The notes under the pieces: model-generated
Database searches by the model: none
What the model was told of the DNA's origin: nothing
Seen by the model: the letters and a program-made list of their open reading frames with translations, nothing else
In this document: piece after piece, positions 1 to 64,000 of the stretch
Numbering within the stretch: position 1 is the first letter of the stretch
Layout: every line of letters starts with the position of its first letter
Position numbers and translations under genes: made by a program
Assembly: GCA_002189035.1 (NCBI GenBank)
Contig: NEEC01000011.1
Span: 1,426,001 to 1,490,000, forward strand
DNA: 64,000 nucleotides
Origin: Utricularia gibba
Taxonomy: Eukaryota > Plantae > Magnoliophyta
Reading direction: 5' to 3'

Positions 1-1286
1 TTTCTTTCGCTGATACCATTTTGTTGTGGGGTGTAGGGTGCCAAGAACCTATGTGTCTTGTGAGCTTGCAGTAAGTACAAATGACCTCTGGATGCCACCA
101 ACAAGCAGAGGGTAGTGGTTTTTCTATTTTCAGAAGGGGCATGGATTCTAATTGTTGGGTCTTTCTATGTTGATCGGAGATATCTTGACTTACAATTGAT
201 CATATTGATGCATGGTGTGTGGGGTGGTTGCTTCTTGAGCTTGAAATGCAAACTCATGCGGATTTTGTTGCTCATAATTTAGTTGGCGCATTTCCACTCC
301 TTTAAGGCCCTTTAGGACTTGTTTGGGAGTCATGGTGTGAATGCTACCATAAAAATAGCAGCATTGATTGTTGAGGTTTATTGAGTGGGAATTGTACTAA
401 TAATCTTCATGCAGATTCTGTTGTCGTCGACTACTTCAGCTCATTGACCACTTTAGTCAGGTAGTCGTAGAAGTTGGATATGCTTTGTCCAAGTAGCATT
501 TTAAGATTTTCAAATACTTGCCACTTCAGAGCTTTCTCAAGAACAAGAGTCTGCTGATTTTTTCCGTATGATTCAGCTAGAGTATTCCATGCCTCGAGTG
601 GGGAGGAGCAATTGTTGATTAAGTCGTAAGCATCATCAATGACAGCTTGATCTAGTAGAGATTGAGCTCTGTTGACCTTTTTGGTACAAGTTTCCTTATC
701 TGCATCAATGGTGAGTGGTTCTTGAAGAGAAGGGTCAAAGATCTCCCAAAGTTTTCAGGTTCGGAAGTAGTTGGTCATCTTTTTCGACCAGTTGACATAT
801 TTGGCTGAGTTTCCATTGAAAGTGGGGGGAGGCTGGGAGAATCCGCTTTCCATGCTGCTGGTGGAGTTGTGATTGTAGAAGAAGGTTGGGTGTATGGATT
901 AGAGTTCACGTTAGGTTCACCATGAAAGGAAACATTAGGTATATGAGAGTTTTGAGAAACTTTGTAGTGTTTGCTTGAATGCTTGTATCATTTTGAGATA
1001 TAATACAGGGTATTTATGAACCGTTAATGCCTCAGTAAGAGTTGTTGCCTTATCGTCATGTGCGTGTGGTCTTTGGGCTGTGGGCTTGAATGAGTGGACA
1101 CGGTAGTGAATCCAGCATTCATGACCTCAGTATTTGGCTCCTATCCAGCATGATAAGGCCTAAGTTCTTGAATCAGTGAGTCTTCGTCTTCTCGAACTTG
1201 CGACAAAGCTCGGGTGACTTGACGGTTTCCGGAGCTGACCATGCGAACATTCTTAGAGCCCTCAATTGGGTAATCATCCTCCAACA
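1..1286 (-). mobile_element. Degenerate Ty1/Copia LTR-retrotransposon fragment (probable LTR, gag N-terminus, integrase core), running off the window start
   Basis: Minus strand 1-60 translates KTHRFLAPYTPQQNGISERK (Copia integrase PYTPQQNG.ERK motif). About 865-725 translates MESGFSQPPPTFNGNSAKYVNWSKKMTNYFRT*KLWEIFD (Copia gag N-terminus-like, with a stop). Minus-strand TGTTGG at 1286 is a plausible LTR start; the LTR boundaries are inferred. Confidence 0.7.
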
Positions 1287-1869
1287 AATCACACCCATTA
1301 CATAAAAAGCCAATCTTTTTTCATCTATCGTCAATTCTTTCGTGAGGATAAAACACCAGCAATCCTAAAGAAGATGACGCTCACATTGACAACAATCTAC
1401 CATCAATCGTGTAGCCATTGGCCCAATGTCGACAAAGATGTCCCATTTCACACAAAAAACAGAAAAAAAAGCTTATAAGTTGAAAAGGGATATGCACACG
1501 AAAAAGTAGTATTACAAGTTTTATTCATCATTATCTGAATCTAGAAACCATGCCAAAAAATTAGATCCCGATCTTTGTTCTTTTTGAGTTAATCGGCAAT
1601 TCTGTACTGTCATAGAACACCACAGCCTACGAAATTGAAGATAGCTCCTGATCGAAATAAGACTGCTAGATGGTATCATATTTTATATAACATTTTTTAC
1701 AATTAAAAATTATTTTCCAATAATTAGATATAATTTTTAATATATCTTATATTTTCTAAAAAAATATAATTAAATTATTTTAAAGCATATATTATTTTTA
1801 GTAATTCATGATTTTTATCTAATTAAATACTATCTATAATCATATTATGGACATGTTATGTGTTTTGAA

Positions 1870-2230
1870 TTTATTAAAGTGATTTTATTTAATTTTTAAA
1901 GATTTTAATATTTAATTGTTCAATATTAAAATTAAAAATTCAAATTATGTGATGAATTTTAAAATTATTAAATTTATTGAATTTCTGTTTTAGAGATTAA
2001 TTTAAAAATTATAATATTAATTTTATATTTATTCTAAAAATATATTTATATCATAAAATTAAATTATATAATAATTTAACATATTAAAATTCACAATATA
2101 TATTTTACTTTATTAAATTTTATAATATAATTTTATATTATCTCTCAAAACAATTTTATAATATTAAATTAATTCTATTTATATAATTTTAAAATGATTT
2201 TATTCTAAATTATCTAAAGCACAACTTGAA
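1870..2230 (-). repeat. AT-rich dispersed repeat, copy 1 (reverse complement of about 16078-16410 and 35388-35730); probable non-autonomous DNA transposon
   Basis: Manual alignment: TTTATTAAATTTTATAATATAATTTTATATTA...AATTCTATTT matches the reverse complement of the other two copies. Boundaries are approximate. Confidence 0.6.
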
Positions 2231-2639
2231 ATTATAGAACGAGCTATTCTCAATTATTTTAAATTATTTTAATATTTATTTAATATTTCTAAAATGGGGG
2301 TAATGTTTTATTATGTACTGTTTTGCAAGAGAATGTTTATCATTTCTCAAATTTATTTTTAACATTATTTATAATACACAATCTTTGTCAATTTAATTTT
2401 ATGCAATTTGCATAATGAAAAATAGTGAAAATTTTGGATGACCTTAAACGACAATAACTGCTTTTTTCCTTTTGCCCCCTGAAAAGGGACTAAATCAGAT
2501 TATGTACCCAATGATAATCTTATTTCTAGAATAAAAATTAAAATATTTACTGATTGAATAATTCATTATTCACAAATTATAGCATGAAATAAAAATATTA
2601 TTTTTATGTTTGAATGAGATATTTGAAATAATTTCTTAT

Positions 2640-2718
2640 TGGGCCAGTTGGGCCTTGTTCGATTACGTGATGTATATAATGGGTTTAACCGTTAATTCAG
2701 AAATCGATTATTAGGGTT
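2640..2718. promoter_or_regulatory. Site II elements (TGGGCC x2) plus telo-box upstream of threonine synthase
   Basis: TGGGCC at 2640-2645 and 2649-2654; TTAGGGTT (reverse complement AACCCTAA) at 2711-2718, 35-115 bp before the ATG. This is a known plant promoter module. Confidence 0.55.
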
Positions 2719-2732
2719 AGGATAAGGATTAG

Positions 2733-4247
<1,515 letters not shown>

Positions 4248-5653
4248 GATCAACAGGGGAGGCTCGTGTCAAGCCTCGTACTTCCGGTAAACCGTATAGC
4301 CTGTGTCATTGTTTGGTTTTAGTAACCCCCATGCCAATTCTCCGGTGCTTCATAGTATGCAGGCCAGCTTCTCCAACAGAGTTGCAGCTGATGTGTCTGC
4401 TGGTTAGGATTATCAGAACAGGTGAAGAAGAACTGTTGTTTGGGCTACTTTCTCATTGTTTTTGTAAGTGGGGCTGTGCCCTGTCGTGTACAACTTACAA
4501 GGGAGGTGAAACACAAGGACATGAATGCATTCTTGAGAATTCAAACAACATTTTTACTATTGAACTCCATCATTGTGATGGGAACTTGGACAGGCGGGAA
4601 GGTGAAGTGATGGTTTTTTTTTTTTTTCAAAATTCAAAACTCAACGTCTCATTCCATTGACTTCTAAGTCAATTATTCATCGGTGTGCTGAATTATCGAG
4701 TACTCATAAAAATTAAATGGAATTTTGAAGATGTTAATTATTTAGAATTATTTGAAATTAAATTACATCCATTTGAAATGAACACTTCGGTAATTTGAAT
4801 ATTTTACCTGTGCGTAGAGGTATGACTAATAAAATATTTGATAAATTTGATATTTAATCATATGAATTAAATATTTAAATAATTTTTTTATTAATAATGA
4901 AATGCAAAAATAATTATCAGATAGATTTAAGTAATATCATTATGATAAATGTAATATTATTCTTTTTATAATATTTTTTTATTTCAATTATTTCTTATGA
5001 ATATTTTAATAATATTATATATTAATCTATTTATAAAATTTTAAATAAAGCATGTCATAAAAAATATATGTATAAATAAATATTATACAAATTTAATATT
5101 GAGCAAATTAAAACATTTTACGGAATGATTATTTTGAATTCATTAAACAATTGTTATTTATCCAATGGAATTACAATATTGAAAAAAATAATTTATAAGA
5201 ATTTGGAAGGGGTAGTAGGGTCAACTCCATCTCTCTATTATTTCCAGCGCCATAAATAAATAAATAAATTTCGTTTTTCTTGAATTGTGTATTTGTTGTG
5301 TATACAAAAGCTGGAGCTTGTCGGAACTTGAACGAAATTGTGTTCTGGTCCTGCTACCGGGTGCCGAGGAACCTCCATCTTCGGAGATAACTTGTTTTAC
5401 AGAGCGACTGATTCTCGGAGGGACAGGGGAATTGTAAGGCCGCATTTCGCGTTTTCTTCACTTCTTTTCATGCATTTTTTATTGCTGCAGTTTTGGGTTT
5501 CTTGGATCTGTCAGAGGTGAAGTGAGCTGAGTTCGGGAAGAAAGCTCCGTGTATTTGGTAGTAGTCCACCACTTGTTCGATCGTTTATCTCTTCGATATT
5601 TTGCTCATTCAGCTTTAATTGTTGCTGTTTGGCCCCGTATCAGTGTTCAAGGA

Positions 5654-7000
5654 ATGGGAAAAGCTTCAAGGTGGTTGCGCGCTTTTCTTGGGAAGAAGAA
5701 GGATAAAGACTGTGGAAGTAGCAATTCGAGTTCCGGCGACCGGAAACGGAAGAAAAGGTGGAGTTTTCTCAAGCCTGAAAGTAAGATCCTGGGTCATGCT
5801 CCGGACTTCCCCTCAGCGCGGGTGAAGCCATTCATAGCCGACTCCGATGAGAAAAACAAAGACACCATGGCTCTTGCCAGTGCTACCGCGGCGGTTGCCG
5901 GACTCACTAACCATGCTGGTGGCCCCCTGTTTTCCGGTACTGGCGAGCGGTCGGCTGCTATCTCGATTCAGAGTGCTTTCAGGGGATATTTGGTGAGTAG
6001 TCACTTCCTGTTCCGTTCATGCAAATCCCGTGTCCTTTTTCCTTGCAGACCTGTTGTCCTTGTTGCCCGGTAAGGTTCATACATCATCACCATTTTTCAC
6101 AGGCTCGCAGGGCGCTGAGAGCTTTGAAAGGCATAGTGAAGCTTCAAGCTCTATTAAGAGGCTACCTTGTCAGAAAGCGAGCAGCTGAGACTATTCGAAG
6201 CATGGAAGCCATGATTCGAGCTCAAGCCGCAGTTCAGGCCGAACGCGCTTCTCGTTCGATGCATCGTCGGAATCGATCCAATCAAGGAGCCGCAAACTTG
6301 GTACAAAAGAAACGTTATCATTCAGACTTGATCGAGTTTTTTGAATGCCTTGAATGCAAAGTAACGACTTATTTTGCAGGATGAGTTCCACAGCCAACGC
6401 CTCTCACCCTCCTACTATAACTCTCCAGTGCCGTCGTTCCGTTGCCAAAGCCCGAGAGTAGTGGTGGAGGTCGACGTTTGCAGGCCGGAATCACGATCCC
6501 GGGGAATAATGAGCCCCTACTACCTGCCGGAGTACGGGTACGATAACCGTTACGACCACCTGAAACCGCCGTCCTTTTCTTGCCGGATCCCGAACCATTC
6601 CGATTCCCCCCATTTTCAGAATTTGAACTGCGAATTTGTCGAGGAAGATTATAAATTCCCGACCAGTCAAAGCACTCCAAGGTTCGGTTACATGGGATGG
6701 GCCAACGCTGGCCAGAGAACGCCGGCGAAGAGTGCGTGTGGAGAAGAAGGTTACTTTGGGGGTAAATCCAATTGTCCTAGTTATATGGGGGAAACTCTGT
6801 CCTTTCGGGCGAAGTTGAGGTCTCGGAGCACTCCGAAACACCGGATGGAGACGGGGCCTAACCGGAGGCTGTCCTTGAATGACGCTGTGGGTGCGAGAAT
6901 CAGCCTCGCCGGCGCGAGATTCCGGCGGACTTCATGCCGTCAAGTTGATATTGAAGAAGGGATGCGCAGTGTTCCCAGGACTGGACTCATCATTTTCTAG
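5654..7000 (+). CDS. IQ67-domain (IQD) calmodulin-binding protein with DUF4005; exons 5654-5992, 6103-6300, 6380-7000 (385 aa)
   Basis: MGKASRWLRAFLG start; IQ motifs IQSAFRGYL|ARRALRALKGIVKLQALLRGYLVRKR split by the conserved phase-0 intron; PSYMGETLSFRAKLRSRSTPK (DUF4005); GT-AG introns. Confidence 0.93.
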
Positions 7001-8445
7001 TTAATTTAGTAAGATACATTTCATATCAACTATGAAAATTCCAAGAGATTGAGCCAAATGGAAGATTGACTTCTTTGGGATCATGAATGTGTTGTAATAT
7101 AAATGATTTTAATATGAATTTAGTTGCAAATATAAAGAATATGAGCTAAGGTGAATTTAAATATTTGAATATGAATATAATATAAACGATTAGCAATAAC
7201 TCTATTTTACATTGTATATATAAAGAATAAAAAAGATAAAATTACAAGATACACATGCCAAGTTTTGATAAGCGTAAATAATTTAAGTTTCAATTTTCAA
7301 AATTATCAAAAAAATACATCAAATAATCAAAATTATGTAATAAAAATTTTAAAAAATTATAAAATTATATCAATTCACTGTGTCATGCACTGACTCCAGA
7401 TTTAAACACAATAAAATTTCGTATTAAAATTTTTCGTATTCACATTTAAAGTTCAAGAAATCAAATAATATAATAAAATTGGATGAAATATTTTGTATCA
7501 CGTTCATCTTGTGATGTTTGAATTGGATCAAATTTGATGAAATATTTTGTAACATAAACTATTTGTACTATTTATAATTTTTTAATTATTTAAAATACTC
7601 CTGAAAGTTTTGCTCAATTCATTTAATTAAAATAATATAATAAAAATATATTTTTATTTAAAAAATAATTGTATTACAAAATCATATTATTTTGAATTAA
7701 AGTGTGACGTGGACTGTTTGTGAGACCGAATCAATAAAAATTGAGTATAAACGCAGGTAATATAATATAATATAATGGCAAACATATTAGAGAATAATTA
7801 TTTAATAATATATAATTCAATTATCTGAATTGGGGATTTTTAGTCCCTAGAAAGTCAAAGCGTGGAAAAAAGCACGATCAAATTCTCAAGGCGGTTTGAG
7901 GCGTGGGGAAAAGTTTCTAATTTTAGATCCTTGTCCTTAGGGAAGAATTTCGATTTGGATTTGCGTTCGTCTCATTTTCCGCTGCGTCCAGTGGATACCA
8001 CCCCGCGCAGGGAAGAATTTTGATTTGTTCCTCTCGTTTTCTCTACTTGGTTCAAAAAGGGATATCCGATTGATGTTTTTCGTGTGAATTTCTTTCTGTT
8101 TCCAACCCAAGATTCAATTTTTTATCTCACGCTTGCCCGTTGATGCGGTCGTCGGGAAATTTCTTTATATGAAGGTAACGTGTTTGTGAAAAGTCCTGAA
8201 AAGAACTTGGAGCATTGCTGTTTTCATATTTGTTGCTTCTTTCAACTGTTGTCAACGCATTAAATAAAACCCGTTAATTTAGCCTTTTGTTGTAGATTGA
8301 TGTGCTTGAGTCAAGACTTCTATGAAGATGTGGGAGGTTCATTGGATGCTTATTCCGTTGACTGCAGCTTTGTTGTGTGTTTAGTTGAAAAAACTCATCA
8401 GGAATAGCGTTTTTGGATTGTTGTGATTCTACTTACCACATTTGG

Positions 8446-9363
8446 ATGGCTGATCATTTGATGGCGAGGTCCCAATCCATCTCCACTTCCCATTCGTCAT
8501 GCCCCAACAAGCCACTGCAGGTACCTGACATCAATAAAACTCCTCAAACTGCAGTTACATGCATGTATCAAGCACCTATTGCTGGATATTGCCGGAATGT
8601 TACTGTGTTGTGGACAAAGAACTTGATGAACTACTCATTGAGCTTATTAGTTGACAGTATTCATGGAGATGTTGTTTGTGCATGCAAAATAGACCTTAAA
8701 CCATGGCATTTTTGGGCCAAGAAAGGTTACAAAACATTTGAGGTCGATGGTTCCCAAATTGAGGTGTATTGGGATTTAAGATCAGCCAAGTTTTCTGGCA
8801 GTCCTGAGCCCTGCTCTGATTACTACGTTGCTCTAATTTCTGAAGATGAAGTGGTCTTACTCCTAGGTGACCTCAAGAAGAAAGTGTACAAGAGAACAAA
8901 AGCAAGGCCTGCCTTGGTGGATGCAACCCTTTACTACAAGAAGGAAAATGTTTTTGGCAAGAAGTCCTTTTCTACAAGAGCCAGATTTGATCAGATGAAG
9001 CAGGAGCACGATATCGTGGTTGAGAGCTCACCGATCGGGCCCCGAGATCCCGAATTGTGGATTAACATAGATGGGAATATGGTGATACATGTTACTAACT
9101 TGCAATGGAAGTTCAGGGGCAATGAGAATGTTGTTGTTGACAATCAGCCGGTGCAAGTGTATTGGGATGTTCATTCTTGGTTGTTCGAAGTCCCGGGCTC
9201 AAGTCACGGTCTATTTATCTTCAAATCAGGAGATCAACAAGGAGACAGCACCAACGAAGAGAGCAGCCACTGTGATGATACTACTGAGTGCAGTAGCAGC
9301 AGCCAGAGCTCTTCAAAGAACTCAGAGTTTTGCCTTTTCCTTTATGCATGGAAGATAGAATGA
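8446..9363 (+). CDS. DUF868 family protein, intronless (ATG at 8446 or 8461)
   Basis: CKIDLKPWHFWAKKGYKTF, VYWDLRSAKFSGSPEP, QWKFRGN, VQVYWDVHSWLF and C-terminal FCLFLYAWKIE are typical of DUF868. Confidence 0.92.
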   Translation: MADHLMARSQSISTSHSSCPNKPLQVPDINKTPQTAVTCMYQAPIAGYCRNVTVLWTKNLMNYSLSLLVDSIHGDVVCACKIDLKPWHFWAKKGYKTFEVDGSQIEVYWDLRSAKFSGSPEPCSDYYVALISEDEVVLLLGDLKKKVYKRTKARPALVDATLYYKKENVFGKKSFSTRARFDQMKQEHDIVVESSPIGPRDPELWINIDGNMVIHVTNLQWKFRGNENVVVDNQPVQVYWDVHSWLFEVPGSSHGLFIFKSGDQQGDSTNEESSHCDDTTECSSSSQSSSKNSEFCLFLYAWKIE

Positions 9364-10649
9364 GATTTACAACACTTGCACAGTCTTTATACTGCCTCTG
9401 AAAGATAGATGATCATGACATTCCAAATGTGAGACATTGGGGTTTTTGATAAATAGTTCTAAGTGGTTTTATAAGGTTTTGTTTTTAATAAATATCACAT
9501 TTATGTAAAATTAGTTTTATTTGAAAAAAATCTTTGCTATATTTTTTAAAATTAATTATTTATTAACTTCAGCCTATTTTAAATCATTTTATAATTTATA
9601 TTTAATGTGTTTTTTAATTTTTATTGGAATTCATCTTTACCGTGCTGTATTAAAAATAAAATTTATTCAACAATGATTCGTTATATCAAAATGAATCTTT
9701 CTGATAATTATTAGAATTCATCTCTTTTATTTTTTTAATGTAAAAGAATAATTTTATGTTTGTTACAAAGAAGAAAAAATGACACGAAATCTTTGCAAGT
9801 ATTCTTTCATTTTTCTCTTGAAATAGTGACTTTGCTTCAAAATAGAAGAATATATAACCATTGATAGAAAATATGATTAAGAAATACGGTGAAAATGAAA
9901 AACTCTTCTTATCATTAATCTTTGTTATAAGTACATAAACAAAGAAGAAAGAAACAATGATAGGTTTTTTTTGTTTATTTCTTCACTTCTAATTTTTATT
10001 AAAGTATAAGTATTTAGGTTTTTTTTTTATTTTCTCGAATTATCACCCAAATTTTTTTTGTTCTTCCAAATTATAATTTACTTACTTTATTACTATTTTT
10101 CATAAATCCGTCACTTAGTAGTTTATTCTCCGAAAATCATCAAAAAACATTAAAATTTTCAAAATCCCAGAATAGTGCCCTAAATTGAATTGGAAAAGTA
10201 TCTAAGATTAAAAACTTGTATGAGACTAGGGTTTTGAAGTGCAAGAGAAAAAAAATTTTAATAGATAAAATACTAAAAAACCAAACCAAACACATCTTAA
10301 AAACTGAATACACTTTTGCCAAATCATAGAAGGATACTCTCAATCGTAGTAATTACCAAACAGCCCTTCTACTCTACGCAGGAATCACATTCTAAAGCAG
10401 CATTACATGCTTTTGAAGCCGTCTGTTGTTGCCCACATAGCGCACTCGTACTACGCAGACATCGGAATATGGCCTTTAGAATGGAATCAGAGAAAAAGGA
10501 AAGAATATTCCAGAAGAATCTCATTCCATAGGCACAAGCTTCCAACACTGGAACTGGAACTTGAACTTCTCCCTGTGATGTAAAATCTACATATACACAG
10601 ATCAGACCATTTCATTTCATTTGTATGTGCGGATAGTTTTCCAGTCAAA

Positions 10650-11398
10650 ATGGTGCTTTGCAAGAACCTCAAACTCCTTGTTTTATTTCTGCAACACAAC
10701 TTGGCTGATGATGCTCTGTGCAGGAAGGCGGGGCTGCTGAGGATGGAGCCATAGCCGTGGGGCCTTGGGGCGGCGGCGGAGGGACGGCCTGGGACGACGG
10801 CGCATTCCATGGAGTCCGAGAGATCACCATCGTCTACGCACGTTGCATCGACTCCATATGCGTCACCTACGACAAGAACGGGAAGTCGGTTGCCGGAGCT
10901 CAGCATGGCGGCTCCGGCGGGACGAAGACTGCGCGAGTATGAATGAACGAGCCTTTCTACATGCACCAACAAGTTTGTAACAGCAGCTCATCTGTGTTTC
11001 CTCTGTCGGTTCAGATAAAGCTACAATTCCCGGAGGAAGTGCTAATATCGGCTTCCGGGCACTACTCCCCGGTGACCCACGGCGGCGGGCACGTCCTCCG
11101 GTCGCTGACCCTGAGATCCAATCGATCAGTTTACGGGCCGTTCGGAGTGGAGGAGGGGACACCGTTCAGCTTTCCGATGGAGGGAGGGCAGATCGTTGGG
11201 TTCAGAGGAAGAAGTGGATGGTATGTGGATGCAATCGGTTTCCATATCACGAGATTCAAACCGCAGAAGCCGCCGGCGCAGAAGGCTCAGGTTCAGCACA
11301 GGATCAGAAGGATCGTCAGCTCTCTGTCTCTGGCACCTCCCAGAGATGGTGATCAGAAGGGATGGGGTCTCCAGTCATCAAAACTTGCACCTTTCTAA
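10650..11398 (+). CDS. Single-domain jacalin-related lectin (JAL19-like); exons 10650-10652 (ATG only, tentative), 10724-10936, 11015-11398
   Basis: GPWGGGGGTAWDDG, CIDSI.VTYDKNG, IKLQFPEE, YGPFGVEEGTPFSFP and GFRGRSGWYVDAIG. The internal intron has clear GT-AG ends; the first exon is inferred. Confidence 0.88.
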
Positions 11399-11685
11399 CA
11401 AAACAATACTTTTCGAGCTCATGCAGCATGAGAGAATATTGCCCATAGACTGGGCACAGTTGTATATACACTACAAATGCACCATTAGCTGGAAATGGTG
11501 AAGCATACGCCCAAAACGTTGTGCTGGGGCTGCGTAACATGGCACTAGAACGTAAAAAGGAAAAAACACAGGACTAGAGTAAACGGAATACTATGTTTTA
11601 CTGCGGGTTCCCTGGTTTCATGCTTTCAATTCTGAACTGAGTTTTCAGGAAACCGGAATTCAGGCAAGAGAGGTGATGCAGGAGG

Positions 11686-14600
11686 TCAAGTTTTTGCGCA
11701 TGCCAACAGATGATCTTTGAACATGTCAAGCTCTGCTAGGACCTCATCCTCGGGTCGGTATATCAAGTCGATCATTCTCCAAATCTGCACAACCCGAAGT
11801 CCATCAGATCATGCAAAACCGAGCGAGGAATCACGTTTCCATGTAGCAGTTATATATTAAAGAAAAAAAAAGGTTGATGGCCATGAAGTGTAAAATTCAA
11901 ATGGGGCGTGTCCTTCAGCAACGTGTGTGAATAAGGAAAGATTCTCGTGACCTGTAGTGTGCCTCCCCCACCCGTTTTTTCACCATCTTCCGAAACACTA
12001 ACAATGGTCCACGGGTCGGCAGCATTCCAGTGAAAATCTACCACTTTATCCCTGATGCGTATTATCAAATGTCATTGCTCAAAGTAAGTGATGCTACTGA
12101 AGCATATAATTGGCGAACAAAATGGGAAATACCTATGGCCAGCATGCTTGAAAAATAAACCTGGGGGATACTTTGAGCTTCCAGAACCATCCGTCTTCTC
12201 TATTCCACCTATCTGAATCGGTTTTCAAGATCATAATTAGTGCATGGAAAGCAAATGACCACAAATAAGAATGGTTGATTTTCTACAAGTCTTGCAACAT
12301 TTTGTTTTATACAATTGTTGCAAAAGGTTCATTTATTAACACGGCTCGGATTCATAACTGGTCATGACAGCCACGAACAGCAGCTTCAGGACTCACATTT
12401 TCATAATTCCAAATATTCAGGATGCCATCCTCTGCAGCACTCCCGAATATCGAAGCCTTAGCTGGAGACCACTGAAGTAGAATATTAGGGAGGGAATTAT
12501 AGATAACTAAATAAGACCAAAACTGCGACCCAGCTACGAGTAAGCTCTACTACCTGGACACAAAGGACAGCAGCTGTATGGTCTTCAAATATGTGAACTG
12601 GTGATCCTTCTGTAGAACTAAGCTTTCGTCGATCATACATGTGAATCGTATTATCAGCAGATCTAAAGATAATATTAATGGTCATGATAAGTGTCCAAAT
12701 ATTATCCACAGAAAAGTAATAAATCAGCAACATCATCATACAAAAAGTATCTTGTAACTATGAAGTTGATCTGACGTCCAAAACACAAACATTACCCAGT
12801 CAAGATTAGATTAATGTCATTAGGATTCCAATCAACACAATGAAGATCAGCATTGTGAGCTTTCTCCACCTGCCAGAAGAAATCAAAGGCCAAGCACATC
12901 ATACAATAATGAAACTCAAGATTGCTAAGTTCACATGTATTCCCTATTTAAAACAGCCGATGATAATGATAGATAACACTGTAATGGTGCGCGAGAGAAA
13001 ACAAATCTCAAAAAACCTTGGTTTTATACAAATGAATGTACACAGTTTCCCATGTCTAAAGAGTACCACCATGTCAAGGCACGCACTCATTAGGATCACT
13101 TAGTGCCCACGGCAGATAAGTTTACCTTGATAACAGGAGACAAGCCAGTCCTAGCATCCCATAGTATAAGGCAAGAGTCATCACCAACACTACAGAATTC
13201 CTGGGCACTATAGCCAAAGTCTAAATGAGCAAGTACAAGTACCTCATGCAACAATTTGTTCATAACAGCGTTTACCTGGAACAAGATTAACCAAAATCCT
13301 TTGCATGACGTCGGATCATCTAGAGACAAAAAATAGAAAAGTATAGTGCAGGTAGTGTACCTTGAAGGATTAAATTGGACATCTTCAACTGTAGCCTCGT
13401 GGCCTTGGTAAATCCCTCGTGCTTGAACTTTAGGGCCATCTGTAGCGCCATTAGCAACAACGCCCTTGGAAGATGGAGACTTAGGATTCTTCTGATCGAC
13501 TGCCAGAGATGATACATGATCTTGGATGCTCCATAACACCACAGACTTATCTTTTCCTATCGAAAGTAAATTGAACGACATCACACGGTAAAACAACCAT
13601 AAACCATGATACAAAAAGTTGAAGAGACTCAGGGATACATGGAAATAAGGTACATACCTCCTGAAAGCACAAATGGTTCTGTAGGACACGTGGCTAGGGC
13701 AAATTCAGCGTTTTCTTTATGCCCAGTGAGAGTCTGTCACATAAAGAATAATAAAACAAGATGAAAGAGAGTAAGGAAAATTGTTTTTATACAAAAGTCT
13801 GAAACTGCATATTTCAAAATCAATTCCATGGATGCTTTCATATCAACACCCAAACACTCTTTCAAGCTCCAGTAATATCACCCACTGAAAACCACGCTGG
13901 CGGCATGCACATAAAACATATTTTTAAAGCCAACTGGCAACCTACAAGATCAGGGGATGATGGTGTTGCTCCTAAAACGGGCTGACGATTAGGTTGACCT
14001 TCAACATCCCAAATTAGAACCTGAATGAGAGGCCCAACATTAAAAGAAACCATAAAAAGTACTAGACATCCTAACAGCCTGCCGCTGAGAGGGGGAACAT
14101 GAAAAAAAAATGTTATCTCAATGATTTCTCACGTCAGGGCTGTCGGTGTGAGTGGCCACAATATTGCTATTCTGCGGCAGTTCCCTGATTCTGTTCACCT
14201 GTGATACAACATCGCACATTGATTATAATGCTTTCTCATTCATGGAAAGAAACAACAAACGAACATTTCCTAGAATTTCGCTAAAGATCTCAGCTTTTAG
14301 GTTGATATAACCAAGATGACCAAAGAAAGACACATTACAGTGATTTTTACGCAGTACGCAATGACCAGAAACATCAGCAATAAAGCAGTGATAGCGTCTG
14401 TACCTCCCCTGGATGTATAATTGTCTTGCTCTTCTTCACAAAAGGTGAACGGGATTCTTCATTAAACTGAAGTATCATAGAGCAAGAAACAACAAGTTAA
14501 ATCAAATAGCGATAATCTGAAATCCCTCAAACAGCACAGAGATCATATACTGCATCCAGTAGCTAAGTCACCTGTGCGATGTGCTCAGCAGCGGCCACCC

Positions 14601-15191
14601 TACTTTTTACAACATCAACATTTGCAATAACAAGTGTGTTTGGGACACTACCATCAGTCTGCGTGAAGAATTGAGCAGGGAATCATGGTTAACAACCAGT
14701 TTGAAAAGAAAATATTTCAAAATCTATTGCCAGAAGTGATTAATTACAGCACGGCTAAAAGCAAACAGACCTCAAACACATGAATTATTACAACGGAGTG
14801 ACCGATAAGAGGACAACGGAACTTACCTGCTCGGAAAGGTACAAACGTTGACGATTCTTGTATGTGGCTTGTTCAACTTGCGGCCCCCATCTGTTTCCAT
14901 TCAAATTTTCATACTCTTTCGATGAGTTACTTGAACACCCAACAAATAATCAAGTTTTAAAAAAACGAAGGACATGGTAATGTAGGGCACGAAACAAGAA
15001 AAGAAAAGACATTCAAAACCTGGAAAGACAAAGAAAACTGACTGAAACTGGAGAAACAAACGAACAAACCGGCAAGAGAGGGAGGGCCAGACGAGATTGT
15101 GATTAGCCAGCCAGTCATATAGGATCGGCACCATGGATTTCCATTGCGTGTAGCGGTCCTCCACTCCACGATTTCCGTCTTTCTCCTTCAT
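11686..15191 (-). CDS. MSI4: MSI4/FVE-like WD40 histone-binding protein, 15 exons, 455 aa
   Basis: Exons 15191-15070, 14890-14827, 14658-14572, 14466-14404, 14198-14133, 14020-13946, 13733-13658, 13556-13361, 13207-13126, 12869-12796, 12662-12554, 12471-12397, 12212-12133, 12051-11952 and 11784-11686 join in frame through GT-AG introns. Motifs include YDWLANHNLVWPSLSCRWGP, HPGEVNRIRELPQN and IWRMIDLIYRPEDEV. Confidence 0.96.
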
Positions 15192-15799
15192 TTCCCTCAA
15201 CGCTTCTTCTTTTCGCCGGGGCCGGCACGGAGGAGGGTTTTGCGATACAGCTGCGGCAAACTGCTCTCTGCTACAATTCTCTGTCCAGAAGAGATTTTAA
15301 ACAAATAATACGTCAGCTTCCTATACGAATTTAAGAAAAATATGTTCAAATTAGAAACTCCATTTCCTAATCAAATTTAAGATCAACTTTAAAAAATGAC
15401 ATTTTAAATTATGCTCCAGCATTCACGTTATCTACTTGCTCGCTTTGTTTAAATATTTGCTTTTGTTATGTTTCTTATTAGAGTGAATATTTGTATATGT
15501 TAGTTGATTTTAGCTATTTATTTCCTTTGTCGGCTATGCAACAGCATGAGAAAAGAACATTATTTTTGGCACTTTTTAGAATGTGGCTACGATGTTGCAT
15601 TTGATCATGTGTGAGTGAGTTAGCACAAAAACCCTCATTAGTATTCTATGCGTGAGAGGATACCATGATCAATGTTTTTATTTAAGCTTGATGGGTTATT
15701 GAGAATATGTTTGTCGAGTCCCTCTCAGGTCTTCACAAGATAGGTGACTAATCTTGAGTGCTGATGTATCTTTTGATGTGTTTGAACCTTAAGTTTTTG

Positions 15800-16041
15800 T
15801 TCTAAAATAATATCTTTCTATGAACTATGTATCTGAATTTTATGAAATGGCATCTTTCTAAACATTATGTGTTAGAATCTTCTATTGCATGACACCTTGT
15901 CAAGAACATAATACTAAACCTTTTATGAAGTAATTTCTTCTCCAACACTATATATCCTAATTTTTTATAAGTAACTTCTTTCCCAATACTAACTATTTGG
16001 ATCTTTTGTGAAGTGATATCTTCCCAACCACTATGAGATTG
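15800..16041. repeat. Degenerate ~40-43 bp tandem repeat, about 6 units
   Basis: Recurring unit resembling TTTTATGAAGTAATTTCTTCTCCAACACTATATATCCTAA, TTTTGTGAAGTGATATCTTCCCAACCACTATGAGATT and TTTTATGAAATGGCATCTTTCTAAACATTATGTGTT. Confidence 0.5.
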
Positions 16042-16077
16042 TTTTTTTTTTTTTTAATTTTTTATTCAGATTATATA

Positions 16078-16410
16078 AAATAGAATTAGTTTTGAGATTA
16101 TATGAATAGAATCGATTTAAAACTGTAAAACTATTTTATGAAATAATATAAAATTATATTATAACATTTAATAAAATAATATATATCTATATAATATTTA
16201 ATAAAATAATATAATTATGATATAAAATTATTTTTAAAATAGATAAAGAGTGAATAGTATAATTTTTCTAATTAATCTCTGAAATAAAGATTTAATAAAT
16301 TCAATAATTTCTGAAATTAGTCACAAAATCTGAATTTCTGATTTTATTATATAATAACTAAAGATTAGAATCTTCAAAAATTAAACAGAATCACTTCAAA
16401 AGATTCATGA
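16078..16410 (+). repeat. AT-rich dispersed repeat, copy 2
   Basis: AAATAGAATTAGTTTTGA...AATTAGTCACAAAATCTGAA...AAAATTAAACAGAATCACTTCA is colinear with 35388-35730. Confidence 0.65.
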
Positions 16411-17522
16411 AATAGAACAACCTCTATGTGCTCAATTCTCAAATATCTTCCTAGGACTATGTGTTCAATCTTATTGGATGAGCCATCAACAAAGTGATTT
16501 CCCTCTTCATAAATGAAAATTCCATGGGCCTCATAGAAGAATACCCAACTACAAAAGTAAGTTTCTAGAATACTCATAATATTAAAAAAATTAACTAAAT
16601 ATCACTTGTTTTAATATTTAATTATTTTATTATATATAGATTTAAAGAAATGCATATATACTATATATATCAATTATATACACTAAAAGTAATTATCAGT
16701 ATAAATTAAATTATTTTCAAAATATAAAATAACTAATAATAAAAATTTCATATATTGCATAATCACTTATTATGTATATTTTAATAAAATTAAAATTAAA
16801 TATTTTTAATCAGTTATTAAAAACTATTTTTGCAATTGTACAGCACAAACTAATTTAAAAATATAATAAAATTGAATTAAAGCATTATTTAAACAAATAT
16901 GCATGTAATTGTATTTTGATAAAAATATATTTGATTAGTTTTAGTTTAACAAATATTTAATCATTTTTTATTAATTTCTCTCACTAAAACAATATTCAAC
17001 TAATATATAAATAAAAAAAGGGTATTCATCTAAATTTTTTGAAAGTAAGGATATTTGACAAATCATTTTTTCACAAAGGGAAATTATGTTAAAAACCTAA
17101 AATTCCATTTCATTACAAAATATTAGATTTATTAACCAAATAAATTTATAAAGTACTAATCTACATGAAATACAAATTAAATATAAGATGTACAATGGTT
17201 TTGATATGAATTCAAGAAGTTAATACTTGTAAGATTGACAATTTATGACTTTTCAATTTCGACTCTAATAATAACTCTTAATCAAACTAACGGTTAACAA
17301 TTATTTGACATCAATTACAAAAATGAAATAATGAGACTGTAGAATTTTAATTCTAATTCAACTAACACAAATGCAATGTCTCAAGAATCCATGAATGGTA
17401 TACTCATTCAATCTTTTATCCTAAATCCTCAATAGGCAAATTAACTCAAAATGATCTAAGCCTATCCAAAGAGTCTTTTTGATTTCTTGGATTTCAATTC
17501 TTTAAGTTTTCTTGATAATCTT

Positions 17523-18692
17523 TGATGGAAATTCTGCAAGTGTATAGAAACCGTCGAAGTAATAAAATAAGATCATATCCATAAGGAATTGTTATTGAAA
17601 TTTTCCTTTAAAAAAAAAGATTTAAAAAGACTAAAAACAAAAGAAACATTAGATTTTGAAAACAATAATAAAAGTGGCATTGGATCTAGGATCCGCCTTA
17701 CTTGAAACTCACCCTTGCGTGTGTGCAAACCTTGAAAACTGACCTGCTTACGCAAGCTTTGGGGGTGTTATGCTAAAGTAGTGCTATTCGGTGATTGTTA
17801 TAGCACTGTCCCTTGTTTTGTGGGATTATGCAATCAACCACACCACTAGAGACATTTCACCTTTTGTGATAATCCATGTTTTCCCCACACCCAAATTTAA
17901 CCCCTACACCTCTCACCTCGCAGACAGATTAGATAGAATGTGCCTTACCAACGATGTCTGATTAAGCCCTTCTCCTTAGGTGCTTGAGGCCAACCTTTGA
18001 TTCTCTCACACTCACTTAGGGCTATATGGTACTAAAGATCACGTTGGTAAAGAAAATATTATGAAAAACAGAATCAGACCTCAAATTAAATGTTGAAAAA
18101 CATAGTAAGACAGTCACGCGCGCAGAACCTGCACAAGCAAGGCTTCACAGCAGATCTTAAGCCGCAAGCACTCACACATGCATGCTTAACTCTAAACAAC
18201 AAAAGTTAATGAAAAATGAATGGGAAGGAATCCAAAACATGCTTGACTCACTCAAAACCCTAAATTGACTCTTTGGTCATCCACCCTTGACTCCTACTTT
18301 TAGGTCTTCGCATTTGGATCTTTATATAATGTTGGGGATTTGTCGGGCTTTCTTAATGGGCTCTTATCAAATCTTCTATTCGAATCTTCTAAGATTTGAT
18401 ACAGATCTTCTAGGATAAGATTCAAATTTTCTAAGATAAGATGCGAATCTTATCTTATCCGAGAATCTTTGACCGAGTCTTCATCCAGATGGATCGAATC
18501 TTTGCCTTCATCAAAGTAGTTCGAAAATCCCCCAAATTATGCCAAAATTATCTTGAAAAATCACAAAACACACTTTCACTCGAAAAAGATCAAAGTGGTA
18601 TGAAAGATATAAAATTATTTAAAAACATAAGGAAATTGAGATAAAAAGCATCTAAATGAGTCTCAAAAAGCACAAATATAAATCAATTATCA
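17523..18692 (-). mobile_element. Solo LTR (1170 bp) of a Ty3/Gypsy, Athila-like element with 5-bp TSD ATCTT
   Basis: Termini TGATG...TATCA (inverted TGAT/ATCA); ATCTT at 17518-17522 and 18693-18697; the left part is colinear with 63245-64000. The Athila assignment rests on the TGATAA...CATCA minus-strand termini (inference). Confidence 0.85.
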
Positions 18693-19429
18693 ATCTTACA
18701 TCTAGAAATAGGTATATTCAGTTTTATCTCTATCCAAAAAAGCTCATATATTATCAATACTCCAATTTTTTTTTATCTAATTCTAAATTAGATTTCCTTA
18801 GTTATATATATTAACCTTTTTTCTTATGTATCTATTATATTTTGTTGGAAAAAAAATACACAAATACATTATAGATTAGAACCTAAACTAAGTGAGCATA
18901 CCCGCTTTTTTCTTGGGATGAAGTGGAAATCGGAGCTCGTTTTCTAAACAAGTGATGGGGATATGAAGGTTGAAACGAGGAAGAGGTCTATCCTCAATGC
19001 CCCAAGGGATTTGAGAATCCCTAGCTTGGCTCTCAATATATTCATCTTGGATCGAATACTTGAATCGGATAACGGAAATATTTAGTTCGCTAGACTTCCT
19101 AACCATTGTGATTTTTGAAATCAGAAAAGGGAGGAATTCAGAGAAAAAGGGAGGAGAAAAACCTAGAACAAAATAAGGACCACTGAAAGGAAAAAGAGCC
19201 CTAAAATCCCTAAAAAATCTCTATGGATGTACGAAGAGCGAGGAAGAATGGGTAAGTACGTGGAAGAAGTAGCAGTTTTTGGCAGACTTGATGATGGCAG
19301 AGTATTGTAGACGATGATGGGGACGGAGTACACGAAAGATTCAAACGAAGCAACGAAAGTGTCCAATGAAGAGAAATGCGCTACTTTATAGAGGGGAGAT
19401 TCGGAAGGCAAAGTGACGCGACGATTGGA

Positions 19430-20120
19430 GTGTTAGAAATGAGCGGGAAAAACGTGGTGTTTTTATGGGGTGACACGTGGCATGGAAGTGGGCCTAACCG
19501 GTGGAGGATTACAATGGGATATGGTAAATCGGAGAATTAGTGGTTTTGACCTGCCGATCTTACATAAGTGTTAGATTTGGCAGATCAAAGGGGCTGAATG
19601 GTGGAGCTCAAAATCGGCAAATGCCTCATAGAGGTAGATAAGAAGAAGGCTTACAAGTAGCTGGGTAGAGAAATAACAAAATCGGCTCATTATAAATCAA
19701 ACTGGATGATGCAAGGGCATTTAATGCAGTACTAAAAAATTGCTGCGAGTCGACATACCAATAGGTGTCAAGGTTTGATAGTAGCGGTCGTTTTGGACAG
19801 TCTAAAAAACAAATGAATTGCAATGATGGCAGAACAGTCGGTGGTTATCCAATAGTAGGATCACAATACGGCCAACGGGCGCAGAAAGCAATCAACATTT
19901 GTAGAGCACAAAATTCGGTCGGACTGGTCTCCTCTACAAATATAAGAAAACCTGGAAAAGAAGGGGGAGAGGGCCCGACATTCTAACTAGTATATTTTCT
20001 CCACTTTCGTCTAGTGAAATCATTTTCTAGTGAGCTCCGACAGCTCCGTGGTTTTTCTGTTCTTCGATGATTTTCATGTAAAAATTCTTATCTGTTTTCA
20101 TTTCCATTAACCGCACTACA
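19430..20120 (+). mobile_element. Possible LTR-like remnant
   Basis: GC-richer non-coding block with a CTACAAATATAAG TATA followed by a purine tract, and a ...CACTACA end. No TSD or PBS could be confirmed. Confidence 0.25.
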
Positions 20121-20589
20121 TTGCCCAAAACGATAATATCTAAATCGGATCCAACCCATTCGGCTTTGCACATGACCCAAAAATCGGTTTTTGCCTTAGT
20201 GCCGATTTTCAACCACAACATCTTAAAAATCATGTATAATGAAAGAGATGAAAGATGCATTCTTTTTCTTTTGGATGAGAATTGAGAATCTATAGAACTT
20301 TTATAAATTTTACATAGAATCAAGTTGGATTCAAAGGAAGGAAAATGTTGATAAAGAATTCTTAAGTTTCTAGATAAAGCTGCATTAGATCAAGTGTAGA
20401 CGAAGAGGTTAAGAGAAGATTCTTGAATATTTGGATGTTTTGTTTTTCTACACAAATTAAAGAGGAATATATACAAATCTTTTCCCTTTTTTCCTTCATG
20501 GTTATTCCTCTTTATGAGCACATTATTTGAATTGTATATGACGTATATTGCACTTGTTCCAAGGTCAATCATTTTTTATGATATCTTTT

Positions 20590-21620
20590 AACACTTTTTT
20601 GAGTCACAAGATACTATTTTGCTACATATGTGGGTATGTCTCTATCATGTTGCTTCTCCTACAATTACAAGAATAGAAGAGTTGAGTTAGATGGGCAAGT
20701 AGAAAATGCCAGTACTAAATTCTCACATTTAGCTTGATAGTAAGATTTAGCACTTTGTTGACCATCGATATTCTATTAGACATTTCTATCTTGGTCACTA
20801 TGACTAATCTAGATGCAGACATTATAATTGCTGAATGCTTAAGTGTAATTACGGAGATGATCAATAATAGTTTATGTCATTGTAAAACATGAAGGCTGTG
20901 TTTGAAATAACGATCAAGATGGTTCTCCAACCATTGAGATTGAAAAATGCAAAACACTTTTCATCAGCACTAATCTCTTACTATACTTCTTGGACCTTCA
21001 TTATGAAATCATATATCTCTAGGCATTTCCTAGACACATGTTTTATGTATATATTTTATATATAAGAGTATTTCTATTGAGTTATATCTACTTATATAAT
21101 AGCTTTTTAGGTATTGTTATTCTAAAAGCTTTTTATTTGGACATTTCTTATTCGGGCCTTTCTCTTGCACATGGATGTCTTTTGAGGCACTTCTTAATTG
21201 AGCAATTGTCTCTTTTTAATTATTTTTTTATCCCAACTTTTCTTTTGAGGCAATATTCTTGGATATTTTCTACCAAGTTGCCTATATCTAGGCACTTCCC
21301 AAATGTTGATTGTCTTTTTGGGTTTTTGCCATGCCAATGTTGCTACTACTTATTGAGGTTTTTCTCTTTGACAATTATAGTTCTTAAATACTCTGTTTGG
21401 ACGTTTTTATTGCTCAAGTGCTGCTCTATGTTGGTTCATTCCCATAGTGACTTCTCTTCCCAATACTTCATGTTCAAATTTTCTTTTTGTTTAGATGTGT
21501 TCATTGGATATCATTTTTTGGGTCACATTCCTCTTAAAAGCTTGAATGCAAGATGTTTTTTTAAGACTTGAAGCTTCCAACCCAAGCCTTGTGGTGCATG
21601 TGCACTATTTCCTTGAAAAT
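20590..21620 (-). mobile_element. Highly degenerate Mutator-like (MULE) transposase relic
   Basis: Minus-strand fragments QGLGWKLQV, EHEVLGREVTMGMNQH and CNCRRSNMIETYPH (SWIM-finger-like) occur in MuDR transposase order, with many stops and frameshifts. Confidence 0.35.
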
Positions 21621-22068
21621 TCATTAGGGATGCAACACCATGTTATACACATCAATCAAAACCTACCTTCAAGCCATTAAAACAAATTTGGAATAGAATT
21701 TAGTTTTAAAACATAAAAGTAATTTTAATAATGAATTAATCTTCGGTATTATTGTTGTTTAGAAAAAGAGGGAGAGAGAAAGTAAAAGGAATCGAAGAGC
21801 TGAGAGACTACAAGACAATTATCGTTGGCGCTGTAAGGCCAAGCGAGAACACGGAGATCTCCGAGACGTGGATAGGATCGGGGCAGGGGAAGCCGCTGAT
21901 GTATCCCCACCGCCGTTGAAGAGCTCCGATTCGCCGTTGTTTCTTTATCTGAAGATTATTTATACATATATTGTGTGCAGAATGGAGCAAGTTCCGGGAT
22001 GATTTCGCTCGTTGTTTTCGCGTTGTGGGGGAGTCTGAATCGGGGATTTTAGTCAGGGGGGAAATTTG

Positions 22069-24831
<2,763 letters not shown>

Positions 24832-26951
24832 AGCACCTGCCAAATGACTTGCTCCTTTTTTCTCCCTGTCTTATAAACTACCTGATTTCCTGTGCAACCA
24901 AGGAAGCCGATGATGCAGCCTGGTATGATAAGGTAAAAGTGAGACTACAGAACCATCTCATCTGACTGAAAGTGGGGCTTGTGTTATGTATGGGGGTGTA
25001 GTTAACTAGCTGAAATATCCATCGCTTTCTACAGATGCAGTAGTTGTCTCTTAATATCTCCATCTCTTCTTGTGCTTGCTCTGGTTTTCCTATTGACCTC
25101 CGGCTGAGTGGATTCCTTACTGCTGCTATTCTCCTCCCTCTTCAAAAGCAGGGAAAATTGTAGCTTCATTGTGGCCTCCCTGCCTGCCATGTAACCCATC
25201 TTTTAGCATCAACAGGCCCCCCTGTTCTTTTTCTCCTCTCAAAAGAGATCATAAGCCTCAGGGCCGAAAAGTTTCCCATCTTCTACTTCTTCTTCAATGC
25301 CTTTTTTTTTTTTTTTACATAAAATGTTTCTGAAAAATTCAAGTTGAGAGGATGTTCGCTTCAGTTTCCATTGTGATGTCAATACCATCCCCGATGGATC
25401 AAGCAACATTTTTAAGTATTTATTTAATCTAAATAATTTTATATCCTCAATGATTAATCTATTCTTCGATTTAACGATGTATTTGGATTGAATTTTGGTT
25501 AATATAAATTATAGTTGGTTCAATAATGTTTAATGTATTTTCAAATAAAAAAATAAAATTATTAATTGGTTGAATTCACTCTGAATCAAATCTAATTTCA
25601 AGTTGAATTCATGATTTTAAAATTCTATTTTAAAAAATTAATAATTTTAGTAACAAAAATATTTGCTAACGTCGGTTGGGTTTGCTGGAGTTCCACCCGT
25701 CAACGATTTTTGTATTGGAAAATTAGTCCCAAATGATAATTTTTTAGGGTATCGGATTCCTTTTTTGGTTTCTTTAATAGCTAAATTGAGCAGGCGTGTT
25801 ATCCCTGTTTTACGATCGCGGTAGGGAATTTTTTTTTTCCTTTCATAAGATTCAGGTGCAAATTCTGGAATTGGCTTGTGCTCGGCATCATCGTCAGCGA
25901 TTTCTTCCAGTCCCCTGAGGTATGCAGTGCTGAAGACTTTATCTACTGTTTCTGGATTGCGAACATGCGCCACCGTTTTGTTGAAGCTCCTTTTCATTTT
26001 TTGTGCGTTTATTTTAAGGCTTTGTCTTTCAGTCATTGAATCTTTTCTTTGTTTCGAATCTGGATTTACTGAGATTGTGGCATGTCTGCCGCAATCTTAA
26101 AATTTTCTGGGCTCCAATCTGTCAATTGAAGAAATCTATGAGAATTTGCACGATAAGACTTGAATCTAGGTTTAGGTATTGGATGTGGATTTGAGGGACT
26201 CCTTGAAAGTGCTTATCAGGTTTCTTTTTCTACACGTGTATTAGTCAGTGTTAAGTGTTTTGAGCTCTTTTATTTGCTGTGGGCATTTTCTGCATAAAAA
26301 TTGAGTACCATTTTATTGAATGAACTCCGTAACTCCATTGTGCTGCTATTCGATGGTTTATGGTTCAGTTTTAAGTTATTGATGCCTTTGCCCTGTTGCT
26401 ATGCTTGGAGGAACTCTTTGACGAAATCAACCTCTAGCACCTGAGTACAGACAACGATTATTTTACTTTACTGGAGCAAGATTGAGAAACTATTCCATGC
26501 TCATTAATCTGCTTCCCTCGGTTTTTTTTATTTTCTTTTGGATTTAGATTTTGTTTTGAACATTTATATCAAACTTTTAGCAGGTCGCATACGATTCAAA
26601 TTCTCCAGGGCATCCTCTGGTGGACTATATTCCAGTTCTTCTAGGTAATCTGACGTCAAATTAGCAATTTCTTACACTTCGAATACAGACTCATGTCTTC
26701 TGACAAATGCAATTAAGTATTTTTCATCATTTTTCAAAAGTCTTGATTTGTAGACTTACGCGCTCGTCCTGATGTATGTGATTAGGTATTTGCATTCTGC
26801 AAGATTATTGCTTTGTCCCGCATCTGGGCTTACAGTATGGGATACCTGAGTATTGAGTTCTGTTTATGTTTAGAAATACAAGAAACATGTTGTACTGATA
26901 TATGGTTCCAACTGTTTTGCTATGTTAATGCTAGATCTAGTCTCTGAACAA

Positions 26952-28250
26952 ATGGCTGAGGATCATCCAAGCAACAACAATGATGGTGTCTCACATGATA
27001 ATAATGCACTATCAGGACTCGAGAATGATGTATCAATTGATAACTTGGCAAAGAAAGTCCAAGAGTCCCTATCTATTTCAAAGAGACATAGGTTTTGGGA
27101 AAGCCAGCCTGTTGGACAATTCAAGGATCTGGGAGATGACAGTTTGCCGGAAGGTCCGATAGAACAACCAATAGCCGTGGCTGAAGTCAAACAGGAGCCC
27201 TATAATCTCCCGGCTCCTTATGAATGGATCACATGCGATATTGACTCTGAAGAAATGTGTGCGGAGGTGTATAATCTCTTGACCAGCAATTACGTTGAAG
27301 ATGATGAAAACATGTTTCGGTTCAATTACTCGAAAGAATTCCTTCGCTGGGCACTTCGCCCCCCTGGCTATTACAGGAGCTGGCACATCGGAGTGAGGGC
27401 AAAGGCCTCAAAGAAATTAGTTGCATTCATCACTGGTGTTCCTGCAAGAATCAGGGTTCGTGATGAAATCGTAACAATGGCTGAGGTGAACTTTCTCTGT
27501 GTTCACAAGAAACTCCGATCAAAAAGACTTGCTCCGGTGATGATAAAAGAAGTTACTCGGAGGGTTCATCTGGAAAATATCTGGCAGGCAGCTTACACTG
27601 CCGGTGTTGTCCTTCCTACTCCCATAACAACTTGTCAATATTGGCACAGATCCTTGAACCCAAAGAAGCTAATCGATGTTGGGTTCTCGAGACTTGGTGC
27701 GAGGATGACAATGAGCCGTACTGTAAAGCTCTACAAGCTGCCAGAACAGCCAGTTACCCCCGGCTTCAGAAAGATGGAAATACATGATGTTCCTGCTGTC
27801 ACACGCCTGCTGAGGAATTATCTGAAGCAATTTGTTGTGGTTCCTGATTTCTCCGAGGACGATGTTGAGCACTGGCTACTACCCAAGGCAGATGTGATCG
27901 ACAGTTTCCTGGTCCAATGCCCTGAAACTCATGAAATCACTGATTTCTGCAGTTTTTACACCCTTCCCTCATCTATACTCGGGAGCTCCACCCATTCCAT
28001 TCTGAAGGCAGCCTACTCCTACTACAATGTATCAACGAAGACTCCTCTTCTTCAGCTGATGAACGATGCTCTGATCATCGCAAAGAAGATGGATTTCGAT
28101 GTCTTCAATGCACTGGATGTGATGCACAATGAATCCTTCCTGAAGGAGCTGAAGTTTGGACCTGGGGATGGGAAGCTTCACTACTATCTCTACAACTACA
28201 GAGTGAATCAGGCGTTGAGGGCATCAGAGCTGGGGCTGGTGCTGTTGTAG
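26952..28250 (+). CDS. NMT1: Glycylpeptide N-tetradecanoyltransferase (N-myristoyltransferase), intronless CDS, 432 aa; spliced non-coding leader likely from about 25850
   Basis: HRFWESQPV, NYVEDDENMFRFNYS, EVNFLCVHKKLRSKRLAP, LKFGPGDGKLHYYLYNY and C-terminal LGLVLL. Leader splice sites: CTGAG|GTATGC 25920, CAG|GTCG 26584, CTAG|GTAATC 26643 and CTAG|TCTC 26940. Confidence 0.97.
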   Translation: MAEDHPSNNNDGVSHDNNALSGLENDVSIDNLAKKVQESLSISKRHRFWESQPVGQFKDLGDDSLPEGPIEQPIAVAEVKQEPYNLPAPYEWITCDIDSEEMCAEVYNLLTSNYVEDDENMFRFNYSKEFLRWALRPPGYYRSWHIGVRAKASKKLVAFITGVPARIRVRDEIVTMAEVNFLCVHKKLRSKRLAPVMIKEVTRRVHLENIWQAAYTAGVVLPTPITTCQYWHRSLNPKKLIDVGFSRLGARMTMSRTVKLYKLPEQPVTPGFRKMEIHDVPAVTRLLRNYLKQFVVVPDFSEDDVEHWLLPKADVIDSFLVQCPETHEITDFCSFYTLPSSILGSSTHSILKAAYSYYNVSTKTPLLQLMNDALIIAKKMDFDVFNALDVMHNESFLKELKFGPGDGKLHYYLYNYRVNQALRASELGLVLL

Positions 28251-29163
28251 ACCCACTCAGTAAGCATCCTGTGCACCCACGAGATCAATCGCATGCCCAA
28301 ACGGATATCCCCTTCCTGCTTCATCTGTACTGGTCGACGGTTAGGATTTTGAACCTTCGACTTCTGAGGACTGTGCTTATTTGACCCGCCTCTCTGTTTG
28401 TTGTTTCCATGGTTTGATGAGTTAAAGTTGGTGTTTTATTTAGGCTTTCATCAGTACTTGTCCGATTAAATGGATTTACAATGAAATAATAGCATGTTTT
28501 AAATTAGCTATGTCAAACTTAGTACTAATAAAGTTACCTTTTAATGTCTTTTAGAATAAGGATGCAAAAAATAAATAGAATAAATATGCTTTTTTATTCT
28601 TCATTTTTACACAATTTAAATTCTCATTCTTAAAAAAAAATACAATACTTTACAGAATGCATAAATAACTGTATTCTCATTTTCCTTATTCTTAATAACA
28701 TAAGATTGTAAAATGAAGAAAGCGTGCCGAGAACATGCCCTAAAATTTGTCGGACACTTCAGTCTTCCCCTCACGCTCTACACTTCACTCTCATCCGAGG
28801 ATTAGAAATCACTATTTTTAAGTATTGAGTTCAATGTGGTTCATTTTCCCTTGCCCTACACCCTTATTATTCATATGTCAGAGTGCAAATTACATTCGAA
28901 GTTTCTCAATTGTTAATATTTACCTATGATAAAGCACTATGTCACAATCATTTTAGAGATAACATGCACTCTTTTTTAGAAAATAATTTAAAAATAACAG
29001 GAAAAATTATCTTTTGATGGATGAAAAATTAATTGGGTGTCACTTAATTGCAATAGTTAAGTTGTCGACTTGTAAGAGTATTTATATTCATTTTCAAACT
29101 TTCCAAAAAATTAGTAAATGATTTTTAATTTTCTTCACATCAATTTTCAAAAACTAGTCTAAT

Positions 29164-29436
29164 AATCGCATGCCCAAACGGATATCCCCTTTCTGCTTCA
29201 TCTGTACTGGTCGACGGTTAGGATTTTGAGCCTTCGACTTCTGAGGACTGTGCTTATTTGACCCGCCTCTCTGTTTGTTGCTTCCTTGCTTTGATGAGTC
29301 AAAGTTGGGTTTTTATTTAGGCTTTCATATGAGCTTGTCCGATTAAATGGATTTACAATGAAATAATAACATGTTTTGAATCAGATATGCCAAACTTACT
29401 AGTAATAAAGTTGAGTCTTTTAATATCTTTTAGAAT
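29164..29436 (+). repeat. Direct duplicate (~270 bp) of the NMT1 3' region 28287-28557
   Basis: Base-by-base colinear. The first ~115 bp differ at only a few positions; the remainder is more diverged. Confidence 0.95.
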
Positions 29437-30382
29437 GAATGATACAGTGAAACCAACCTCAGAGGACACGTTTGGTAATTGGAGCAACTCTCGGGTTTAT
29501 GAGAGAAATCGGTCAGAAGCCATAATGGAAAGTTCTCTTTCTTCAACTTGGCATTCATGTGGCTAAACAAAGAGTACAATGACGAGTTTCTGAAGGTTTT
29601 ATGATTAGAAAGATCTTTCCATCTTCTGGAATTTGGACGAGTTTTTGAAGGTTTGGGATTCAAATGCGGAGAAGAGGCAGAAGAAGGGAAGGGGTTTAGT
29701 TTTAAGAAGCAAGACACAGGGCAGAAAACTGGATGTGACAATTTGCATGGGGTCGCCATTGTTTTCTTTGTTCATACTTCTTTCCAGTTCTTTCTTCTGA
29801 TTCCCATGCAAAACTGAATCCTCCAACAGTTTCACAACCAAGAAATACCCCTCCCCACTGCATATGAATCCTCCGACAAACCAGGCACTCGATAATGTTT
29901 TAGATTTCCAATACTAGGGAATGATGCTCTTCTCGTAGTCCCATGCTCTGTGATTTGATTGAAATGGAAGATTAGAATCCGGAGAAGGAATCTCCCATCC
30001 CTCCTTGTTTCTCGTTCATTTCTTCTTCTGTAGAAGGTGTAGCTCCGTACACCCATTAATGTTCATGGAACAAGCTGGCAGAAGCATAAAACAAACCATG
30101 AAACTCCATAAAGCTTGATACTTAACAGCTACGTCTGTCTATGATCCATAGTCTAAAGAGCACAGTCTATGCAGGATTAGCTTTGTCGAGAGCTGAGATT
30201 CTCTCTGTGTCCCAAGCGAGAAAAGCAACAAACAATGGAATAGTGAAGAACAGAAAACACAGACCTAAATCAGTAACCATTTTGCAGACTTTCCCTCGCT
30301 CTGTACAGAATTCACCGCAGCAACCACCACAGATCTTGAGGTTCTTCAGTCAGATCCAGATTTCTACCTCTCTCCAGCAGAA

Positions 30383-30571
30383 TTACAATCTGGAGAAGAT
30401 GCGTGAGTAAGCGTACCTTAAGCGCGGATACATCCTCCCAGCCTGCGCTCTACTCTCCTTCCAGATCATCTCCATTGTATCCACGAACAGATTTAAGCTT
30501 CTGATCGGAGGGATGTAGAGCGTCAATGGAGCCGCAGAGAAGGCCACCGCGAAGAACAATTCTATCACCAT
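30383..30571 (-). CDS. Small (62 aa) uncharacterised protein with a hydrophobic N-terminus
   Basis: MVIELFFAVAFSAAPLTLYIPPIRSLNLFVDTMEMIWKESR... starts at an ATG after a spliced-leader-like region. The PLTLYxPPIRSLNLFV motif resembles conserved small plant proteins (recollection, not searched). Confidence 0.65.
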   Translation of the reverse strand: MVIELFFAVAFSAAPLTLYIPPIRSLNLFVDTMEMIWKESRAQAGRMYPRLRYAYSRIFSRL

Positions 30572-30850
30572 CTTTTAGCGTCGGATCCGAAATTGAAATC
30601 ACCGTGGGCTGTGGATTCGATTGTTGTTTATCTGCTGAAAAAAAAAATCAGAAACAAATCGAAACACCAGGCAAGGGGCTCGTGAGCCAGACAAAACCAA
30701 AACCCAGAAGCATCAGGAAGGTTCCATTTCTTCTCCATTAAAAAAAAAACACAAAAAAAAACAAAAAAAGAAAAAGAAGATCACAACAGCACTCGGGCCG
30801 GGTCGAAGACAAGGGCAACCCGCAGATTTCAGTGAATTAGGGCACGTACT

Positions 30851-31270
30851 TAGGGGTGATTATTAGGATTAACCAAATTGAAACCCAACTGAAATCGAAC
30901 CAAATTAATAAACGAATAAGTATATAAATTGATAACTAAAACCGAATCGAATTAAATTAGATTCAAGGTTAACCGAATCAACCATTTTTTTTAAAAAAGA
31001 ATGTTTAAACAGGAGTGGATATTGGATTTAATCAAAATCAAACTGATAATCAAATAAATGTGTAAATTAATAATTGAAACCGAATTTAAAACGAAACATA
31101 AAATTTGTTCAATTATCTAAAAAAGATTAATTCGATAAATAACCAAATTAATCGATAACCGATATATGCCAAATTTTACTAACCGAAACCGAACCGAATT
31201 TTTCGGTTTCGATTTGATACATTTCGATTAATCAGTTTTTTCAGTTATTAATAGAAATTTGCTCATCCTA
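30851..31270. mobile_element. hAT-type MITE with AACCGA-rich subterminal repeats
   Basis: Termini TAGGGGTGAT... and ...GCTCATCCTA; many AACCGAA/TTCGGTT motifs. No 8-bp TSD recognised. Confidence 0.6.
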
Positions 31271-32000
31271 GGCTTAGAATTGAATCGATAATAATTGGTT
31301 TGGCTTAAATGGTTATTTGTATTTAAAATTGAAATAAATAAAAAGCTAACAATTTAAAATCCACCAATTTGGAAAAATATATTGACTGGTAAATTGAAAT
31401 CGAATTGACTAATGGTTTCATCCAATTGAGTTAGATTTCGAGGATTATATTGATTAATAAACGAAAAGCAATTAATTGATGAAATCCACGCTGGATTGAC
31501 AGACAAATTGTAGCAGCCAATTTTAATTTTAAAAAATTTATTCATGAAAACCATTTATGGATAGCATTATAATTATGCGTATTATATTAGGATGTGACTG
31601 CTATTCAAAATTTAATGGAATTTGATAATTAGAGAATATTTATTTATTAAGATATTTTTAGACATATAAATTCTCTAAAAACAAATCCATAGTAATAAAT
31701 CCAAAGAACAGGGCTCTTTTGTTAAAATAAAAAAGTTGGTGTCCATTTTGTAATAAATGAAATTATTTTGGTGTATGCAGGTGGTTTGTCCGGTGGTCCG
31801 TAGGTACACTGCAATCGGCGTTGTCGATATGTTCCCCCCTTCGGTGACTGATTCTCAAGAGGATTGAATTTATTCGTCGTGCACGTCTATTCATTCGCCT
31901 CTTCTTCTACTCAGTGAAAAGGGCAAAGGCGTGCGTGTTCCCCAGTTGATGCCGCTGACGTGGAACGATTTGCAGCGCTTGGCCCTGGCGAGGCGAGGAG

Positions 32001-32601
32001 ATGGATGATATGGGAGAGGAGGATTTGCCAAGAGATGCAAAAGTTGTTCAGGAAGTTGGGTATCGGTTTGTAGTTGATGTGCTATCTGATGCCCAAGTTC
32101 AGTCAGAGCACGCTAGGAAGTCTATGGTAGATTCCGATGCTCTAAAATTGGCTCTTCATTCTGCAGTAAATTTCAGCTTCTCTCAGCCTCCTGATGCAGT
32201 TAGTCTCTGATTTCAGTTGGCTCGGTTGCTGTAGCTTTCATATACTAGCCCCTGATGCATAACTCATCACTGTTTGATAGAATGGGTAAGAAGCGTATTA
32301 TGGTTTATGCTTTGAAACTACATCTTGGATCTTGAGAGCACTGGTGAGGCTTGAGAGAACTCGTTCCCAACAGAAATCTATCTCCTGCCCAGGACCCTCC
32401 CACTTCTGATCACTCCAAGTTATCAGCTTCCCATCCCAAAGACACATATCAGCTCAGCCAGCGTAAAGAAACAGAAGATGATGAAGATGCTGTGGGGTTA
32501 TTGGAGTGAGTACGAATTCCTCTGTCTTGGGGCGGGCAGACATGAAGCAAGGGACTTCTCAAAGAGTTGCTATCGCACTTGGGGGAAAGAAACCAAGTTG
32601 A
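32001..32601 (+). pseudogene. TAF9: TAF9 (TFIID subunit 9) pseudogene
   Basis: [12 protein letters not shown] / [18 protein letters not shown] / [17 protein letters not shown], then ITPSYQLPIPK, KETEDDED and QRVAI in shifting frames. About 20 aa of the histone fold are deleted, the donor is apparently lost, and there is a stop at 32208-32210. Confidence 0.85.
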
Positions 32602-32758
32602 GTTTCCTGTAAGAACCTCTGTCTCTGCCAGTTCAAAGACCTGAGTTTAACCTGGCCGTGCAATTATTGTGCAGAGACTGCTGAGCAGGGTGCATTCGAA
32701 TCATCAAACTTTCGCATTGTTTTACGTCAACAACAACTAGCCTTCTGAATCACTGCAT

Positions 32759-33399
32759 TCAACCTAAGCTACTCATTTTTCCTATTGCATCGTCTTCATT
32801 CTTCCTATTACAGACCGAACCATCAAGATCAACCAAGCTTATTAAACTTGGAATACAACTCCCAGCTCTCTTCAGCTCAATCTTCCCTCTCCTGCCTGCG
32901 TCTGGGCTGTCCGGTGACCGCAACGATCGGGGGCTGTTCGGCGTCGACCTCAGTGATCTCGGACTCTCTAAGCTTTTCCTCAAGACATGGCTCATGGCTC
33001 GAATGAGGTGTATTCCAGGATCCTGTGGTGGCTTAGATGCCCGAACATTGCTGCAGAAGCTCAGATGCCGCGCCATGGCTTCGTCTGGGCTGATAAGGTT
33101 TTCGCATCGGCTTGCTTCGTCTTTCACGGCCTCTGCACAAAGCCCACATATCCATTTCCCGCCGTACCTTGAAAGAACCAGACACATTTCAAAATTGAAA
33201 ACAGTGCCTATTAGTACAGTATGGATGATAATATCTACCTTTGCCTGACGCCTTCAATGTACGGAAGTGTGCATTCTTCAGAAAGCCCACAGCAAGAGCA
33301 TTTCACAAAATCTACCTCAGTTTGCGACGGAACCTTGTTGAGTTCACTGTCGGAAACCGGGGCTAGAACCGCGGAATCGCCAATTACGGCAGCCGGCAT
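32759..33399 (-). CDS. DUF1677 family zinc-binding protein; exons 33399-33239 and 33167-32759
   Basis: EVDFVKCSCCGLSEECTLPYIEGVRQR|YGGKWICGLCAEAVKDE; GT-AG phase-2 intron; TATA-like TATATATA at 33665-33674. Confidence 0.92.
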
Positions 33400-35387
33400 C
33401 CCTAGAAACACACAAAGAACCTGGAATCAAACCAGCATTTTAACAGATACAGAGATCGATTCGCCGAGTAAAATCCGTAAATCTTCCTCAAACCTTGTGA
33501 TGTCTAGCAGTAACGCGCATCCGAAGAACCCTAAAATCTCAAAATTTGGGGAAAAAAAGAATGAATCAGACTTCAAGGACTCGAAGCAGAGTGTTACTAT
33601 CCATGATCGAGAAGAAGAAACTATCTTGAAACTCGGCCTCCGTCAGTGGCTGGTGGGCCGGGGGTATATATATAAGCCATTGGAAAAATCAAGATAAAGA
33701 ATTATTTTTTATTCAGAATTTCAAAATACAATTATTTCTGCGTCGGTCAATGATTCGATGTGGCCGTTGATCAAACCACCAACCAATAACAAAAGGGCAC
33801 GTGGCGGACCACGGTCCACAGTTAATACCATCAACCAATCCTCATGAATTCACAACGACCCTCACCCAACCCATTGAATTTTCAAGTGGACGTTACGGGG
33901 CGTGGTGTTTCTACTTTTCCAAACGTTCACATTTCCATGAAAAGCGGTTTCCAGTTCCTATCCCTATATTTTTTTATATAAAAAATAAAGTCATTTTATA
34001 AAATTAAATATTCAAAATAATAGTAATTAAGGACAAGGAAATGATCCGGTCTTAGGGTCCTTGACTAACATGTATCATATAGTGTGGAGTATTGGACTAC
34101 GCTAGAGTGTACTTACAGGCTAAATATTCAGGTTTGAAATATGGATCCGTCGTAGGCTATTTGGCTACCGGTACGGTGGAGTGTCGTGCAGCTAATCATA
34201 AATCCCCTACACTTTTATTTTCAAACGTATTACATGCTGTAATTGTCATTCATATACCTATATATTCATTTTCTATGTAATTATTTTCATTCTTAGTAAT
34301 AATGAGAATATCGTAATTAATTCACACTTTTCATATCTAATAATTACAATTAGAATGATATTTAAGATGGTATACTATAGAACACTTATTAATAATGCAT
34401 TTTAATCACATAGTTCATAAGATTTAGTATTATAGATTATGGTGAAATACAATTCCATGTATTAGATGGATTCAATTAATTTCATAATATTAAAGTACGT
34501 TATTATTTTTTTAAAAAATACTTTAATTATGTATTAGAGTATTTTAAGATAAATTTAATTAATTCTGTGGTGATAAAAGTGCAATATTATCCTTATTATT
34601 TCAAAAATATTCTTACTTTGATTATATATTACGAATAGTGTAATAATATTACATATAAATATAATCATAAAACTTTTTTTTACAAAATATATGATAAATA
34701 ATTCTTTATTATATAAGATTATTTACAAAACACACTCATGTTTTCAAATTATTATCTTTGTGTAAATCAATCTCATTAGTATTTAACACCAAAACATTAA
34801 AATATTCTATCAAATAAGGCCTACGTGGTAGTTACGACCTATTTGTAGTTATAGTTATTTTCATTATATGATAATGAAAATCTATATTGTCTATCATATA
34901 GTAAAATTTTGAAACTAAAATTTATGACATGAGATAATAAAATATTGAGAATGCTTGTGATAGAATTACGATCATAAAAGAATATTTAATTTTTTCATTT
35001 ATTAGAAAATATTTAATTTAGCTTTTCACAGCAAATACATAAGTAAATCTTTTTCAACAAAGGGGAGGACGTGAGAACTACTTGTTAGGATCTTAAATGG
35101 CATTGGCTTCGGACCACATTGAAGGGAATAAAATGACAACCACTCGCTATTAAATTTGTTCTTAGTAATTTGGAGATTAATTTGTACTGAATTAACAAGA
35201 TTTACATCCAAAATTTGGGGAGTGAACTTTTTTTTAGTGTTTTTCAGATTATGAGGATTATTTACCAATTTGAAAGTTTTTCTTTTTTTTTCTAATAGAC
35301 TAAACCAAAAAAATTAAGATTAAAATTGGCTATTTTTTTCATACATATCTCACTTTTTGTATTTTTGAAGTTGTGCTTCAAATGATG

Positions 35388-35730
35388 TAAAATAGAATTA
35401 GTTTTGAAATATGTAAATAAAAGCAATTTAAATTATAAAAATATTTTGTATGATAATATAAAATTATATTATAAATTTAATAAAATAAATTATAGATAAC
35501 AAATGTTTAATATTTAAATTATTATATAATTTAATGTTATACTTATAATGTATTTTTAAAGTAGATAAAAAATGAATAATATAATTTTTTAATTAATTTC
35601 TTATTTAATTACTTAAATAAAAACTCAAGAATTTCAATAATTTTGAAGTTAATCACAAAATTTGAACTTTTAATTTTAATACATAATAATTTAATATTAA
35701 ATTTTTAAAAATTAAATAGAATCATTTCAT
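35388..35730 (+). repeat. AT-rich dispersed repeat, copy 3
   Basis: Colinear with 16078-16410 (AAATAGAATTAGTTTTGA...AATCACAAAATTTGAA...AAAATTAAATAGAATCATTTCA). Confidence 0.65.
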
Positions 35731-36344
35731 GAAATTATGTACGCATAACTCATGATGACCAAATATTAAGATCAAAATTAACATTAAAGATGATTAATTT
35801 TATCATACATATATTTCTAAATCAATCTAATCATCCTCACATTTTTATTGTTTCTCAATCATTATTAGTAGTTAAAATCTTAGTTATTTAGAATTAGAAA
35901 GTGAAATAATTCAATGAAAAATAATTTGGTTTATATATTTCAGTTTTTCGATAAATTTGTTAATTGAACATGGCCAATTTCAATTAAATGTTATTAATTT
36001 TAATAATTTATATTTTTTATAAAAAAATGATTAAATCCATACATAGCTAAATATGATTGACCAAGAGTCATAACTTTGGGATATATGAAACTAAAGTGAC
36101 TCTATTTTTGTTATATTAGTTATTTATTTATTAAAAAAAATGGGAATTTAATATTAAAACGTCAGCCAGAAAAAGACTTGCAGGTTATCCCCACTTGACA
36201 CCACCCCTGGCCCTGGCTGCTTGTGTTTGATCTAAGCCCAACTGTGTGAGGTGGACGCTGCACCCGTCAATTTGGAGGTGGAGGAGTCGTCCAGGTCTTG
36301 TTCTCTCCCCAGCAGATTTTCCCGCATTCCCATTCTCCTCACCG

Positions 36345-38719
<2,375 letters not shown>

Positions 38720-39006
38720 AAAAATATGCACACCGTTTTTCTCGTTGTGGGCAAACTCTCCCAGTGACCCTATTCTGGAACATTGTTACTGATTTGAACT
38801 GGCAACAGAAGTACCATGACACGGGAATACAGCTTCGGACACGGCGAGTGTCCAGTTACCTACCTTATCTGGTCGACGCAGGGAATCTGGCGTCTTAAAG
38901 CAAGTCCCATGAGGGGTTGACTGACGCAGAGTTTATTTGAATAGTCAATTTGGACAGTCGGATGGCCTAAAAGCGAACTCGTTGGTGGACACGCCAAGGG
39001 AAGTAT

Positions 39007-39014
39007 CTATAAAT
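39007..39014 (+). promoter_or_regulatory. TATA box of CYP94B
   Basis: CTATAAAT about 60 bp upstream of the ATG at 39071. Confidence 0.55.
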
Positions 39015-39070
39015 TCAGACACCGCTGCCGCCGCTCACACCATATCATTACAGCGGAACTCGTAGAAAAA

Positions 39071-40579
39071 ATGGTTCTTTTTCTTGTCCTTCCTATTCTT
39101 TTGTATTGCTGCTGTTCAAGAATCGGTAATCTCATTGGACTCCATGGAAGTGATTGGCGGAGAATAGCCTCAGCGATTCTGGGTCGGTGTTTTCCGAGAA
39201 CGAGCTCGCTGGTTTCGTTCTACAGGAACCGCCGCCGCCTGCTGAGCTGGTACACGGAGCTCTTAACTCAGTCACCAACCATGACGATTGTCGTCCACCG
39301 ATTCGGCGCACCGAGGAATGTAGTGACAGCAAACCCAGACAACGTGGAATATATTCTAAAGACGAATTTCGTCAACTTTCCCAAGGGGAAATCGTTTACG
39401 GATGTCCTCAGGGACTTTCTGGGTGCCGGAATTTTCAACGCCGATGGGGAGATGTGGAGAAGGCAGCGTAAAGTGGCGATCCATGGGTTCACGACCAGGC
39501 GTTTGAGAGAATTCTTCTGCGAGGTTCTTGAGGGAGAGGTGGATGAAAGACTAATCCCTGTTCTCGAAGAGGCTGCTGCGAATGGCAGAGTATTGGATCT
39601 ACAGGACGTTTTGAGGAGATTGGCTTTCGATGTTATATGTAAAGCGTCGTTGGGGATGGACCCATTTTGCCTGGATCTATCTCGGCCGCCGCCGCCAATC
39701 ACGAATGCATTAGACGCCGCGTCGGCGATATCCGCCAAGCGCGGGCTGTCGAGTATGTGGAGGATAAAGAAAGCATTAAATGTGGGCGGGGAGAAGGAAT
39801 TGAAAGAAGCGGTGCAAATCGTGAATGGGTATGTGGAGGAGATGATGCGATTGAAGAAAGAATCGATGGAAGACAGGGGCGGCGGTGATCTTATGTCGGA
39901 ATTTCTGAAGTCGGGTTTTAGTGATGAAGTGGTGAGAGACATGGTGGTGAGTTTTCTGATGGCAGGGAGGGACACCACCTCCGCCGCCATGACGTGGTTG
40001 TTCTATCTGCTGGTATCTCACCGGAAAATCGAAAACGACGTCTTAGAGGAGGTGTCAGCGATCTCCGGCGACGGTGGGAGATTCGGATTTGATGACCTTA
40101 GAAAAATGAATCTTACTAAAGCTTGCCTATGCGAATCGATGAGGCTTTACCCGCCGGTGGTCTGGGACTCTAAACACGCCGAAAACGACGACGTCCTGCC
40201 GGACGGAACTTGGATACGAAAGGGCGATCGAGTGACGTATTTCCCGTACGGAATGGGGAGAATGGAGAAGGTGTGGGGTGAGACGCGTCTGGAATTTATT
40301 CCGTCGCGGTGGTTGGACGAGAATAGCGGTGGTTTCAAAACGGTGAATCCTTACAAGTTTCCCTGTTTTCAGGCAGGGCCCAGGGAATGCCTTGGGAAAG
40401 AAATGGCTTTCATACAGATGAAATACGTGGTGGCGGCGGTTCTCCGACGGTTCGAGATAACGCCGGTGAGTTCTCAGCCGCCGGTTTACGTGCCGATGCT
40501 CACGGCGTGCATGGCTGGCGGATTCAATGTTCGGGTTCGACACCGATTGCCGAATGACCGGAATCCCGCCGCCGCTTAG
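39071..40579 (+). CDS. CYP94B: Cytochrome P450 CYP94B-type (fatty-acyl / JA-Ile omega-hydroxylase clade), intronless, 502 aa
   Basis: NPDNVEYILKTNFVNFPKG, I-helix AGRDTTSAAMTWLF, ESMRLYPPVVWDSKHA, VTYFPYGMGRME and the heme motif FQAGPRECLGKEMAF. The subfamily call is from motif similarity. Confidence 0.92.
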   Translation: MVLFLVLPILLYCCCSRIGNLIGLHGSDWRRIASAILGRCFPRTSSLVSFYRNRRRLLSWYTELLTQSPTMTIVVHRFGAPRNVVTANPDNVEYILKTNFVNFPKGKSFTDVLRDFLGAGIFNADGEMWRRQRKVAIHGFTTRRLREFFCEVLEGEVDERLIPVLEEAAANGRVLDLQDVLRRLAFDVICKASLGMDPFCLDLSRPPPPITNALDAASAISAKRGLSSMWRIKKALNVGGEKELKEAVQIVNGYVEEMMRLKKESMEDRGGGDLMSEFLKSGFSDEVVRDMVVSFLMAGRDTTSAAMTWLFYLLVSHRKIENDVLEEVSAISGDGGRFGFDDLRKMNLTKACLCESMRLYPPVVWDSKHAENDDVLPDGTWIRKGDRVTYFPYGMGRMEKVWGETRLEFIPSRWLDENSGGFKTVNPYKFPCFQAGPRECLGKEMAFIQMKYVVAAVLRRFEITPVSSQPPVYVPMLTACMAGGFNVRVRHRLPNDRNPAAA

Positions 40580-42468
40580 AACTTGATTTTTTTATTTTTC
40601 TTTAATTTTTTATTTTTATTATTACTATTGGAATTTTGTGACAAGTATTGCTCTCTGTTACCCAGATTTAAGATTCCAGATTCTAGATTCACAGAATACG
40701 ACATTGGATTCCCATGTACAAAATTCATATTTATGAAATTACAAAAACGAATAATATTATTAAATAGTTAAATATTTTAAAAATAAAAATCAATAACAGT
40801 TCATACAGGATTAAATAAAGGAAAATAAAATGGTTAGTCTACATAGCAAAGTCCAAACTAAAGACAAAATTAGAATTAAAAAATCTAATCTTCCATATCA
40901 TATTGAACTTCATCCTCATACATATTTGAATCATTAGAGTGATTATTCTTTTCACTTAAATCTTTTTGCTTATTTGAAATTAACTCTTCAAAAAGGAGAT
41001 ATAATAATATCACCAGAATCACCTTTAAAGTACCACAAATTTGTATCACATATATTATATTTTAGAAATTCCAAGACTAAATATTCATTTGGGCTGGAAA
41101 TTACCTCTTTGTCTAAGCAGGCCTGAGAATGTTCTGACCCAGCCCAAATCCAGCTCTAGTTCGTGAAGAGATGTCCAGATTCATCAAGACTATAAATGGG
41201 CATTTTGAACTGATGGTTAAATCAGTTTTTCCTCTTGGCAGAATAAGAAATGAACGCCTTGCAAGACTTTACGAACTAGAGGTCATTGACTGGTTGCCAA
41301 GACCTGTTTCATTTGGATTTTCATAAGAACTTGGTGAAAGGGAAAAGTTATTCAATTTGGTGTGATTAGCACCCGTGGTTTTTACCAGTTTGGTTTTCCA
41401 CATTAAAAATTCTCGTGTTCTTCCTTTTTTTGCCTTTCGTTTGGTTTTCTTTGCGTTTGTGTTGTTCCTATTGATGTGGAAAACTACCACAAATTATACA
41501 ACATATTCAACACATTTAGAAGTCAACTGATATCTATTTAATGAATAAATTATCTTCTACGTGTTCCAACTTCATTCACATATTGAGAAGGAATGGATAT
41601 AAATAATTAATTTTAAAGCATTGAATTGTTAGAATTTTTTTACCCAAAATTACCAATCATTTAACCCATGATAGTTTTAGTTTTATAAGATAGAATTTTA
41701 TCAAGATTTCCAAAAAATAACTAATAAACTTTAAAAACTCACATTTTGTAGAAATTAAATCACTTATGTTGCTAAAATAATGTCTAAAACCTCACCAATC
41801 AATGCATCACTATTTTCATTGACTTGTAATGTTACCAATAGGGGATGTTCTTTCTTCCATCATGTATTTGAGTCAAATTTTGCTTCATTCCATGCAACAT
41901 AATGTTGTGTGCAATATTTCAAAATATACTCTCATCATCATGAATATTTTTTTTTCAAAGATGTAAATATTTTTCTAACACTATAAAACATATATATTAA
42001 ATCAACAAAGGCATAGGGAATCTGTATTCTAAACATATCATATATTAAATAATCAAATGTTATGAGTTTACTAATAATATCCCAAAAGTCTTTGTTTAAA
42101 ATAATATCATCAATACATCAATAATATAACACTAATATTGACTAGTCAACACAGTTTTCAACTTTTATTTAACTATCTTAAATTGATTAGTCACAATAAT
42201 AAGAGAATAAAAATATGTTTCTATCATATTCACTAACTTCAATATAAATATTTCTTAAATAAAAACTAAGTATTATTGAATATATATTTTTTGAAAAAAA
42301 ATGAGGGGTGATATAGCAAAATGGGTTTGAATATATATATTTTTATATTTTAATTTCTTTACACAACATATCGTAAATCAAATATGAATTCAAATCTTAT
42401 TTGTAAGGGATTTGCATTTGAAGTAAAAAAAAAACATTGAATTTGGACAAATAAGTATTGTTGTATTA

Positions 42469-42542
42469 TACTCCAAATCAAAATGAAAAAAATTGATCAA
42501 AACTAGAGTTTTGATCAATTTTTTTCATTTTGATTTGGAGTA
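42469..42542. repeat. Perfect inverted repeat: 36-bp arms with a 2-nt spacer
   Basis: TACTCCAAATCAAAATGAAAAAAATTGATCAAAACT-AG-AGTTTTGATCAATTTTTTTCATTTTGATTTGGAGTA. Confidence 0.95.
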
Positions 42543-42902
42543 GTTTTGAATTCAACTTCAAATTTGAAGGTTTTACGAAGTTAAAGAGGGTGTTGTGAAA
42601 ATAATGTTTTAAAATCAATTTCAGCTCATTCTTAGATTTATTTATAATTTTAAATGGAATATTTTTAATATTAAAAAATTAAATTTAATATGCATAAAAT
42701 TTTACATTTATTTTAATTTTCACAAAAATTATTAATTTTAAAAATTATGAATTTAAATTAAATCAAATCTAATATAGAATTTTAAAATTCTATGAAAGCT
42801 TACCGTCCATCCTACGCGGTTGCTTCATGCTGAATAAATAAAACGCGTTCTCGGTATGGGCCGGCCGTTTTCCTTCTACAATGTTCTCGAGTCAGGACCC
42901 TC

Positions 42903-42910
42903 CTATAAAT
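42903..42910 (+). promoter_or_regulatory. TATA box of the SRC2-like gene
   Basis: CTATAAAT about 90 bp upstream of the ATG at 43000. Confidence 0.55.
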
Positions 42911-42999
42911 CCCCAAATCGAACCGGAGAGGTCTTCGTTCAATCCCTAGCGAAGGCTTCTTCTGTTTTTTCTCGAAATTCGCGGTGATCTCGCTTGAGT

Positions 43000-43794
43000 A
43001 TGGAGTACCGGCCGTTGAAGGTTACGGTGGTGTCGGCGGAGGGGCTGAAGGACATCAAGCTCTTCGGGAAAATGGATCTCTACGCGGAGATTTCTCTCGC
43101 TGGCTATCCACAATCTTTGAAGAAGACATTCGTTGACAAGAACTGCGGATCCAATCCGAAGTGGAATTTCAAGGCGGAGTTTATCGTCGATGAGCCTTAT
43201 CTCACAAGGCCTGGTCTCTCGCTTCTGGTCCGGATCAAGGACGATGGCACTTTCGGTGATAAGACCGTTGGATCCGTAACCATCCCTGTTCATGACCTCT
43301 TCCGCCCTGATTACGCCGAGAATCACGTTGTTGAGTACCAGGTGATCACGTCATCTGGAAAGCCAAAGGGAACGCTCATATTATCCTATACGTTCGGGGA
43401 GAAATTCACTCAAACGGCTCCGGAACCTAAGCATAAGCATCTCCCGGAGGAGCCAGTGACGGCGTATCCAGCAGCACCTGGAGCGTACCAGGCGCCTCCC
43501 CAGGGGATGGGTTACCCCCCTCCGCAGTATGCTCAGCCGTCTTATGCGCAGACCAGCGGCTACGGGTACCAGCCTCAGCCGAATTATGCTTATGGTGCTC
43601 CTCCTCCAGGTGGGTATGCTCCCTACGCGCAGCCGCCGCGGAAGAATAAGATGGGCGGGATTGGCGGCGCCGGTCTGGGATTGGGTGCTGGGTTACTGGG
43701 AGGATTGCTTGTTGGAGAAGCTATATCCGATATCGGCGAATCGGCAGCGTATGCCGATGGATACGATGATGCTATAGGCGACTTTGGATTCTAG
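43000..43794 (+). CDS. SRC2-like C2-domain protein with a Pro/Tyr/Gly-rich tail, intronless (264 aa)
   Basis: MEYRPLKVTVVSAEGLKD, VDKNCGSNPKWN, GDKTVGSV and GKPKGTL; PPQGMGYPPP tail; GLGAGLLGGLLVGEAISD end. Confidence 0.93.
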   Translation: MEYRPLKVTVVSAEGLKDIKLFGKMDLYAEISLAGYPQSLKKTFVDKNCGSNPKWNFKAEFIVDEPYLTRPGLSLLVRIKDDGTFGDKTVGSVTIPVHDLFRPDYAENHVVEYQVITSSGKPKGTLILSYTFGEKFTQTAPEPKHKHLPEEPVTAYPAAPGAYQAPPQGMGYPPPQYAQPSYAQTSGYGYQPQPNYAYGAPPPGGYAPYAQPPRKNKMGGIGGAGLGLGAGLLGGLLVGEAISDIGESAAYADGYDDAIGDFGF

Positions 43795-44618
43795 ATCCAT
43801 TTCCTGCTCTCTTATTTGATTGCCGTTACTTACGTTAGGGGATATGCATCTTATGTTTCAGTTCAGTGTGTACATATATGAATGCGTCGTAGTTTTGTAA
43901 TAACCTCGATGGGGGCATCTGTCGGATAGTGCTTTAACGTTTAATTTGATCATCCTTTAGATCCTTGACCTTGAAGCTTAACCGTAAATACGGAAGTGGA
44001 GATGCACTGTCTCCGATTACGCCTATGCTTGTAACTCAGAAAAGATGTTTCTTTCTTCATTCTCCTTTCAGGGCTGTGACGGCTGCTATTGAAGCTTGGA
44101 TCTTTTCTTGTTTTTGTTTGCATGATCTTTTGTGAAGCTATTAGCTGCTGCTGAAACTGGGTTTTCTTGCGTAGGCTAGACTACAATCTTTTATGGTATT
44201 GGGGTGCTATACAGGTCTAGAGTGTTCATTGGTGCTCCTTCCTTCTTCTTGGGGGCATATTTAATTTCCTTTCAACGTCTTGACTCGCCGTCGTTCAGAT
44301 TCGATTCAAGTTTGAAGCTCGTGGTAATGCAGAAAACAACCTCGATTCATCATAGCAATATGCTTCAGCTTTTCTTTCATTCGGATGAACCTCTTAGAAC
44401 TGGTTCTCTACATCTAGATGCATAAACTGGTAAGACTGACGAGAAACGGCGACTGAAGAGAGGTCTGGTTTGACAGCGAATTTGAGGAAGCTGAGGCAGA
44501 AGGACAAGATGATGATGATGGAAGCAAACGTATCATTTAAAAATAATTTATTTAAGTGGAAAAGATTTGACATTCAACGGGTTCCGGTGGCCGGTAGAAG
44601 GCGGAATTGCAATTGGGA

Positions 44619-46678
44619 ATGAGATCTTCTTCAGTTCCGCTCAAGTTCGCGTTCGTTTTATCCCTTTCCCTCGCCGGCGCTGCTTCCTTTACCGTCTCCG
44701 CCGTCCCTTCACCGCCTAGATCTCATCATCGAATAAGGGCTTATTCTCGCTCTCGCTCCCGCTCTCCGCCGCTCACTCCCAAGGCCACTGTCTCCGACTT
44801 GTTGGCCCTCCTAGGCCCACCCCACGAGGCGGATTCCGTCAATTTGAATGTGGCGGATGAGCTTTGGTCGTGTTTCAAATTCCTTGTACCCCATAGTCGA
44901 AGTGTCAAATCGGTGCGATCACTAAGTTCTGTGGTGAATGGGTTTTCGTTTGGAAGAAAAGGCGTTGATAGTGTAGATCAATTGATATTGTCGCCACCTG
45001 ATTCAGTATTGGAGTTGGCGAGGATAGCTGTTGACTCTGGCGCTGATCCTGGGGCCATTCATCGAGCTCTTGATCCAGCAATGATTCCTGTAAGTATCCT
45101 CGAAGACTCCTTACCCTTAATTCCCAGTTGGGTTCACCACTAGCTCCACTTTTTTTCTTTGAGGGGTTATAAGCTAAAGTGATAATGGATTGCATCGTTC
45201 GCGCTGCTGCTTTCTTTCAATGAAATTCTCGCTTGAAGCTCAACTTTTGAAGGATCCCTTTGAGAAGTACAGGTGCCTGACGTTGAAGCTTGTGTTGAAG
45301 ATCGATGTGAGCTTACCAGAACTCCATACGGGAGGCGATTTGTTGACGAGGTACATAAAATCGAGATAGCACCTCTTGGGGGTGAAGTGTCTAATGGTTG
45401 ATTTAGTTCATGTAGCCTGCCAGTTTCTCTTTTATAGGAGCTGAATTCTTACCTCAAGTTCCTGTTTGAAACTATTGCGATCCGTGGTCCTGATGTTGGG
45501 CTGAACTTATCCCTGAGCCGGTTTGACTTGTTCCATGGTCATGTTTTTCTAGCAAGAGGTTCCGGGAGGCTTGGCATTCTGTGAGTTGGCATACAAAACT
45601 ACTATATTATGTAGTTGACAGATGAGCTTGCAATCACTATTGCATTTCCAGGTTTCATGCTAAAGAGTATCCTGCTTATGATAAAGAAGTTTTCCCGTGT
45701 AACATGGGCTACTGCCAAATAGGTAAGTCGGTGAATGGGGGTTTGAATCATGACCTGTATGGAAATTAGAATGTGAGAGAGAGATCTACAACTGTTCAAA
45801 AGTTTTTAGAAGGTGGGAGCAGACACCACCATTTGCTTCGTGTACCTGAATCATCCTGCTTGTTATTTTCAGGATCTAATGTTGCGTATGACGATTCCAT
45901 GGACTTGAGAAATATTCTTTGGCTTGCTCCATTACCAAGTAATTCCACGGATTCATGGTTGGCACCAGGTATACGTCTTGCTTTTTTTTTTTGTTTTTTT
46001 TTGCTCAGTTAAGGACTACGTTTACCACACTTGTCTGTCTGAACAAGCTGTGATAATTCCACATGTTATGCTAGACTTTTTCTAGCTGTGCAGATGTTGA
46101 GGATTTGATTCGCACTATGATATCTAGTTTGTAATCCAGGGGCTGAATGTGTTGTTTATGATAAGAAAAACAAATCTCCAGTAAAGTCACCAACAATGAT
46201 TTACCATCAGATTATCCAGTATTTTCCCCTAGTTTGAAGTCTTGTTCGAAAAAATGTGTACTTTTTGGCATTCTGTTCGTGTTTCGATTATTAGTTGATG
46301 CCATCGTAACGAAGCTGTTGATTTAGATGCTCAGAATGTGGTAGCTGTTTATGCAATGTACCAACACTGGATGCTGCTCTTGTTTGAGCCTGCATTCATT
46401 CCTTGTTGCAGGAGTGCTGGTGGTGTTAGATGCAAACCCCAAGGGGATCATTTATCGGGATCTGATCCCAGATTACGTTGGTTTTGCAAGAACTCTGTAT
46501 GAAGGTTTGACTCTGGAAATCCTTACACATCCACACCCCATATACATCATCCCTGTTGCTAACCTTTGAAGGCACATGTTGCCACTGCAATGCAGAGGAT
46601 TTTGGGGAAGTTGTGGCGGATGTCAACTACCTCAATGTTGGAGAAAAGCTGCCTGATTTTCAAATCTTCATCTGCTGA
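44619..46678 (+). CDS. Uncharacterised 7-exon protein (344 aa); exons 44619-45089, 45273-45350, 45438-45580, 45652-45722, 45873-45968, 46412-46504, 46596-46678
   Basis: All exons join in frame through GT-AG introns. The N-terminus is hydrophobic and Ser/Arg-rich; the core includes LTRTPYGRRF, FDLFHGHVFLA, FHAKEYPAYDK and MDLRNILWLAPLP. Function not recognised. Confidence 0.88.
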
Positions 46679-47112
46679 TTGGCAAATCCCCTAACTCCCA
46701 TGCAGGTACATAAGAATTAAACCTGGTGATAGTAGCATATGTTATCAACAATGTTGCTGTTTTAATTGGTCTAAAAAATCATGAATCGTTTGGATAAATA
46801 CCAAACTTTTTTTTATGAATGGTTCACGATTCAATAAGATTCAATTGTGAACTTTTAAACATTTATGTGTTGTAATTCACTCCAATTTCAAATAGTATAC
46901 TCATCTTCTTCCCCATGTTGTGATGTTGTGCAAATGGTAGCACAACTTGGCTTGCAAGTTTCTGTTCTTGAAGTGAAGAGTGCTGAAAGAGAAAGAGTAG
47001 TTTTGCAAAAAAATGTGGGGGTGATAAGGTGTAACAGAAAGATTTGAAGGGGTGATATTGTAATATTTTGAAAATATGTACAGAAAAAATTCTTCTGAAC
47101 CCCGCCTGGAGG

Positions 47113-48117
47113 CTATCCATGTGGGTTGGCGTGGGTGGCGGTAGAATTTGGGCTTTCGGGGGCTTCGGCGGCTTTGGGATCGAAGTATTTGAACGACGCG
47201 GTGGTTCGTCCGCCGCCGTCACTCGCCACTTTGGGCGATTGCATCGAGAAAGCTCGCCGGAATATTATCCAACGCTGTGAGGGTCTCTGGCTGGACCTCG
47301 CGCCGCCGCGGCTGCTGTCTTCGCCGCTTCTGAAACCCCTTGCGGAATCGCCGGCGTAACCTCGGGCTGTGTTGAACATGGATCTCTCCATCACCTCCTT
47401 CTTCATCCCCTCCGGCAATCTCAGAGTAAACCGATCTAGATCGCCCAGTTGAAGAACCAGAGAGTGCCCCGTGGTGTGGGATCTGAAATTAGGCAAACGG
47501 TTTGGGGTTTGGGAAGTGGCGTTTCCATTTGCGTCTATCTGTACGGCGATTTCACCGTTTCGCGAACCAATGCGATTGTTCTCCGGCGGCTGTAAAGGTG
47601 GCGCTTGGGCGGGTTGGGTCAAATCCGCCCGGCATACAGGGCAAGTAGTGTGTTGTGCGAGCCACGCGTCGATGCACTCCGGGTGAAAAACATGATCGCA
47701 ATGAGGCAGCAAACGCAAGGTATCATCCTCCACAAATTCGTTCAGACAAACGGCGCACTCCAGAGCGCCTTTTCCGATCTTGTGCTCCTTCACCTCGGAG
47801 TAGGAGAAAGTGGGGAGCCCCACGATTATCTCATCATCCAGTCCCCGCGCTGCCGCCGCACCGCGCCGGGTCCCCATCGAAACACCTCTTCGGGTCCCGC
47901 CGACTGAAACATGGGCGTCGTTGCAGCGGCGGAGGTAGACCGAGCAGACGGCCATGAAGAAAAGCGCTCCCACGAGAGCAATCATGATGCTCGCCATGGG
48001 CGGATTGAACTGCGCCAAGTTATACGGGTTATCGGTGAACCCCCCGCCACCGGTCTGAGCGTCGACGAGATCCCCTACGAATGCAGCGATCACGAGACAT
48101 CTCGCCGCCAATCCCAT
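47113..48117 (-). CDS. ATL-family RING-H2 E3 ubiquitin ligase (ATL6/ATL31-like), intronless (334 aa)
   Basis: Signal plus TM segment, GLD motif, RING-H2 CAVCLNEF...LLPHCDHVFHPECIDAWL..HTTCPVCR, and RSHTTGHS / DRFTLRLP motifs. Confidence 0.95.
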   Translation of the reverse strand: MGLAARCLVIAAFVGDLVDAQTGGGGFTDNPYNLAQFNPPMASIMIALVGALFFMAVCSVYLRRCNDAHVSVGGTRRGVSMGTRRGAAAARGLDDEIIVGLPTFSYSEVKEHKIGKGALECAVCLNEFVEDDTLRLLPHCDHVFHPECIDAWLAQHTTCPVCRADLTQPAQAPPLQPPENNRIGSRNGEIAVQIDANGNATSQTPNRLPNFRSHTTGHSLVLQLGDLDRFTLRLPEGMKKEVMERSMFNTARGYAGDSARGFRSGEDSSRGGARSSQRPSQRWIIFRRAFSMQSPKVASDGGGRTTASFKYFDPKAAEAPESPNSTATHANPHG

Positions 48118-48927
48118 TAACAGAGGGGCAATGCGAATCGATCTGGGAAGGGAGATCTGCCTATGAAAAAGCAGCCTATTTGTCTGAATGCCGTCGAGCT
48201 TCCCTGAGAAAACAGCGAGGAAGACGACTTTTCGTGATTCATCTCATGCCCATGGGACATGGCTCAGGAGAAAGCAATTCTATGACGATGATAATGATGG
48301 CTACCTAATTGTTAATTGCCGCCACGTGGATTAAATTAAAGCATGATTAATTTTTAATTAATATTAATGTTTGTAGGGATTAGTTAGTGAAACAATGCTA
48401 AATGGATGCATCACCTCTCAAGAAGCCACCATAAGATAATTAAAGTTGTGATACAATTTATTTAGAACAATTTTTATTTATTAAGATAATTAATAAATAA
48501 TTTTATTACACATACAAACCAATTCTATTTCAAAAAAGTATAAATATTATATATTTTTTTATTGAAAATAATTCTCCAAAAACTAAATCAGAACCATTAA
48601 ATACATACAAGACAACTCAACATGTTTTTCTTTTTAAAAAAAAAATTTACAAAAAGCCCTTATCAAAAAATATTGATTTTGTTTCGTCCATTTTCCATTT
48701 AAAAAAAGTTTTTATTAAAATCATGTCAACTATTAATAAAATAACCGTTGGTTATGTGTCCACGTAGCCGGATCTCCACCATTAGATGACGCTTGTTCCA
48801 CAAGCTTCTGTTTCCCTGTCTCAGGCTCGCATTTATTACTTCTTTAATTCGCATTTTCCAAATTACAAATAATAATTAAAAAGAAAAAGAAGGTTGAAAA
48901 TGAGGATCGACAACTCACCGATTGCAA

Positions 48928-51061
48928 GGGTTAATTAGTATTTTACATGTGTCAGAGTTTTTTATTTGCAATTTACGGGAACTTTTTTTCTAATTTGTAA
49001 ATTACCTTACTTTTTTATTTGTATTTGCAAAATGCCTTAGATTTTAGGTCTAAATTTGGTAAATACATGTAATGCAGGATATAGGTTGACAATATACCTT
49101 AACTTTTTGTTTTATTGGTATTTTACATAGGTTATAATTTTTCATTTGCAATTTATCGGAACTTTTTGTTCTAATTTGTAAATTACTTATTTTTTTATTT
49201 TTCTTTATAAATTGACTTAGATCTAGAAATTCATTTATACAATAATGCGAAAATAAGTTTAATATTACAAATTATATATTTTGTTTTATAAAATTTCATA
49301 TTTTTTTATATTTATATAATACCCTAATTTTTATTTTTGATTTATAAAATACCATATTTTAATTAAATTCTAATTACTATTTAAATTACAATTATTATAT
49401 AATAATAAAAACTTACTTTAAATTAATATTGAATTCCTAATTTAATATAGTTATAAAATATTTAATAATTCACTTTTTAAAAAATGTTTCCAGACACTGT
49501 ATCGTGTGCTAGCAGTGTCCGGAAATTTCCAGGCTCTGCAACCACGCGATGTAGTGCCTGGAAATAATATGTAACAATATTAAAAAAAATTTCTAGACAT
49601 TTTCAAGACACTGCTAGCACACCATGCAATATCTGGAAATAATATGTTAAAAAATGTTTCCAGACATTGCATCGCGTGCTAGCAGTGTCCGGAAATTTAC
49701 AGGCTTTGCAACCATGCGATGCAGTGCCTGGAAATAATATGTAACCATATTAAAAAAAAAATTCTAGACATTTTCCAGACACTGCTAGCACACCATGCAG
49801 TGTCTGGAAATAATATGTAACCATATTAAAAAAAATTCTAGACATTTTCCAGACACTGCTAGCACACCATGCAGTGTCTGGAAATAATATGTAACCATAT
49901 TAAAAAATGTTTCCAGACACTGCATCGCGTGCTAGTAGTGTTCGGAAATTTCCAAGCTCTGCAACCACGCGATGCAGTGCCTAGAAATAATATGTAACCA
50001 TATTAAAAAAATTTTCTAGACATTACAATCACGCCAACTAGCAGTGTCTGGAATTTTCAGACACTCATAAGAAACGAAGTAGTGTTTGGAAGGACTTATT
50101 TTTTATTTTATTTTTTGCATAGTTATCATAATTTATAATATTATATTTTTTTATTTATAAAACACTATTAAGGTTTATAGAAGTTATAAAAATTATTATT
50201 AAATTATGTGGTTTATATAAAAAAAATCTATACAAATAGTTGTTATATTCAATAAAAGAGTGGTTGAATGTACAATTATTCAATTCATCATTCTTATGTT
50301 TGAGTAGAATTATCAACGAAAATTTTTTTTTCATATATTTAAATATTGGAATACTTTGTTTAACTTATATTTGTTAAAAAATTTATATAGGTGTATGAAA
50401 ATATATGAAATTGGTTAAAACCTAATTTAGAATACCCTAAACCCTATTCCCTAATTTGATAACCATAAATTTATTTTAAGCACGAAAATCATTTTGCAAA
50501 TATATATTAATTAAAAGAATGTTAACATGTAATATTTCAAAATAATATACATACAAGTAATACAATAGTTTTATCATATTTTTGATTATGTAATACAATG
50601 ATTATAATCATAAAATATTATATTATTTCGTATATAACTTATATAATTTATTATATTACATTTTTATAAAAATTTTTAAATAGTTTAATAGTATAGGTTT
50701 CTTAATATCATTATTAATAATAAATTTTATTATTTAATATAATTTTAAAAACATTATACTTCATATTCTTTTGTTTTTGTGTAAAAATCATTTTCTTCAA
50801 CATTTCAACATAAAAGAATATACCCATCATGAGTTTTTTTTATTTAAAAAATAAGAAGTCCGATATTTTGCGAATGAAAACTAAGATTATATGTAATTTT
50901 ACAATAAAAAAAAACTTTCATTATTTTGCAAATAAATGTAGTCTAACACAAGTATTTATCAAATTTTGACTTGTAATACCTGTAAAATACTAATAAAATA
51001 AAAAGTTCCGGTATTTTGCAAACATATTTATTCTGACACATGTATTTAACAAATTTAGCCC
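48928..51061. mobile_element. Complete non-autonomous Mutator-like element (2134 bp) with TIRs and a 9-bp TSD
   Basis: Left end GGGTTAATTAGTATTTTACATGTGTCAGA...TTTGCAATTTACGGGAACTTTT versus reverse complement of the right end GGGCTAAATTTGTTAAATACATGTGTCAGA...TTTGCAAAATACCGGAACTTTT. Flanks CGATTGCAA (48919-48927) and CGATTGCAC (51062-51070). No ORF. Confidence 0.85.
49481..50075. repeat. Tandem array of palindromic ~100-bp (A) and ~68-bp (B) units inside the MULE
   Basis: Unit order is about A-B-A-B-B-A. Each unit carries TTTCCAGACACTGC...GCAGTG(T/C)CTGGAAA inverted arms plus an ATAATATGTAACCATATT(A)n spacer. Confidence 0.92.
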
Positions 51062-51354
51062 CGATTGCACAACTCCACCAGCACAGAACAAATGAGTGGG
51101 GCCCACTTGCTCATGGGAGATGGTGACATGGCATGGCAACTATTTCGAACTGCCTGGAAATGCGTATCCGATTTCGGGCGATGGTGACAACATTTGGGGA
51201 TAAATGAATATAGGAAATAAAGATTTACAGTTAAAATGAAAATGAAACCCACCAGGAGAAGGAGACCAGCGATGTCAAGAGTTACCATACAATCCCTCCT
51301 TTTTCATTTTAGTAACAAGTGTTGATGAATGCATAACTCTGAGTCATCCTCTAT

Positions 51355-51839
51355 GTACTTGTTAGTGTGGTAAAATTGCACATACTCCATCCAAATTCCA
51401 AAAAAGAAATGCTTTTTCATGAGTAGATAGCTCTTCCCTTGACTGTTTTCAGGTTTCATCCCACTGAAACAGGTAGGTGATCCAAGGCTGCCTGCAGCAG
51501 CAGCCTGGCAGATAGCTGCTGGGTTACCATTGCTTCTAATTTGAGCTTCTTTCAAACACTCTCTTGTGGTTGTCGTTCTCACAGGTGCCTCGATGATCAC
51601 GAGGAGGACGACACCCACAAGGAGTGTTTGAAAGAAGCTCTTGGGGAACAAGTTAGAAGCCATAGTAACAGCGCAGCTATCCGCCAGACTGCTGCTGCAG
51701 GCAGCCTTGGATCACCTACCTGTTTCAGTGGGATGAAACCTGAAAACACTGTCAAGGGAAGAGCTAGCTACATATGAAAAATGATTTCTTTTTTGGAATT
51801 TGGATGGAGTATCTGCAATTTTACCACACTAACAAGTAC
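51355..51839. ncRNA. Long inverted repeat (485 nt fold-back); candidate hairpin-siRNA or young MIRNA locus
   Basis: Arms 51355-~51590 and ~51600-51839 are reverse complements, including a 60-bp perfect duplex (51444-51503 with 51689-51748). Transcription is not shown by the sequence. Confidence 0.55.
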
Positions 51840-52301
51840 GGAAGCTGGTCTTTCTGATGCAGACTGTATCTGCCCACGGATATGTATAGAAATATGTAAC
51901 GAGTAATGAGATGTAGAAAGGATATTCTTCTGGATGGCGAATCAGTTCAGCAGCAGCATCTGCAGGAATGCTCACTGCTCTTTTTCCCTTGTGGACTGTA
52001 CCTGGTTCTGGTTCCTTGCCCAAACTCTGGATTCTTCCCATTTGCTCCATGTCGAGGAGTTGCTCTTTTGCTGTGGCATCAATTAACCCTTGCAAAACTT
52101 CGAAAAGATCAACACCAAGTGAAGACATCAACAATATATAAAGAACATTAGGCATTCCAATGAAACACAGAGATCAATATAACCAGATGATGCTCAATGA
52201 TTGTAGTTGTAATCCAGAGGGATTCTGCCTCCCAATGCTAAGTGATTGTATTTGTAAGTGATCCTAATCAATTTGTGTGCAGAAAATCACTAGCACTATT
52301 T

Positions 52302-53789
52302 CTAGAGTTTCATGTCATCGCCATCCTCATCCTCATGACGAGCTTCCGCAGCAGCGATTTCGGAATCCAGCATGTTGATCATATTCCCACTTAGATGTTT
52401 TGCAACAGACACCATGTCAAGAATCACGCTTGGATCCAAACCCGCACCCCCTCTTTTCATCAACCCACATACACGTCCATCTTTGTTGACAGAAATCGAC
52501 ACAGCACAACTCATTTCAGATTCCTCTTCCCCTGTAGCGTCCACTATGTAATGCCTGCCAACCTGAAATGCAATCAATAATTCAGCAGTGCGTCACGATT
52601 ACTAATTGGAAAAGATGAGGGAGATGATAGAGTGCCTTCGTTAATGTGATCAAGAAAGGGATCCTGCTTGTGTCAAATTGTAGGAACTCTTCATCACTGA
52701 CGTCAACTTCTGGCTGCTCATCATGAGCGGCAATGGCTGTCACTTGCACTTTTGGTATTGCAGTATTGCTGAGCGCTGCCTGGTAGGGAAAACCAAACAA
52801 CAGAACACACACTCTTTGCTTCAGTTCAGATTTTTTTTTTTTTTCAGATGGTTAAATAAGCACTCTCGATCAAGGCTAATACCATGTGCATACCTTGATA
52901 GCAGCCGCCAAGGCATCCAGTACATTGCCATCAGAGCTAACAACAAGAGAATCAATATAAAGATCCCAACAGATCTTCCCCTTTACAATGGACAGAGACA
53001 AGAGATCGATTCCAGATCCTGATGAAAACACCCCAAAAAGAAACAAAACTAACTAAAGTGGGACCATCACAGCCTAACTTTGAGCAACACAAGATTGGTT
53101 CAGTTCATAAGTACCTGACCCACGTTTACCACCCAGCAAGCAATGTTCAAGTGCTGAACAGAGCTCGCTTGATAACTGCTCCCCGCCTCTTCCCTGCGTT
53201 ATGAAGTTACAAGAAAATCTTACAAATCGAGATCAGTATAGATTTAATATCACATGCACATGGTAACGATGAAGTTTTTTTCTTTTGTTTTTTTTTTTAA
53301 CCTCATATGTTGGCTCAGCAGTGGGGCTGCATTCAACATGAATATGAACACTTCCTTCATCTGGATGAGACGGCTTTGGTTTTCCAAGTTCAGCCTGTAA
53401 AATTAAATTGATGAATGAACAAAATACAAACAGGGTTTCTAAAAAAAATAGACAGAAATCCAAAGACTCAAGAGCTACGCTGGACAAAGATTTCACAGGA
53501 AACCTAATCACGACCCTTCATTAACTAAACTACCTTCACAGTTGCAATGACTTCAGTTGACCCCAACTTGACTCTTGCTGAACCACTTGCCTTATCATTG
53601 CCAGAATAGATTAGTAAACATAAGGTTTGTGGATAAACGAAATTAGCACTCAAAATTTCATACCTGCGGTATGACACCCGTCTCAACAAAAATGGGGCGA
53701 TATGTATATCGTTTGCGACCATCATTACGAAGATCCTGAGCGATGCCACCTTTTATAAAGTTCAGCTCTCCATAAGAAAGTCCCACCAT
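52302..53789 (-). CDS. RRP42: Exosome complex RNase PH-like subunit RRP42, 7 coding exons, last intron GC-AG
   Basis: MVGLSYGELNFIKGGIAQDLRNDGR, GSARVKLG, CSPTAEPTYEGRGGE, CWDLYIDSLVVSSDGN, AALSNTAIPKV and VGRHYIVDAT...LDPSVILDMVSVAK. Confidence 0.95.
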
Positions 53790-55010
53790 GACTACAACAA
53801 AACCAGTTCACAGATTCTGAGCAAATGTAACATCCCTTAATTTCTTTAACTAATTCCTCCAAGCAAATAACATCCGTTTCTCTTTGTAAGAACCTTAATT
53901 TCCAATGCAAACATAAGATAAAGTGTGCCATCAAGCATTTGATTTATCTTCATACTACCTACTGTTCCACTACTCATTTTACAAAGAGCAGAAAAATGTC
54001 TAGACTCAGTGTAACTGCCGATTCAAACTTCACTAATACAAGAAAAACTGATAACCACATAAAAGTTTAAACTGAACAATGTGAAATCGAACACACCTTA
54101 ACCTAAACATCAATTGCGAACGCAGAGGCGCACATCGTGCAGCGTTATCGGTAGGATGCAAAATCATGAAAATTCAAGGGCAGAATCATAAAAAAAACCT
54201 ATGAACCAATAAATGGAAAGGAGCAAACGCACCGAATACTCGAGGAATGTAAATGAGGAGTAACACTTCGAATAATTGTAAAGACGAAGGCAGCTCCCCG
54301 TCGCCTACGAGACTGGAGGACTGAACAGAATTCACAGAGACCGGGGCGCGGTGGAGTGAATTTTGGGCCAATTTTCTCCAAGCCACAAGCTCACTACAAA
54401 AAAATAGAATAAATATACCTCTTTCATATTTTTCAGAAGATTCCATTTTTAGAATTAACTAAGTCAATGTTTTACAAATAGATTAAACTTATTAAAGATC
54501 TGACAATTTTCAATTATAATTTTAAAAAATAAAAAGTATTATTTAAATAAATTGATTCATTTTTTCAATTTATTCATGAATTAAATCAAATTTAACTTCG
54601 AATCAAATCCTATAATTTTAACCTAGATAACATTGATGAAGATGATGTTCCATGTTTTGTAATTTCAAATTAAGCACTCTATTCTAATTCTATTAGAGCA
54701 GTTATTCCACTTAAATTGATTAAGATTATATAACCTTGGTATCATTTAATAGGGATGGAATATTAATTCAACAAGAATAGAATTGAATTTAGTAGAATAA
54801 AAGTGATTTCCAAACAAAGTTTTAATTTCCTAATACCACCACTTGTACTATTATATGGTGCAAGTTTACAAGTTACAGCAGCTACATAAGTACTTATAAG
54901 AAAAAAAATGTGATGACGTGGCTACAATTGGAGTCCAACCACAAGGACTAACAACACTCAGCTTCTGGCAAGGGAAATGAAGAAGATTATGGAAGGGGAG
55001 AAAGAAACCA

Positions 55011-58000
55011 TCAGAAAAGGTCTTCTGCTAACTCGTTCACCAGACAAGTTAGTACGGTTTCCTCTATCTCTAAGCCTTCTTCAAAGGTCTCCCCCTCAAA
55101 ATCAATCCATTTCCCCTCCCCGAAGCTCATATCTTTGTCCACAAGCTCATCCACCATCTTCTCCTCCTCGTTCGCCCAGGTTGATATTTCTCTGTACACT
55201 TCTTCAGCTAGCCACTGCTTCTGTCGTAGCACGCTCCTCCGCTTGGACCAGACTCGGAAGCTTCGTCCCAGAAGGCTGCCGGCCTTCCCTTCCACCCACT
55301 CGAACACACAGTCAAAGAGTGCTCTGCGTTCGAGTTCTTCGGTGTCACAGTATAGATGCTTTTTTTGGTTCTCTAGCTGGCGAAACATGGTGGAAGGTGT
55401 CAGCTTGTCAGGTTGCTGTTTCAGAGCGAGCTCATCGGTGAGAATGTCTGTGTTCTCGAGTATGTCTCCAATATACAGCAGTCGCCAGTTCAAAGAAGGA
55501 TCTTTGGGATTTATCATGTACGACCAGGGTGTAGTGTTTTCAGATAACGCTCCAACTGAGACTGAAGACGCGGTATCTAAAGCCTCACATTCACCTTCAG
55601 TAAGCTGCGATTTTCTCGTACAACTCCAGCGTGTCTCTTCATTTGAATATTGGCCTGAAAATCATTCTCTAGATTAAATCACATCACGAGAGATAATAAG
55701 TAATTTCAGATCATTACGCTATTCAAACCACATGGAAACATGAACAGAGCATTTTTCACAAACCCAAGTCCAATCTGCGCATCATCATGTGAAGAAGTAC
55801 TACAATACGCTTTCCTGTCAGTTGTTTTCTTGAAATTCATGCACATTCGACTATTTAAAAATAAGAAGCACACAATTTGCATGGATCAATGCTGAAGATT
55901 CAACTACGGAAAAAGCTTATATATAGATGGTAGCTTTACCTTCAATGGAGCTTTCATCTACTTCAAAGGAATCAGAAGCACCACCATAAAAGGAGGGCTG
56001 GCTTGAAAAAGAGAGGGAGGCTTGTGGAGTTAGAGATTTCTGGTGCTCCATGTTAATGCCATGACAATTAGCTTCCAAGCACTCCAGCGTCTGAAAAATG
56101 AAGGCCCAAAGCATCAGAATAAACTAATATTTACATGTATTATTAGCATTGCTCTTGACTAACTTTGACACAAAAGAATAGTCCACTCATCTCAGCACTT
56201 AATCTAAGATAACATGTATATATCAATGGATTCCGTAAATTTAAGTCAGACCATCTGTGTCATTATCTGATGCAAAGGTAACAAGATGTATAATGCTCTA
56301 ACCTCAAGATCATTTGACCAGGGGCCAATGCTTGAAGCACAATCCGCAGTAGAACTAAGGATTTGTTGCTTGTTGATGCATGCATTGTTGTCGTTTTGCA
56401 TGAACTTCACAGAACTTGGGCTCGATGGTACATCTTCACTGCCATATGTAGGAGCAGAAAATCTGGACTGCTCTTGGGACAGCAAAACATTGGAAGTCAA
56501 TTCTCTCAGCTTTTGTTCCAAAAGCGCACTTAGTGAATCTCCACTAACAGTAGCATTAGCTCCTGAGGAAGATGCAGTAGAAATGCTAAAATCAGTCCCA
56601 TGCCCACGCAGGTTGGAACTGGGAAACATGGAGCTATCTGAAGCAAAGATTGTGTCACGCAGGTTGGAGCCACCACAGGACTTTTTGATTGGTGATGTAA
56701 ACGTGAATGACACAACGTCCAAAGTCTTCTTCTTTCCAATTTCATCCCATTCAGAATTAGCTTCATAGGAATCATATCTGGATGAGTTGGATGCTTTCAT
56801 TTGTGTAGCCTTTTCATCAGCATTTCCAAACATCTGAACATTACCATTTGTAGGCAGTTTTTTCTTACCACTGTTCTTTGGGCTTAAAGATGAAGACTGC
56901 CTCACGGTATCAGGAGCCACAATGTTCATCTTCCTGGATGTTACGATGTTGCTGACAACAATCTTATCTATTGCCTGACTTACTCGCCCCTGGGGATTAA
57001 TGGTGGATGGATTGGACTCTTTTCTCATTTTCGAGTGACAAAAGGGTGATTCAAAAGTATCATTCCCTTCTGCTGATGCACGGTTTTGCTTCTGGTTATT
57101 TAACCTCAACGCTTCAGAACTCCTTGAAGTATTCCTTTTCACTCTCTTTGGTGGATCAGTAATATTCCGACTAGAACTAGCCAGCTTGGCATCATTATGT
57201 TCTTTTTGTTTTCCAAAACTTTTGCTAGAAACTGAAACTGATCCATTTCTTCTCTGGATGCTCATCTTTCCCTGCTGAACTGCAGGAGAGCCTGCCCTGT
57301 CCTTGACCCTGGATCTTTGTGAGCCTACACCTCTACATTCTTCAGAACTCCTAAAATTGTCTTCTGACCGTTCCTGGACCCTGGAATACACTTGATTCTT
57401 TTTTCCAGAATTCAGCTCTTTTGCTTTGTACGGCATGCCAAATGTTCGAGATGATCTTTCCACAGCCTCCATCCTTTCTCTCAAATCACGATTCCGAAAT
57501 GTAACAGAAGAACCTACAGCTGGTACTGTTTCTTTAAACATTGACCGTGGACTTTGCTCAATCATTTTGGTTGCTGCCTCAATAATATACGCAGCATTTT
57601 TAGGAGGAACAAAACCAGGAGTCTTGATAGGTGAAAGAAGCCGATGGTGGCTCGCACAAGCTGGCTTAGCAGATTTGTGAGGTAACACCTCTGTTTGAAA
57701 CCTCTCTATTGGCATGCTGGGCGCTTTCCTCACCCCATGTTCCAAAGGATTCTGCTTCAAGCCATCCAGTTTATTTCGAACACTCTCAAACACCACAATA
57801 TCATGCTCACCTGGTAACACTTGCGGGGACATCAAATAACCAGGATCTCTGAAAATGTGAGGCCCCAAAAAAGGACTAAGAAAGGGATCATTGACATTTG
57901 AGTTAGGCAATGAGTCCAATCCCATCAAACGTGCCACGACACCAGGTGCCTTTTTTCCGCATTCAGGATCACCATTAGATGGCCCAGAATAGTGGTAACT

Positions 58001-58365
58001 GTTGTCACCTTCAGCTTTTGGAAGAAATCCCTTTTCAAGCTCCTTCAGTTCAAAGGGATGCAAACATAAGTTTAAAATCCTCATCTATAACATGAAGGAA
58101 ACCTTTATCAGAGCTTATTTATGTTCATTACCTGCAGATTTCGTCCAATCAACGAACTCCGGTAATTCTCTTTTCCAGAATTCGAGCTCTCTGCACCACA
58201 AACACTCAGCGGTGGTAAGCTTCAATAATTAACCACATCGGAATGACATAGAGAAACAGTACCTGGGGGATCAGATTTGCTAGAGAATAGCTTCTTTCGA
58301 GATTTGGCATTCCAATCAAACAATTGAAAAAAGCCCCCTTTCATTCCCCTCTTCTCCACCTCCAT
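55011..58365 (-). CDS. TON1-recruiting-motif (TRM) / DUF3741-DUF4378 protein, 898 aa; exons 58365-58263, 58190-58132, 58042-56303, 56090-55940, 55654-55011
   Basis: GGFFQLFDWNAKSRKKLFS, GVVARLMGLDSLP (M1), HHRLLSPIKTPGF, DVVSFTFTSP, RRALFDCVFE and C-terminal IEETVLTCLVNELAEDLF. Phases are consistent. Confidence 0.93.
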
Positions 58366-60609
58366 TTGTCAGCTTAAAAATTTGCAGTTCTACGTGTCTC
58401 AAAGCGACCGGAAACGCAAAGGATTAAAACCTATAAGACTGCGAATCCCCATTCACAACTGCATTGGAAACCCTGAAACAAGATCTGCGAACCATAAACC
58501 CAACCTAATGTAGATACAAATTTGCAAAAAAGAAGAAATTTCCCTTGTTGACTAACAAAACCAGATCAAATGGCGTACAATTTCAAATTTCGTGTGCACC
58601 AGCTGATAAAGAGTGGGAAATTCGGGAGAATCAAGCAAACCCACTTCGCAGAGCAACCCTTTTTATCCGATCTCTGCAATTCCAAGCCACTTTTTCACAT
58701 TCTTACAAGCGTATAATGCAGCTAGAATCCTTGACGCATTTTCCCAAGGCAGCCCGTTAAAAAACGTACCTTCACGTAACGCTCATTCTCAAAACGGGAA
58801 GACTCGGAAAACTTGCAGGCACAGCTTGACGGGAAGAAGTCAAAACAACAGAGCAGGCAAAGCAGCTAAGAATCAAGACGAATATGGGTCCGCCAAGTGC
58901 AGATCTAGTACGATCCAACCAAAACCCGAGTTGGGTCTTTTGAAATGGGTCGCAACCTACCAGTAAAAGAGCCAAGTGAGGGATGCGAAATTCGAAAAAG
59001 CAAAGGAAACTGTTCCAAATCCAATCGCGGATCAGAATTTGTGCTCAGCATCATGGGCATTTCTCAGTTCAATCCATTGGGTACATTTAATATTATTCTT
59101 TTTTCTTTTTTACATTTAATATATAAAATTGACTTCTGAAAAATCTGATAGAATGTACACAATCACGTATGTGATCAACCGCACTTAGTTTGAAAATTAT
59201 ATTAATTGTACTTCAATTTGGACAATTTTAGATTGTTTTGTTATTTAATTTATGTCGGCTTACTAATTCTGTCCCATTTAAAATATGGTAATAATCATAC
59301 CACAAAAACAGTAAGTCAATTTATTCCATTGCACCTTGCAAGAATTGTTAAGGGAATTTGGTAGCATAATAATTATTATTTTTTTAGAATAATAATATGT
59401 GCTTAGAAGATAGATTTTAAAAATTTGTGTTTAAAATGATATTGCATTTGATATGTATATTTTAAATATAAGAAAAAATAAATCAAATTTCAATTAATTA
59501 AGAAAAAATACGTGAAAAAAATATTTTAAATCATATGTGTATTAAAAAAATGCTTACCAAATAGGAAAAAATAGTTGTCAATTCAAATATATTTAGATAC
59601 TTGTTATCATACATGACTTAAATATTTGACCACGTACTCATGTAGTGATTAAACTATGTAATTCACACTTCTCATAGCTTTTTATCATTTTAAGATTATG
59701 GTATTCAATAACCATTGTAGTATTGTTTCTTGTATTATAGAATTATAGAATTAAGTATATCACTAAAGACATTTCAACTATTCTAATAACATATGTTTTT
59801 GTATATTTAATTATAATTCATGTAATATAAACTCTTGTAGACATATGCCAAATATGTCATGGTAATGATTTTCGATTGAATCCTTTTTCTTAATTGTTTA
59901 AGGTCAATATTGAATGATTTCACATAACTCTGAGCTCAGTGATGATCAATTGCATACTTATAAAGGAAAACTTTGCATGAAAATGAATCCAAACTTCAAA
60001 GTTCATGTAAAAAATATAATACAGCAACTATACACATAAAGTTTTATGTAGATGCAGATTTTCTTCAAACTCTATTCCAAAAAGTATTCAATAATATATA
60101 TTTAACTATGAAACATGAAAAAGAAGAAAAATGAAAATTTAGAAGTATAAAAATAATATAACCCTCTCCTTATTTGGTAATGAAGTGATTTTTATAAAGA
60201 GAACATTCAAATCCTTTGTTAGATTTTTTTGGATATATTTAAATTAATTATTTCCTTCAAATCTTTAGTTCCCCATCACCCCTTCCCTAAATGCCCAAAT
60301 AAAAGTATAAAAGATAACAAAACAAAATGTAAACATTCATAAAACAATACAAAAATTATTCCATTTAACTTGAAGATATTATTTTTCTTTAAATTAGATT
60401 CATGTCTTCTCATGCTTATGTTAATATTCTTGGAAGAATTTTACTTTATTATTTTACATATCTTAAGATGAAATCAAATAAATATGTATTATTCTTAATT
60501 TTGTTGTCTATTCACTTTTTAAATCCACTACATACTTCTCTGTTAGATACTATAAAGATAATTAGAAAAACAGCTACTTGAAATATGAATAAGACATACA
60601 CATTATTTG

Positions 60610-60850
60610 AAATCATGATCGTCAAAATTGTTAAGGGCAATCAACCCACTACCATTTTTCAATCAAAAGTATGGAAAATATTATAAATATTGTTAATGTA
60701 AATGCTCATACTACCTACAACTTGAAGTGTATTAAGAATAAGAATAATGAGTTTATAGTGAATGAAATATTTGGAAGCGGTTAATTGATAAATGGGGTAT
60801 TGAATTTCAACCAAATGGAGCAATAAGTATGGATCATTATTAGTAGAGTA
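60610..60850 (+). mobile_element. Degenerate Myb/SANT-like ORF1 of a PIF/Harbinger element
   Basis: Broken frames read IVKGNQPTTIF, KVWKI and YNLKCIKNK, similar to the KGNRP.T.F..GW / K.QLKNK motifs of Harbinger-associated Myb/SANT proteins. Confidence 0.45.
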
Positions 60851-61869
60851 ATTGTAAGTTTTCACTTATAACTATTATTATGTGAATTCAATGTTTATTA
60901 TTTTTTGTAGTTTGAAATCATTTTTTTGATAAAGCATATCTTCTTCTTCATTATGGTGACATATTAGAATGTATGCATCATCATTTTTAATTATTATTTG
61001 TTATATTCCATTTTTTTATAGAAGAACAGTTAATATAACAAATTTTAGGCTACTATGTTATATACCATATATTTCATTATCAAAAGAGCTTAAATTTATT
61101 TATATATTTTGAAGTTGTTCAAGAATTGACAAGAAGATATTTTCATATCTTTAAAGGATTCATACATTAAAAAAGATTATATTGAGAATGAGATTTTGAA
61201 TACACTACCTATATATAGCAATGAGAATATCAGTTTATCTATAACAAGATCTAATGCTATATCATCGCCAAAATGCAAAGATATTTAAATCATAAATTGT
61301 GGGATACTATTTATATTATTAATAGTTTGTTTTTCATGTAGATTAGAGAATTTATCATTACATAAATGTTGGATGATGTTTTTAATTGTGTTTTAATTTA
61401 TATTTATGTTAATATTGAACTTTAGTTATATGTGACTATTGATATTTGAGTATTTCTTCAAGATTGGAACTTAACATCAATTGTTTTTTCTAAGTATAAC
61501 ATTAGCTTTACTTAAAATAATAGCTCAAGATTTGAATAAACACACTTAGAGAATTAAGAGAAAATAAGGAATGCTAATGTTAATGCATTCATCCAATAGA
61601 ATTATATGAACTTACATTTCATGATTGATGAAAGATATTGAGATTCATAGTAACACATATAGAGATTTGAGAAAATGCAAAGTCATTTTTAATGTGTTCA
61701 CTCTCATGAAATTTTAATAGTTTATATCTCATATTGATGAAAGACATTGGGATTCGAACTAACATACATAGACATTTGAGAAAACAGAAAGTTTTCTTCT
61801 TTATAATCACACATGTAGATTGAAAATACCCGCATCTCTTTTTTTTTCAATAATGTTTTTCTTTAACAA

Positions 61870-62870
61870 TATATCATTTCATGACTCTTCCAATAATGAT
61901 GAGAAGAGTAAAGAAACTTGACAACATACAAAGTTAATCAATACCCAAATAGCTCAATTAAAGCTTCTTAGAGATTATCATGAGTGTTTCCTTGTGAAAC
62001 AACCAATGTTTCTATCAATGTTTAATGACTACGATGTTTGCATATATAATGATTTGCGTATACATAGTTGTGTGTTTCTATAATTTTGTAAGATGTATAA
62101 GGATAAATATGGGCTATCCAAAAGGAAATTTTGTTTTTCTATAAGAATTGGTTGCTATTTTCCTAAGAAGGGTGGACAAAGGAGAAGGTTACTCTAATTT
62201 ATAAGAGTTCTTTAGTCGTGAGAAAAATACTATTTATATTGTTTTCTGCAATGTCTTAAAAGCAGTTAATCTTATAGCAGTGGAGTGGATTATGCCAAAA
62301 TATAATAACACACAAATTCATTCTTTTTTCATAAAAGAACCTATGCATTCTTATTTAAGTAATTGTATTTGTGTCATAGATGGAACTCATATTAAAGCAT
62401 GTGTTCATGAAGCTCAAAGGGTCCGATACATTGGTTGTAAGTGTTATCTTACCCAAAACATACTTTTTGTTTGTGATTTAGAAATGTATTTCACTTATAT
62501 TATAACTAGTAGTGAAGGAATAATTTATGATAGTAGAATTCCTATAGATTATATTAATCAAGAGTGTCTTTACTTTCCAGCAATACCCCCAACTAAATAT
62601 TATGTGGATAGAGTAAGAAATCGATTTTTAACCACAACATACATGGTAGATGTTGGATTTGCAAAGACCATTGGATTTATGATACCTTATTATTGTGAAT
62701 GATATCACACACCAGATTTTCAACTCAGAGCAATTAAAGGATACAAAAATCCACGATAGTACTTCAACTCCAGACATTCTTCACTTCGAATTGAGAGATC
62801 ATTTGAAGTATGAAAGAACAGATTCCATTTAGTGTGCAAAAAAATATGAAATTTAAGCATCAAGTGAGGA
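61870..62870 (+). mobile_element. Degenerate PIF/Harbinger DDE transposase
   Basis: CICVIDGTHIK, TQNILFVCDLEMYFTY, EGIIYDSRI, MVDVGF, YHTPDF, FNSRHSSLRIERSF. Stops and frameshifts are present. Confidence 0.85.
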
Positions 62871-63244
62871 TAGTAATTTGCTATGTCATGTGAATGCTTT
62901 TTGTGATTCTATTACGAATCAATTGTCGGCTACTTATCAAAGAAGAATGTGATGTAATGCCTTTAATTTTAGATTTTTCACTATTATATACTTTGATTTG
63001 ATGCTTTATTTAAAAATTATTTACAGTTAACGTGTATTAATATAACAAAATAAAGTATTATAATAATAAAGGGTATACAGTGAACTTAAAATTATAAAGG
63101 TAATTATTTATAATTTACTTCAACAATATAAGTTCTACATATTACTAATTTTAAATAGATTACTTCTATTTATTCTATATCTAATTATACAATAATTTCT
63201 ATTTGTCAATTAAGAAAAAATTATAGATTAAATTCATAGACTAC

Positions 63245-64000
63245 TGATGGTAATTCTACAAGTGCACAGAAACCGTCGAAATAATAAAATAAGATCATAT
63301 CCACAGGAAATTGTTATTGAAATATTCTTTTCAAAACAAAGAGTAAAAAAGATTGGAAACAAAAGAAAGATTGGTTTTTGAAGACAATAAGAAAAGTGAC
63401 CTTGGATCTAAAATCCACCTTACTTGAAACTTGCCCTTGCGTGTGTGCAAACCTTGAAAACTGACCTGCTTGCGCAAGATTTGGGGGTGTTATACTAAAG
63501 TAGTGCTACTCGTTGACCGTTATAGCACCGTCCCTTGTTTTGTAGGATTATGCAATCAACCACGCCACCAGAGCCATTTCACCTCTTGTGATAACCCATG
63601 TTTTCCCCATACCCAAATCTAACCCCTACACCTCATACCTCGCAGACAGATTAGACAGAATGTGTCTTACCAATAATGTCCGATTGAGCCCTTCTCCTTA
63701 GGTGCTTGAGGCCAATCTTTGATTCTCCCACACTCCCTTAGGGTTATATGGTACTAAAAATCACGTTGGTAAAGAAAACGTGTGAAAAACAGAATCAGAC
63801 CTCAAATTAAATGCTGAAAAACATAGTAAGAAAGTCACGCGCGCAGCACTTGCGCAAGCAAGGCTTCACAGCAGATCCTCAGCCGCAAGAGCTCACACGC
63901 GAATGCTTGACTCTAAACAACAAAAGTTGATGAAAAATGAAGGGAAAGGAATCCAAAGCATGCTAGACTCGACTCTAAACCCTAGATTGACTCTCTGGTC
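63245..64000 (-). mobile_element. Second copy of the Athila-like LTR (partial, runs off the window)
   Basis: Starts TGATGGTAATTCTACAAGTGCACAGAAACCGTCGAA and is colinear with 17523 to about 18280 along its whole length, with scattered substitutions. Confidence 0.88.

Follow-up and report, generated by a model that had tools for sequence, protein, structure and literature searches.

Endogenous inverted-repeat (endoIR) loci of plants give rise, through DCL2, DCL3, and DCL4, to siRNA populations and are suspected to be starting points of MIR genes; they are expected to be RDR-independent, and DCL1 assists in the excision of stem-loops from such repeats (PMC10827316). For example, Arabidopsis IR71, which measures about 3 kb, and IR2039 are endoIR-siRNA loci built as long, near-perfect, non-coding hairpins encoded by the genome. 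At the level of DNA, fold-back priming at short inverted repeats gives rise to spacer-poor palindromes in yeast and mammals. For MIRNA loci, the 2018 criteria of Axtell and Meyers reportedly call for a modest fold-back precursor (about 300 nt or less) and are said to require, in two or more libraries, one dominant and precisely processed miRNA/miRNA* duplex bearing 3′ overhangs of 2 nt. Most plant pre-miRNAs are indeed under 300 nt (PMC7924660). MIR161 and MIR163 exemplify the inverted-duplication architecture, with extended complementarity between arms that are reportedly recognizable as similar to their target genes (Allen et al., 2004, cited in PMC10827316). Polymorphic inverted repeats located near Arabidopsis genes give rise to 24-nt siRNAs and alter methylation, chromatin loops, and the expression of neighboring genes (bioRxiv 10.1101/2022.07.05.498814; PMC10827316). 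In Utricularia gibba, DCL3 is truncated, 24-nt siRNAs are scarce, and the small-RNA pool is dominated by 21-nt species (PMC8333044).

Here, we analyze a fold-back located within a 64-kb stretch of U. gibba DNA (the window) next to the gene encoding the exosome subunit RRP42. A preliminary description had proposed it as a hairpin RNA (hpRNA) or young MIRNA locus that arose from an existing gene family by inverted duplication.

Anatomy and folding of the inverted repeat

The inverted repeat covers 485 nt (51355-51839) and consists of a left arm of 241 nt (51355-51595) pairing with a right arm of 244 nt (51596-51839), as seen both in the alignment and in the predicted fold; the right arm adjoins the RRP42 3′ UTR and is spanned by a contig (51559-52390) from the DNA run X8. 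In a gapped alignment of the two arms, 215 of the 231 aligned positions are identical, the 16 mismatches comprising 6 transitions and 10 transversions, and there are four indel events of 2, 9, 1, and 8 nt, of which the 9-nt bulge maps to the right arm (51641-51649) and the 8-nt bulge to the left arm (51580-51587). This corresponds to a stem of ~240 bp that is 93% paired. The longest perfect duplex is a 60-bp core formed by 51444-51503 with 51689-51748, and 31-mers common to both arms occur only within it; the core lies exactly where the preliminary description had put it, as does the fold-back as a whole. Further perfect runs measure 26 bp (51355-51380), again as described, and 29 bp (51382-51410), where 30 bp had been claimed. 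At the tip (51588-51604), which is apparent from both sequence and fold, a 5-bp stem, CCTCG/CGAGG (51588-51592 with 51600-51604), closes a 7-nt loop, ATGATCA (51593-51599), in keeping with the small terminal loop previously placed near 51592-51598. The structure is a palindrome nearly without spacer, and formation of the fold-back could have been primed at its tip, itself a short natural palindrome.

The minimum free energy of the RNA is -367.6 kcal/mol for the plus strand and -373.7 kcal/mol for the minus strand, as compared with about -133 ± 6 kcal/mol for shuffled sequences (z = -40 and -42, respectively), so that folding shows no strand preference, the count of wobble pairs also being three on either strand. 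The GC content of the hairpin (45-47%) resembles that of the neighboring genes, as had been noted, and differs from the 13-21% of the AT-rich spacer on its left (50000-51050). The borders read CTCTAT, GTAC...GTAC, GGAAGC, the outermost 4 bp of the stem being the palindromic GTAC. Apart from this GTAC, which also lengthens the stem, no target-site duplication was found at the borders, in agreement with the preliminary description, and no diagnostic microhomology was found at the outer junctions.

Presence and copy number in independent DNA samples

Logan contigs of two DNA runs (X8 and X12) and of the RNA runs X1 and X2 were placed on positions 50700-53700 of the window, and copy number was assessed as the summed k-mer depth of sequences at ≥90% likeness. 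Contigs of X8 cover 51284-51461 and 51559-52390 with zero differences, whereas X12, which represents a different accession (13 of 1,872 flank positions differ from the window), contributes contigs at 51355-51443 and 51422-51771, the latter crossing the loop. False palindromes can arise in long-read assemblies when an adapter is missed, but the arms here are only 93% alike, and in two samples other than the assembled one, short-read contigs extend across the loop and both borders. An assembly artefact is therefore virtually inconceivable, and this reading was dropped.

In terms of copy number, the hairpin is present at or below single copy and has no second copy at ≥90% likeness, its k-mer depth being 10-31 against 44.6 for the flanks in X12 and 1.3-5.7 against 3.4-5.7 in X8. 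A match of the arms to a high-copy fold-back transposon had been fixed in advance as an outcome that would refute the preliminary reading; since neither DNA run shows more than single-copy depth, such an element is excluded at ≥90% likeness.

The left junction varies between samples. DNA depth in X12 is zero at 51104-51305, one X12 contig begins exactly at the left border of the hairpin (51355), and in the RNA run X1 positions 51155-51259 are replaced by ACG; together, these observations suggest a structural polymorphism at this junction.

These data bear on whether the hairpin could be a non-autonomous fold-back or MITE-like transposon that inserted downstream of RRP42 and split an older, longer 3′ UTR. 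Fold-back elements typically consist of full-length inverted repeats closed by a tiny loop, GC-normal sequence lies on both sides (51060-51354 and 51840-52301), the GTAC at either end could be taken for a duplication of 4 bp, and the X12 contig start at 51355 together with the interval of zero depth at 51104-51305 suggests a polymorphic left junction. Nevertheless, we regard such an insertion as unlikely, given the single-copy or lower depth in two DNA runs, the lack of any other copy or fragment of the hairpin in the 64-kb window, where other repeats were readily detected, the palindromic nature of GTAC, which simply extends the stem, and the finding of neither a transposase remnant nor a known terminal motif. 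Of the features that define fold-back and MITE families, dispersed copies (at ≥90% likeness by depth, and within the window) and a flanking target-site duplication are both missing.

Age and decay of the stem

The arms have diverged by 6.9%, or 7.3% after Jukes-Cantor correction. The six transition mismatches translate into three G:U wobbles per strand, an equality that offers no indication of an RNA structure being selected on one strand. The perfect core of the reference carries three substitutions in X12 (51450, 51466, and 51485); of these, 51466 and 51485 face unaltered partners, leaving both uncompensated, and the partner of 51450 falls near a contig end. Conversely, four mismatches or indels of the reference (51504, 51528, 51570, and AG at 51443) are paired in X12. 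The mismatches thus differ between the two accessions, each lineage gathering its own. Between the accessions, the hairpin differs at 12 of 350 positions (3.4%) and the flanks at 13 of 1,872 (0.7%), a 5-fold excess (P = 1.4e-4) that suggests palindrome-associated mutation or conversion. If rates were equal in both comparisons, the duplication would have only about twice the age of the split between the two accessions. Under uniform decay, a perfect run as long as 60 bp would nominally be improbable (P = 0.036), although the run is not conserved in X12. Damage is heaviest toward the center, with eight mismatches and three indel events in the inner third of the arm against two and one in the middle third. 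The equal wobble counts, the uncompensated changes in X12, and the central clustering of damage fit neutral decay of the fold-back, whereas the long perfect run and the excess divergence between accessions speak against this reading.

The genomic neighborhood

The right neighbor, on the minus strand, is a spliced gene for an exosome subunit of the RNase-PH type, the last coding exon of which (52302-52561, with the stop codon at 52302-52304) is supported by a Pfam match to PF03725 (RNase_PH_C), by splice joints, and by translation. The splice joints were taken from RNA contigs, and the joined exons translate without stops. When three exons are summed, human RRP42 gives the best score and RRP43 and RRP45 rank lower, as the earlier assignment had it, and judging from these similarities, RRP42 appears a reasonable name for the gene. 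Its stop codon lies 463 nt from the hairpin, matching the ~460 bp previously given. The interval between them (51840-52301, minus strand) is the RRP42 3′ UTR, as delimited by assembled mRNAs ending at 51837 (run X2) and 51843 (run X1). Beyond the gene, a block of normal GC content extends over 51060-52301, with the hairpin inside it, and includes a left flank (51060-51354) to which a low-depth RNA contig of X1 maps. A Pfam scan of the ORFs in the arms and of a 108-amino acid ORF in the RRP42 UTR returned no match. A 16-nt deletion polymorphism at 52239, within the 3′ UTR, is common to RNA run X1 and DNA run X12, as are SNPs including those at 52102, 52162, and 52347, and the public data therefore contain at least two haplotypes or accessions of the locus.

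On the left, the GC-normal block is bounded by an AT-rich block (50700-51060; also 49047-49127) present at ~4 times the single-copy k-mer depth in X12, the depth over 50700-51100 being 150-196. It contains two 61-nt direct copies that are 80% alike (50906-50966 and 50996-51056). Because an X8 contig departs at 51060 into other sequence, we consider this block to be a dispersed repeat. At a distance of 250 nt from the hairpin, still within the left flank, the motif GTGGGGCCCAC (51095-51106) is presumably a site II or TGGGCC-like promoter element; should it drive transcription of the plus strand, transcription through the hairpin could converge with that of RRP42.

To the left of the AT-rich repeated block, a single-exon ORF of 334 amino acids (47113-48117, minus strand) is of the ATL RING-H2 type. 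Its best homologues are from Salvia, Sesamum, and Paulownia, at ≤50% identity, with Genlisea at 46-47%, all of them in Lamiales or Solanales; by these comparisons the ORF would encode an ATL RING-H2 E3 ligase of a fast-evolving lineage, the identity being this low even to homologues of the same order. An exact look-up showed that the protein itself is not on record, and the protein collection contains none from this lineage. Positions 49474-50024, some 1.4 kb upstream of this ORF, are occupied by ~50-nt units (TTTCCAGACACTGCTAGCACACCATGCAGTGTCTGGAAATAATATGTAA) that alternate in orientation, are 79-86% complementary, and recur with tandem periods of 74, 170, and 253 nt. The array has the appearance of a cluster of MITE-like or palindromic repeats.

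Transcripts at the stem bases

The RNA runs X1 and X2 come from different studies. The spliced RRP42 contig of X2 (1,496 nt) matches the window with zero differences and ends at 51837, and that of X1 (1,333 nt), which derives from another accession, ends at 51843, so that both mRNA ends fall within ~5 nt of the right stem base. On the far side of the hairpin, X1 also contains a left-flank contig of 192 nt at a depth of 5.4, compared with 45 for RRP42, which covers 51060-51154 and 51260-51348 and hence carries the 105-nt deletion variant (51155-51259). It ends at 51348, 7 nt before the left stem base. This contig could represent an independent transcript or the product of a paralogue; on one side it has 6 differences in 95 nt, and the contigs are strandless. 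Carry-over of DNA into X1 is unlikely because the RRP42 introns have zero depth there.

No RNA contig of X1 or X2 lies inside the hairpin. Since the arms share 31-mers only in the 60-bp core, an assembler working at k = 31 could run ~90 nt into an arm, as the DNA contigs do, and the RNA ends at the stem bases are therefore not assembly breaks; an assembler break as their cause was rejected on this ground. The sequence at the RRP42 RNA end includes an A-rich AGAAAG 15 nt upstream, and the end itself falls at UA. For a poly(A) site placed randomly in the ~460-nt UTR, we estimate the chance of such a coincidence at ~2-3%, which hints at a causal link beyond a purely passive model.

Three explanations fit the RNA ends: an ordinary poly(A) site at about 51840 combined with about 10% read-through; excision of the stem from read-through RNA by a Dicer-like activity; or technical loss, as long perfect duplexes resist fragmentation and reverse transcription. 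In terms of function, the stem might act in cis, setting or enforcing the 3′ end of RRP42 or marking read-through RNA for dicing, and could in this way couple the output of an exosome subunit to RNA surveillance. Such an action would account for RNA ends (51837, 51843, and 51348) that all lie within 7 nt of the stem bases in two runs, and for the failure of any contig to enter the stem despite unique 31-mers that would allow it, and DCL1 has been reported to help excise stem-loops of endogenous inverted repeats (PMC10827316). However, identical ends would result from an ordinary poly(A) site located just before the repeat or from a failure of reverse transcription and fragmentation on long perfect duplexes, and the stem is decaying and differs between accessions; on balance, a cis-acting role is quite unlikely. 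A more specific version, in which the hairpin is a sensor, RRP42 transcripts that evade normal 3′-end formation adopt the duplex, and a Dicer-like or RNase III-like enzyme cleaves them at the stem base, the sharp ends being its footprint, is highly improbable; if it were true, RRP42 output would respond to the RNA-surveillance and silencing capacity of the cell.

As for read-through of RRP42 on the minus strand as a source of double-stranded RNA, this proposal of the preliminary description is plausible insofar as the RRP42 contigs reach the stem base and low-level RNA is found on the far side, although these contigs are strandless and none of the RNA enters the stem. With regard to transcription of both arms on one RNA, the contigs reach the two stem bases (51837/51843 and 51348), with none within the stem.

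Search for a donor gene, relatives, and RNA families

On the minus strand, an ORF of 119 codons is open through the left arm, and the remaining frames carry stops. A search of 1.84 billion protein representatives with the 96-amino acid translation of the arm gave no match at E ≤ 0.001, and Pfam gave none either. Within the 64-kb window, blastn (word sizes 7-11) and six-frame tblastn returned only matches at the level of chance, and the search by arm BLASTN that had been suggested for finding the donor family likewise turned up nothing similar there. With no protein match, no similar DNA or translation in the window, and no extra DNA depth, the derivation of the arms from an existing gene elsewhere is not supported, and the inverted-duplication route from a gene family to a young MIRNA, as it had been envisaged, is left without a donor among the proteins, in the window, or by depth at ≥90% likeness. 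Most simply, the donor would be one of the arms, the sequence downstream of RRP42 having undergone a local inverted duplication.

No Rfam family was detected in the whole window at gathering score, in line with the earlier failure to recognize a conserved miRNA; at a permissive threshold, only generic hairpin matches appeared, with scores of ≤32 bits where 56-200 are required and symmetric on both strands. We also tiled the core, less its outermost repetitive 5-6 bases, with 12 10-mers, none of which occurs on either strand in 1,998 of 13,673 ShortStack clusters (PMC8333044), a comparison covering 15% of them.

The donor searches bear on the proposal that the hairpin is a working hpRNA or proto-MIRNA locus whose small RNAs silence a related gene family in trans, having arisen by the inverted-duplication route. 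The long near-perfect hairpin of genic GC content, the 119-codon frame through the left arm, the 60-bp core that is nominally longer than expected (P = 0.036), and the transcribed flanks would all agree with it. We nonetheless hold it to be very unlikely, because the arm peptide has no homologue among the 1.84 billion representatives, neither a donor in the window nor a second copy by depth at ≥90% likeness was found, the core is broken without compensation in X12, wobble pairs show no strand bias, and 485 nt is well above the usual size of plant pre-miRNAs, most of which are <300 nt (PMC7924660).

Discussion

Our analyses indicate that the fold-back downstream of RRP42 is probably a young, single-copy inverted duplication of local origin that immediately follows the 3′ end of the gene, and a possible source of endogenous inverted-repeat siRNAs through read-through transcription. 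Judging from its anatomy, fold-back priming or template switching at CCTCG-ATGATCA-CGAGG may have copied ~240 bp of neighboring sequence in reverse, in which case one arm would be the donor. The central palindrome and the mismatches and indels of the inner third fit fold-back priming followed by decay near the center. In this respect, the locus is similar to the spacer-poor palindromes of yeast and mammals, sharing with them a 7-nt spacer on a short natural palindrome and a concentration of indels and mismatches near the center, whereas the mechanism here is deduced from anatomy and the outer junctions offer only GTAC.

By anatomy, the hairpin fits the endoIR/hpRNA class, with a genome-encoded duplex of ~240 bp that is 93% paired. 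It resembles Arabidopsis IR71 and IR2039 in being long, near-perfect, non-coding, and encoded by the genome; on the other hand, its stem measures about 0.24 kb against about 3 kb for IR71, and it differs from the Arabidopsis endoIR loci in having no identifiable promoter of its own, so that its transcription would depend on read-through from RRP42. It is also like the gene-proximal inverted repeats described by Arce et al. in lying <0.5 kb from a protein-coding gene and in varying between accessions, but those repeats are mostly derived from transposons, whereas the present hairpin is single copy and carries no transposon signature.

The case for a MIRNA is weak, as the hairpin exceeds what is expected of a MIRNA precursor in both length and perfection and lacks an identifiable target. 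Its 485 nt exceed the limit of about 300 nt, and its arms are not like an existing gene, as judged from proteins, the window, and DNA depth. With MIR161 and MIR163 it shares the inverted-duplication architecture and extended arm complementarity; unlike for these loci, no donor or target was found for it, and it is longer and more perfect than an annotated MIRNA precursor.

Under the preferred reading of a local inverted duplication, most RRP42 transcripts, to judge from the assembled mRNAs, end at the right stem base, and a minority appear to read through. The read-through RNA would fold into a near-perfect duplex of ~240 bp, a predicted substrate for DCL4, DCL2, and DCL3, with DCL1 possibly helping to excise the stem, and dicing would yield a population of siRNAs rather than one miRNA. 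Because DCL3 is truncated and 24-nt siRNAs are scarce in this species, the 24-nt/RdDM route would be weak, and, the small-RNA pool being dominated by 21-nt species, mainly 21-22-nt products are predicted. As no second copy of the sequence was found in the window or by depth at ≥90% likeness, these siRNAs would have no obvious target in trans. Most likely, the hairpin has no selected function, and at present it amounts to an ordinary structural variant, albeit one that has regulatory potential.

Of the new observations, the one of greatest interest is that all three contig ends, those of the two RRP42 mRNAs and that of the left-flank contig, lie near the stem bases. From an evolutionary point of view, if small RNAs do arise from this hairpin, the locus would provide a cleanly datable example of how a raw inverted duplication sets out to become an siRNA or MIRNA locus, in a setting that is single copy, not derived from a transposon, variable between accessions, and located in a very compact plant genome. 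In addition, the coincidence of the RRP42 mRNA end with the stem base provides a natural test of the effect of a long hairpin on 3′-end formation and read-through.
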